Assembly: GCF_018977255.1 (NCBI RefSeq)
Contig: NW_024704762.1
Location: forward strand, 6,634,001-6,698,000
Direction of reading: 5' to 3'
Source of the DNA: Callorhinchus milii
Lineage: Eukaryota
Length of the DNA stretch: 64,000 nucleotides
Shown here: positions 1 through 64,000 of the stretch, in pieces
Position numbering within the stretch: the stretch's first letter is position 1
Layout of the letters: each line of letters opens with the position of its first letter
Notes under the pieces: model-generated
Told to the model about the DNA's origin: nothing
The model's input: the letters and a program-made list of their open reading frames with translations, nothing else
Databases searched by the model: none
Program-made: the position numbers and the translations under genes

Positions 1-3000
1 CTGCTGTCTGGCCATCAGCAGCTTTTGCAGGTCTTCGTCAGGATCGACGACGTGGGAATCGATGGGCAGCTCGTGAGGACCGAGCAACTTGGGGCTGTAT
101 TTCCCGGCGTCGAAGTCATCCAGGCTCTGTTGGATCAGGTCCTCCTCGGTGAGCACCGCCTCCCCTTCAGCCTCGGTCTCTGGCTTCTCTTCAGTTGTTG
201 GGTTGGGCTCGGGAGCTTCTGCAGAGGAGGTGCCTGGCATTTCCTGGTCTCCTTTTGACCTGCACGAGGCGAATAAATCCATGTGGAGCAGGAGGTGATA
301 GCAATATAGACAAGCATGTCGCGAGACAATGTGTTAAAGGACTTTAAACACAGTTTAAAGTTTTTGTGTCCCAGGGAGAAGTCATTAAAAGAAGAAAACT
401 GAATCTGCACCAACGTCAATTTTGTTCCCCAAATAATTAAACATTTCCTGAATTAGGGGGATGGTTGTGGGTGGAGAATGACCCACTCCTTTTCCCAGAA
501 ACTGCACAAAAGCTCAAAGTGAATCTGAGGCAACAGGCAAACGTATACTCAACTCTGACTTACGTGCCTTACCACAAAGTGGCCCCCAAAGATGCTGTGG
601 AATCACATTCCGCACACTTCTCAGCTTGAATCATTCACAAATTTAATCCCTAGCATTTGAACGGCGCCCCCCAAAAAATTAAAAAATAAAAATCACTGCC
701 TGAAATTGTGCAAGAGATAAATTGGCAGCACTGACCCAGGAGTGGAGATGTGACCACGGAGCACATGGAGAAGGAGAATTTAACAATATAGACACCATGT
801 AAAGCGTGTCGCAAGACAATATGGTGAGGAATTAAGTAATCTGATATGAAATGGGTGGGTGGGAAGTGTCCGTTCAACTCTTTAATGCTGAAAAGAGAGG
901 TCGTTTAACAGTCTAGTGATGGAACCACTTCAAAACGTAAGCGGGTACATACTTGTCCGTGGGAGTCTGTGGCTCTCTCTTTACAATGGGAAACAAGGGC
1001 TCATTCTCCACTCCCTGTTTACGTTTATAGAGACTCTCACGCAACTCAGCCTGCCCTGTTTCACTGGGTCTGAGGGAACAATACATCGAGAAGTAGCAAC
1101 TTATCCAAAGATAAAACTACTGGATGAAGGACAAAGACAAGCCGACTTCCGTGAATTGTTGTGGTGAACTTAAACCTTTTCAGGTAAGACACGATGAACC
1201 AAATTGGATCGTTCAACCTCGGCACAATATTCTTGTGCGATGAGATTGCCAAACTCATTTACTTCTGAACTTTTGGCTGGTAACTCGCTCATTAAAAAGG
1301 AAGACTCTTGTACTTTGTCCCGTGATCTCTACTCTCAAAATGCACTCCAATTAAGTAGAAGTGATATAATGCACTTGTTTCAGTAGTTTTTTTAAAAAAA
1401 AACTGGATCATATCCCTTCCCCACAAATCCTCCTGAAAACAAGTTCAGTTCTGTGAACCTTTCAAATACAATACTTTCATGTCAGGAAGTCATCCCAAGG
1501 CGCTGGACAGTCAGGGATTTAAACCTGACCTGGGGGGATTGGGATCAGGAAGGGTGGAGGGCAGAGAGTAGCCAAATGCTATTTATGTTTAAACTACTCA
1601 CTTTCACAGATAGCTTGATAACATCAGCAAGTTTGAGATTACACAGTAATTACTCTCATCCAAGTTTACGTATGAATAAAATGGGCAGCAAGCAACCCGT
1701 TATAACCATTGTGGAACTGTTATCGGATCCCCTATACACAGTACTGCTTGTTACTCCTCGAAACTCTGTCCCAATCATATAAACATCCTTACCTGAGAGG
1801 CGAGGTGTCCGGGTCAGAATGGTCGGGCGAGGAAGCATTGCTGAAATATTACACAAAAGGGAGAGAATCAAACACAGATTTAATAACCAGTATTACCTCA
1901 TTGACATGGATTGAGAAGGCAATTTACTGTGAGTAGCTGTGAGATGGGTTTGTACATAAAGGCTGCTCTTCAGGAATACCCGAAATAATAATAATTCTTG
2001 CATTTGATATAGCGCCTTATCATATCTTCCAGACTGTAAAATAAATTGACTGTTGCAAGAATGAAACAAAAGGAGCTGACTTACACAAAGCTTTCTAAAC
2101 CTCCTATCCCCCGAGTTCTGTGCACAACAAGTTATTTAGACAAATTATCAGGACACAAATGTTGTTGAAATAAACAACACATCAAAGGGTTGCAACCATG
2201 TCACAAACCAAGACAGCAGAGCACAACTAATTCATCAATATCAATATTACCCTTGTATTTTCCCACCATCCAGAACACCCACCCACCATGTTATGCTCAA
2301 TAACAGGAGCTCCCAAACTGGTAAACTACAATTATTAGAAGTCTCAGGGCCAAATTTGACTTGGAATGATATTGTATGGCATAACTTGAACTGCACGCTG
2401 ATATTAACTTACATTTGATTGCATATTAAACATACACCATATAAATATATATCTATTGGACAGTTGAGTGCCAATGTTCTGTATCACAGAGATTAAAATA
2501 CATACACTTTTTGAACTATGCAATATGAAATTAGATCAACCCACCCGTTAGTATGACAGGAAAACAGCGCTAAACATTCAGAGTAGCCATATGCAAGAAT
2601 CCACTTAAAAATGCACGAAGATACGTACTGATTAGACGATTTTGATTCCTTGTTAATAATGGGAAACAAAGGTTCACTTTCCACTCCCTGCTCCTGCTTC
2701 AGTTTGTAAAGCTTCTGCCGCAAAACGTCCTGGTGTCTTTCACGGAGCCTGTTGAAAATGCCACAAAGAGACTGGGTATCCAACAACAACAACAAGATTA
2801 CACGTGTACAGCGCCTTTCACGTCGGGAGGACGTCCCACGGCGCTGGACAGAGTACAGCATTTCAGACCTGAGCTGGGGTCAGGGAGGGAGAAGGGAGGG
2901 GAAGGGGGGTGACCGATGGCATGTCCAAACATCCAAACAAAATCTGAGTGTGCTTCATGTGGGGAGCTGCACAGGTCAAGAAAGGTCCCAGAGTCGATCC

Positions 3001-6000
3001 CAGTTGATTGTTCTCAGACAGGAGAGAAGGTACCAGGGGTGGGTGGGAGGGGGGGTGGAATTACAAAATCGGGCTTTACCATTACCAGGGCGGGAGAGAA
3101 ATGAAAATGAGAGGGATCTAGCTAGCTTTCGTCACCATAACTGACCTGACTTTCCAAAAATCCCTGCAACACATAATTAATCATCCTTGCCTTACAGCAC
3201 CTAGAACATGAATGTGTCTCAAAGCACTTCACAGGTAACGGCTGTCAAGTGTAGTGACTGTATTTGTAGCTAAACATGGCCTTTACCAATGTCTGTACAG
3301 CAATCAACGGAATGCGATCTTCAGATCAGATCACATCCGAAGACCTTCCTCTTCGACTGTGCCTACGGTCAGCTCCCCCCTCTCCCCGGCTCCGCCAATG
3401 TTAAGCGCTCCGAGACACTACACCGTGTGAAACGTGCCATATAGTGCAAGATAATAATAATAATCTTTGCATTTGATTATAGGGTCTTATCATGTCATTG
3501 AGATGTCTCAAAGTGCTTTATAGAATACACTGTCAAGTGAATTGACTATATATTTTGTGGGCAAAACGTGGCAGCCAATTGCGCACAGCAGTATCCCACA
3601 AAAGGTCATTGATTGAGTGACCAATGTTTTTTTTTTGGACATGGTTGTTGTGCATCTGATGGTTTTGTGTAAATATAAAATGAGTGGGAGATGGCTTGTT
3701 GGACTCTTATTCTCTCAGGCATGAAACTAAAAAGCACGCCAATGCTCTAGCAACTGAAGAATCATCACAAAAAATTAACAAAATAAACAAGTTTTTTTTC
3801 TCTGCCTGCCTCCCTCCCTCTCTCTCCCCCTCCCTCCCAAAGAAAATAAACAGGTCCAATATTAAATATGTTTTCCAGTACTAATGAAACACATCTGTAC
3901 ATTTGTGTAAATACCAAGTATAGCCGATGACACAACTGTCATCAAGTTCTGTTTAAACATAGCCTCTCTCATTTGGCAGATTTAAAATTAAATAAATGAA
4001 CGAGAGAGAGTGAGTTTTTTTTGGAATCCGCTGTTCAGATAATTCCCCAGTGTATCTGAAATACATTTCCAGATCGCTGTCAATTGGAAGGTTATGTGCA
4101 GATCAGCACTGGGACTAACTACAGGCTTGAAAATTTCAGGCTTTCAGAAACACATCATTTCCCCCCCCCCCCCCAAGAGAACTCAATAGATTAAGGACAT
4201 TCCATGCATTTCACAAAACATCCACTTTCCTGACGAAATGAAACAGTGCATATTTACATGTATATACAGTAGCTTTCATGTCGAGAGGACAAAAATATTC
4301 TCTAGCCCAATGTCACTAAAACAAAATCCACTCCACCATTCCTCAATGGTGAAAGGCATTCCTTCTGAGCCCTACGGGTATCCTTACAATCCTTAAAAAT
4401 GTTTTACAGTATTGATCCCCTCTTGAAACGACTAAATGCCATTGACAACAATCATTACTTTTTAATACAGCATCGAAACACTGCAAAGCGCTTCACAGGG
4501 AATTACTGACAAGGACCCTGTAATAACTGTATATTCACAGGCAAAAATGAGTGTTGTTTTGTGCACAGCCAGCCATGAATAAATGACCAATTTATCTCGA
4601 GTTCTGACGAAAGGGCATAGTCCTGAAATGCTAACTAATTTTCCTCTCTCCATAGATGCTGCCCGGCCTGCTGCGTTTTTCCAGTGACTTCTGTATTTAT
4701 TATCTGGAGGACATACACAACAGCCAGTTGCAGTCAGAGTCGGGACTACTTTGCCAATCGTTTGACATACTGGTTTTGTTTGCATTCCTCCAACCCCCTG
4801 ACCAGTCAGTCGTACCTGGCTCGAGCCATATAGGCTTTCAGCTGTTGCAATAAGGATTCCCAGTAGCCAATGTCCAGATTTGAGCCGCCAGTTTTGATCT
4901 TGGCCTCAATGTTCTGGAACAGCACCTGCAGCTGATTGTAGGTTTTCCCTTTAAATACCAACTGCACATCAGTGCTCACTGAGGTGTTGATGCCCTCTCG
5001 TCGCTCTCCTGAGCAATAAAAAAAACACAAAAAGCATTACGCTTTGAAGAAGAAATGCTCATCTTTGCTTTTAATACAATTTTTCACAATTAATGTCGAA
5101 GTAATGAACCATGCATTGCTGCTCACAAGAGAATTTCAAATGAAGAAAATAATTCAGCCCGTTTGATCTCATCTTTCCACTAAACTTTTGTCTTCCATCG
5201 AGCTGTTTCTTCAGTGACTTGGCCTCAGACCACAAACTGTTGCTAACACTCGGGAAAAAAAACTCTCAAAGAAGAGTTAGCATTAAAAGACTGCTGGCCT
5301 CAATGGCTTTGTGTTGTATTTGATCCATTTATCATGAGACAGAGAAAAGGGCACAGAATGAGGTAATACCATTAGTGTGATACACCAAACCACAGGCATG
5401 AATGTCACTCTAATCCACCACTAGATCGCGCCACAGATCTGATTCCAATCACACATAATTGTGATATTTAATAGGAATGAGCTCTGTGGTTGATACGGAC
5501 AACCTTCACGTTCCATCCTGAACGTGAAGGATTCCACTATCATAACCGGAATACTGTTATTGCCCAAAACAGTTTAATTTAAACTTATTATGTCGTCACT
5601 CTGATAAAACGAAACCCTTTTGAGCTGGATGTCGCACTATTACGGGAAGTCTTATTAGACAAAACAATGTTCTTAGTTCTGAGGTATTCCTCACATGGGA
5701 GGGTCCCCATTACCTGGTCCTTTTCCTGAAGCCTCCAACTTTTTCAGGTTACTTATTTCGTCCTCAGTAATGGTGGTCATATCTCTCCAGAAGTCAGCGT
5801 TCTTCCCTTGCTCCAGTTCCATGTAAACCTGAAGGAAAGGTGTGTGACATTCACATTTCATGGCTCCATTTATTATCCCATTTCCACATAGTGTACTACT
5901 TTGCCCGCAAAATATACAGTCAATTCACTTTACAGTATATTCTGTGAAGCGCTTTGAGACGTCTCGAAGACATGATAAGGCGCTGTATCAAATGCAGGAA

Positions 6001-9000
6001 TTATTATTATTATGAGTCCAAATGTGCCGAAAAGCCGTTGGAATGGACCGTTACTTTATAAAGGAGCGAGAATTAAATCACACGCGCTGCAAAGATCTCT
6101 TTACTGGATTCCGAAGCCACTTTTTTTTAAGAAAAATGAACACGAAGGATGTCAATGCAAAGAACATCTCCACCCAGTGTCAGTATCACGTATTGCTAGA
6201 GCAACAGAAAAATTCCTGTAAGGCATCACACACGGGCTGAAATTCTGGTCAGTGTTAAATGTGCGGCACCTTTGCCAAAGTCAACTGATAATGGGGAATC
6301 TCCCCCTCCCCTTCCCCCATTTAAAATTCACGCAATGTCTCCCACTAGACATCACCAAAGGTGCTGCTTACAACACTGACCAGAATTCCCGTCCATTAAT
6401 TTGCACTTTAATTCAGTGAAATGACCCCTTGATGCCTTCCTTTACCAACTATGACATTTGCAATTCGCATTGTTAACATCCTCGTGGCCTCTCCCACTGA
6501 GATTTAAGAACAAGTCATTAGTTTTGCGATGTTGACCTAAACAGTGGGAACAAAACAGATGCCAAAAATCGGGTCCCCTTTTTGGGCTTCTGAGACTATA
6601 GTACAACCTGATTTGAAGCCATTAAATTCTGACTGCGGTTCCAATGAAAGGGATGCAGTCCTGCATTTATTAAGTGGTGCTACTCACTCGAATATCTTCG
6701 AGAAGATCCTCCAAGTCTGATGCAGTCAGCCCATTCAGGAAGGTGTAGGGTTCGTGCATCTCCACAGCCAGGTCATCGTCTTCCGCACTGATGTACTTCG
6801 CAAGGAGGTCGATTGGCTTTGCTCGGCCTCCCAGGATACGGATCTTTGATCTGAAGCAAACAAATCAGAGACGGGGATGATAATATGGCCATCTTGAAAA
6901 CAGCGCTAGAGAAACAGAAACATACAACAACAAATTATTTTTGTATAGCGCCTTTCACATCGGGAGGCCTTCCCAAGGCGCCGGATAGTCAAGGGGTGGA
7001 GGGCAAGGGAGGATGCAAGCTTGAATAAATGGAGGAAAATAATAATAATAATCCGTGCATTTGATATAGCGCCTTATTAACTCTTTGAGAAGTCTCAAAT
7101 AATTTATTCTAAAATTAATTGACTGTGTATTTTGTGGGCAGTCAATTGCTCACAGCAGTGTCCTACAAACAGTCTTGGATTGAGTGATTTAATTATTATT
7201 ATTAAAAAAGACAGAGAATGAGACCTACACAGAGAGAGATAGAGGAGTTCATTTCTAAGTGATTGATCTACACACCTCAGTTTAGCTTGCTGCAGGTGGA
7301 AATAATCCTCTTGTTCCGCCCAAGTCTTGAAGTGTTCGGCTTCCTTCTCCCTCTGCAACATCTCCAGCTCCTGTTCACGGAGGCCCTTTTCGCGTTCCCG
7401 CTCCAAGCGCAGCTGCTTCACCTACAAACAGAGTGGAAAGCAATCACTTAAACGTTTAGCCGGCAAAATATAATGAATTCACTTTACAGTATATCCTGTG
7501 AAGCGCTTTGAGACGTCTCGAAGACATGAAAAGGCGCTGTATCAAATGCAAAGATTACTATTATTATTGTTGTTATTATTATCAAACAAAGCAAACAGTT
7601 TCTACCCAGCTCTGATAACAGGGTGACCTTTTCACAAGCTACCGAGCGAATAGAAGGAAATAAAAGCATTCTGCTCACAGGTACTATAGAGTACTTCATA
7701 TTGGAAGGAAAGCAGTTGTGAAAAACAAAAGAGACTAATCCATACTTTCTGCAGTTCCATACGGTTTTCCTCTTGTATCCTCTTGTTTCTATCTTTCAGA
7801 TCCTTTTCATCCAGATGGCCAATTCCTTTTTTTTCCAATGCCTGCGAGACAAGAACAAAAGAGTAAACCCCTCGCAAAAAAGCACTGTCCACGTCAGCAC
7901 ATCCTGCGCTCAGTATAAATTTGTGCATGATGTAGACCTGCCTGACGAAATGTAAACAGTATGTGCTGTGAAACAGTTTGAGACATCTCATTGACATGAT
8001 AAGACGCTGTGTCAAAGCAAAGGATCCTTATTATTATTGTTTATTATTACTATTATGCGAGCACTGAACTACTTCACTATTAAAAGAGGTGCATCGAGGA
8101 GCAACACAGATCCTTGTCGGTGGGTGTACCATTAATAATATGTTGCTGTGCGCAATCGGCTGCTGCGTTTCGCCCACAAAACAACCAGTCAATTCTCTTC
8201 ACTGTATATTCAGTGATGCGCTTTGAGACGTCTCGAAGATGTAATGAGGTGCTATCTCTTACTATTATTATTAGCTCAAACGCGAGGGTTAGTATTAATA
8301 ACGTAACCCAACCTTTTGCCAGATAAAGGTGCCAAGAAGATTGTTGTCTCCAAACGGATTGTCTGCGTTGGTGTAGCCCATGTACTCCTCGCTCCAGCCC
8401 ATCTTCTCCCTCTTCTTCCGCTCCTTGGCTTCTTTCCGAGCCAGGCGGCGAGCTCGCTTCTCCTCGGGGGTCTCCATGGCTTTGGCCATCTCCCTGCGCT
8501 TCTGCTTGTCCTCCTTCTGCTTCAGCTTCTCCTGGAGGGTCAGCAGACGGCTGACGCTGCTCGGGCTCTTGGAGCGGGAGGAAGAGGAGGACGAGGAGGA
8601 GCAGGAGGACAGGGAGGGAGAGGAGCCCCTGGAGCCCGGGGCCGGGGAGCGCGAGTGGGGTCTGGGGCGAGCCCGAGGAGGAGGGGGTGAGTGGACTCGC
8701 ATCTTCCTGGTGCTTGGAGGAGGGGCAGGACTCCTCTCCCTGCTGCTCCTCGACTGGGACCTGGACCTGGACCTGCGATGGTGGCGCCTATTCCTGGGCC
8801 TCTCGCGCCTCTTGTGCCGCCGCCGTTGCTGCCCATCCCGTTCCCGGGACCCCGAGCACCGCCTCTCCCGCTCCCGGGACCCCGAGCCCCGCCTCTCCCG
8901 CTCCCGGGACCCCGAGCCCCGCCTCTCCCGCTCCCGGGACCCCGAGCACCGCCTCTCCCGCTCCCGGGACCCCGAGCTCCGCCTCTCCCGGGACCCCGAG

Positions 9001-9131
9001 CCCCGCCTCTCCCGCTCCCGGGACCTCGAGCCCCGCCTCTCCCGCTCCCCCGAGCCCCTCCTCTCCCGCTCCCGGGACCCCGAGCCCCGCCTCTCCCGGT
9101 CCCGGGACCGTTTCCTCGGCTTCCCGCTCAT
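1..9131 (-). CDS. CACTIN: Cactin (spliceosome C complex subunit), 8 coding exons visible, 3' end continues beyond window start
   Basis: Phase-consistent GT-AG exons (-): 9131-8313, 7841-7746, 7421-7276, 6850-6688, 5828-5714, 5008-4816, 2748-2629, 259-<1. Translation has an RS-rich N-terminus, then cactin motifs: ETPEEKRARRLARKEAKERKKREKMGWSEEYMGYTNADNPFGDNNLLGTFIWQK, KIRILGGRAKPIDLLAKYI, EMHEPYTFLN, DIGYWESLLQQLKAYMARARLRERHQDVLRQKLYKLKQEQG. Confidence 0.96.
6236..6392. mobile_element. Short element with terminal inverted repeats (MITE-like hairpin) in a CACTIN intron
   Basis: Left arm aattctggtcagtgtt...gcggcacctttg (6241-6274) is the reverse complement of right arm caaaggtgctgc...aacactgaccagaatt (6356-6387); the spacer is ~80 bp. 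Confidence 0.55.
8836..9110 (-). repeat. Coding 30-bp minisatellite in CACTIN exon 1 encoding (RERERRGSGS)n
   Basis: About 9 copies of cccgagccccgcctctcccgctcccgggac, with some shortened 24-bp variants that keep the frame. Confidence 0.9.
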
Positions 9132-9451
9132 CCTCGTCCACCAGCAGCTCCCTGAGTGGGGCCTATTTCGCTCGCGTCGCGTCTCCGATGACGTTGCCGC
9201 GTGCCTCCGTCAGCGCCTCAGTCTTTAAACCCAAAGTAAAGTAACGTCACAGCCGCAAGTTGCAAAGTCATTTTTATTTAAATTCTTTTACAAGGTTTTG
9301 AATACCAATCAACACACAAAGCAAAGGTTTTGGCAATTGACAGGCGACCGAGGCACTGCTCAGGCAGTTTGCAACAAGACCTGTCCGGGAGGGGCGGGGG
9401 GGGGGGGTCTTGGTTTGTTTTGGTCGCTTTAAAGAGGCCAAGTAGTGGGCG

Positions 9452-10097
9452 AAGAGAGAGGAAGGAAAGAGGGGGATAGAGAAAAGAGGGGAAGAGGGGG
9501 ATTGAGAAAAGAGGGGAAGAGGAGGGAAGAGAAAGGAGGGAAGAGGAGGATAGAGAAAGGAGGGGAAGAGGAGGGAAGAGAAAAGAGGGGAAGAGGAGGA
9601 TAGAGAAAGGAGGGGAAGAGGAGGATAGAGAAAGGAGGGGAAGAGGAGGATAGAGAAAGGAGGGGAAGAGGAGGATAGAGAAAGGAGGGGAAGAGGAGGG
9701 AAGAGAAAAGAGGGGAAGAGGAGGATAGAGAAAGGAGGGGAAGAGGAGGGAAGAGAAAAGAGGGGAAGAGGAGGGAAGAGAAAAGAGGGGAAGAGGAGGA
9801 TAGAGAAAGGAGGGGAAGAGGAGGGAAGAGAAAAGAGGGGAAGAGGGGGATAGAGAAAAGAGGGGAAGAGAAAAGGGGAAGAGGAGGATAGAGAAAGGAG
9901 GGGAAGAGGGGGATAGAGAAAAAAGGAAGAGGGGATAGAGAAAAGAGGAGGATAGAGAAAGGAGGGGAAGAGGAGGGAAGAGAAAAGAGGGAAAGAGGAG
10001 GATAGAGAAAAGAGTGGAGGTGGGGAAGAATAGAGGGAAGAGGGAAAGGAAGGAGAGAGGGAAGGAGGAAGGAAAGAGGAGAGAGAGAGAGAGAGGA
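9452..10097 (+). repeat. Polypurine minisatellite (~22-bp unit gaggaggatagagaaaggaggggaa-like)
   Basis: About 640 bp that is almost entirely A/G on the + strand, ~320 bp upstream of the CACTIN start codon. Confidence 0.9.
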
Positions 10098-10129
10098 TCT
10101 CCAAAACGCATGTCTCTTTATTAAGGGAA

Positions 10130-10292
10130 TAAATGTAAGACCGAATTGGATAGATATCGGTTGGGTCAGGGTATTAAGGGATACGGGGCAAGGGCGGGTA
10201 ATTGGACTCGAGTTACAGATCAGCCACGATCTTATAGAATGGCGGAACGGGTTCGGGGTGGGTGGGGGCTGAATGGCCTCCTCCTGTTCCTA
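10130..10292 (+). mobile_element. 3' tail of a chondrichthyan CR1-clade LINE (HER1/HE1-like tail)
   Basis: Matches the recalled shark CR1 3' end: ...gaattggatagat...ggtattaagggatacggggcaagggcggg...gatcagccacgatcttatagaatggcggaacggg...gctgaatggcctcctcctgttcc. Confidence 0.7.
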
Positions 10293-11450
10293 GGTTTCCA
10301 ATGTGAATTGTATGAGGGCGTTTGGAATAATCCATGGGGTTCTGCTTCAGCAAAGGAACGCCACTTTCCAGGCCTCCCTCCGTGCCAACTGTGTTAAGTA
10401 TTTTTAAAATGTTTTGGGGTTGTTTGTTTTTTTTGCCTTTAGTTTTTGAGAGTAAAAAGGGGTCAATTCTCTTATTTTGGAACGGCTGAGGCATTTTTCT
10501 CACTTAAGATTCCGGGGACACGATCATACTTTTATATGACCAGTTAACCACACAAAGTTGTGTATAAGTGCTCAAAGCAAAGGTCGTAATCGAAAGGCAA
10601 ACTTCCAAGTCAAACATTTATTCGAGTGAAGCTTTTAACAATTTGTCCAATTTTGACACGAAAAGCCACAGCTGTACTTGATTTTTTTTTTAACGTATAA
10701 GAATCCGTTAAACGGCATTAGAATATTTCATAGCAATGAGAGAAAATCAAATTACATTTCATTCAGGGAGGTCGTTAAGAATTTGGCATGAAATCACATG
10801 AGAAGTTTTTTTCCTGAATTGTAATCAATAGAAATCGTTCACATACAGTAGTACATTTAACACTGACAACGTGTAACCGTTTGGATTGTGCCACAGATTC
10901 AATTCCAAATCACCGAACACAAGATCAGTTTCTAACTCAGTGATCAGAGTTTTAGGGCTTCACAGCTGTCTAGTTACTTAAAACAACTGTCCTGTGATTG
11001 TACAACCAGATCTACTTTAGCAGGCTTTGGCACAGTTTGATGAACAGGCTTGCAGTTTTAGAGGCAATTCATAATGTACATTGATAAAGAATACTGCAGG
11101 AGAAAAAAAAGTAACTTTAGCTTTTGCATGAGGTATTACTGCGTACAATCATTGCGCTTTTCAAAGCTTATTTGCGGAAGCAGGTCAATGGTTTGACAAC
11201 TAACTTAGTAAATATAATCACATGGAATTGTGGACCATGCTGCGAAACATCCTTAAAACAAAAGCCTCCTTGTATTTATTCTTTTTTTGGAATGACACTT
11301 GGTGTTGGCTGTTTTCTGCCCCTCCCAAGTTATTCAAGACAAGATGCTAATCACAATTATTTCTTTCATTTCACTCTCATTCAGCGACATGGCACAGACT
11401 CTTCTGGAGATTTATTCAGCTTTTATTAGCACTTTTAATAACAGTGTCCA

Positions 11451-14400
11451 TTATAAACTCCACACTTTCTTTATATACGCCTCTTTGAAGCTGTAGTCAC
11501 TCACGTAGTATCCAACATCCGGATGGCTCTTCAGGCTGCAGGCTAAAGTAGTTGTTTTAAAGTATTCGAGAAACTGGTGGGTGATGTTGCGAATGTTGAT
11601 GATTGTATCTTCCAAGGCGGGCAGCACTTTGGTAACGTACTGCATCCAATCGGCCAGATTTATTTTCCACCACTCCTGGTCAGGGTCGGGCATGATTTCC
11701 CCACTTGTTTCCAGAACATCGACAGAGTTCCTGTACAGTTCCTCCGCCAATTCCACCACATCTTTGCAGAACATTTCCAAACAGACCAGCGACTCTGGGA
11801 ACACGCAGAATAAGGACTGTTCTAAAGAGAAATATGAATGAGGAAAGAAATATGTATTTTGTGGATCTGCTTTGAACTATTCTTAATTAATAATAATAAT
11901 AATCCTTGCATTTGATATAGCGCTTTTCACGTCGGGAGGACGTCCCAAAGCGCTTCGAATTAGTTTGAGTACTGTAAAATTATTTTTTAAACTTACACAC
12001 AAACACATATTAGTTTATTGAATACATATTTTTAGTTAAAACCGTTAGCCGTGAAGAAAGATCCTGTTTAAAGGAACAGTGGGTAAATATTTGGACAGAT
12101 TGAGACCTTGGGAGAACTGCTTCAAACTCCAGTTTATCTCCTACAATGTCAAGACTGCATTCTACACCAAAGCCAAAATAGTGTAAAAATAGACCCAAAC
12201 ACACATTCCCTCCTGTGGACAAATTGGCGGTGTTTTGCGAAATGCACGAACTCTGGAATAATGTACCATTAATAAAGTAGTTAGAATTCTGGAATTAGCG
12301 AGTTTTCCTGTTCATTACTAAATAAGTGGAATCGAATTTGAAGATGCAAAAATAGTTATTCCAGAGAATTAAACTTCCGAATCCATGGATCGGGAGGGTT
12401 CTTGTTTAACGAAGTGAAATTGCTGCATCGTGAGATCTCAGTCAAAATCAGTCGCTGGTCACACTCATTGAGAGGAACAGCAATCCATGATTTAGAAAAA
12501 AAAAACAACCACTAAAGTCTTTTCAATCCTTCGCCCAGCAAATTCTTACGTTCTTATTACATAGTTTGGATCACGACATGTGTGTTCGACTGCCAGAACG
12601 GTGGAAGGCGAACTGGATGGACCTTGTCTTTCGCCCTTCTATGTTCCCATGATTTTTGTTCTCTTGTCTCCCATCGCTACAAGGAGAAAAATAAGTGGAA
12701 GAACGCACCAGTGTCGGATTCTGAAATACAGCTTCCCACAGTTCGGCTCTCCTTGTTATGCATGTGTATCAGTTCCTGTAAATAAAGAACATTATTTCTT
12801 AAATCCTTGTTTAGGTAGCTTCTGGCTATTTATTGCTTTGCAGAAAATAAATACATAAAAGTGCCATATAGGTTTTTGACAGAAATGTGTGCTTCTTGTC
12901 CCGCCTCCATTCTTAACAAAATAGATGTGGTCATTCAATCCACGACCACATGTTTGTGGGACGCTGCTGAACGCAATTGGGTGCCCCGTTTCGCACACAT
13001 AATATGCAGTCAATTCACTTTATATTCTGCGAAGCAATTCGAGACGTCTCAATGACGTGATATGGCGCTATATCAAATATAAGGATTATCATTCTAATTA
13101 ACATGCATAACAGCCCGGCAAGATCTCTCTTACAGCGCACAGGGAAGATAAGAGGCCAGCATTTAAACTCTCGTATCTTTTCTTCCGAAGGAAAGTTTAA
13201 AAATATAAAACGGAAGTACAATTTTGCCAGCGGCCACGACTTACCTCTGTGGTGACTGCTGCGTGTCGTAAATTTCTCTTTTGCAGATATATAAACTCTG
13301 AGATAAACCTCACGTGTTGCTGATCAAGAGAATTTAGCTCAATCAGGGTAACCCCTTTTCTGTGTAAGGCATGTACCTTCGCGCTCCAGCTCCTCTGAAG
13401 ATCGTTGATGCTGTTGGTTGCCTCGGCTGACTCACTGCCATTCCATCTGCAGTACGAGCAGAGGAACCTCGCGTTCAATTTTCAGGGGGGGAAAACATAA
13501 TGTACAATAATAACCCTTGCATTTAATACGGCGCCTCATCACGTCTTCGGGGCATCTCAAAGCGCTTCACAGGGTATACTGTAAAGTGAATTGACTGTCG
13601 ATTTTGTGGGCGAAACACCCACAGTTGAAACAGTAGCAGTTGCTTTCCTTCATCCATCAGCACGTTCAGGAACTTTTGCAGTTGAACAGGTGCAAGTGCT
13701 GGCTACGGGATTTGTTCACAGTAAAAATACATTCCGAAGCGTGCAATTAAGAACAGTACCAAGGAGAAAGTAATTCAACCCCCTCAACCAACACCCCTCT
13801 CACCCCACCCCCCACTCCCCTTGAGAAGGGCCTTGGATGAGGGGGTGGTTCAAGAAACCAAAGGAATGCAGAACAAAATCCTAAATGTAAGCAGGACAAT
13901 TGTTCCCGCATGTAGGCTAAAAACGAGCTGCAGCATTGCCTGATCTGAACCAGACGAGGACAAACCGATACACCTTAAATAAAGAGCATTGCGGGTGTCT
14001 GAGAGGCACAAAAACCTGAAGAGTCCGTTGAAAGTACTTCTTTCGATCCCAAATATTTCTGAGCTGATAAAAGAACAATTTCATTCCGTTCGACCGTCCT
14101 GAGGCAAATGTAAACCAGAGGGGAAAAAAAATATATTAACCTTTTATTATTTTGTAGGCAATACAAAATTATATAACAAAGAATTATAACAATTAGAACA
14201 AATCTATAATTTGTGGGGTTATAACAAGTAAAACTGTGCGAAGGGAAGGGAACTAGGTGAAGGGAAGGGAAGGAGAACAACATCTGTATTGTATGTAGGC
14301 CATTGCCTGGAAGCATTAACTCACAGCCTAAATAGATGAGGACAGTAACCATCTGTCATAAATACTTTAGTCACATAAAATAATGGGAAACTGGAATGCT

Positions 14401-15455
14401 CGTGTCAGGAGCAATTTACGTCAAGAAACAAGCCACAAATTGCTGCCTTATATGGTTCGACTCACTCACCCTTTCGAATAAATGCAATACGGTCAATGGT
14501 TTGATGGTGAGTACAAGTGTAAAAAAAAATGCATCAACGGCTTGTGACAGATCGGACCGGAATGGAGGCGAAATCTAAAAGAATTGCCGCGAACCCAATT
14601 TGTGTTGGGAGTCGCGCCCGATCTTTCTATACAGAACTGAAGAAGGCTGTTTTCCAATGTAAGTTGGTAATACTGATGGGGGCAAAAAAAAAATAGAAAC
14701 GCAAACAATGAGTCAGGCAACACTGGGAGTAACGTTTAACCGTCAAAGTGCTGGTTCCCTACAATTGGCCTCATTCGATAGCTTATTGTCTGTCGCATAT
14801 ACATTTATGAAATTGCTTACGGTGCAATGGTGCTGACTTCAAATCCCTTTTAATTTGCGGTGTGTGGGGGGTTATTGATTAAAATATTTATGAAAAGGGG
14901 GATCCAACAATTCCTCGGGTCAGTGAACTTCTGCATTCGGTTTCACAGAAAGACCTGTATTGAATGTATTGGCTAAGCGTTAGTAATGATAGTATCACAC
15001 AAGGTTTACAAGAGCTACTGTCCATCCAATATTCAGATGGAACTCAGTGTGAGGGGAGCTGAATGGTAACAAGCATATTATAGATAAGTTTTTAAGTTAA
15101 AAAACAGGAGATGGGAGCGAAAGCCATCAATGGGAATTAGTGTTTAGAACGCTTAGAATTGATATTGGACATGCCCTTTGACTCATTGTATTTTTAAAGC
15201 AGTGCATCAATATGAATGCGATATATTTTAACAAGATGGCCCTTTTTTTTACATAAAAAAAATCCTCTTTGCTCAAGGAATAAACCTTTGGCGTTATCTC
15301 CCAAGGTACTCCAGTTACTGGAGGCAAATAGACCATTGAGTTGTGGAAAATGCAGGTGGTGGGAGAGTTGAAGGATGTGCTTCGGTGGATCGAAGGTCTT
15401 TTTTCAACCCTGTTCTTTTCCATATTCCAGATGTGATTCGAGATATACGCACAAG
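11451..15455 (-). CDS. Uncharacterised multi-exon protein-coding gene (core of 8 exons, ~390 codons; 5' end uncertain)
   Basis: Exons (-) 15455-15286, 14574-14470, 14063-13974, 13702-13623, 13446-13245, 12775-12709, 12140-12043, 11816-11451 have GT-AG boundaries and matching phases, giving one stop-free frame (...LRNIWDRKKYFQRTLQ...GKQLLLFQLWNGSE...HPDVGYYVSDYSFKEAYIKKVWSL*). Minus-strand AATAAA at 11422-11427 and 10617-10622. Family not recognised. Confidence 0.72.
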
Positions 15456-15484
15456 CTTCAACAAGGAGCGAATGAATGAAATAA

Positions 15485-15672
15485 GGGGTCCTGCAGAGCA
15501 GTGGTTAACACGTTTGCCTGGTAAGCGAGAGGACCCGGGTTCGATTCCCGGGTTTGGTGTGCGGTGTTTCGCCCACAAATACACAGTCGATTCACTTTAC
15601 AATATATTATATGAAGCGATTTGAGACGTCTGAGCAACGTGACAAGGCACCATATCAAATGCGAGGATTATA
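15485..15672 (+). mobile_element. tRNA-derived SINE, internally deleted (tRNA head joined directly to L2-type tail)
   Basis: A-box/B-box head (gagcagtggttaacac...gggttcgattcccgg) is followed at once by the family tail (tttcgcccacaaatacacagtc...gagacgtc...atcaaatgcgaggattat). Confidence 0.75.
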
Positions 15673-17166
15673 AACAGAAAAACATTAGAGCCAGTATAGC
15701 TGCCAAATACTGTAGCATTACTGGGGCAGCCAGTGACCTAGATAGTCCTGTTTCTAAATAGCAGAGAGAAAACCCTCCTCTGAATTTCAATACAGGAGCT
15801 TTGGGGATTGAAGACTGGAACAGATAAGAGCAGCAATTTCCTCAGAAGTTCAGCGAGTGATAGACAGACAGCAGACACGTGAGTCAATTCTTGTACGTGG
15901 CAGCCAAACGCTTTTACAACGAGAGATCTTCAAGCACGCTGTTGGGAAACCTCGACATTTTCTTTAGTCAAGGCATGATGACAATTTAATAGCCGGACAT
16001 GAAGTCATAGGCTGCAGCCAAGTAAAGCTGAGAGACTATAGTAGAAGGCACTGATGAGCCTGAAGTCCGAGCAGAAGAGAGAGAGAGAGGATTAAGAAAT
16101 GATATCTGCTTCGGCATATTTCAGTGCCTTTAGTAGGGATCAAATCATGACAATAGTGGAGCAGGTTTTTGAACATTTAGCTGAGATAATCTTTTAGTTC
16201 AGTCAGGGTTTCATGTCAGCCTTTGTCAGGCACTGACTAAGCCTCTGTGGAGAATGTTTAGGATCCCCAAAACAACTGGATTTCATTTCCACCATTGATG
16301 ATCTTGTCTTATTTCCCGTTACCCACAGCTGTTTCGCCTTTAGCGTATTTCACAATGGAAAAAGCACAGCATAGCCCGTTTCGCCCACAATATATACTGT
16401 CAATTCACTTTGCAGTACATTCTCTGCGAAGCACTTTGAGATGTCTCGAAGACGTGATAAGTCGCTATATCAAATACAAGGATTATTAGAAATAATCCTG
16501 ATACACTTACAGTGAATGCTGCAAAGTTCAGGCAGTTCCTTTGACTAAGCCGTTGTTCCATATAAATGTCTGGGCAATATTTGTGTTAAAACACCAGAGA
16601 GACTGATGTTAGACGCCCTGCAGACAGACATATTGATTGACCCTCTGAATACAGAGCCTAAATTCAACTTTGTGGAATTTATTTGATCAAACAAGTGGTC
16701 TCCAGGATCTGTTCAGACAGTGTGTGTGTAAAAAAAAAACTTTCTCGTGCTGCATTTTGGGTTTCTACTCATTTCCCCCTTACCCTACACCCCACCCCCA
16801 TCACCCCCGTGTGTTAATATTACCTGTGATGCATTTACCCGGTAACCCCAGCCTGGTTTGTTTGGGAAAAAATGAAATAAATTGCATTTTGCAGAAATCC
16901 ATTTATAATCATTTAGAATGCAGTTTGCCTACAAAATGCACTGTCACTGCACTTATTATCATTTATTATTATTATCGACAGTGAATCCCGTGAAGCTCTT
17001 TGAGAAGTCCTCTCGAAATGAAAGGGACTAATAACAGATGCAAGGATTATTATTATTATTATTATTATTCTCATACTAGAACAAGTAGAGACAGATTCAA
17101 GCGCACAAATGCTACACTGGGGAGGAGAGGGGACATTGCATCAAACATTGTAGATTGGTTGTCAAT

Positions 17167-17607
17167 GGGTTATTCAAGATCCTCATCCTCACCTACAAGG
17201 CCATTCCCGGCCTTGCTCCCTCCTACCTCTCCGACCTACTATCCCCTTACTTACCTGCCCGTACCCTCCGTTCCTCTGGCTCCGGTCTGCTCCACACCCC
17301 CCGCCCCAACCGCCCTACCATCGGTGGCTGGGCCTTCAGCCTCTCAGCCCCGAGGCTCTGGAACTCCATCCCCCAGTGCCTTCGCTGCCTCCTCCCTTTC
17401 CTCGGTCTCAAGACCTTTCTCTTTGACCGAGCCTTCACCTCCCCTCTCGACTCTCTACCCCCTCCTCGCTCCCTCCCTTCCCTCCCCCTCACCCTGACCA
17501 CTTCCCCCCCAATGCTCGGGTCCTGACCCAACTGTCCAGCGCCTTGGGATGTCCTCCCGACGTGAAAGGCGCTCTATAAATGGATTCTTGTTCTTGTTGT
17601 TGTTATT
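17167..17607 (+). mobile_element. L2-clade LINE 3' fragment (ORF2 C-terminus plus tail)
   Basis: Translates FKILILTYKAIPGLAPSYLSDLLSPYLPARTLRSS...AFSLSAPRLWNSIP...LKTFLFDRAF, typical of an L2 ORF2 end. Followed by the tail gcgccttgggatgtcctcccgacgtgaaaggcgc and (TTG)n. Confidence 0.88.
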
Positions 17608-17913
17608 AACCATTTTGCAAATGTACCAATGTCCAGTATCTGCTAAATGCGATTTCTTTTTTTGTTTTTTCCCCCCACCCACCCCCAAAAAAACCAAAGC
17701 AGGATGGCTGGGTGGGGGTGGGTGGGTTCCAGGGTGAATGCATACAGGTAGATAAACATGTGTGGAGGGGGATGAATAGTAATCCAAAATGCAGAAAGAG
17801 AAAGTTATTATTTTTACACACATACAAACGCATTGCATTAACGAAAAGCTGTCCACCCCACACTCGGCACTTTCCACCCCACACCACCCCCCCCCCCCAA
17901 AAAAAAATTCCAC

Positions 17914-18879
17914 CCATCGCTTCACTTCGTGAGCATAAGACGTGCAAAGTGATAGACGCCCATCGCCATTTCACCCATCGCAGCTCTGCGTTATCATCAT
18001 TTCTCCCTTCTTTTTGACGCTTAATCTGCAATGGATTCATTTTTTTCGTTCGCACTCCGTCACTCTCACACGATTCCCACAATGTGTGTAGAAATGACTG
18101 GTTCACACACACATACACACNNNNNNNNNNNNNNNNNNNNNNNNNNNNNNNNNNNNNNNNNNNNNNNNNNNNNNNNNNNNNNNNNNNNNNNNNNNNNNNN
18201 NNNNNNNNNNNNNNNNNNNNNNNNNNNNNNNNNNNNNNNNNNNNNNNNNNNNNNATACATACNNNNNNNNNNNNNNNNNNNNNNNNNNNNNNNNNNNNNN
18301 NNNNNNNNNNNNNNNNNNNNNNNNNNNNNNNNNNNNNNNNNNNNNNNNNNNNNNNNNNNNNNNNNNNNNNNNNNNNNNNNNNNNNNNNNNNNNNNNNNNN
18401 NNNNNNNNNNNNNNNNNNNNNNNNNNNNNNNNNNNNNNNNNNNNNNNNNNNNNNNNNNNNNNNNNNNNNNNNNNNNNNNNNNNNNNNNNNNNNNNNNNNN
18501 NNNNNNNNNNNNNNNNNNNNNNNNNNNNNNNNNNNNNNNNNNNNNNNNNNNNNNNNNNNNNNNNNNNNNNNNNNNNNNNNNNNNNNNNNNNNNNNNNNNN
18601 NNNNNNNNNNNNNNNNNNNNNNNNNNNNNNNNNNNNNNNNNNNNNNNNAGTGCACCTGCGGTACAGATGGACAATATCGTTGAGCGCATCCGCCCATTTC
18701 CAGCGGTAGTACAGGAGGAGGATGTTGGACGGGCGGCGGATCCACTGTTTGGAGGCGATGCCGATGGACCGGAGGAGGATTCCCGCGTCTCTCCGCGCGG
18801 CGTTCAGCAAAGCGTCGTGACTCCGGACCAAGTCCACCGACCACAGGGGCCGGAGAGGGCTGCGGGGGGACAGCAGCAT
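17914..18879 (-). CDS. Candidate 5' coding exons of the uncharacterised gene (18879/18859-18656 and 18025-17914)
   Basis: 18879-18656 is a GC-rich open frame (MLLSPRSPLRPLWSVDLVRSHDALLNAARRDAG...YYRWKWADALNDIVHLYR) ending at CAG|GTGCAC. 18025-17914 ends in phase 1, matching exon 15455. The two differ in phase, so a linking exon would have to lie in the N gap. Confidence 0.4.
18121..18648. other. Assembly gap (N runs flanked by CA microsatellite)
   Basis: N at 18121-18254 and 18263-18648. Confidence 0.99.
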
Positions 18880-18883
18880 CGTG

Positions 18884-19456
18884 TGGGGGGGGGGGGGGGG
18901 GGAGAGGGGAGTGGGGAGAGGGGAGTGGGGGGGAGGGGGGAGATGGGGGGGGAGTGGGGGAGAGGGGGGGAGTGGGGGTGAGGGGTGTAGAGGGGAGTGG
19001 GGGAGAGGGGGAGATGGGGGAGAGGGGGGAGTGGGGGTGAGGGGGTAGAGGGGGAGTGGGGGAGATGGGGGAGAGGGGGGAGTGGGGGTGAGGGGGTAGA
19101 GGGGGAGTGGGGGAGAGGGGGGAGTGGGGGAGGGGGGGAGAGAGGGAGGGGGGGAGATGGGGTGGGGAGTGGGGGTAGAGGGGGGAGGGGGGAGAGGGGT
19201 AGAGGGAGAGGGGGGATTGGGGGGAGAGGGGTAGAGGGGGGAGTGGGGGGGAGAGGAGTAGAGGGGGAGTGGGGGGAGAGGGGTAGAGGGGGGAGTGTGG
19301 GGGAGAGGGGTAGAGGGGGGAGTCGGGGAGAGGGGGGAGAGGGGTAGAGGGGGGAGTGGGGGGAGTGGGGGGAGAGGGGTAGAGGGGGAGTGGGGGGGGA
19401 GAGGGTAGAGGGGGGAGTGGGGGGGAGTGGGTAGAGGGGGAGAGAGGGGAGAGGGG
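18884..19456 (+). repeat. G-rich low-complexity tandem repeat (gggggagagggg[t]aga-like units)
   Basis: Continuous G-runs of 4-8 separated by A/T on the + strand. Confidence 0.9.
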
Positions 19457-19574
19457 TCAGTGGAGGAGCCGCGCAGTGCCGGTGCTGTCCATGGTACCCG
19501 AGAGCTCTATCTGTGTCTCTCCATCATCTCTGTCTCTGTGTCTCTCTCTCACCACCTCTTTGACTGAGTTTTCT

Positions 19575-21100
19575 TGACGTCATGGACTTCCCAACCAAAC
19601 AAAATGGGAGAGAAATAATGATTTGAAAGTCAGCCCTCACCCCCTCCCCCCCACAACCCCCCCATACACTCCCCCAACCCCCCCCACACACAATCCCCCC
19701 ACAACCCCCCCCCCACACACAACCCCCCCCAACCCCCCATACACCCCCCCCCCCCAACCCCCCCACCCCATACACCCCCCAACCCCCAACACCCCCAACC
19801 CCCACACCAACCCCCCCAACCCCCCACAACCCCCCCCCACACAACCCCCCAACCCCCATACACCCCCCCAACCCATACACCCCCCAACCCCCCCACACAA
19901 CCCCCCCTCCTCTAATCCCCCCAACCCCCACACACAACCCCCCCCTCCTCCAACCCCCCCAACCCCCCACACACAACCCCCTCTCCTCCAACACCCCACA
20001 CAACCCCCCCCAAACCCCCACACAACCCCCCCAACCCCCCACACAACACCCCCCAACCAACCCCCCATACACCCCCCCAACCCCCTCCTCCAACCCCCAC
20101 ACAACCCCCCCCAACCCCCCACACAACCCCACCCCAACCCCCTCCAACCCCCAAACCCACTCAACCCCCCCACTCAACCCCCCTCCTCCAACCCCCCACT
20201 CAATCCCCCACTCAACCCCCCCTCCTACCCCCAACCCCCTTCCCCCGCCAACACCCCCCTCCAACACCCCCCCAACCCAAACACCCTCCCAACCCGCAAC
20301 CCCCCCAAACCCCTCCTCCAACCCTTTCTCCAACCCCCCCTCCAACACCCCCCCAAACCCAACCCTCCAACCACCTCCCTCCAACCCTCCTCCCTGCCCC
20401 CCCACCACCACCGCCCCCCCTCCCTCCCTTCCCTCCCCTCCCACCCCCCACCCCAGAGCCAAGGTACAGATATAGACACCGTAACATAGCAACGGCAATT
20501 CGCGGCGGACGGGGAGATGGAAATGCTGTTCTTGTCACTGAGCGAGTGGTGAGCAACTCAGAGGCTGTGTTTCGCCCCCACAGGATAGACACTCAATCCA
20601 CTTTGCACACACAATAGGCAAGTTTCCTCCCTTCTCTCACCCCCCCACACCCCCCCCCACACACACACCCCCACACACACCCACACACACACCGCCACCC
20701 CAACACACGCACACACCCACTACCGAGCGGTAAATTGTTAGTCGATCGGTGGATCGCATCATCGGGGGAGGGTTGGGTGGGGGGGGGGGAATAATCCCTT
20801 CCCCAACACCAAAAATAATAATAATAATAATAACAATTCGGCGATTTCAGACTGTGAACTGGTTGGGGGTCACCCACTGCCCACAGGACGCACAAACTTT
20901 CCGATACATTCCGCGAAGCGCTCTCGAGACGTCGCGACGTCCAAACACGGACGCAGACCAGTTGGACCAAACGTCCCCGTTCCCATCCCGCGGCGTTCTA
21001 TCTAACCCTCCGCGGACCCAAACCTGCGTAAGCTTCCCCCGCGCGCGCGCGCGGCCTTTTAAGTGTGTTCCTGATCGACCGACTCGAAGCCGTTCGTCCT
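19575..21100. promoter_or_regulatory. Candidate promoter region with CRE and RFX X-box-like site
   Basis: TGACGTCA at 19575-19582; GTAACATAGCAAC (X-box-like, GTTGCTATGTTAC on -) at 20481-20493; CpG-rich stretch at ~20900-21100. Confidence 0.4.
19640..20455 (+). repeat. C-rich low-complexity tandem repeat (ccccccacacaa / ccccccaa units)
   Basis: Continuous C-runs separated by A/T on the + strand, i.e. G-rich on the - strand. Confidence 0.9.
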
Positions 21101-21375
21101 GGACTCCAGGAGCTTTGAGTTGACACCTTTGCAGATGATGACAGATGCTCGAGACGACGGGGAAACAAGTACTTCCATGAACTGGTCTACGTCAATACTC
21201 TGTCCAACACTTTGCTGAACTGCTATATATATAAAAAAAAAATTTTTAGGTGAGATTAGTCAGTGAGGATGTGTTCGAATCTGACACATTTGCAATCTTG
21301 AATTCCAATTGCCAAATGCATTTGCAGCATTTCAATATGAAATACAAAATAAAATGAAAGAGCCCACAAAACACA

Positions 21376-21645
21376 CAACAACAACAAGAACAAGAACAAG
21401 ATTCCATTTATAGAGCGTCTTTCACGTCGGGAGGACGTCCCAAAGCGCTTCGCAGAACACACTGTAAAGTGAATTGACTGTATATTTGTGGGCGAACGCG
21501 GCAGCCAATTGCACACAGCAATGTCCCACAAACAGTCGTAGATTGAAAACGACCGATTTATTATTGATTTTGGTTTTTGGAGGGTTTATTATTAGGCTCT
21601 GTGTGGAGTAAGGAAACTTGCCCAAGGTTTGGCCCGACCTGGAAT
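21376..21645 (-). mobile_element. SINE copy (young subfamily, L2-type tail with TTG repeats)
   Basis: Nearly identical to the copy at 30165-30475 over ~220 bp; its tail matches the L2 tail at 17538-17605. Confidence 0.85.
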
Positions 21646-22938
21646 TGTCACACAGTCACTCCACTTCGCAATATAATCTGTGAAGCGCTTTGAGGCACCT
21701 GAACGGCACGATAAGGCGCTGCTGTATCAAATGCAAGGATTATTATTATTATTATTATTATTTTCTCCTGATAAGCAGACACGGGACTGTTTTCAGTTGT
21801 TAACGTAATCGTTTGGAGGTCGACACTCAAGGCTTTGTCACCGCCAAATCCTATGCTTTGTGCTGTCAGGTATTGGGAGGGAAGAGAGGACGTCAGAAGG
21901 TGTCAAGAGATAGATTTCAAAGGGAAATCACCGGGAGGTGAAGGGATCGGTCAGTGTGCACGATCAAGTCATTGTTCGCACCATCGATTACGAAGGCGAT
22001 TAACGGTTATAAGACCTTTCTCTTAGACCGTGCTTATGGTCACCTACCTCTTCCTCCCCCCACCCCGCCGCCCCCCCGCCCCCGGCTCAGTATCGTGCTC
22101 TGCCACTGTCAAGCGCTCTGGGACGCTATCCTGCGTGAAAGGTGCCGTATAAATGCAAGTAGCTGTTGCCGGTAAACGGGCATTGCACTTATTCGAATGA
22201 GATTAAGGAGACGCCTTCCCCGTTGATGTCTGGAGTTTCAGAGCTGAGCGTAAGTAGGACACTCTGCCGATTAATGGCATTGCCTTCAGGATTCTATTTG
22301 CAGGTACACCAGGTATCACTACCTGAAGGAGACGTTAATATCCGAGGAGAGAGACAGAGAGAGAGAGAGACAGAGAGAGACAGAGACCTGGCGACTGTGA
22401 GGACGAAGGTGTGCGCGCGGGTAAGTGAAGTAAATGGCGGTTTCACAAAAGGATTTACTTGAAATTGCTCAATTCGCTTCGAATTTGTAAGTGGTGATTA
22501 ATTGCTTTTAGCAAATCTCCTTCCATCTCCCCTGGTGACCCTCCGAAGAGCTTACGGAGCGTATTAACCCCTTGTGTGCCGAGCAGGACCGCGCCTCGTT
22601 TCTCTCCCGCCGGACGGTCTGCGGAAAGCATCTGTGGGGTTTAAGCGCTGGAATGTTTTGCAGTATAATGAGAGAAATGGGGCCACTAAGAGAGCGTTTA
22701 TTCGAACCGTTTTCTGAACCGTGAAAGGCTTCTGTAATTTAATTGTTTTTCCTTCGCAATTGTGCTTTTCTGTCCTGAAAGGGCAGAAATTAGAGGCATC
22801 CTTGAGGCATTGCAACCAACATTTTCCAACTGCTGTTAAGCTTCCTTTGTGCAAAACCTGCGCTGTATTCTAAAGAACTGTTTTATGCATTCTTTTCAAT
22901 TTTCCTCCAAAAATAGTCTACATTTTAACGACTAATTT

Positions 22939-23194
22939 NNNNNNNNNNNNNNNNNNNNNNNNNNNNNNNNNNNNNNNNNNNNNNNNNNNNNNNNNNNNNN
23001 NNNNNNNNNNNNNNNNNNNNNNNNNNNNNNNNNNNNNNNNNNNNNNNNNNNNNNNNNNNNNNNNNNNNNNNNNNNNNNNNNNNNNNNNNNNNNNNNNNNN
23101 NNNNNNNNNNNNNNNNNNNNNNNNNNNNNNNNNNNNNNNNNNNNNNNNNNNNNNNNNNNNNNNNNNNNNNNNNNNNNNNNNNNNNNNNNNNNNN
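22939..23194. other. Assembly gap
   Basis: N run. Confidence 0.99.
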
Positions 23195-24639
23195 GAGACC
23201 AAGTTAATTTCTTTAGTCGTTCCCCAAACCTCGAAGGTCGGCCCAGATTTGAGGCAATTACTGCAAATGTAATTGAAACGAGAGAGATAATATAGAGAGA
23301 GAGAGTGAGAGATAGGGTGGAGTCGACCACACCAAAGCAGGCGCACCGCCACTAGCGGTCGTCAGTGTCGAAAGCAGGCAATGCAATGCCTTAAAACATC
23401 TCAAATGTTATAATCCTCCTGGCATTTGACACAGTCCCTTATCGCTTCAAAAAAACAACATTTCACCCACAGTTTTCTGCAAAGTATTTGCAGGTGAACT
23501 CAGCAGCCAATTTGCGTACAGCAATGTCCCGGAAGTAGCCTTGAAGTGACTGGAGTGTTGGTCAGAGAAACTCTCTTGTCTTTTCAAATAGTGCTGTGTT
23601 TCTTTTTTAAAGGTGCATCTGAACAGGCAGATTTAACATGTCAGCTGAAGGATAATAATAGTAATCCTTGCATTTGATACAGCGCCTTATCATGTCGCTG
23701 AGACGTCTCAAAGCGCTTCACAGAATATACTGTAAAGTGAATTGACTGTGTATTTTTGTGGGCGAAACGCCGCGGCCAATTGCACACAGCGGCGTCCCAC
23801 AAACAGTGGTGAATGGCACCTACAGCCCTCCCCCGGCACTGCTTGGAGTGTCAACCAAGAATATGAACTCACAAACTGGGTTTTGAACCCACAACCTTCT
23901 GACTCAGAGACGAAAGAGCTAGTAATTGAGTCAGGCTTCTATTACACGATGGGTAAAATAATCTAGGACTAAGGTTCAGTGGGATTCTTTTACTATTTAA
24001 CTTCCAGCACAATTGCCTGATGAAATATGCGGGAACTCATTTATATCCTTGAGGACGCCCCTGACCTGATAATCCATGAGCTATGCAAGTGAATTCTGGT
24101 TAGCTTCCGAGTGAAAATAAATCTCATCGGCGCTTGCTCATCACATATTCTGTGTCTACCACTCATTGGGGTTGTACATTCCCTGATGGCTCAGTTAATA
24201 AATTCACAGTTAATAAATTTCGCTCTGTGAAAGTGAAGCTCGGGAAGCCGGAAAAATCGGGTTTTTTTCTCAAAAAATGTATTCACCTTTGTCTGTGGGA
24301 CGCTGCTGTGCACAAATTGACTGCCGCATCTGCCGGCAAATACAGCGCCAAAATGGTTAATAGCAATCGCAGTAAAGTGCTTTGAGACATTTTAGCACTA
24401 TATCAAAATGCCAGGATTATTGTTGCTGTTATTTTCACTTTGGGATCAGAAATGGTGCCACCTGCTGCTTCTGAAGCGATGAGCAAACCCTTGGGCTCAG
24501 CGCAAACAACAACACCTACTTACAATTTATGGAGTGTCTTTCACTTCGAGAGGACATCTCAAATTGCTTCGCACGACTGAGTAGGAGCCCGAACTGTGGG
24601 GGTGGGTGGTGGGGGGGGGGAGAGGAAATGAGAAAGGCG

Positions 24640-24900
24640 GAGTGATGGTCTTGTTAGTGACTGGTGCGGGAAAGGACACGGGCTGCAGAGTTTTGGATGA
24701 TTTTCGGTTTGTGTAAGAAGGAGCCGGGGGGAGGGTTGGGAGTGGTATCCAGCAAGGAATTGGAATAGTCAAAAGGGCGGTGATGAAGGTGCGGGTGATG
24801 AGCGTCTTGGCAGAGCCAGCGGGTCAGGGAAGGCAGAGCAAAGTGAGTGGGAACCCGGATGTCGGGTTTGAAGGATAGTTGGGGGTCAAAACAAGACAGT
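24640..24900 (-). mobile_element. Degenerate L2 ORF2 fragment
   Basis: The minus strand gives frameshifted remnants of FDPQLSFKPxI...SAKTLI..FIT..LDYSNSLL...QNSAARVL...IT, typical of L2 ORF2. Confidence 0.6.
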
Positions 24901-26454
24901 GAAGATCCACTCTGGCACCACAGTGGGTCGGACGCTCATTTTAAACCCTGCCAATTTCTAGTCAGGGAATTTCTGGTGAGACATTAATAATCACACGCTC
25001 TCTCCTCATGTCTGAGAGCACAGCAATTGGCCCATCTCTGATTGCAGCCTCCCATGTTTGTGTGGAGAAGATGAAGACAGAGGAGGTCCTGGCTTTGTGA
25101 TTGGATCTGTAGCCTGTGACAAAACGCCAGGGGAGGGAGGGAAGGAGGGAGCGAGGAGGTTGGAACAGGTCTATAATTGTAGTCTGAAGATTTTGAAGCT
25201 CTCAGCTCATGCTGTGTGCTGCAGTGACTGTGTTCTCCCACTTCCAAAGGCCGATGGATTCCCAGTAAAGCCTTGTGAAGCTGACTTTCTGATCAGTGAG
25301 TAACTGTACTGTATACCTGAACTCTCTCCCACCCCACACACACACCTCACCCCCATTCCCCCCACTCCCCCCCGCACCCCTGACCATAGAAGACGTGAAA
25401 AGCGCTATATCAAATGCAAGGATTATTATTATTATTAAGTCGGTGCATGTACTGAACGTGTGTTAAGCCCAGTCGATGATTTCAAACCATCTGCAGTCGC
25501 TGTGTGAGTGTTGTGCAGTTAATTAATCACATCCATTCAGTCAGATCTGTGCTGCACACAAAAGCAGTGGAGGTTAGAATGAGTGTTGGCTTTGCAGGCA
25601 TCTAAGCAAAGTTACTTTGTTGGAGAGAGCTTTGACCTGTTTAGTGTGTGGTGTGGAGTTAAGGGACTGATTGCAGATCCCCCCCCCACCCCCAACTGAA
25701 TCTCAATGTAATGCGAAAAAAAACTCCCAGTGAATGAAAGACAGACACAAGTTACTTGCAGCTGTCGCTACAGTCTTCTCATATTCATTGTGGAGGGGGG
25801 AAAGGATTCGATGTTTTACAAATGATGTTGAGGTTTCCTTGCAGTTTTGTTGCTACAGTAAATATATACTGTGTGTTTATATATGTATATCTATATGCAC
25901 ACTATATATATATATACATTACAAAAAAAAACTTTCTTGCTGACTGCGTTGAACGTCCCCAGTTTCATTCAGGGCTAAGTACACCAGTTCAGATTGTTTC
26001 CGGTGCTAGTTGTTTTAACTAGTCGCTTTTTAGTTGGTTTCATTAGTTAGTTTGATCTTCCCCTGTCGGCGTTGCCTTCTTTGAATGGTAACCGGAGCAG
26101 CAGTGATCAATAGCAACGAGAGTAACTGCTCTCTCTGAAATAATTTGATCTTAATTTAATCTTATTTCTAAAAGCAAAGCCCTGAAATGAACCCAGAAAG
26201 TGGTTGCACTGTGGCAAAGTAACTGTTCTCTCTGCTGTGCTGTGTTATTCAGCAGCAGGTTTCAAGTTATTATGGTTGGAGCAGGAGTAAATTGCAAATG
26301 GTTTGCCCCACTGGAATTTATTCATGGTGTGTTTGGATCAGATTTTAGTTTTGCTGTTGACTGAATCATTGACCTTGTTCTACGGCACAAGATGAACTAG
26401 CTCACTGAACTGCTCGCAAGAAATGTATTTCTGCTCCTCAGTCGCTTTCTTTTT

Positions 26455-26790
26455 AGTATAATAATAATAATACTCATAATAATCCTAGCATTTGATTTTG
26501 ATACAGCGCTTTATCATGTCATTGAGACATCTCAAAAGTGCTTCACGGAATATATCGTGAAGTGAATTGACTGTATATTTTTGTGGGCCAAACGCGGGGG
26601 CAATTGCGCAGAGCAGCGTCCCACAAACAGTCATGGATTGAGTGACCAAATGTTTTCTTTTAAGGATTTATTACCCCCCTGGAAAGCGATCCACCATTCG
26701 ACTAACAACCGGGTTTCTACTTACTGCTAGCTAAACAGGCGTGTGGAGTAAGGAAACTTGCCTAAGGTTTCGCCCGACCTGGGAATTTTA
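26455..26790 (-). mobile_element. SINE copy
   Basis: Family tail (ataataatcctagcatttgat...gagacatctcaaa...gtcccacaaacagtc) plus central domain (gtggagtaaggaaacttgcc). Confidence 0.8.
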
Positions 26791-27429
26791 TAAAGCATGA
26801 GGTGGTTGTGTGAAAGCGCAAAGTCCACCGACTACAATAGCCATCTTCAGCACCAAACTGGAGGATTGTTCAACATTGATTCATTTTAAACAAAACTGGG
26901 GTCTCGTTGTGTCTCAATACAGACTAAGAAGGCTGACAATCCACTGGGGGGGAAAAGTGCTATAGTGTGGGAGTTGCGGGCGGAATTGTTAATCCAAAGG
27001 TCCCATCTGGCCTTTCAGGTGGATGTTAAAGACCTTGTGACCCAATTTAAAAAGAGAAGGGAGCTTCTCCCAGTATCCAATTGACATGAAAGGTGCAATA
27101 TAAATGTGTTGTTGTCTGTATCATGCCACTGTTTGGCCAGATTAATGTATTATTTGTCCAATGGTTTGATACCTTCAAAATGACTGCCGTGTTAACCTAC
27201 AAAAAAAAAACAGTCGCTACACTGGACAGTAGTATATAGAAAGATCACAAGATCGGGGTGGGTGAAGGAGCCCCTTTGGGTAGGTTTCCAGCAGAGCAAA
27301 CCACTTCCCATTAGCTCCAACCCTAATAATGAAACACAACAAAAAACGACTTGCTGTTGCCCTTCACCGGGGAGCCCTTGGTGCCGTTCAATGTACGTTT
27401 CATGTCTTTTCAGAGATTAGCTGCTGACA

Positions 27430-30400
27430 ATGTCCACTCAGAAGCAACCGGCCAAGAGTCACAAACCGAAGGAATCTGACAGCGTTAAGGAGTCAGTCAC
27501 CGACATCATCGATCAACTGCAGGACATAGACCCCAGCCGATTATCCTTCTCTCCCTTTCTGGACTTAGACACTCAGATTTCTCTGGCTCCCATCTCTGAT
27601 AGCCCCGAGTCATCTGTTGAGGAACTTCACTCACTCCCTGATGAAAACATAGGGCCTGTGACCGAGCAATCTATTCCAAACGTCAATACTTACCAGCACA
27701 AAACAATGCCCCAGGACGTGCCCTCAAAACACAAGTCTCCTCTGGGGGCTGAGAGTTTGAATATGACCAATGTAAAATTGAAGGGGAATCACACGCTTCC
27801 ATGCGTTGAGGGCAAGAAAAAGAAAATGGCCACCAAGCCTCTCATCGTTACCACAGAAACCTCGTTCTCAACGGATACGAAAGTAGTCAGTTCAGAACCA
27901 TCAGTGGACAAGGCAAGAATCTCTCCACCGCAGACCTCGGTTACCAAGGGGTCAGGGGAGAAGTTAGAAACCCTGGAGCAGACAGATAAATTGCCCAGGC
28001 AGGCTTCAGAAGACCAACCTTTACTCGGTCAGTCACCCGACAGTGAGACCATTGATCTGATCCCCAATGACTCGGAGCCAGGCGAGGTGCTAGAATCCTG
28101 CCCCAAGGAGGGGAACGCAGATGTAAATGAGCGAAAGAAGTCCTGTTGTTGCTATTGCCAGTGCTGCACCCGGGCACACCTTAAAGCGATATTATCCATC
28201 TTCTTCGCTTTGATACTTACACCATGGATCCTCTATGGTCTCTACCTGTTTGTACCTTTTGAGCCACCGCTTTGTCCAGACCTAACCAGCCGGATAACAT
28301 TCACGCTGAGATGCAATGTCATTGCAATCATTCCAATTTTACTGGGTAAGAATTACTTACTTACATCTCCTATTTTTGCATTCTCATATAGACACCAAGA
28401 CTCATTTACGAAGCAGCTTGATGCGTTTAATGGAAAGACGTTGTTAGCGTAGGTATTCTTGAAGGGTGAGATCAAATGGGTTGTGGGGCCACCTTTATCC
28501 ATACTTTCTTGGGATGAAATTGTCGGTTTAGAGGTAAGATGATAATTGGAGGTAAACAATGATTATCTGTCTGTGTCTAATCTGTTAATCTAATGTATCT
28601 ATCAATTGGCTGCGGCGTTTCACCCACAACACACAGTCACTGCACTTGACAGTCTGACCTGTGAAGTGCTTTGAGATATTTCGATGACGTGATAAGGCAC
28701 TATATCAAACGCAAGGATTATTATTATCTATCTGCATTTTCCTGTACCCTGTCCAAGAGTGGTTATGAGGTGCTAGGAAAGTCTCACCAGATATGGGAGC
28801 AAGTTTAAGTCTCGTATGGTTGTTGCCTATATAAAGAGTCATCAAGAATGTGTTAAAGGAAAGGAAACAAAAAAGGAAATTGACCTTCTGGAGGTAACTT
28901 TAGCAACAGAGGAGATGTAACAGAGATGAGGTGCAATGTAACATTTCCTTAGGTGGTGAAAATCAGGAACCCGTTAGTTATTTCGCAAACTCCGTTCTGC
29001 TGCGTCAGATGGTGCAGTGATTTTCTGCGCGTAGAGGATTGCGTTGACTTCATTAAAAATGGTGGAAGAAACTATATCACGGTAAGTTCGGATTCGGAAG
29101 ATATTCCTGGTTGAAAACACAGTCCATTTGAGGAAGGAAGTAAAGAATCCAAAATACCAATGGGTCCATATTAATCTCTAGTTATTCCCTGCCCCAAATG
29201 GTTGAGCCCTCACCTGTTGCCTGGCTGAACAACCAGCTGTCCCCTTCCCCAACTCCACTTACAGTAATAAAGCCAGTATAAATGGACCAGTTTGTATGAT
29301 AGTGATAATGATGATGAAAAGTCTCGAAGACGTGATAAGGCGCGATATCAAATGCAACGATTATTATTTATGATTATTATCTTGATCTAATTCCTGCCCG
29401 ACAATGGGTTCCTAACATAATGATGGTGTTCGCCACCATAGTACAGAGTAAGAATGAGCTTAACACTATTTATGACAGACCCAGAAGCTTTATCCCTACT
29501 TTAACTTCTAGTCCAGCCTCAGAATAAGCCAAATCAAACTGTGATTGCCATCAGTAGAGCAGAAAATACAGGTCACCACTGAATCAACCCTCCTGTGCAG
29601 GCACCAGCTGTTGTTCCCTGACCAGCACCAGTCGGCCCAATGCATTGACTCGGCTTCTGTTGTCTCAACTCAATAAATATCATTACCTGAGCCCTGGATA
29701 ATATTAATAATAATAATAATCCTTGCATTTGATATAGCGCCTTATCACGCCTGTCTCCGAGATGTCTCAAATTGCTTCACAGAATATACAGTAGTGAATT
29801 GACTGACCGAATTATTATTTATTTATCTATTTATAAATATTTTTTGATCGATTTATAACTATTTATTGATAGATTTAGAAATATTTATTGATAGATTTAG
29901 AAATATTTATTTATAAATTTATATATTTAAATATAAATATATACGCATCAACATACAGGAGGGATACGATAAATAAATATAAATAAACTTATTTATAAAT
30001 ATAATTATTTATAAACATTGAGACACTATGTAAACTATTATTGGCAGTAAAATTGAACGAAGCATCTTGTGTTACTAAGTCGGTTTCATTTGCTCAGTCC
30101 ACTTCAAAGTAAGTTTCCCTTTTTGTCAAGTACAGAATATCACCAACGTGTGTTGTCCCCTCTCATAATAATAATAATAATCCTTGCATTTGACAGAGCA
30201 CTTTTCACGTCGGGAGGACGTCCCAAAGCGCTTCACAGAACACACTGTAAAGTGAATTGACTGTATATTTGTGGGCGAACGCGGCAGCCAAATGCGCACA
30301 GCAACGTCCCACAAACAGTCATGGATTGAAAATGACCAATTTATTATTGTTTTGGGTTTTTGGAGGGATTATTATTAGGCTCTGTGTGGAGTAAGGAAAC

Positions 30401-33242
30401 TTGCCCGAGGTTTCGCCCTCTGCCGGGGATTGAACTCGGGTCTCTCGCTTGCAAAGCGAGTGCTCTAACCACTGTCTCATGCCTTATACAGTAATTGTTT
30501 CATCCTAGTTGTAGTAATGAAGGAACTTGAAGTATTTCACAGCTGTTCCTGCTGTTACTGCCATATCCGCAAGATGCCTGACATAAATCACCCACCGCAG
30601 AGCCTGATTGAAGAAAGGGTGGCAGGCAGCTCAGAGAGCCAATTCATTCTTACAGCTGAGGGATTGCTACCTTTTTAATCAGACAGGGGTAAAAAATGTG
30701 GCCTGTATAAAAAAAAGACAAGGTGGTCTCCCCAATAGTTCTCCGAGAGCTCGTTGTGTTTCAGTTTTAAGGAATATTTCTGCAGGAAATGTGGTGTTAT
30801 GTTCCTGTATCTATCTGAACAGAATTGAATGACCATTCCAACGCGAATACCAGGCAGGGGTTTAACGTAGTTGGGAGTAAATGATGCGTGTGACATTAAT
30901 TGTAGTCAATTAGCCGTGAATGGCACAGAGATCCCGAGAGGTTGCGGAGTAACTGAACAGGCTGGTAATGTTATCCATCTCACTGGATCTCACTGTCCAG
31001 TGAGATCAGTAACTTTCATCTTCCCGTGAGCACTGCGTGGCTTAAACGGATTAACAAGCGAATGGAAAAGAATTGTCCCAATCAGGGAGATTGTGCCCCT
31101 TCTGTATCCTGCGACCTTGTACTTTACCGGTGCGTATTTATGATCGACTGAAATAAAAATCATGAAAATCAATTTTTAAAAACTTTGCATTTGATTATAG
31201 TGACCTCACGTCAGGATGTCTCAAAGTGCTTCCCAGCATTTACGATAAAGTGTAGTGACTGGGTTATTTTGTACGATGTGCCACATTTCTACCAACAGTG
31301 ACATACAAGTAAGAACCTGCCTGCCATAGTTATCTGCTCCAAGTGGAATTAGAATAATAATGCTTGCATTTAAAATAGTGTCCTATCACATCGAGATGTC
31401 TCAAAGCACTTCACAGAATATACTGGGGGACAGTGAGCAAAAGTGTAGTATGTGTCTAAAAGAAAAATTAACGTTGAGAGTATTTCAATAGCAATTCAAA
31501 GAAAGAAAATTTGATTGCTACTTATTTGGTGAAGAATTTAATTGAAGGTTATGAGATGGAGTCATTGTTTTCTTTTAACAAATATCTTGTTATTTTCCAG
31601 TGGCATTGGACAGATTAACTGGTTTTGTTTTAGTTCTGTACAGTCCAAAAAATGTTTTATAATAATCCTTGCATTTATTATAATAATCCTTGCATTTGAT
31701 ATAGAACCTTTTCATGTAATCGTTGGGCAAAACACGATTTATCACATCAAAACGCTTCTAAGCAGTTTTCTATAAATTGTAGTGTCTATGTATTGGTTTT
31801 AATCCAATTTGGTTTATTCTAGGTGTGTTGATGGGCTCTCTGTCCCGCCTGTGCTCTCCCACCATTGGACCCCTGGACAGCAACGTTCGTGCTGTTCTTA
31901 TACATCAGAGATACATTGGAAATTCCATCGAACAGTTTACCATCTATTGCCTCAATATGCTGGTGATGACAACCTATTTACGCCAGGACCAGTTGAAGAT
32001 CATTCCTATATTGGCAGGTCTCTTTGCCGTGGCAAGGTGATGTACTCGTAACGTTAACGCATTCTCTGGAACTGAAGCTGCAAAACACTCCAATTAGATT
32101 CATTTGTTACTAGTTGATCTAATCTCTAGTTTAAATGATTTAATCTGCCCGCTGCAAGAAGTTAATCCGTTCAAGAAGAATAGGCAATTGTAAGTGTTAT
32201 ATCATAATCCTTGCATGTGAAATAGGGCCTTATCGCGTTGTTGAGACGACTCAAAGCACTTCACAGGACGTGCAACGAAACGGGAATGACGTGTCCCTTA
32301 GAGCTGCGGCAGAATGAAGCCTTAGCATTTGTTAAACGACTCGTTAAAATGGGAATTTGGAATAAATGCATCACAAGAATCCACAAACAGATCGCATGCC
32401 AATCCAACGCATGGTTGTCATATTATTCTCGGCACACAAAACCATGGGAGAGTAAAAGAAAGATTTTGTGGTTGTTCGTTCTTAGTAACGTCTTTAGTTT
32501 TATTCAAACTAGATTGAGCATTTGGGAATGTAGAATAACGCGATTTACATTCCTGAATTATCGAACAGGAATTAATGCTCGTACATCCGTGAGGCTGTGT
32601 CACACTTTTGATTTCCGGCTCACGGCTTTTTGCTGAACAGAAATCCGAGTAGAGCAGCGATCTCAACAACTGGCAATTGAAAGCTGCGCATCGCAAAGCA
32701 GAAGTCAAATGCCCAATGCAACACAGCTTAATGGATGTTAGCAGTGAGAAGCAGTCAGGAGGCAGCCTGAAACACATCTGGACTTGAGTCTTTCATCTTC
32801 CTTTAAATCACAAGTTCCCTGCCTCATGCCAGTTTCAATAATCATTCTCACCTAAAGCTCGCCCACAAGGTACACAGTACACAGTCGCTCCACTCTACTA
32901 TAGCTTTGAAACGTCTCAGTGACGCGATAAGGTGCTATATCATGCAAGGATTATAATAAACCCAGGCACGAAAATGCAACACACACGCACATATTACCGC
33001 GCGAAGACACTAATACAATTTCTGTACATCTCTGCAGGTTGCTATACTGGGTTGCAGCTGGCCTGAGCAGTGCCTATCGGGGATTCGGATTTGGGTTAAC
33101 GTTTTTCCCTACCCTGGCAATGGTGGCTTACAATCTGTACTGTATGTACGAGCTGGGACTCGATCACCATTTCGGGCCACTCGAAAACAAAACCACGCAA
33201 TCCCCAGGTTCGAGCAGGAGCTGGTGGAATTTGGGAGGGTGA
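27430..33242 (+). CDS. TMEM79: Transmembrane protein 79-like (mattrin family), 3 coding exons, 444 aa
   Basis: Exons 27430-28345, 31823-32036, 33038-33242 are in phase. A long low-complexity N-terminus is followed by a Cys cluster and TM motifs PWILYGLYLFVPFEPPLCPDLTSRITFTLRC, IHQRYIGNSIEQF, LKIIPILAGLFAVARLLYW, YRGFGFGLTFFP. It may be a paralogue rather than the 1:1 orthologue. Confidence 0.88.
29810..30015. repeat. AT-rich low-complexity tract with 22-bp tandem duplication
   Basis: (atttattgatagatttagaaat)x2 within a very A/T-rich stretch of TMEM79 intron 1. Confidence 0.7.
30165..30476 (-). mobile_element. Near full-length tRNA-derived SINE (representative of >25 copies or fragments in the window)
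   Basis: Minus strand: tRNA-like head cagtggttagagcactcgctttgcaagcgagagacccgagttcaatcccc, central domain, L2-type tail and (TTA)n. Other copies or fragments lie near 1985, 3180, 3450, 5900, 7040, 7460, 8140, 12950, 13510, 16375, 21650, 23655, 28610, 29705, 38015, 38790, 41495, 42120, 56945 and 63580. Confidence 0.88.
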
Positions 33243-33948
33243 AGCAACCTCTGGAGCAGGGGCCAAGACTGCGTTCTGTGTGAGGTATTCTCCACTGAAG
33301 ACCCTAGGAGACGGCCATTTATACCTACCTGTTATATTGCCTTTGGTAACCCTCCTACTCCTACCCTCCCCCACCTCCACCCCTCCTGATCCCAACCACC
33401 AGCTCGGGTGTGGATCCCTGACTGTCCAGCGCCTTGGGATGTTCTCCTGATGTGAAAGGCACCGTGTAAATGTAAATTGTTCTTGTTTGTCGCAGTGTAG
33501 AGAAGCTCCCACTGGCGGCTAAAACGTACTGTTAGGTGACTGTTTGAGAGGAATTCATCTTGTAGAACTCGTTTTACTGAAACCGAGACTCCCTCATTCT
33601 CATCTTCATTTCCTAAAATGCAAGTCTGTACAATGTGAACACCTACCCGACCTCATTTCATTCTACAGAAGCCAAATCACTGCACATTTGTGAGAACACT
33701 TATCAGTAAATGGGCAGAGGCTTAAACATATTGTTGTTCTCTCTTCGGTCTCGAACCGGAGAGTTCAGCTACTATGTTATATTTATGCCCATATAATAGA
33801 ATAGAGAAACTGGTGTATTTTAGACCACGTTTCAGCCCCGAGACTGGATAATCCACCTGAAGTGGAGGTAAAGTTATATACACGATTATTTTAAATTTGG
33901 ATGAAAATGAACACTACTGACTGCATCAGCATTTTTAAATTTACTGGT

Positions 33949-36900
33949 TTAATGATCCCGCTGTGGCTCCAACCGTGTGATAAAGTACGTTGATTCCGTC
34001 TCGCTGCTTCCGGTTCCTTCGTCCACTTGCTCTCCCTGTGCCTGGAGTTGTGTTCTCTCTAAACTTTCGACTGGGGAGGTGGTGACCATTACGGTCTGCT
34101 GGTCGCTCAGACGGTACATCAACCACGACAGTGACGTGATGCCGCACATCACGGCCACGGGAGCTCCAATCAGGATGGCAACCATCACCGCAATTTTGTG
34201 ATGCTCCCTGGAGGAGTTGACCGGATCGCTTATCCCCGAATGTTTGGGATAAACGGGAGGCGAGCAGGAACGTCGCTTTTCATCGTAATTAGAAAACGGA
34301 GGACACGCTATGCAGTTATTTACAGAGTTACCACTACAAGAGTAACAGGACGAATGGCAAGGAACACAGACATTTACGGAGATGCTTCTGTTAAGGTTGT
34401 TCTTGGCTAGAGTCCTTGTGACATTATAATAGCGTGGAGGGCAGTAAGTGACGCACAGATGTCCAAAGATGAAGAAAGGACCTTCGCATTCTAGGGGTAA
34501 ATGAGAACCAGAAAAATCACGTTAGAAAAAGAAACTATTTGCAATTTAAAAGAAACATAATTTCTTACATTCTTATATCTCGTAGTACTTTGCTTTTAGG
34601 GATTTTAATCATTCCCAGATAAGTTATAAAAAAGCAACTAACTATTAATTCACCGGATAATCAGGCACTGCTCTCAGCCCTCCAGTCCAGGTAGGTGCAG
34701 GTTCCGGTATTTAATACATATCTGCTGCATAAATGACATTACTTGTTGCATTGGAGATGACACCAAATGTGTCACTCATCACGTGATGCACAAAACAAGA
34801 GGCCAGAAAATTGCGGAGGCTTATTGTCAGTACCTTCAGGGTGAGTCATTCCTTCGGCCTCATGTAATATACAATCAGTACATTCAGCGAGCTGCACTTC
34901 TAGGTCTGGTTGTATGTTGATACATATAACAATCAGGTGCCCCAAATCCCATAGTTAGAAGTGATCATAGAAGTAAAGGGTTGGATCCTGATTAATGCAT
35001 CAGTAGTTTGAAGAGAAGCATTATATCAGTGTTGCTCTAAAGCAGCAAAGATAATGGTCTGCAGCAAGGTCAACTACAGGAAGGTCACCTCATAACCGCG
35101 ACTAAGACTGCTGTAAATAATGAATGTTAACTGATAGTTATTCTACAATTAATCATCAGTAGTAATTAAGGAACAGAATCTATTCTATTCACAAGCCATT
35201 TAATTGACATTTGCTTAACAAATGTTGCATTTTATGCCACTTCTACAATTTGCTTAAACATGATTTTGGAACTACCGCAACCATATAGGAACATTCAGCA
35301 GGAACCTGCATTGCCCATATTGTGTGATTCTAACTCTGGACACGTAAACAAGCAAGAATCTGGCAATGACTAATTGTATGCAACAGCTACCCAAGTGCAA
35401 TAATTAAATGACTGGACATGTGCGAAAAGGAACCAATTTCAATTGTCTTGACTACCTGGGGTTGAAACCTCAATATTTGCTACCTGGAGTCAAAAACAAC
35501 TTACCAGTAACCTGAATTCCACTTTGGAAGTACAGAAGGACCCTGTTACAACAGAATTAATTATAATGTGGCTTTGCTTATATTGTTGGGTTGTGAATCC
35601 CAACATCCACTTACCAGAAAATCTGAAGAGCATGCAACAACAATAAGATTACATTTGTATAACACCTTTCACGTCGGGAGGCCATCCAGCTGCACAAAGC
35701 AACTGGTGCGGGTCTAAACATTGACCGGTTTCTCAGCAATTGAAAAATGACCAACCTCCAAATCATCAGGTTGTTGCTATTTTCCCCATCGGTGGTGACC
35801 TGATGATATGTCAGCCAGTTGTGGTTCAGACATAACCCAGCTTTCAAACAAGCTGCAGAAGCACTTAACAGTGATCGTGCCCCGTTATTGAACAGGTTTG
35901 GGACTTTGTAGATCTCCAGTACCTGATTATACACGTGGCAGCATGGCATATTGTGTTGAAGCTCCATTCCAAGGGGTTTGATGTGACACACGCTCCTACA
36001 GGAGTCTCCATTTGCAATTCCAAGTAGCAAATATTGTGGTTTAGGCCTCAGAGTCACATTGTACACGACTGTGCTTGTAATCATGCAATTGGTAGCATTA
36101 GCTCTGCTTTGCTGTGTGCTGGACAGTCTATCATTAACGCTGGAGTTTTCCTATATAGCTGAGCATTTTAGATGCCTTTTCAGTGTTCTTCATGATCTTT
36201 TACTCTGTATGGTATGAGTTTTATCCATTGCTGTTTTTCAAAATTTAAGATTTTCTCAGAATTATAATGTTTGGTTTTGCTGTTCATTTATAGAGATATA
36301 AAAGAAAAGTCTGTTTCTAAGTCTATGTTTAAGGGCAGACACATTATCTCTTATTCCAGAAAAAAATGTGATGATCACTTCTCAAGTGATCTTTTCAGAA
36401 GCGTATCTCAAGTTGGAACTCTTCTTCCAACTATGCATTTCCTTTCTAGAAAGATTAAAAGTCTAGGTGTTAAAAGACCACTAGTAGGTGGAAAGGAATT
36501 TCTTGATTTCAGCAATGTCCCAGCACAAACAAACATGTATTTTCTGCTTTACAAAGTCAAATAAACCTTGGAATAATTTAAGCTTTTAGACCCCAACAAA
36601 TGTCTGACATTACAGATCCACCAGAAACCAAGCAGTAAATCCATTACAGCAGAATGCCAGTTATCTGAACGACAATTATCCACATCAGTTTATGCACATC
36701 AGGCTTCCATTTAGAAGTGGACACGAGGCTTTGAGGTACCGGCATCAAAAAAGCCTGCGCACAAATGTGAAGTTGTGATGCTCATAGGACAAGATTTATC
36801 CAGAGGGCAACTTTTTCCAACTGCAATTTTTTATGGGTGGGGGGGGGTTAGGAAAGGATGAGAAAGAAACAGGGTGCAGAGAGAACTCGGGGGGGGGGGG

Positions 36901-39900
36901 GGGCAGAGAGGGGCTGCCCAATGGGTACTATAATAGCTGTAGTAACACCTGATGGAAAAATGTTTGGTTAACACTTTTAACCAATCTATATAATACGAGA
37001 TGGCCAATTATCCACAAAGTTTACTTATCCACAATGGGAGCTCCCAGTCAACAACAACAACTTAGATTTATATAGCGCCCTTCACGCCGGGCTAAGTCTC
37101 AGAGCGCTTCACAGTAATGGATCCCAGGGCCGAGCCAGGGGGAGGGGGAGGGGGAGGAAGGGGACCAAAGGCACGGTCAAAAGTCTTCAGCAGGGACCTG
37201 AAAATAGGGAGAGGGGGCGAGGTGAAGGGAGTGAGGAAGGGAATTCCAGAGCCTCGGTCAGTAAGTGCGAATAATCAGCACCTCACAGACGAGGTTCATA
37301 GACAACAATTAGAAGCACTTGTTGGGCACTTCACCTGAACTGCTTGATGCATTACCATCCTTGCCACTTACCTCGTAGCTATAAAACTATAATTTCCTCA
37401 TCACAGGACTACTCTCTCAGTTGTGACATTATCTGAACTCCTGTACTGTGTTACAGCCTTGTCAAGCACTCCTGGCCAACTGTTAGTCTAGATGTAATAG
37501 AGAAAGTGCTGGTAACGTGAGAGTAGTGAACTAGCTACAGAATTCTACACACTGAGGAGTTAGAGGTTTCCGTTAGGTGTGTTTAGAGATTGTGGTGGAA
37601 TCGCATTACATTAGATGGACATTACACAAGTTCTCAGACTTTGGTGGGGTTGTTTTGATTAACACACATGTATGAGAATGTAGAATTCTTTACTTACCTT
37701 CACAGATTCCATTCTCGTTCCATTTCTTACAGTCACTGATCACTGCATCAGTTATGCGTCTTGCCATCATGTTTTCATCAGTGCCGTATAACTGCAGCAC
37801 AAAGTAGGTCAGAACCCCTGCAGGGGAGAGATTGCACATCAGCTGCTGAGATCCCACTTCTATTACACCTCAAGCAGAGAACCTCTCTGTATTCCATTAT
37901 CCACTCAGTTATATTTATAAATTCATACATAGGTGTGATATGCCGTAAGTTTACTTTATATTAAGGGTGTACTGAGACCACCCAACTGCTGCTCAGAAGA
38001 CTTTCTGCCACGAGTAATAATCCTTGCATTTGATATAGCACCTTATCACATATTCAAGACGTCCCAAAGCACTTCACAGAATATACTGTGAAGTGCATTG
38101 ACTGTATATTTTTGGGGCAAAACTGGGATCAAAGTAAAAAAAATACAGTCAAGAATAGCCTCAGGAACTGAATATCTTAATGACTTGGCACAAAGTCAAG
38201 TCTCCAGCCAAGTGATACTTTTGCTGTGTTTAGGAAAGTTATAAATAAATACTATTAGTGATGGTTGGTATTCAGTCAAGCGTGAACTATCAAGAACAGG
38301 CATTACTTTTTTGAATAACTGTCAAAAACAGAAATTTGGAGCACTGAAATTATTAAGACTATTTTAGCTACCATTTGTATAGCATAAAAAATACTTTAAT
38401 TCCCCACATCTAAAATCAGTGACAACTGAAGGACCATCAACTTGTAAGAAAATAAAAAGGTCAGTTCTCCTCCCCTCTTGCTAGGATGGAAAGGTAAAGT
38501 GGCCAAGCGATAAATCATGTTCTTAGTGTGTTTAGATTTAATACTCAAAGTAATGACCTTCACTCCCTCCCGCAAAAAGGTTTTAAACCCACCAGTGTTT
38601 GTGAAATCCCCTTTATTCTCAATTTCCAGCGTCCACAAGCCTTTGGGGTCTTCATCCCAGGAGTGTGTCGTCATGAAGGTCCAGTCTCTGTACCCTTGGG
38701 ATGAGGTGTCGTAAGGTCTACAGAAAACCACAAAACAAAGATACTGGGTGTGCTCATTTAGTCCCAGGGAATCTCATACCTAATTAATAATAACATTCCT
38801 TGCATTTGATATAGCGCCTTAGAGTCTTTGAGACATCTCAAAGGCCTTCACAGAATATACTGTAAAGTGAATTGACTGTATATTTTGTCGGCAAAACTTA
38901 AAACAAAATCCACATGCACTAGATACTTCATATCTACGACCATTTCATTCGGTTATCGACTTGACACAACATGACCATACCGTCTACTGCAACCGTTTTG
39001 AACTTGGTGCAGAATCACTATTGTGACTAATGTATTCTAAACATCTTTACTCCAAACTAACCAGCAGAGGTCTACTCCTCTCAGGTGTGCAAATAGCAGT
39101 CATTTCTCTCTTGTAAATGGATACAACATGCCCTGCAAGCAGGGCAGAGTCCCAGAGCGCTAAAACCACTTCATACCTTACGTCAACCAACTTGGAGCGA
39201 GTTCCTCCGGGGCTGATGAGGGATATCACCAGATCTCCCCTGCGACTGTACGCCAGTGAAATTTGAGCCTGCACATGCTCAAGCGACCGGATGTAATTTT
39301 TAGTTCCCAAACAAGCGCTGACCACGTTCTTCCTGATAGTAAGCTTTCCGGAGATAACTCTGGAACAACAGCAGCGGCATTAATATTGGATAAACATAGA
39401 AATCATTTGAGAATAAAATAGATTACACTTCATACTTAAGCATTTCTATGACTGAAGTAATTATAATAATTATCGTTGCAAGTGAACGTCTCAAACTGCT
39501 TCACAAATAATTCTGTCAAGTGGTAGAGACTATTTGAGGACAGACACAGCAGCCAATCTGATTTGCAAATGGCAAGATCCTACAAACAGTCATGAAATAA
39601 ATGACCAGTTTATCTGGAGGACTTTTGGCCAGGACGCCAGAGAATCTTAAACACCCACCTCAGCCAGTTAAAATTGTATATATTGAACAACAATAAGTCC
39701 ATTTTGCATGGACGCGCTTACTGTGGGGATTTAATAACCTCGATGGAGCATTTCCTCTGTGGACGCACCGTCAGCCATTTTGTGGCTAAATCCACTAGAC
39801 GTCCAGCATCCAGTAGTCCATACCCATAATGGTGGCTCACTGAAAATAATGAATCAGAACACAAGTTATAACATTTCGCTATCCAGTTAAGAGGATTTCA

Positions 39901-42900
39901 AGAGGAAACCAAGCCATGGACATTTCTACTTTTTTCATTTTGCCATCATTTCATATCCTCCAAGACAAAGTCTAAATTCAATCCTCTTATTACTCCGAAA
40001 TGCAGAGCCTGCTTATTATGGCGAGGGAGCTCACAATCCTGTTTTATTTAATTAGGATTGGATCTGAGTAGCTCTTGTTCAAGTGGTAAGACATGAACCA
40101 ACAACACACAATGAGCAGGAAATGATTCAGTGACAACCTGATGACTTGTAATAGGTCCTGGATACAACCTGTACTATGGATCCACGCTTTAAATGGGACA
40201 CAAGTATATCGAAGCGGACTATAATGACATTCCCTTGTATTAGAGATTTAAAAGCAATGTTTATAGTCACATTCCCAATTCAGCAATGGATACGGGGATT
40301 CCAACAGTTGGTCAATGGGCTAGCTGTTCCTCCTCACCTTTGCGTCCCACACCATTTCTGGCCCAGTCATCTGCCTTCAGATTCAGTGGCTTAGATGCTC
40401 TCACAACAATATGTTGCATATCACGCCAAGTTAGTGTAGGGCTATAGAAACACAGAGAATTCCAAGATATCAGCATTATTGCAGGGTCGATTTATTGCAA
40501 TGTTTTTCAAAAGCTGAAATAATTGAAAGACTTAAAGCCAACGAGCAGTGGTTAATATTTCTTGTGGATGCAAACTGTATTCAAGAAATTATACATTAAA
40601 AATGTAATCCGAATGAAGAGAGGCAACGCAAAAGCATTGTAATGTTAACTGAAACTAATTACATAGAAATCAGAGCAAGCAGAGATATTGGGCTTGATAT
40701 TGTGACTGCTTGCACTGCAGAAATCATTTCCCTGCACTTAGTAACATTTACTTAGCTTCCAATGCAAGAGCTATTATCCCCGCTGCTAGCGGTGCTGAAG
40801 CAGATGTTCCGGTGTGGTTCTCCGTGCATCGTAAACGGAGGTCTGTAGTCACCTAAAGAGAGTGACAACATTAAATTAAAAAGGTTTCCAGCAAATGAAC
40901 CAACATGTGGTAGCCATTAAATTGTTCATTGTAAGCATTTGCTTGCAGCTCATCACAAGATCAGTTTGGTGGCAATTCAGTTTCTGCTCACGCAGCCACT
41001 TCCACGTACCTCGAGGAGTTTATCCAACACCTAAAACTGCTCATTTTATACCAGATTCATCGTATGTGCCTTAAATATATGCCTTAAGTATAGTAACAAT
41101 TTTCTTACAATCTGTCTTTCTACTCTGGTCCCACTACTGTAAGTGGCAGTCAGGGTTGAAGAGCAGGCCTCGCTGTACCACGGGACATTTCCCAGTTCAG
41201 TTGTGCTCCCCACAGACAGCGTGTAGATACTGTTGGTATAACCATCACAGTTACAGTTATCATACTGGAAGCCTCCATTACCAGATGCCCAGACGAAGAT
41301 AGAACCAAGGCCACCTCGACCCTAAGAAACAACAAGTGGAAATAACTTACTCATGGATTAATTCACCAGTCCCCTCGATGCCCGTTCTTCCAAAGACAAC
41401 TTCCATTTTTTTTTAAATTGTATTTTGAGTTACTGTATTTTACTGTTAACTACCTTATTGTTAATTCACCTTATTTTAATTGTGAATCATGTAATATATC
41501 CTTGCATTTGATATAGCGCCTTATTACGTCTTCGAGATGTCTCAAAGCGCTTCACAGGATATACTGTAAAGCAAATTGACTGTATATTTTGTGGGCAAAA
41601 TGTAAGTGTAGACTGTGGAATAGGATTTCATATTTTGCCTACTATGTGAAATAAACTATGTTTATTAACTATATCTTAGCTTACATTTGTAATACCCCTG
41701 AGGAATGCCTGAGTTGCCAGCAGTCCTGGTCCTTCCACAGTCTTCCCATTGTCTTCAGGGCCCCAGCTGGCACTATAGATATGAATGTGCTGAGGGTTAA
41801 GGCTGAGAGATCGAGCCTCCACTATGTCAGTGATCTCACCATCAAGCATCCTAACTCCTGCAGTCAGAAAACAAAGTGGGATTTCCTGGAACGGCAGCTT
41901 TCCTCTTATCAGGACCTGTAGAATCCTCAAAGCAGATGTACAGCAACAATTTTCTCCCCAAAAGCATAGCACGGTCAGTATTAAGTCATCTACTTTCAGA
42001 GAACCGACACATGCACAATGGGACGACTGGCCACCTTCTGTGCAATAAGATTCTATGATTATCTTAATTCTCCTACTTAATAAATGCCAAACATTCCAGG
42101 AAAGAGGATAGGTTATATACTAATAATCCTTGCATCTGATATAGTGCCTTGCACATTGTCTCAAAGCGCTTCCCAGGATATACTGTAAAGTGGATTGACT
42201 GTATTATGTGAGCAAATCTAAAGGATACTGCAAATGACATGAGTATTTTCATTGCACAATCCTCAGCTTTTTGGTACAGTACAAGTGGATATCTTACCAC
42301 CTATCTTGGCATTGAACGCTACACCAACTCCACATATGTTGTTGGCTACAGCAGCCACTTCGCCTGCACAACGAGTTCCATGTCTGTTAAACAGAATAAA
42401 TAGGATGACTTCCAAGATCACAGTTGCTCAGTTTGACATTTGTATTACAATGACCAGAATATTATTAAGTAATTAGAATATAGGCAGACCCAGTCGCTTA
42501 ACGAGTTGAGTCCTCCAAGGTTTGGTAGTCTTATTAAATGTTGAGGGCAATGCAACATTATCATTTCCCTATCTCCCCGTGCCCAAGTTATTGATTCCAG
42601 TAAAAATCATTCCACATGATTGAACTCTTCCTGCATTACTGCATCCTCTGCATTTATTGCAAACTCAATTGAAAATCATAAACGTCTAAAAGCAATACAT
42701 TTAAGTCTAATGAACTCACCGATTTTCATCATTAAAGTTATATCTGGGCTGTGGGTCAGGATCATTGTCGTTGATATCAAAGCTTGCACTGGGGTCCTGC
42801 AAACAAAATGAAACCTAATAAACAAAATAAAGAGAGGAATGGTACTGAAGTATGCTTATGCAATTGCAAGTGTTCAACTAATTTTCAATGCGACACAAAT

Positions 42901-45561
42901 AGCTTCAGCTTTTTCAGAAAGTTGGCTGGTGGAAAAGACTAACTAAGGCTGGTCAGAAATTCAGTGGTACTGCACCCTTTGGATCAGTGAGTAACAGTTC
43001 CTGAAGAGCTATAAAGAAAACAGTAATATCATACTACAACCAGCAAAATGCAATCTCATCCGGTTTGATTTCATCCATACTGTGGAATGCTTCCCGCACT
43101 TGCTCCGAGAGCCGGTGCAGACTTGAAGGGCTGAATAGCTTCCTTCAGTCCTGTAAATTTCTACGATTCTATAACTCTTATCGGTCTGTAAAGCAGAATC
43201 ATCTAAATGGGAAAGCAAATCTCTTGTATTCAATTGTGTAATTGGCACAAGAACTACTATGTTTGTAGATAGATTAGTAAGTAACAATTAGTAGTAATAT
43301 GTTTCCACTCGATTTGCTGGCTATAAGATCCTATGTGAAACACTTTTGGATATTGCACGTGCAGTAGAAGATTCTGTTCAAAAACCAGAGAATAACACTT
43401 TGCATTCTAATTATTAATACAATGTTCTAAGTGGAATTTCAAACCTAGTGCTAAAATGCTGCTGATTTTTCTTGATTGTCAAAAATTTAACCAACTAACA
43501 CATTATCTTTTCTCATGATTGGCCAGACCTTGTTAAAATGAGTCATAATGGAAACGCTAACAGTAAGAACCACACTGAAGAAAGTGTGATCGCCATATCC
43601 TTCCATTGCTCTTTATATGGAATCAGCACCTTGGCACGTCTGCCTGGTGTGAAAGGCGATATATAAATGTAAAGTTTTATTGTATTGAACTTCTCTCTCA
43701 GTAACGGTTACTTACATAATTTGCAGCCAAATCCGGATGGTTCTTCTCTATCCCATCATCCAAAATGCTGACCACAATCCCCTTGCCCGTGTAACCCCGT
43801 TTCCAGGCAGACAGCACATTCAGGTCATTGGGAATTTCATTGTTCTGAATAACAAAGTAGCACTAGCTGTAATACAAACGGCTGCAAAACAATGAGGAAT
43901 AAATATCTAAACCAAAACTAATTTTACCACACAACAATCCCTTAGGCAAGCAGAGAGTATGGTGTATCTTTTACAAGTGAAGACAGTATTTCACACCAAT
44001 TATTCTGCAGCTGATTTATTTAAACATCACAGGAATTAGGTAGTCACGGATTCAAAACTGCAAGTCGTGCCATTGTATAAATGTCCATAATGATCTAATG
44101 ATCTGTCTCATCATCAGCGACCAGAGCTTTAAACGATTATCCAGCCCAAATACAATCCGAGACAACAGCGAAACCAACAACGATCTAAGGGTAAAACCCC
44201 CAATGTGCATCGTATGCTTACCAAGTACCACTGCTTACGATATAAAGGATCTGAAGGAATGACAAATGCACGCTTCTGCCGTCTTTTCACTGCTTGCTGC
44301 TCCAGCCACTGAACCTGAAGTGGCAGAAAGTAATATCGACAACTTGCATTGATATAGCACCACTCACACAGGGCAGAGTTCCAGTACTTTTAGACCCGAC
44401 AGTATAGAGGTTCAAGACCCCCCATTGGGTCTTTGAATTCGTAAAGTATTGGCTGACACCCCTGTGCAGTGTTGGGAGGACACCCTTCTTGTGTACTCAA
44501 TTGGTTAGGTACGACTTATCCACACTACCACTTCATTTACCTTGGGCTCCCTTTCAAGAAGCTTGTGTCGCATTTGGTGTGGATTAAGGGATCGCTTGAC
44601 CACGCTTTCGTGTCTAAAGTAGTAATATTCTCCATCGTCAAATACCTGCGAAACAAAAGCAGACTCTTGACACAGCTTTTAAGACACCGCTCCCGGAACG
44701 GCGCAAGAATTAGTTCGTCTGGTACCCGGTTTCCTTTACAGTCTCCGTTCCTCTTATCGGTCGCGATGCCACAAGAGGTGCGGACCTCAAAGAAGATATC
44801 TCACAAAAGCCACAATAATTTTCGGGATCCAATATATAAAAAAAAGTGGAGCTGATGGGGGTGGGTGGGTGGTGGTGGTGGGGGGGTGGGGGGGTGGGTG
44901 GTGGTGGTGGTGGGGGGGAAAGAAACACAGACCAAGTGGAAAAGTGGCGATGAAATGGAGATGTTGCTGATGAGAAGTCGACTCGCGGGGCACACGTTAA
45001 CGTCAGGGGGTCCCCTAAGTGAAACGGTTTCAAATCCCGAGCGAGTTATGATCGATGATACTCGAAAGCCTCCATCGAAGTCACTGTCTTGGGGTGTGAG
45101 GGAGGGTCTGAGGGAGGGAGGGATGGAGGGAAGGAGGGTCTGAGGGAGGGGGGGAGGGTGTGAGGGAGGGAGGGAGGGTGTGAGGGAGGGGGGGGGATGG
45201 ATGGCTCCCAAATGACTCGGGACTGCAAACGGCCGTGAACGTGGCCCCCAACGCAACGGAAACGTGCACTACTATAACAGCCACACGACGGCGTACAAGT
45301 GAGTAAAAAAAGGTAAGACGGGAGCAGAGCTTATCGGTGCCCGGTCTGACCCCCCCTCTGGCCTCTCGGAGCCCCTACCCGTCCCAAGTGTGTGAAGCCG
45401 TGTTTCTGGGCGATCCTCCGGGCGGCCTGGGCCCCTCCGGCCAGTCGCACGGCCCACGTGTTGGTGTAGACCGCGCCGCCGCCATTAGCCAGGCTCAGGA
45501 ACAACAACAACAGCAGCAGCAGCGGCGGCCGCCGCCGCCACCACCACCACCGCCGCCTCAT
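33949..45561 (-). CDS. PCSK4: Proprotein convertase subtilisin/kexin type 4 (furin-like), 15 coding exons, 783 aa
   Basis: Exons (-): 45561-45379, 44645-44541, 44314-44222, 43844-43716, 42796-42720, 42383-42298, 41857-41685, 41321-41109, 40852-40752, 40441-40338, 39839-39722, 39359-39177, 38717-38593, 37817-37698, 34490-33949 (2352 nt, in frame). Features: signal peptide, YTNTWAV prodomain, RRQKR cleavage site, ILDDGIE (Asp), [11 protein letters not shown] (His), [18 protein letters not shown] (Ser), RRGDL P-domain, Cys-rich region, TM. PCSK4 rather than FURIN is inferred from the head-to-head REEP6 and nearby C19orf25. Confidence 0.92.
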
Positions 45562-47075
45562 CCCGGCCCGTCGTCGTGTCGGTCCGGCCTCAGCCTCAGC
45601 CTCGCCCGAGCGGCCGCCGCCGCATCGTATCCACGAGGTGAGACCAAAGCCGCGAACTGGCTGCCGCTCGAGAGGCGAGTGTCGCCGCGCCGCGCCCCCC
45701 CGCTCCGCCGACTTGGCTTCAATGGCGACGTCCCCCCCCTTCCTTCACCGCCCGCTCCGCTCCGCCGCTGCAACCGCCGCCCCGTGTTATGATTCAAGTC
45801 CGGCGCCGCTGCCTCCGGAGACCGCCGAGCGAGGGGAGCCGAGTCCGGCCGAGCGGGGGAGCCGAGCGAGTGGAGCCGAGTCCGGCCGAGCGGGGAGCCG
45901 AGCGGGAGCCGAGTCCGGCCGAGCGGGGAGCCGAGCGGGAGCCGAGTCCGGCCGAGCGGGGGAGCCGAGCGAGGGGAGCCGAGTTCGGCCGAGCGGGGAG
46001 CCGAGCGGGAGCCGAGTCCGGCCGAGCGGGGAGCCGAGCGGGAGCCGAGTCCGGCCGAGCGGGGGAGCCGAGCGAGGGGAGCCGAGTCCGGCCGAGCGGG
46101 GGAGCCGAGCGGGGGGAGCCGAGTCCGGCCGAGCGAGGGGGAGCCGAGTCCGGCCGAGCGAGAGGGAGCCGAGTCCGGCCGAGCGAGAGGGAGCCGAGTC
46201 CGGCCGAGCGCGTCACCACCTGGGGCCGCGTGCCGCTCACACCGGGGCCCCGATCGCTGCCGAGGCTGCATCGACACGGCGGTCGGCGCTGAAGCTATAA
46301 CCAGGCGCCGCCGCCGCTCACACCCACCATTGAACCTGCAAACCAGCCACGCTGCACGGGTTTTGAAGCCACCAGCTCCGAGGCGTTCGGCGTTGCGGGC
46401 ACCTCGTTGCGTGTAAAAATGCGAGCCGCGCGCGCGCGCGTGGCATTGCCCTCGGCCACTCCAGTCCAGTGCGTGGGCTGCAAACGTGCGAGACTCCCAC
46501 GTTAACGCTCTCTCTCTCTCTCTCTCTCTCTCGCTTTCTCTCTGAATTCCTGCCGAAGGTAACGGCACCGCCGTCCCGCAACCCCACTGCGGTGGTGGTG
46601 CAGAATCGGGGCGTGCAATGTCACAATCGGGCGCTTTTGGTTGTGTTACGCGCGCTGCAGCACCGACAAATAAATTGCTGCAACCGAGGTTCGCGTCGGG
46701 AATCTTTCCTCCTCCTTTTCTGACCCTAATTAAACCCGGTGTTACCGCCGCTGCTATTACACACACAGACACACACACACACACACAAGGACCAGGTGGT
46801 ACTTCCGGATCCTCCTCTCCAGCCCACGCCGTGCGCAGACGTGGTGAGCAAAGCCGATTGAGTAAAAGGGCAAAGTCAGCAGTTTTTTTTTTGGGGGGTG
46901 TGTGTGTGTCTGTGTGTGTGGGATCAGAGTCGACAGCTCGGACTTGGGGAGAAGAGGACGTGCTATTTTTTTTTATTTTATTAATAAGGAGCTGAGGGGG
47001 TGGAGGAGGGGGGACGGACGAGCGATCGACGCAGAAGTCGAGAAGGTGAAGATACTTTCGCTCTTGAAAAGAAAC
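45562..47075. promoter_or_regulatory. CpG-island bidirectional promoter shared by PCSK4 and REEP6
   Basis: Divergent start codons ~1.5 kb apart, CpG-dense sequence, ETS/GABP-type ACTTCCGG at 46801-46808. The same head-to-head arrangement is known in human. Confidence 0.7.
45824..46210. repeat. GC-rich minisatellite (gagccgagtccggccgagcgg core, ~12 copies, 25-37-bp units)
   Basis: Tandem core visible directly; it lies within the CpG island between the PCSK4 and REEP6 start codons. Confidence 0.9.
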
Positions 47076-52842
<5,767 letters not shown>

Positions 52843-55043
52843 GGACTTCAGAGGATCATCTGTGATATCGCGTCGGCCCCTCCCTTCTCAGGCATTAAAT
52901 GATGTGTAGTAGAATCATCAACCCTCTGAACTGCTGAGAAGCATTTCTTTAACAGTGTTGGGATTGACTTTATATCTCCCATATAAATCTGCCACATGTA
53001 GCACCTCCAGAGACTTAAATCATGTGGAATCTAAAATAAGTATATTTAGATTATAATTGAGTCTAAATTATTTAGATGATAAATGATTTGCTGGTCTGAG
53101 CTTGAACTTTTTTAATGCCCAGATAAGTGTAATTACAATCAGTTTCATAATCTGAAGTTTACTGTAGGCTTGTTGTACCAGCTGATAGTTATGGGAATAT
53201 ATTTTAATTGACTAGAAATGGATCCGAGTCCAACTATTTCCCCTCTTTGCTCTCCACACCACTTTAATCTCCTCATTCCATTCTTGGATCTCATTAAAGA
53301 TCACCTGGCACTGTTCAAAATAAATTCTCAGCATCTTAGACAACAACCATCAGATTTTAAAAAAAATCCTCACCCAGTTGTGAGTGCAAATTAATTGATT
53401 GCTGCATTCGCAATCCTGGCAATTCAGACTCTTAAAACTTGCTTTTTTGAAGGAATGGTAAAACAGGAGGTGAATTAGTTTGGTGTCTGGAACAAGAAAA
53501 ATCAGTTCCATTTAATTCACATTTCTAGTGCCTGTAGCTACAGTATATTGGCAAAATATTCTTGATGTATAAAATCTTTGAATGAATTAGAGTTGCATTA
53601 AATATGTATATTGGAGTTAGATATCAAGACTGACTTAGTCTTTTCAAGTCTGCTTTTGAGTTTGAAATCTGGTTAGAGGTGCTGTTACATAGTGATGCAG
53701 TTCAGAGGAACCTGTCTGGTTCGGCAAATATAATGTCATCAACACAAGTTGGTGAATTGTGATGCAAATGTTTATAGATTCTTAATTTTAAAATTGTAGT
53801 GTATGAAATTAGAAAATTTGTAACCTTTTGTAATTTACAAATGTACGGGGATTTTCAGAAATTTCAGATCTACTTTGGTTATCAAATTCTAAACTGAATA
53901 ATCAATCTGATACATTGGCTCACTGGTCTAATTAGCCAAACAGCTAGTTGGTGCAAGACAGTTTTTTTTGACTTGATGACATTCTCCACAAAATCAGAAT
54001 GGAGGCTTGTGATGACTTTGGTCCCCTGGTGCAACTTACTACTGTCTTCTGTTGCTTCCCATTACCAACTCTGAATTACTTTTTGTCCCCTCAATATCCT
54101 TATTGTGGATCTCATTCTGAATGCTTTTTGTATTTTATTTTGCACAAATAATTTTCACCTACCTTATTACAACAATAATTTAACTAATTATATTCCAATT
54201 ATACACTGTTTAAATTGGGTATCCTATTCCAGTTGGGCTGACTCTTTTAGAAAGGACAGCAGAGGAGAGAGTATTCTATATTGTGTTTTGGGGATAAAAT
54301 GTTGAACAACAAAGACATCAATGACTGACAACGTGGCCAGATTGTGATGTGATAGCTTACTCTGTAATTTATTTTGACTTGGGATTGCATCGCATTAAAG
54401 GTCTGAGTTTTTCTAATGTGCATCTAAGAAAATTTGATGTGAAGTAAATCCTTGTAGATTAAATGATTTTCCTCAATAAAAATACTAAACCTTCCCCTGT
54501 CCCTTTTTTTATATACCTGCACTGTATTTATTTTCTAAACACCTGCCAATAATATTCAACCATTTGTGGGTTTTTTTTCCATTTCATAAATGCAATCTTA
54601 GCCAGGTTAGTGGCCGAAGAGCTTATCCCCTCCTAAATCATTAGCCCAGGATTACCTGCTCGCACCTGTCAACCAATGTTCTCCACTCTCTGGTTCTACT
54701 GTACTACTGCCTTGGGACATCCTCTTGATGTGAAGGGCGCTATATACAAATGTTATTGTACTACTTGGGACTCGTTTAAAAGAAGGAATCTAAATTTCAG
54801 AATTCAGTTTTTAATTCTATTTGTGAGGCCATTTGTGGATCATTAACACCTTTGCCCAGGTACACTTTGTAAAATTAATAGTCCTAATGCACTTTTAATG
54901 CAAAGTGGTAACTAAATCTCAAAATTGACTGCATAAATCCTTCTATGATGTCACCATAATTATCTTGCAGCCTGGTAACCTTTCCAGCACCTGCTGCAGA
55001 GATGCCTCAAAAGTTGATTGGAAATTATTCTAAATGAAGAGTA

Positions 55044-57786
55044 ATGTCAGTGTCCGTGTTCAGATTTTTTCAAATATTATTCTTCATGTTTGTGCTGTGT
55101 TCTATGCTTCTATACGCAGTATCCTTGCTTCCATTGTTCAATTCAATTATCTTTCTCTACCCAGCCTACCTCTCGTAAGTATTACCTGCCTTACTTATCT
55201 GCCTTTTTGGGGAAGTAGAACAAAGCTTTAAAGCAACTGAAATGTATGCACTGTAATCAAATAGAGGTGAAGAATTGTTCAAGGAAGATGAGACTTTCCT
55301 ACGAAAGTGGATAAGAGTAGTGTACAACTCTGATCAGAGGTTAAATAGTCCTCAGTATTTTGAAAGCTGAATTTATTCTTTAGCACTTGTAAGAGCTTTC
55401 AGAACATGTATAAACAGAAATGTTGTAGAATATTAATTGGGCTTTGTACCTCTTCTTCATATGTACATAGTGGAACCTTTTCTGGAATGTTTGCATAATA
55501 CCTAGAGCTTTATATATTCTGTAACTTAAAGAAACTATAATCTATTCTCAATCCAAAAACAGTTAATATTTCCCACAGCTGCAGTAAACTGCATCCCACA
55601 GTAGTCTGTTCAAAGAATCATTTGAAATAATTTCTGCATGCACTGTGAGATACTGATCCTTGCAGACTGGGGACTCCTCCTGGAGTCTTTAGAAATCCTG
55701 GTCTAAGTCTAATTACCAGATCTTAGCCAAAGCAATTGTAGGAGTGCTTCATCTGACGTTCTATGTGCAATTCACCAATGAGGGAACCACCCAGGCCCTA
55801 AAGGGAGTTCAGATGAGAATAATGAGGACGATCCTCAGTGTTAGGATGAGAAATGATTAGATGGGGTTTTTCAGCCTTGAGTTACTCTCAAAAGGGAGCC
55901 TTATACAAGTATATGAGATGCAAAGGATTGAGAACGTAAACAAAGATGATACTTTCAGATATGCCCAGGTCAAGAAGGCACAGGTTGAGGTTTATTCAGG
56001 GCATATTAAAGACTGACACTTTCAAGTATTTTCTTTAAATAAGAGGGTAAGTAATAACTGGAGTAGATCACCTGGAAAAGTGGCTGAGGGGCTCTGGGTT
56101 GCTCAACTCAATTAAGAAATGCCTTGATGCTTTAAGGTGGCAGGGTGGGAATTCTATCATCTGAATCACTTTTGTGATCGACTTCGCAATCCATGGAAGA
56201 GAAGAAAATTATTCAGAGTTCTTGCTCCTGATCACTATTCACGGTTTCCTAGAAAGAGAATGTGTAAGGTGGCCAGGTGAGACTGTCGCACATAAAGATG
56301 AGGTGGCGTAGGGCCCATGGAACCATACTGCAACACAAGTTAGTGCCATCATGAGGGGAGGGAGTAAGATGGAAACAATTAAATGGTTTTAGTTCACCTT
56401 CATTTTTATTGGATAATTTATACAAACTTTATTACTTCCTTCAGAGTCCTGGCTATTGAAAATGAAAATAAAGAAGAAAAAATGAAGTGGTTGATGTATT
56501 GGGTGATATATGCATCATTTGGTACAGCAGAACGCTTGACAGGAATCTTTCTCTACGTGCTCCCTGGTTATCACAGATTGAAAGTATGTGATGGATTTAA
56601 TATCTATCTTGTTATTGCTTAATTTGGTGGATACAGGAAAATAAATCCAAATGTTCAAAACATAGCAGCTTAATCTTGAGTAACTTTAAAGTAACAGCTT
56701 AATGAAACCTCACTGCTAGTCTGTTCTTTTACCCTACAGAGTCTATTCTTGCTGTGGTGCATGGCACCAGTAGATTGGAATGGTTCAAGGATAATTTACT
56801 TCAATGTAATCCGACCTATATTTCTCATGCATTGGCAAGAAGAGAAGTTAGATGAGAAATCACAGGAGCCATTAGAGAATGCAAAGAAGCAAGGTACATT
56901 ACTCTAAGCAGAAGAAAGAAGGAAGATAATATGTTAGATTGGGTTTTGCCCATAAAATATACAGTCAATTCACTTTACAGTATACTTTGAAGTGCTTTGT
57001 GGCTAACTGACCCTAAAAACCCTAGAATATAAAAAATACACACCTGTCCAGATACTCTGGCTGCCATATTTCCAAAGAATGTTTTTGAACTGTCCCAGGG
57101 CACTATAGCACAGTGGATTGACAGCCTGAACAATGTTTAGCAGCGAGGTTAGGGCATAGTCTGCTGACAATAACTATCCAGATTTACACATGATAAAATG
57201 TTGGTTGGTTGAAGTATCCAGAAAACTGCTGGAGACATGAAACCAAATACAATGATAGTCAGCAATGCAGCCGAAAAAATAACAGTAAATTGTGTTGGAT
57301 ACTACAATGTCTTTTGTTACAACAATTTACTAGGCAGTCAATGGCAGAGAAGACTGTAGTGTAAGATTTCTTTGACTAACAATTTTGTTCTCATTTCAGT
57401 GCCCCAGAAAACAAACACATTCACACCACCCACAAAAAGTAAGTAAACAGATAGGTAAGACCTTGATTCGCCAATACATCACTCCTGTACTGCACTGGAG
57501 TATCAACCTAGACTCAACTCAATTCCAACGTAGATACTTCAAAACCTTTTTTTATTTCCTCCATTATTTCTGCTCTTTATATTTCTATATTTTTTCTATT
57601 TACATTTCTGGTTTCAGCAGTTTTATTTTAACTGTTAATAACAATGAATCCTTCTGTGATCGGTCTTGTGTGCGTTTTCTAGCTCTGATTTTTTTTTTAA
57701 AAAAAAGCTTTTAACAATGGTCTTTCTGTATTTCAGCGAACAAAAAACTGCTGAATACACTGAGTAAAAAATCAAAGAAAAAGTGA
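55044..57786 (+). CDS. Diverged tandem REEP6-like duplicate, 5 exons, 170 aa
   Basis: Exons 55044-55174, 56445-56583, 56740-56893, 57400-57438, 57737-57786 join in frame: ...[30 protein letters not shown]...[29 protein letters not shown]...SKKSKKK*. The splice positions and 139-nt exon match REEP6. The start codon and last two exons are less certain. Confidence 0.8.
55862..56200 (+). mobile_element. Old CR1-clade LINE 3' remnant in the REEP6-like intron
   Basis: Decayed translation resembles the CR1 ORF2 end (FSLE...GxLIQVY...RHRL...KYFL..RV..NW..SP.KVAE...SIKKCLD). Confidence 0.6.
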
Positions 57787-58204
57787 GCATCTCAAAAGTG
57801 AATGACCCAACTGTGAAATTGAGCCCTTCCCTGCCAGTGTGAGGACCACATATGATACAATATAAAACCTTTACACTGTCTACCAAAATAACTTGCTTGA
57901 AGTGTATTTTTTTTAACAAAAATATGAAGAACTTACTAAATTTACAAACTGTTTGAACAACTGAGATTATAGAGCAGCGGTTCTGCAGCAAGCTCATACC
58001 GCTAGAGGATAACAGAATAGATGAGCAGTCACACACCGAAACGAGTGACACTCAGATCTAAAACTCAGGAATTTTTCTTTAGAGGGATTCCCGAATAAGG
58101 ACTCAGAATGGGGATTTCTTCAGGTAACTCGGAGCAGAGTTCCTCTCAGATTTGCCGGAAGGAGTCTCTGTTTATGATCCTGTGCCTTTATGAGGAATTC
58201 TGTA

Positions 58205-58525
58205 AGTAATTGGGGCAAAACCTTAGGCAGGTTAACCTTACTCCACATACAGCCCTCTGTTTACCCAGCACTGGTAGACCGGGCTTGTCAGTCGATTGGT
58301 GGATCTCTTTCCAAGGGTAATAATCCCACCAAAAAAAAATATAATAATTCGGTCACTCGATCCACGAATGTCTGTGGGGCACCGCTGTGTGCAATTGGCT
58401 GCCGTGTTTTGGCCACAAAATGCAGTCACTACACTTTGCAGCGTAGCCTGTGAAGTGCTTTGAGACGTCTCGGCGTCGCGATAAGGTGCTACAGCAAATG
58501 CAAGGCTTATGATTATGATTATTAT
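58205..58525 (+). mobile_element. SINE copy
   Basis: Central domain (ccttactccac...ggtggatc...aataatccc) and family tail (tgaagtgctttgagacgtctc...caaatgcaagg). Confidence 0.8.
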
Positions 58526-58885
58526 CAACATAGGCCTCGAGCCCACACACAACCTTCCGACCCCGAAGGCTGTCAACAAGTCTTCCCGTCTGAACAGCTT
58601 TTCAAGTTAATCCCTCTCAGAAATGTTTTCGGCGGCAGCGGGGAGTTCAGGAACGCCTCACAGCATATTCCGCTGACCAGGGCTTTCCTAAAATATTTAT
58701 ATTTCTTTTTTAAAAAAAAAGGCATAACTGACCAGGTGTTAGCGCCGCCGCCCGAACCTCCACCTCACGATCCGTTCCCGCCAAGTGGCACTGCGCATGT
58801 GTGTGTCCTGAAGCCTCTCCCCCCCCCACCACCCACCACCCACAAACCCCCGCGCAGCGCGAGCGCCTCCGCGGTACGGGGCGGG

Positions 58886-60187
58886 GAGTGAGTGAGTGAG
58901 TGACGGTTGGTCGGGGCGGGGCCGTTGCGGGTGAGTGACAGTTCTCAGGTCGAGGCGGAGCCGCTGGGGGTGAGTGACAGTTGGTCGGGGCGGGACCGTT
59001 GCGGGTGAGTGACAGTTGGTCAGGGCGGGGCCGTTGCGGATGAGTGACAGTTGGTCAGGGCGGGGCCGCTGCGGGTGAGTGACAGTTGGTCAGGGCGGGG
59101 CCGTTGCGGATGAGTGACAGTTGGTCAGGGCGGGGCCGTTGCGGGTGAGTGACAGTTGGTCAGGGCGGGGCCGTTGCGGATGAGTGACAGTTGGTCAGGG
59201 CGGGGCCGTTGCGGATGAGTGACAGTTGGTCAGGGCGGGGCCGTTGCGGGTGAGTGACAGTTGGTCAGGGCGGGGCCGTTGCGGGTGAGTGACAGTTGGT
59301 CAGGGCGGGGCCGTTGCGGATGAGTGACAGTTGTCGGGGCGGGGCCGCTGGGGGTGAGTGACAGTTCTCGGGTCGGGGCCGCTGGGGGTGAGTGACAGTT
59401 GGTCGGGGCGGGACAGTTGCGGGTGAGTGACAGTTGGTCAGGGCGGGGCCGTTGCGGGTGAGTGACAGTTGGTCAGGGCGGGGCCGTTGCGGGTGAGTGA
59501 CAGTTGTCGGGGCGGGGCCGCTGGGGGTGAGTGACAGTTCTCGGGTCGGGGCCGCTGGGGGTGAGTGACAGTTGGTCGGGGCGGGGCCGTTGCGGGTGAG
59601 TGACAGTTGGTCGGGGCGGGGCCGCTGGGGGTAAGTGACAGTTGGTCAGGGCGGGGCCGTTGCGGGTGAGTGACAGTTGTCGGGGCGGGGCCGTTGCGGG
59701 TAAGTGACAGTTGTCGAGTCGAGCCGGAGCCGCTGAGGGTGAGTGACAGTTGGTCGGGGCGGAGCCGTTGCGGGTGAGTGACAGTTGCTCGGGGCGGGGT
59801 CGTTGCGGGTGAGTGACCGTTATCGGGGCGGGGCCGCCGGGGGTGAGTGACAGTTTGTCGGGGCGGGGCCGCTGGGGTTGAGTGACAGTTGGTCGGGGCG
59901 GGGCGGGGGCCGCTGGGGGTGAGTGACAGTTGGTCGGGGTGGGGCGGGGCCGTTGCGGGGTGAGTGACAGTTGGTCGGGGCGGGGCCGCTGGGGGTGAGT
60001 GACAGTTGGTCGGGGCGGGGCCGCTGGGGGTGAGTGACAGTTGGTCGGGGCGGGGCCGCTGGGGGTGAGTGACAGTTGGTCGGGGTGGGGCGGGGCCGCT
60101 GGGGGTGAGTGACAGTTGGTCGGGGCGGGGCCGCTGGGGGTGAGTGACAGTTGGCGGGGGGGCTCGGCAGAGGTAAGTGACAGTTGG
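58886..60187 (+). repeat. ~32-bp GC-rich minisatellite (gggtgagtgacagttggtcggggcggggccgttgc), ~40 copies
   Basis: Directly visible tandem array immediately upstream of the C19orf25 first exon region. Confidence 0.95.
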
Positions 60188-60555
60188 AGGGATGGAATAG
60201 GTGAACCGGCGCCATTTTCTTTTGCCGGAGCGAACGGATTCCGCTCCCGCGGGGAGAAATCTATTCCGTCAGTTGTCTGTTTGGTGGGCTCGCCGCCGCC
60301 GCCCCTCCACACTCGGGGCTCGCTGACTGAACCCGTGGGTGGAGGAGGCCGAGTCTCGTCAGTCGGTTTGACCGAGGTGAGGTGTGGTGAGGTGAGGTGG
60401 AGGGGGGCGGAGCGCCGGCCAATGGCGGACGCGGCATTTGAATGCTGAGAGACGGTTTACTCATTAAACTCTCTCTGTCTGACCCGGGGGCAGGTTGTGC
60501 GGTGGTGGTGGTGGTGGTGGTCGTGCAGGTGGTGGAGGTGGAGGTGGTGGTGGGA

Positions 60556-61613
60556 ATGACCGCTCGAAGCAGGAAGCGACCAGTGCTGCCGACTAGGCCC
60601 GAACCGCCCTCTGTGTCCGAGGCCTTGGCCGACGTGTCAGGCGCCTCCGCCGGCGACCCGGTCTTCAGTTCCCCGGCGGAAGGCGGCGCAGGTATCAGAG
60701 CTGCAAATCGTCCCGTTTCCCCCCCCCCTCCCCTCCCTCACCCCCCCCCCTCCCCCCCCCTCACTCCCTCACCCCCTCAGGTGGTGTTTGCACTGTGGCT
60801 GTTAAGCGCTCTTCAACCTCAAACGCTCCATAAGAGGCTTCAATATGTCGCTGACCTCAACCTGTCGTGCGGTCAACTGGGAAACCAGATGTCACTGATG
60901 ATGATGATGATGATAAAATAACAATGATAATCCTTACCACATTATGTAGGGCTCTGCATTTTGTGGGCTCTGTAATCTCCCTCGACGTTGTGTTCCGGCG
61001 CTGCTCGGGCCGAACAATGAATCCCACCAATAAATATACAAAGAGCAAATAAATGTGGGTCACTCACCTCATGGCTGATTGCAGGACATTGCCGCGTGCG
61101 AATTGGGTGCCGCACCTGCCTGCGAAGGCCCGGTTACTACTACCCTTTCAGCAAAGTCCTGTGAAGTCCTAAGAAGGCGCTGTGTAAAAAAAAATGAAAG
61201 GACGATGATGATTGTTCTTATTGTTACTTGTAAGCCTTACCGAGGAAGCTGTGCGCATGAGCGAATGGCAGACGGTAATCCAGAAACTTACTGTAAAGTT
61301 ACAATACTGTTAAAATACACCAAGGTGCCTTTACAACACCTGAGAAACACCAACTTGAAAAGCAGCTTCTGTTCCTACTGTTTATTGTGTCGTTCCCATC
61401 GTTTTCTCAGAATTTCGGGCTCCAGGGAGAACAGAAGAGTTGATGCCAGACCTGGAAACCCAGTACCAGCAAAGCCGATCGTACGTTGAACTGAATAGGC
61501 GATTACAAGAGGAGCGGAATGTTCTGGCAGCTCGATGTGAGGCGCTGAGGAAAGCTGGAGAGGAACTAGACCTGAGCATTTCCGAAATTAAGGACAAGGC
61601 ATTTCAAAACTAA
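60556..61613 (+). CDS. C19orf25: UPF0449 protein C19orf25 homologue, 2 coding exons, 112 aa
   Basis: Exons 60556-60691 and 61411-61613: MTARSRKRPVLPTRPEPPSVSEALADV...DPVF | ...YQQSRSYVELNRRLQEERNVLAARCEALRKAGEEL. This matches recalled human C19orf25 motifs (LPTRPxPP, DPVF, YQQSR). Confidence 0.9.
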
Positions 61614-61680
61614 TTTGATCTGTATTTGTAGCCAACTATAAATGATCCTGCTGATAACAGCGGGTATTCTATTCTAACAG

Positions 61681-62124
61681 ATGGCATCAAACATTGACAC
61701 GGTCCCAACGTTGGAGTATGATTTTTCTCTCTGGTACTGTGAGATGGATGAAGAGGTGGCATTGACCATCTCCAGAATGCTGCACCAGAAAGGCTACAAG
61801 GGCTTCGTGGAGCGTCAAGACCAAGTAATGGGAGGCCTGCAAATAACTGAAGTTACCGATGTCATCCAACAAAGTAAATCCACCATTGTTTTATTATCTA
61901 AAAGCTCCTTGGACAGTAATTGGTGTTGGAGTGTCTCCAAGTGGAACTTTCAACACTATATTGAGCAGGGACGGAAGGTTATTCCAGTCTATGTTGACAT
62001 TCAGAAAGAACAGAGCCCATGTTTTCTAAGGCACCTAACCGGACTTGGTTACGGCACAAAATTCTTCCGAAAGAGACTTCTAGACAGCTTGGAAACCCGC
62101 AAGAAAACTGTAAAGCCGCGTTGA
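61681..62124 (+). CDS. Intronless TIR-domain-only protein (147 aa), TIRAP/TICAM-like adaptor candidate
   Basis: TIR layout: box1-like YDFSLWY, helix DEEVALTISRML, GYKGFVERQDQVMGG (BB loop), IQQSKSTIVLLS, SNWC, KVIPVY, PCFLRHL, FFRKRLLDSL. Preceded by acceptor ttctattctaacag|ATG and followed by AATAAA at 62128-62137. Confidence 0.85.
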   Translation: MASNIDTVPTLEYDFSLWYCEMDEEVALTISRMLHQKGYKGFVERQDQVMGGLQITEVTDVIQQSKSTIVLLSKSSLDSNWCWSVSKWNFQHYIEQGRKVIPVYVDIQKEQSPCFLRHLTGLGYGTKFFRKRLLDSLETRKKTVKPR

Positions 62125-62774
62125 GCAAATAAATAAACCGTTTGAGTGTAGCTGGTGTGAAATGGTGTTTAAGACGAGGTATAGTTTGGGTGAATTTGAC
62201 ACAGATTTTGATCAATATCTTTGGAATTAGGAATTCTCTGCTACAAACTTGTTGAAACGGAATCTCTAAATTCTTGGAAAAGGGAATTAGATGCCCAAAT
62301 ATAAATTGGTTTCACTCTAAACTGTACCCAGTTGAGATTCTTTCTCTCTACCCCTCCCCCTATACCAAATTCATGGTGGTTTCATGCACAAGGATAGAGG
62401 CAATCTGAAAGCTTGGAGCAATGGTTCAAAGCTTGGAATGTCCATGAAGTGTTAGATGAAGCATTGCTAAAGATTCTACTATTGGTTTTACGGGTAAAAT
62501 TATTGATCATAATGAATATTTTCAGATTTGTGTTGAAGGTAAAATGCTTATGTGGTGGATCATTTAGTTTGTATCGTATACGTATGCTGTGGGAAGTGTG
62601 TGCGTCATTCCGAGTGAGCGTGCATTGTAGCAGCACTTGGTCACAGTTCTTCCCAAATCTTAAATTCAGACAAAATTGAAAGCACAGAATTTAGTGCAGA
62701 ACAACAACACAATGACGAAAGTATGAGTTTCGTTTCTTGGCTTATTTCCTCATTCCATGTGAACTAATTAATTT

Positions 62775-62958
62775 TAGCTCCATCCCTACTTTCAAATCCT
62801 TCGTAACCCAATTTCAAATCCCGCCTAAAGGCCTTCCTTTTCGATCTTGATTACTGTCACCTCCCTCTGCCCTTGGCTCGGGGGTCAAACTCCACCACTG
62901 TCAAGCGCTCCGGGACGCTACCCCGTGTGAAGGCCGCTTTATAAATGCAAGTTGTTGT
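62775..62958 (+). mobile_element. L2 3' tail fragment
   Basis: ttcaaatcccgcctaaaggccttccttttcgat (FKSRLKAFLFD), then tail agcgctccgggacgc...gtgaaggccgctttataaatgcaagttgttg. Similar tails lie near 2781-2915, 22010-22170, 33350-33490 and 37050-37260. Confidence 0.7.
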
Positions 62959-64000
62959 AGCTGCAGCGCTCGTCTGTGAGTGCGAATCCAGGATAAAATT
63001 GTCACCTCTAGGTTTTAGTCACACTTGAAGTTGCTATTTCATTTTAAAATGGTATGGTTAGATGCTGGATTGATGTGGACTCCTGGTTTGTGACAGGCAT
63101 TGCAACTAAACAGTGAAACATGAGACCAGTTCTAGTTTCTTATGTCTTTTAATAAGGAAAAAACATTGAGGTGCGCCAGAGTCCCTGGTAAGAACAGTTA
63201 CAACATACGTAGCTCTGACTTGAGTGGGACACGTTATTTACATCTTTCTTTCAGTTCAGCCCAAAAATGCCTTTTAAAAATAGAAAACTTTTTTTTTCTG
63301 ACCAGGTGACCAAAGGCTCCAGAATCAGGAAACATCTAGATAACAGTGCAAAACACAAAGTGAAATAATTCTAGTTCAACACTAGGGTTTCAGCAAAACA
63401 TACAGACAATTAAAAAGGAATTCTCAAGTTGTTACTCTCAATACAGCAGCAAATATTAGACATTGTTCCACTGGATTAGCACTCCGTGAGTGAGTTGTAT
63501 AGCAGAGGTGTGTAATAGCATTTGTATCCAGTGATGTGAAATGTAAGGAACTGTAGAAATAAGCAGAGCTGATGTTAATAATAATAATAATCCTTGCATT
63601 TGACGTCATCATTGAGCGGTCTCAAAGCGCTTCACAGAATATACTATAAAGTGAATTGATTGTATATTTTGTGGGTGAAATGCGGCGCCCAGCAGTGTCC
63701 CACAAAGTCGTGGATTGAGTGACCAAATTATTTTTAATGTGTAATTGTAAGCCACTTGGAACTGAGTGATCAGGTCCTGGGATATCTTGCTGCCAAGTCC
63801 CTGCCTGAAGGTACTTATTGGTCAATATTTCTATCATAAAATCTAAGTGTGTCGTTCAAGGCCGTAACAGCTCAGGGTTTAGCTGATGTCTGCAACCTGC
63901 CTAATATCAGTTGAACTGACTCGGTAACGATGGCGCTGGTTATATCAAGCAGCTCATGCTGGACAAAAATGATAAATTGCATATTAGCAGAATTGCATAT

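Follow-up and report, generated by a model that had tools for sequence, protein, structure and literature searches.

Can one transcription unit of the elephant shark (Callorhinchus milii) specify two unrelated proteins, C19orf25 and a TIR-domain protein, and if so by which route and to what end? Within the window (the whole stretch of 64,000 nt analysed here), the first-pass annotation had placed a 147-aa TIR ORF on the forward strand 67 nt 3′ of the C19orf25 stop codon, with neither AATAAA nor ATTAAA in the gap and with tandem AATAAA beginning 3 nt past the TIR stop, an arrangement that was fully borne out (Table 1). The C19orf25 coding sequence (60556-60691 plus 61411-61613) specifies 112 aa, identical to the database protein of C. 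milii (P0088). As also proposed, an in-frame TAA (61675-61677) upstream of the TIR ATG, separated from it by CAG (61678-61680), blocks read-through, and the C19orf25 coding donor, which follows 136 coding nt, lies in phase 1, which puts a splice from there to the TIR ATG out of frame. The donor after 60376 (GAG/GTGAGG) is in use, since RNA contigs depart from the genome at this point and continue in exon 2. Placement of the TIR ATG exactly at a 3′ splice site held only in part: CAG does precede it, but as an acceptor it is only moderate and is used by no contig. YAG directly precedes 33 of the 970 ATGs in the window (3.4%), the TIR ATG among them; its pyrimidine content ranks second of 20 last-exon YAGs (0.64, against 0.86 at the used acceptor, 61410), and it is one of 7 of those 20 with an upstream branch-point-like motif, which each of the three YAGs in the spacer (61631, 61660 and 61680) has. 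The hydrophobic 11-codon ORF just ahead of the TIR ATG was considered as a relic transmembrane helix, for which the starts of relatives give no support.

Table 1 Features of the C19orf25/TIR locus (positions in the window).
Feature	Position	Strand	Evidence
Non-coding exon 1 of the shared transcription unit	60178-60376	+	Contig pieces 60178/60191-60378 in X1, X2, X3; 5′ edge set by the outermost RNA contig rather than by start mapping
Two-codon uORF in strong context (purine at -3, G at +4), putative function	60192-60200	+	
Exon 2 with length-variable (GGT)n run and C19orf25 start	60494-60691	+	Putative acceptor 60493/60494
C19orf25 (UPF0449) coding part 1, 45 codons + 1 nt	60556-60691	+	PF15136, E 4e-10 (Pfam)
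Intron 2, GT..AG, 719 nt	60692-61410	+	Joint in 7/7 RNA-like runs
C19orf25 coding part 2 and stop, start of last exon	61411-61613	+	PF15136, E 3e-11 (Pfam)
67-nt spacer without poly(A) signal	61614-61680	+	YAG candidates 61631, 61660, 61680
11-codon ORF in the TIR frame, weak context	61642-61677	+	Ends 3 nt before TIR ATG
TIR-only ORF, 147 aa, single exon	61681-62124	+	Pfam, fold model, family
Two overlapping AATAAA (62128, 62132)	62128-62137	+	Sequence
Proximal poly(A) site	62150	+	25 non-genomic A, one contig of run X5
Longer 3′ extension in some runs	62151-62800, ~120 nt beyond	+	Single contigs in X2, X3; separate contig in X1

Eight of 15 listed sequencing runs were compared, comprising seven RNA-like runs from three studies and the DNA-like X11; none of the runs is registered as RNA, and RNA status was assigned as a guess of the tool that gains support from the intron-2 joint, which is present in all seven and absent from X11. 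At the joint of exons 1 and 2, RNA contig pieces break off at 60378 and pick up again at 60561, and between these points 67 letters are replaced by 25, 55 or 58. Length differences in exon 2 among RNA contigs are multiples of 3, and a tandem repeat lies at 60501-60553 (TRF). In six of the seven RNA-like runs a single contig extends from exon 2 past the end of C19orf25 and on into the TIR ORF (in the seventh, X1, one contig spans 61408-62139), and contigs are continuous across 61681 in all seven. In X5 (one contig, one run) a tail of 25 A that is not genome-encoded follows 62150, where the C19orf25 transcript had been expected to end, while contigs of X1, X6 and X7 end untailed at 62139, 62117 and 62099, respectively. 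Both ORFs are thus found on one mature, polyadenylated mRNA (crossed in six of seven runs, A-tail in one), as represented by contigs assembled from short reads, which do not in themselves prove that the two come from one molecule. Between runs the TIR ORF differs at two single bases, by a synonymous change and by R98Q.

The idea that one promoter and one poly(A) site yield two proteins therefore stands as regards the shared promoter and poly(A) region. Its exon-skipping part did not gain the same backing: the joint from 60376 to 61681 is absent from the four runs with a complete joint list and is not among the joints listed for the other three RNA-like runs, although contigs drop rare forms and a minor skip form could be missed. 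A separate TIR promoter in intron 2 or exon 3, sharing only the poly(A) site, is very unlikely; low-depth unspliced intron-2 contigs, from 60929/60933 on, occur in X1 and X2, but fit a retained intron or pre-mRNA equally well, no contig starts near 61600-61681, and intron 2 is uncovered in X3, X5, X6, X7 and X10. That the C19orf25 and TIR proteins both derive from one transcription unit is highly probable.

Membership of the TIR superfamily is indicated by both Pfam profiles, TIR_2 (E 7e-12) and TIR (E 1e-11), which score above their curated cut-offs (46.3 bits against 28 and 45.2 bits against 21.3), and by the predicted structure, a TIR fold (pLDDT 82.8, pTM 0.78) with TIRs as its Foldseek matches; the ESM Atlas returned generic TIR clusters only. 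The best profile and fold matches are TIRs of adaptors and receptors (MyD88, Hydra TRR-2). NADase TIRs (SARM1, plant and bacterial) carry a catalytic glutamate in helix αC, within WCxxE. The family of the elephant shark protein lacks it, with Val or Ile at this column in 26 of 26 aligned members; Glu is found two residues further on in 16 of 26 (Lys in the elephant shark protein), and an invariant Trp occupies the serine column of F-I-S-Y in the 26-row alignment. No Death domain was matched in the elephant shark protein or in 28 relatives scanned, and the C-terminal tail is basic throughout (K+R 3-13 versus D+E 0-4 in 26 of 26). A non-enzymatic adaptor consisting of a TIR domain only is the likely identity of the protein.

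Its relatives form a distinct vertebrate clade (support 100/98) of lamprey-like, shark, amphibian, reptile and bird sequences, with no named teleost or mammal. There are 32 clusters at E<=5e-38, with 45 invariant columns among the first five homologues, and a clean gap surrounds the family: 11 of 1,633 representatives reach E<=1e-30 and the next lies at 2.6e-21. The top non-family sequences (E 1.7e-19 and below) are amphioxus KAI8508085.1 and the TIR domains of TIR-STING proteins, neither of which has a supported sister grouping with the family in either tree. Origin as a detached TIR of TIR-STING was rejected, since STING_LBD occurs in 8 of 61 scanned hits and neither tree groups these with the family. 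TICAM1 and TICAM2 make up a separate 100/100 clade (a sister relation to the TIR family is possible, p-AU 0.39), and the TIRAP-like sequence does not group with the family either. The MyD88 gene of the elephant shark itself was not located, and MyD88 is included in neither tree. One bird member carries the database label ‘MYD88 protein’, likely a mislabel. No second copy of the TIR ORF was found in the genome search (a lower bound), and no paralogue or remnant lies within 100 kb of SRP19 (best domain E 0.7).

Judged by amino acid identity, the TIR ORF is conserved as strongly as C19orf25 (48-50% versus 41-46% to reptiles; TIR 49.7% to turtle and 47.9% to snake, C19orf25 45.5% and 40.9%). Long-term constraint at the protein level and retained linkage to C19orf25 are supported, and, on the strength of this conservation, a protein is very probably made from the ORF. 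It is extremely improbable that the ORF is an untranslated 3′ UTR relic or codes for the C-terminal half of a protein in which C19orf25 and TIR are fused. Some lineages do look degenerate (Xenopus laevis OCT97526.1 and two 97-aa forms diverging past residue ~75), but from sharks through to birds intact frames of 137-169 aa retain the invariant columns. Fusion is the form of the gene models of king cobra (ETE61120.1) and green turtle (EMP24146.1), both whole C19orf25 plus TIR, and of blackbird (XP_054506032.1), the N-terminal ~50 aa of C19orf25 plus a linker, which is not shifted C19orf25, plus TIR. However, the cobra and turtle models join the ORFs at different places, as predictors bypassing a stop presumably do, the two frames differ in elephant shark, where the in-frame TAA lies ahead of the ATG, and relatives also exist as separate proteins of 110 aa and 146-168 aa.

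Linkage across distant lineages is apparent from the chimaera together with gene models, rather than mRNAs, of a snake, a turtle, a monitor lizard and a bird. For the monitor, Komodo model P0049 carries, ahead of TIR, the final exon of C19orf25 translated in a shifted frame (77.5 bits, against 17.8 for the best of 60 shuffles), the single positive among 11 N-terminal extensions searched for shifted-frame C19orf25. In Eretmochelys and Caretta the TIR and C19orf25 proteins have consecutive accessions. A search for C19orf25 homologues to pair with the TIR homologues returned only C. milii's own protein (1/1).

The TIR protein would likely be a separate product, likely of a minor splice form joining non-coding exon 1 to the TIR start, although we put the odds of exon skipping as the route at no better than even, with translation of a two-ORF mRNA less probable. 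Skipping is favoured because in the two-ORF mRNA a scanning ribosome would meet five AUGs before that of TIR (the C19orf25 start and four further ones), because upstream AUGs are not depleted (4 seen versus 6.0 expected, P 0.28) and because the TIR AUG has a pyrimidine, not a purine, at -3. It is also favoured because ORFs longer than ~55 codons are predicted, in the available text of PMC4705651, to block reinitiation, and because alligator, Mauremys, Podarcis lilfordi and Pelobates have TIR-only products annotated as ‘C19orf25 isoform X1’, these being names only, two of the four possibly copied by similarity. Back-translation of relatives for an upstream acceptor gave 5 of 13 (three of them turtles) that exceed every window of the TIR body, and only 3 of 13 (two of them parrots) that exceed shuffles at P<0.05.

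Translation of TIR from the dominant C19orf25 mRNA by leaky scanning or reinitiation, that is, from a truly bicistronic mRNA such as has been proposed at RPP14/HTD2, is possible, if less probable. No spliced form other than the two-ORF one was seen (7/7 RNA-like runs), the ORF sizes (112 + 147 aa) are near those of RPP14/HTD2 (124 + 168 aa), and shark-like TIR proteins come from contigs of 904-1116 nt, two-ORF contigs here measuring 926-1016 nt. The C19orf25 AUG has no G at +4 and three of the four intervening AUGs are in weak context, but two internal Met codons are kept in reptile C19orf25 proteins, which, like the undepleted AUGs (P 0.28) and the pyrimidine at -3, argues against leaky scanning or reinitiation. 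In favour of the bicistronic route, the mRNA opens with the two-codon uORF and the 11-codon ORF stops 3 nt ahead of the TIR AUG; RNA structure in the spacer (61614-61680) is ordinary (z -1.26), and an IRES-like structure there was rejected on this value. The full account that we prefer, a conserved TIR ORF giving a separate protein by way of a minor skip form and acting as a non-enzymatic adaptor of the TLR pathway, we regard as evenly poised between right and wrong.

Such a protein would bind other TIR domains through its surface, would reach membranes with the aid of its basic C-terminal tail, and would bridge or dampen Toll-like receptor signalling rather than transmit it, because it contains neither a death region nor a RHIM or TRAF-binding one; this combination of roles is somewhat probable. 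That it binds C19orf25, which would tie Golgi-to-ER retrograde traffic to innate signalling and explain the shared gene, is unlikely. Complex prediction lends this weak support (score 0.59, against 0.26 for the highest of three controls; at least 71% of contacts recur between runs, and partner pLDDT is 80 or higher). Of 78 solved complexes, 51 reach the mark applied, as do 2 of 108 mismatches; at scores of 0.60 or less it is reached by only 5 of the 78 solved complexes and by all four passing mismatches (of 180). A pass of this kind errs more often than not unless there are prior grounds to expect the pair, and among blind neighbours 7 of 44 pass. According to the available text of a preprint (bioRxiv 10.1101/2024.04.07.588166), human C19orf25 falls in a cluster with USE1, and STING signalling rises when C19orf25 is lost, in keeping with such a partnership. 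However, that work concerns human cells, no human member of the TIR family is named in the clusters examined, and the family does not group with the TIR domains of TIR-STING. The widest reading, of a TIR adaptor dating from the lamprey-shark split, apparently lost in teleosts and mammals, made from the 3′ end of the C19orf25 mRNA, binding C19orf25 and coupling retrograde traffic to TLR or STING signalling in sharks, amphibians, reptiles and birds, is more doubtful still.

Vertebrate TLR adaptors are treated as five, MyD88, MAL, TRIF, TRAM and SARM, in the available text of PMC6043800. The family described here, a further well-conserved one with TIR only, is likely an overlooked immune-signalling adaptor of vertebrates, hidden because annotation files the ORF as C19orf25 3′ UTR or ‘isoform’ or under wrong names. 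In the main texts of the open literature nothing was found on C19orf25 together with TIR, nor any description of the TIR ORF, and none of the listed C19orf25 papers concerns a TIR, as judged from titles and the openings of abstracts. Were the protein an adaptor or damper, models based on mammals and zebrafish would have missed a part of innate signalling in birds, reptiles, amphibians and sharks. The locus would also count among the small number of vertebrate two-protein loci with deep conservation, of the RPP14/HTD2 kind, and C19orf25 knock-outs or RNA counts in these animals would affect two proteins.

Among known TIR proteins, the TIR of MyD88 is the best profile match of the solved structures (E 3.4e-9, TM 0.73), with Hydra TRR-2 and oyster TIR-STING within 1 bit of it, but the protein studied here differs in having no death domain, a single coding exon and ~22% identity. 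TICAM1/TRIF has a long N-terminal domain and a C-terminal RHIM region; the TIR ORF, 147 aa of TIR alone, was rejected as this adaptor, and a TICAM1-like frame of 714 aa lies 3 Mb away on the same contig. TIRAP/MAL has an N-terminal lipid-binding extension. This identity was rejected as well, there being only 12 residues ahead of the domain in the elephant shark protein and, elsewhere (C25:132,924), an exon that we take from its sequence to be TIRAP-like and that does not group with the family. With TIRAP/MAL and TICAM2/TRAM the family shares a composition of little beyond TIR, the absence of a signalling effector region, and a charged stretch possibly targeting membranes. It differs from both in forming its own clade, with motifs YDFSLWYC, EHxDxVAG and WCxRVxEWNL, in the residue ahead of the BB-loop Gly, which is Ala rather than Pro in 24 of 26 members, and in its basic stretch, which is C-terminal, with only 6-17 residues preceding the domain in most cases.

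TICAM2 carries a myristoylation motif at Gly2 (available text of PMC9440496), whereas residue 2 of the elephant shark protein is Ala and none of the conserved starts across the 26 aligned rows is MG, although two of the longer ORF calls open with MG further upstream. A separate TICAM2-like ORF (C1:102.99 Mb; 46% to TICAM1), which starts MGG, led us to reject the TIR ORF as the elephant-shark TRAM of the literature. The analogy to TMED7-TICAM2 drawn in the first-pass annotation is consequently a loose one: in both cases a single-exon TIR ORF is tied to a gene of secretory traffic, but the ORF here is not a TICAM, and TAG is an in-frame GOLD-TIR fusion isoform, as described in the accessible part of PMC9440496, whereas the coding splice from C19orf25 to TIR is out of frame. 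In layout, the closest match to the C19orf25/TIR locus is RPP14/HTD2, for which the available text of PMC4705651 and PMC5932603 describes a small first ORF followed, in the apparent 3′ UTR of the same mRNA, by an unrelated longer one, a linkage that in both cases has lasted hundreds of millions of years. HTD2 occurs in human and is a characterised mitochondrial enzyme, whereas the TIR protein is a predicted adaptor with no named mammalian member.

The TIR-only frame 3′ of C19orf25 lies on the same strand, as the first-pass annotation had described, with a gap of 67 nt free of poly(A) signals. Its further anatomical claims also stand: an in-frame stop closes the sequence ahead of the TIR ATG (TAA-CAG directly precedes it), and AATAAA follows 3 nt past the TIR stop. 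The predicted structure of the ORF is a TIR fold (pLDDT 82.8, pTM 0.78). Judging by the translations, the genes next to the unit are one PCSK-like and one REEP gene upstream and, on the opposite strand, APC2 downstream.

Features of the C19orf25–TIR locus and its surroundings (window positions unless stated)
Feature	Position	Strand	Remarks
Minisatellite	58896-60159		directly 5′ of exon 1; GC-rich, 35-bp unit, 35.6 copies, 88% matches; GC box and donor-like word GTGAGT in every unit
GAG/GTAAGT donor	after 60172		just past the minisatellite
(GGT)n run	60501-60553		5′ UTR, immediately ahead of C19orf25 start; length varies across runs in multiples of 3, by as much as 42 nt less (allele or tiny intron)
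C19orf25 CDS	60556-60691 + 61411-61613	+	112 aa; equals database protein of Callorhinchus milii
TIR ORF	61681-62124	+	147 aa; passes both Pfam TIR cut-offs
High-copy interspersed repeat fragments	62940-62958, 63575-63740		downstream of the unit; depth very high in every run
Open frame, ~45 kb past the window	L041:5616-6320		235 aa; translation resembles a connexin N-terminal half

Contigs from 8 of 15 listed sequencing runs, none recorded as RNA, were compared with the window. The GT..AG joint of intron 2 (60692–61410), which divides the C19orf25 coding sequence, is present in seven (three studies, six samples); X11 lacks the joint and covers the intron, as expected of DNA. In six of the seven intron-spliced runs a single contig links exon 2, across the C19orf25 stop codon, to the TIR ORF, reaching 61856, 62099, 62117, 62150 and, twice, beyond 62800, and one contig of run X1 spans 61408–62139. 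A C19orf25 3′ end had been expected near ~62150, and a contig of run X5 stops at 62150 with 25 A absent from the genome, although this tail is seen in one contig and contigs assembled from short reads are not proof of single molecules. The proximal transcript end thus falls 26 nt past the TIR stop, with a longer end in some runs. Because intron 2-spliced contigs enter the TIR ORF and an A-tail follows at 62150, the ORF is the apparent 3′ UTR of the C19orf25 transcript seen here; that it is driven by a promoter of its own is improbable.

How the TIR protein would be made from this unit was considered along two routes. Splicing from the end of non-coding exon 1 (60376) directly to the TIR ATG (61681) would, as proposed, give a strong start context with a purine at −3, but the junction itself is absent among contig joints: no joint into 61681 occurs in the full tables (four runs) or among the joints listed (three runs), and contigs are unbroken there in 7/7 intron-spliced runs, which speaks against a major skipped form and is compatible with a minor one. 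The hypothetical splice would leave only a two-codon uORF upstream, and the candidate acceptor ranks second among 20 YAGs in the exon (YAG-preceded ATGs by chance, 3.4%). When back-translated sequence ahead of the TIR start was scored for an acceptor in 13 relatives, 5/13 (three of them turtles) exceeded every window of the TIR body and only 3/13 (two of them parrots) exceeded shuffles at P < 0.05. We give exon skipping an even chance. Translation from the two-ORF mRNA, which the contigs carry, is a somewhat weaker candidate: six AUGs precede the TIR AUG (that of the two-codon uORF, the C19orf25 start and four more), with no AUG depletion ahead of it (P 0.28), and C stands at −3. A review (PMC4705651) gives a predicted limit of about 55 codons for reinitiation, yet counts RPP14/HTD2 (124 + 168 aa) among functional bicistronic mRNAs, with a mechanism still uninvestigated; this pair is conserved over 400 million years (PMC5932603). 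Exon skipping and bicistronic translation can coexist.

A profile search with the TIR family returned 32 clusters at E ≤ 5e-38, and in a search of 1.84 billion representatives 11 of 1,633 matches had E ≤ 1e-30, the next being 2.6e-21. Named members come from bamboo shark, newt, two frogs, turtles, snakes, lizards, alligator, parrots, passerines and frogmouth, followed by lamprey proteins sharing family motifs (full-length P0240, 41.7% identity). Among the 25 clusters read and the 32 profile-search rows, none bears the name of a teleost or mammal; many rows lack an organism name and the ORF is poorly annotated, and we infer probable loss in both groups. Seventeen family rows form one clade (support 100/98) branching roughly as the species tree, and nine rows form a clade in a second tree (97/99). 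By identity, conservation of the TIR frame matches or exceeds that of C19orf25 from chimaera to reptiles (49.7 and 47.9% vs 45.5 and 40.9%) and falls below it from turtle to snake (56.8% vs 70.0%). A Met lies at most 19 residues ahead of the first motif in 70/70 stored motif-bearing sequences, which is partly built in, as Met is where ORF calls begin, and for one fused model is a coincidence. That no separate TIR protein exists is the least credible reading. Some lineages show signs of decay: the Xenopus laevis model has gaps, and two 97-aa forms leave the family frame at one common point (P0096, P0100, P0242). The database names of P0064 (Platysternon; ‘breast cancer anti-estrogen resistance protein 3’) and P0091 (Podargus; ‘MYD88 protein’) are likely mislabels.

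Gene models tie the two frames together elsewhere. In king cobra and green turtle the entire C19orf25 is fused to TIR, in red-winged blackbird its first ~50 residues are, and in Komodo dragon the last C19orf25 exon precedes TIR in a shifted frame (77.5 bits vs shuffles ≤17.8; the other 10 N-terminal extensions tested are at shuffle level). The name ‘C19orf25 homolog isoform X1’ is given to TIR-only proteins of alligator, Mauremys, Podarcis lilfordi and Pelobates, and in two sea turtles the C19orf25 and TIR proteins bear consecutive accessions; the two frames have therefore probably been linked since the last common ancestor of jawed vertebrates. Annotation of two Lampetra models (P0093, P0237) joins TIR to SRP19, not to C19orf25, and the lamprey relative may thus sit immediately 5′ of SRP19 on a shared transcript; contigs carrying the full TIR measure 3012 and 3585 nt. 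SRP19 of C. milii lies between an APC and a REEP gene on contig C1, a block paralogous to REEP–C19orf25–TIR–APC2 on C21, the contig of the window; 100 kb near SRP19 holds no remnant of a TIR. The fusion in the lamprey gene models and the position of SRP19 suggest that the block already held the TIR gene when the vertebrate genome duplications took place.

The known adaptors located are encoded elsewhere: identity with TIRAP, TICAM1 and TICAM2 was rejected, given a separate TIRAP-like exon on C25, a 714-aa TICAM1-like frame at a distance of 3 Mb on C21, and a TICAM2-like ORF on C1 that begins MGG and lies 1 Mb from SRP19. This TICAM2-like ORF (L059:1207-1860, ~102.995 Mb), with Gly2, is in this assembly apparently short of ~26 TIR residues including the BB loop, by deletion or assembly error. 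MyD88 is not among the adaptor loci located and is in neither tree. Profile scores place MyD88, Hydra TRR-2 and oyster TIR-STING within 1 bit (38.6–39.6), followed by TICAM2 (35.7) and TIRAP (34.8); a sister relation of TICAM and the family is compatible with the tree test (p-AU 0.39). NADase TIRs carry a catalytic glutamate motif; the corresponding column holds Val or Ile in 26/26 family rows. The Ser column of F-I-S-Y in other TIRs is an invariant Trp, the BB loop reads DxVAG (Ala in 24/26 rows) and C-terminal tails are basic in 26/26. No death domain was found in the ORF. We infer a non-enzymatic protein that would act by TIR–TIR contact and, since it has no effector region, would bridge or dampen signalling rather than transmit it.

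A complex of the C19orf25 and TIR proteins is a lead of low probability. Prediction, made without alignments, scored 0.59 vs 0.26 for the best control (≥71% of contacts shared between runs; partner pLDDT ≥80), weakly supporting contact. Overall, 51/78 solved complexes and 2/108 mismatches reach the mark, but at scores ≤0.60 only 5/78 solved complexes do, and all four passing mismatches (of 180) lie in this range. Human C19orf25 is reported to work with USE1, and its loss to raise STING signalling (bioRxiv 10.1101/2024.04.07.588166).

Full-text searches of openly accessible articles found no published description of the ORF or family. The C19orf25–TIR arrangement is real and conserved; the TIR fold is known; neither the family nor its age or link to C19orf25 appears to have been described. 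The two-ORF layout itself is of the same known kind as RPP14/HTD2.

Follow-up and report, generated by a model that had tools for sequence, protein, structure and literature searches.

An intronless TIR-only open reading frame that very probably shares the C19orf25 transcript in Callorhinchus milii

Accounts of vertebrate TLR signalling usually name five TIR adaptors. According to the cited sections of PMC11745336, adaptors signal as two-stranded filaments via BB-loop/EE and αB–C–D interfaces. A survey of 26,414 TIRs (PMC7075850, cited sections) recognizes ten named metazoan groups; none matches the family described here, whose members could sit in group 18 or among the unclassified sequences. 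Two amphioxus proteins, bbtTIRA and bbtTIRC, are reported to be inhibitory TIR adaptors (PMC6043800).

The gene arrangement at this locus has its closest parallels in two-protein mRNAs. In RPP14-HTD2, STREMI-SLC35A4, MIURF-MIEF1, PYURF-PIGY as well as ASDURF-ASNSD1, a first conserved protein of ∼100–125 aa is followed by an unrelated conserved ORF. The RPP14-HTD2 mRNA encodes proteins of 124 and 168 aa, with leaky scanning or reinitiation thought likely (PMC4705651). In STREMI-SLC35A4 the second ORF is reported to be stress-gated, and its coding sequence is regarded as an intronless insert that arose by retroposition (PMC13303939, whose main text does not mention C19orf25). Reinitiation distances of 39–140 nt and out-of-frame second ORFs are on record (PMC10275272).

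We analysed a window of 64,000 nt of the Callorhinchus milii genome (NW_024704762.1, positions 6,634,001–6,698,000, forward strand). The first-pass annotation had described a TIR-encoding ORF in this window and had missed the C19orf25/UPF0449 gene located 67 nt upstream of it. Together the two form a pair of non-overlapping conserved ORFs on one spliced transcript, an arrangement like that of RPP14-HTD2 (observed at the contig level, in five of seven runs from three studies). It differs from the RPP14-HTD2 type in the genes involved and in that the second ORF is an immune-type TIR, whose product is predicted. Absence of introns from the TIR ORF fits the retroposed insert proposed for STREMI-SLC35A4.

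C19orf25 and the TIR ORF, very probably on one transcript

Features of the locus, in window coordinates, are as follows.

60178..60376, + strand: non-coding first exon of the shared transcript (contigs X1, X3, X5, X7 and X9; starts vary from 60178 to 60315; donor GAG/GTGAGG; ends approximate)
60529..60691, + strand: exon with the C19orf25/UPF0449 start (ATG at 60556, context GGGAATGA; first 45 codons; phase-1 donor; PF15136 positions 1–37; 5′ edge approximate, in a GGT repeat)
60692..61410, + strand: C19orf25 intron, 719 nt, GT..AG (joint in six of seven presumed-RNA runs; X11 lacks it)
61411..61613, + strand: 3′ part of the C19orf25 coding sequence, opening the last exon (112 aa in total; TAA at 61611–61613; PF15136 positions 46–97)
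61614..61680, + strand: spacer of 67 nt between the ORFs (frames differ by 1; unbroken contigs in seven of seven presumed-RNA runs)
61681..62124, + strand: intronless TIR-only ORF, 147 aa, start Met-Ala (Pfam, AlphaFold2, Foldseek)
62128..62137, + strand: tandem AATAAA directly 3′ of the TIR stop; the transcript has no canonical poly(A) signal before it

In-phase splicing yields a complete C19orf25 protein of 112 aa, present as a single copy in the genome. Transcript evidence came from eight of the 14 listed runs: seven that we presumed to be RNA (three studies), a status judged from the splice joint, and the unlabelled run X11. In each of the seven presumed-RNA runs a contig is unbroken from 61408 through the C19orf25 stop, the spacer and the TIR ORF to at least 62099, and in five of them (X3, X5, X7, X8 and X9) the same contig also contains the C19orf25 GT..AG joint. 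The joint is on a separate contig in X1 and is missing in X6; X11 is unspliced and runs straight through 60820–62841. These contigs are assembly paths, which drop rare splice forms and are silent on starts, ends, levels and single molecules; at this level of evidence, one transcript very probably carries both ORFs. The simplest reading is a single mRNA of ∼0.9–1.1 kb with the C19orf25 and TIR ORFs.

Within this transcript no AATAAA lies upstream of the TIR stop, the only candidate there being a variant poly(A) hexamer, TATAAA, in the spacer at 61637. Human C19orf25 is reported to have a variant proximal poly(A) signal (PMC8934656, cited sections), and the TATAAA could end some transcripts before the TIR ORF. 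The 3′ ends of contigs fall at 62099–62150 in six of the seven presumed-RNA runs, which gives a weak hint of polyadenylation near the tandem AATAAA; the contig of X3 continues to 62924 and that of X11 runs on. Positions 62895–63500 are covered by presumed-RNA contigs in X1, X3, X7 and X8, which probably stem from the 3′ UTR of the APC-family gene that converges on this transcript; since the X3 contig with C19orf25 and TIR extends to 62924, the 3′ ends of the two genes may overlap.

An acceptor-like CAG (61678–61680) abuts the TIR ATG, and position 61599 offers a GC donor that is in phase; for this reason use of the TIR ORF as a last exon or as part of a fusion was put to the test. No splice joint into 61681 was detected in contigs of the seven presumed-RNA runs, where absence is not proof, and the C19orf25-TIR fusion or splice-in at 61681 was set aside as a candidate.

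Ribosomes would have to reach the TIR ATG past the 112-codon ORF; this would rather likely happen by reinitiation or leaky scanning, at a low and possibly regulated level. The ATG is in a weak context (C at −3), four ATGs are situated between the C19orf25 start and the TIR start, and one of them opens an 11-codon mini-ORF in the spacer (61642–61677) whose end is 3 nt short of the TIR ATG. C19orf25 shows no depletion of out-of-frame ATGs (2 observed, 1.6 expected). UGGGA, the TURBS motif, is absent from the spacer, and the RNA fold of the spacer is not notable (z −1.26). As no special reinitiation signal was found, we can only infer the translation step.

The neighbours of C19orf25 are a proprotein convertase gene, a REEP/HVA22 gene and, on the opposite strand, an APC-family gene; they match the human block APC2-C19orf25-PCSK4-REEP6. 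The order in the window (34000–58000) is convertase (−), REEP (+), C19orf25 (+) and APC-family (−), and the convertase-REEP pair looks inverted with respect to the human order. A long GC-rich tandem repeat (58900–60170; unit of ∼33–38 nt by eye) is situated directly upstream of the first exon. Exons at 8295–9209 (−) and 27421–28452 (+) resemble CACTIN and TMEM79 to the eye; neither had a Pfam match.

The TIR domain and its family

The 147-aa ORF encodes a genuine TIR domain. Its assignment in the first-pass annotation was borne out by Pfam, with matches to TIR_2 (PF13676; 7.1e-12, 46.3 bits, cut-off 28) and TIR (PF01582; 1.1e-11, 45.2 bits, cut-off 21.3), and by structure prediction. The Pfam scan detected no death, LRR or other domain in the ORF, as had been stated earlier. 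A Gly2 myristoylation start is a feature of TICAM2/TRAM; residue 2 is Ala here, so the annotation was also right that Gly2 is missing. The AlphaFold2 model, built from a 14-row alignment, has five strands and flanking helices in the TIR topology (pLDDT 81.7), with low confidence restricted to residues 48–53 of the BB loop. Its top Foldseek match was the MyD88 TIR 7beq (1.3e-7, TM 0.73), and the top ranks were occupied by MyD88, Hydra TRR-2 and oyster TIR-STING. VIA alignments of the model gave Z scores of 14–17 to TIRs of all classes (as in an alignment with Z 15.8 and rmsd 2.9 over 128 residues); with such values for every class, the fold assigns no function. An ESM Atlas search with the ORF returned generic TIR clusters only. 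Protein search of the genome identified a single match, and the only variant listed within the ORF is synonymous. It is practically certain that a TIR fold, an intact ORF and a conserved family are combined here with absence of both the catalytic Glu and the BB-loop Pro.

Known adaptors are encoded separately in this genome: TIRAP (L009, 160 bits to human TIRAP), TICAM1 (L020, 120 bits), a TICAM2-like gene (L052, 157 bits, Met-Gly start) and a SARM1-like exon, named by its EAG loop. L020 and L052 form a TICAM clade of their own (99/97 in a 40-row tree); two TIR family searches brought up no MyD88 in this genome. Against human adaptor domains the TIR ORF scored 13–19 bits, whereas true orthologues reach 120–160 bits. 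Scores were 13–16 bits (E 0.07–0.6) for TRAM and TIRAP, 18.7 for MyD88 and 28.9 for Hydra TRR-2; human TIRAP gave 13–14 bits, compared with 160 for L009. The likeness of several segments to TICAM/TIRAP that had been noticed by eye is therefore weak in direct comparison, while the description of a stand-alone, probably non-enzymatic TIR agrees with our data. The TICAM2/TRAM-like gene with its Met-Gly start (L052:1216–1860; C1, ∼102.995 Mb) lacks ∼20 residues over βB and the BB loop in comparison with human TRAM; an assembly error, a pseudogene and a loop-less TRAM are candidate explanations of the gap.

The family search produced 19 matches at E ≤ 1e-8 among 1084 candidates, and other searches added more. 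Named members are from bamboo shark, two Lampetra species, Xenopus laevis, Xenopus tropicalis, Pelobates, Leptobrachium, Chelydra, Gopherus, Podargus, Varanus, Podarcis, Phrynocephalus, Crotalus and Ophiophagus; unnamed assemblies complete the set. Identity over the TIR domain is 33–65%. The closest named relative, from bamboo shark (63% over 96%), groups with the C. milii TIR at 97/85 in the 40-row tree. Most members have a Met start a few residues before the domain. No longer relative scored among 7990 candidates in a weak search, which missed known gene models of 273 and 334 aa. The matches listed include no named mammal or teleost member, the searches being index-limited and several members unnamed.

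The family makes a single starred clade both in a 76-row tree (100/97, with one long-branch outsider, P0059, inside) and in the 40-row tree (99/96, P0059 left out), and its branching broadly follows vertebrate groups. Both trees were built on 139–140 columns, have weak deep forks and do not include MyD88; their outgroups came from searches with the C. milii TIR as query, which favours look-alikes of the query. In both, the sister group consists of invertebrate TIR-only proteins (93/87 and 90/87, not starred). Among vertebrate clades TICAM is the closest in the 40-row tree (94/87), with no resolution in the 76-row tree, and AU tests reject neither a grouping with TICAM (p 0.34) nor one with TIRAP (p 0.25). 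Phylogeny thus sides with the new class envisaged in the first-pass annotation, giving a clade of its own and not an orthologue of a described adaptor; to judge from the sequences, this is an old separate vertebrate TIR-only family, present from lamprey to birds. A bird member, Podargus P0032 (NXX23571.1), is filed in NCBI as ‘MYD88’, apparently wrongly, and other bird ‘MYD88’ entries of ∼150 aa may hide further members. The second Xenopus laevis copy (P0045) has deletions and no precomputed Pfam match, and is likely a decaying homeologue of P0135.

Traces of linkage to C19orf25 occur in annotations of other species. A king cobra gene model consists of a full C19orf25, a linker and then a family TIR. 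TIR-only proteins of Podarcis and Pelobates are named ‘C19orf25 homolog isoform X1’ and have no UPF0449 domain, as expected if they derive from a C19orf25 transcript. Cobra, lizard and frog annotations, known from gene models and names, point to the same linkage; a metagenome scan of the relatives' genomic context gave 218 pattern matches, none of them confirmed. In the Lampetra gene models P0037 and P0130, SRP19 is joined to the initial 96 residues of the family TIR, and a free form of 134 aa exists as well (Lampetra P0128); the lamprey TIR may be located on or beside the SRP19 transcript rather than that of C19orf25. On C1 of the C. milii genome, 1 Mb separates SRP19 from TICAM2; on C21, 3 Mb separates C19orf25-TIR from TICAM1. 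This spacing, taken with the human block APC-SRP19-REEP5, suggests that the C1 and C21 pairs go back to a single ancestral region that predates the vertebrate genome duplications.

Residues of the BB loop, αC helix and C-terminus

Two segments of the ORF are considered here.

61816..61836, + strand: BB loop, residues 46–52, QDQVMGG (Met50 in the Pro column of MyD88 RDVLPG)
61921..61950, + strand: αC helix motif, residues 81–90 (catalytic Glu column occupied by Val85; the patch of the family reads W-x-x-R-V-S-E-W-N-L)

The first-pass annotation had reported that the BB-loop Pro and the NADase Glu are absent, and both absences were confirmed: Met50 and Val85, the latter closing SNWCWSV (residues 79–85) at W+4, occupy those columns. 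Residues were counted in 25 family sequences, after removal of near-duplicates, of gene models that were partial or fused, and of P0045, which is degraded. Position 50 is occupied by Ala (21), Gly (3) or Met (1), never by Pro; position 85 by Val (19) or Ile (6); and Glu occurs at W+3 to W+5 of αC in none of the 25. At position 87 (W+6), 21 of the 25 have Glu and the C. milii protein has Lys. The residues quoted earlier are indeed present, but Met50 and Lys87 are atypical of the family.

Trp18, Asp23, Leu34, Asp47, Gly51, Ser65, Trp81 and Pro102 are invariant in the 25 sequences, and Trp18, Trp81 and Trp88 are near invariant across the family; the consensus is [QR]DxVAG for the BB loop and xLxY for βE. 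A P-x-x-L-R-x-x-T/N motif has Pro in 22, Leu in 23, Arg in 16 (Arg or Lys in 19) and Thr or Asn in 20 members. Compared with F-P-S-I-L-R-x-x-T of MyD88 αD, the P, L, R and T/N columns are largely kept and F, S and I are not; the αD motif that it resembles is reported to mediate oligomerisation of MyD88/TIRAP (PMC7075850). The family-specific αC patch R-V-S-E-W-N-L sits where MyD88 and TIRAP keep patches of their own.

Among described proteins, MyD88 ranks first both for the family profile against the PDB (60 bits) and in Foldseek; its αD motif is similar in part, and it shares an Arg in αE and absence of the Glu; identity is 21–23%, the family has no death domain, and Box 1, Box 2 (RDVLPG) and βE CDYT of MyD88 (PMC7075850, cited sections) are unmatched in it. 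TICAM1 and TICAM2 share the TIR fold and absence of Glu at W+4 (Lys in TICAM1 of this genome) and are unlike the family in their long N- and C-terminal regions and BB-loop Pro, and in the Gly2 that the C. milii protein lacks. TIRAP/MAL is likewise a short TIR adaptor without the catalytic Glu (Gln in TIRAP of this genome), but its W-x-x-Y-x3-Q motif and Pro-Gly loop are absent from the family. SARM1 and other NADase TIRs have Ala-Gly at the BB-loop tip, as the family does, and many family members share the αC Trp-Cys; unlike them, the family has the catalytic Glu in 0 of 25 sequences and no ARM or SAM domains. Amphioxus P0038 and P0133 and unnamed TIR-only relatives (27–32% identity) also lack Pro and Glu.

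In the first-pass annotation the two missing residues were taken as a sign of a possible decoy, a reading that the comparison with other TIRs does not favour. According to the cited sections of PMC7075850, the αC Glu is present in <10% of MyD88, TIRAP and endosomal TLRs and is common in TLR1/2/6/10. TLR3 has Ala instead of the BB-loop Pro and needs this Ala for TRIF (PMC7215789), and the SARM1 loop reads EAG; the TLR3-like and SARM1-like loops of this genome are EGG and EAG. Since TLR3 and SARM1 do without the Pro, and MyD88 and TIRAP without the Glu, neither absence is specific to decoys; both look ancestral rather than products of recent decay, because the invertebrate TIR-only sister lacks the same residues. 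The absences thus mark neither decay nor a decoy. The missing Glu argues against NADase activity, yet it is ordinary for adaptors, given its rarity in MyD88, TIRAP and endosomal TLRs; this TIR family most probably has no NADase activity. An endosomal-type TLR TIR elsewhere in the genome (L019; C4, 17.746 Mb) has ELG replacing the Pro-Gly loop.

Eight of the last 19 residues of the ORF are Lys or Arg, so the C-terminus is basic as had been claimed, but residues 129–137 belong to helix αE in the AlphaFold2 model, which leaves only ∼10 residues as a free tail, and the tail sequence is unconserved. The proposed membrane targeting by the tail is correspondingly weak. A basic-tail membrane anchor as the main feature of the protein was rejected.

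Proposed role and alternative readings

We give about an even chance to the reading in which the TIR is the second protein of the C19orf25 mRNA and a non-enzymatic TIR–TIR regulator, likely damping TLR adaptor assembly. The conserved αC, αD and αE surfaces would dock the TIR on two-stranded adaptor filaments, most plausibly those of the TRIF/TRAM branch; binding of TIR to TIR is itself likely, as judged from the conserved residues. The bound TIR, lacking a death domain, a long tail and a lipid anchor, would have no output to contribute and would thereby cap the filament or dilute it, an outcome slightly favoured over an activating bridge. SARM1 has been proposed to end TRIF signalling by docking on filaments that it does not extend (PMC11745336, cited sections). 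The BB-loop Ala of TLR3 works for activation, so inhibition is not forced, and on the sequence features a filament-binding brake would be narrowly ahead of an activating bridge.

Such a bridge, made from the same gene and transcript, would be TRAM/MAL-like, nucleating TRIF or MyD88 filaments for a mainly non-mammalian receptor and held at the membrane by the basic C-terminus. It would account for Ala in the Pro column, which is what TLR3 uses for TRIF recruitment, for the position of TICAMs as the nearest vertebrate clade (94/87, 40-row tree), for the MyD88-like αD motif and for the C-termini, which are basic in most members (3–8 Lys/Arg in the stretch of up to 22 residues that begins at Phe129, apart from one truncated model). 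We still regard it as unlikely, though with some weight, for the C. milii TIR has no Gly2, the tail is unconserved in sequence and largely helix αE, the P116A change in TRAM is reported to abolish filaments (PMC11745336), and TIRAP and a TICAM2-like gene are already present in the genome. That the domain is an enzyme or a sensor of nucleotides whose site is altered, working with the family Glu at W+6 or binding NAD-derived signals uncut, is very unlikely: the catalytic column is Val or Ile in 25 of 25 members, C. milii itself has Lys87, and the position-87 column corresponds to an exposed Lys of the MyD88 αC motif. These facts stand against Glu at position 87 in 21 of 25, the near-invariant Trp18, Trp81 and Trp88, an xAG loop matching EAG of SARM1, and NADase TIRs in the top VIA rows, where they are tied with MyD88 within ∼1 Z.

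Other readings concern expression of the ORF. The TIR might come from its own minor monocistronic mRNA, either by splicing of the first exon onto the CAG at 61680 or from an internal start, or else from a rare fusion that uses the GC donor lying in frame at 61599. In that case the long contigs would be C19orf25 mRNA with the ORF in its 3′ UTR. The CAG directly before the ATG, AAG/GC at 61599 in phase 0, loss of rare forms from contigs and the fused cobra gene model are all compatible with this, but the seven presumed-RNA runs contain no such joint, the tract before the CAG has 10 of 17 pyrimidines, fewer than the 14 of 17 of acceptor 61410, which is used, though the used site 60528 has only 7, the weak search of 7990 candidates gave no longer relatives, and most members have their Met a few residues ahead of the domain; we find this reading quite improbable. 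A decayed retrocopy or untranslated 3′ UTR relic would be intronless, lie 3′ of a stop codon and have a weak start context, all of which is true of the ORF, and Xenopus laevis P0045 does look degraded. Yet the frame is open, members from lamprey-like animals, shark, frog, reptiles and bird retain 33–65% identity with invariant core residues, and the tree broadly tracks vertebrate groups; conservation counts against a relic, which is largely refuted and which we consider hardly credible.

The damping TIR–TIR regulator can be set in a wider picture, which we hold to be distinctly doubtful. Vertebrates would then have a sixth TIR adaptor, dating back to the lamprey split, perhaps lost from mammals, hidden in the C19orf25 ‘3′ UTR’ and gated by C19orf25 translation; stress or infection would release the TIR, which would cap TRIF/MyD88 or meet STING traffic, so that one mRNA would encode two brakes on innate immunity. 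C19orf25 has been reported as a Golgi-to-ER recycling factor restraining STING (bioRxiv 10.1101/2024.04.07.588166, cited sections), and one TIR-STING domain is found in the sister group, on a long branch in both trees. A link between the TIR and STING, based on these two observations only, is speculation.

In databases the family proteins appear as uncharacterised TIR proteins, C19orf25 isoforms or ‘MYD88’. Searches of open-licence literature and bioRxiv found no paper describing the TIR-only family or its C19orf25 linkage, and none joining C19orf25 and TIR or reporting a TIR lost in mammals. The family is likely an undescribed TIR-only adaptor-like one, overlooked because pipelines label it as 3′ UTR, C19orf25 isoform or ‘MYD88’. 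If the two-ORF reading is true, the locus is another, and old, case of a two-protein vertebrate mRNA, in which the partner gene has recently been tied to STING recycling. The family is also a natural experiment on what a TIR does when BB-loop Pro and Glu are both missing and, if it is a real signalling component, it adds to non-mammalian innate immunity from lamprey to birds.
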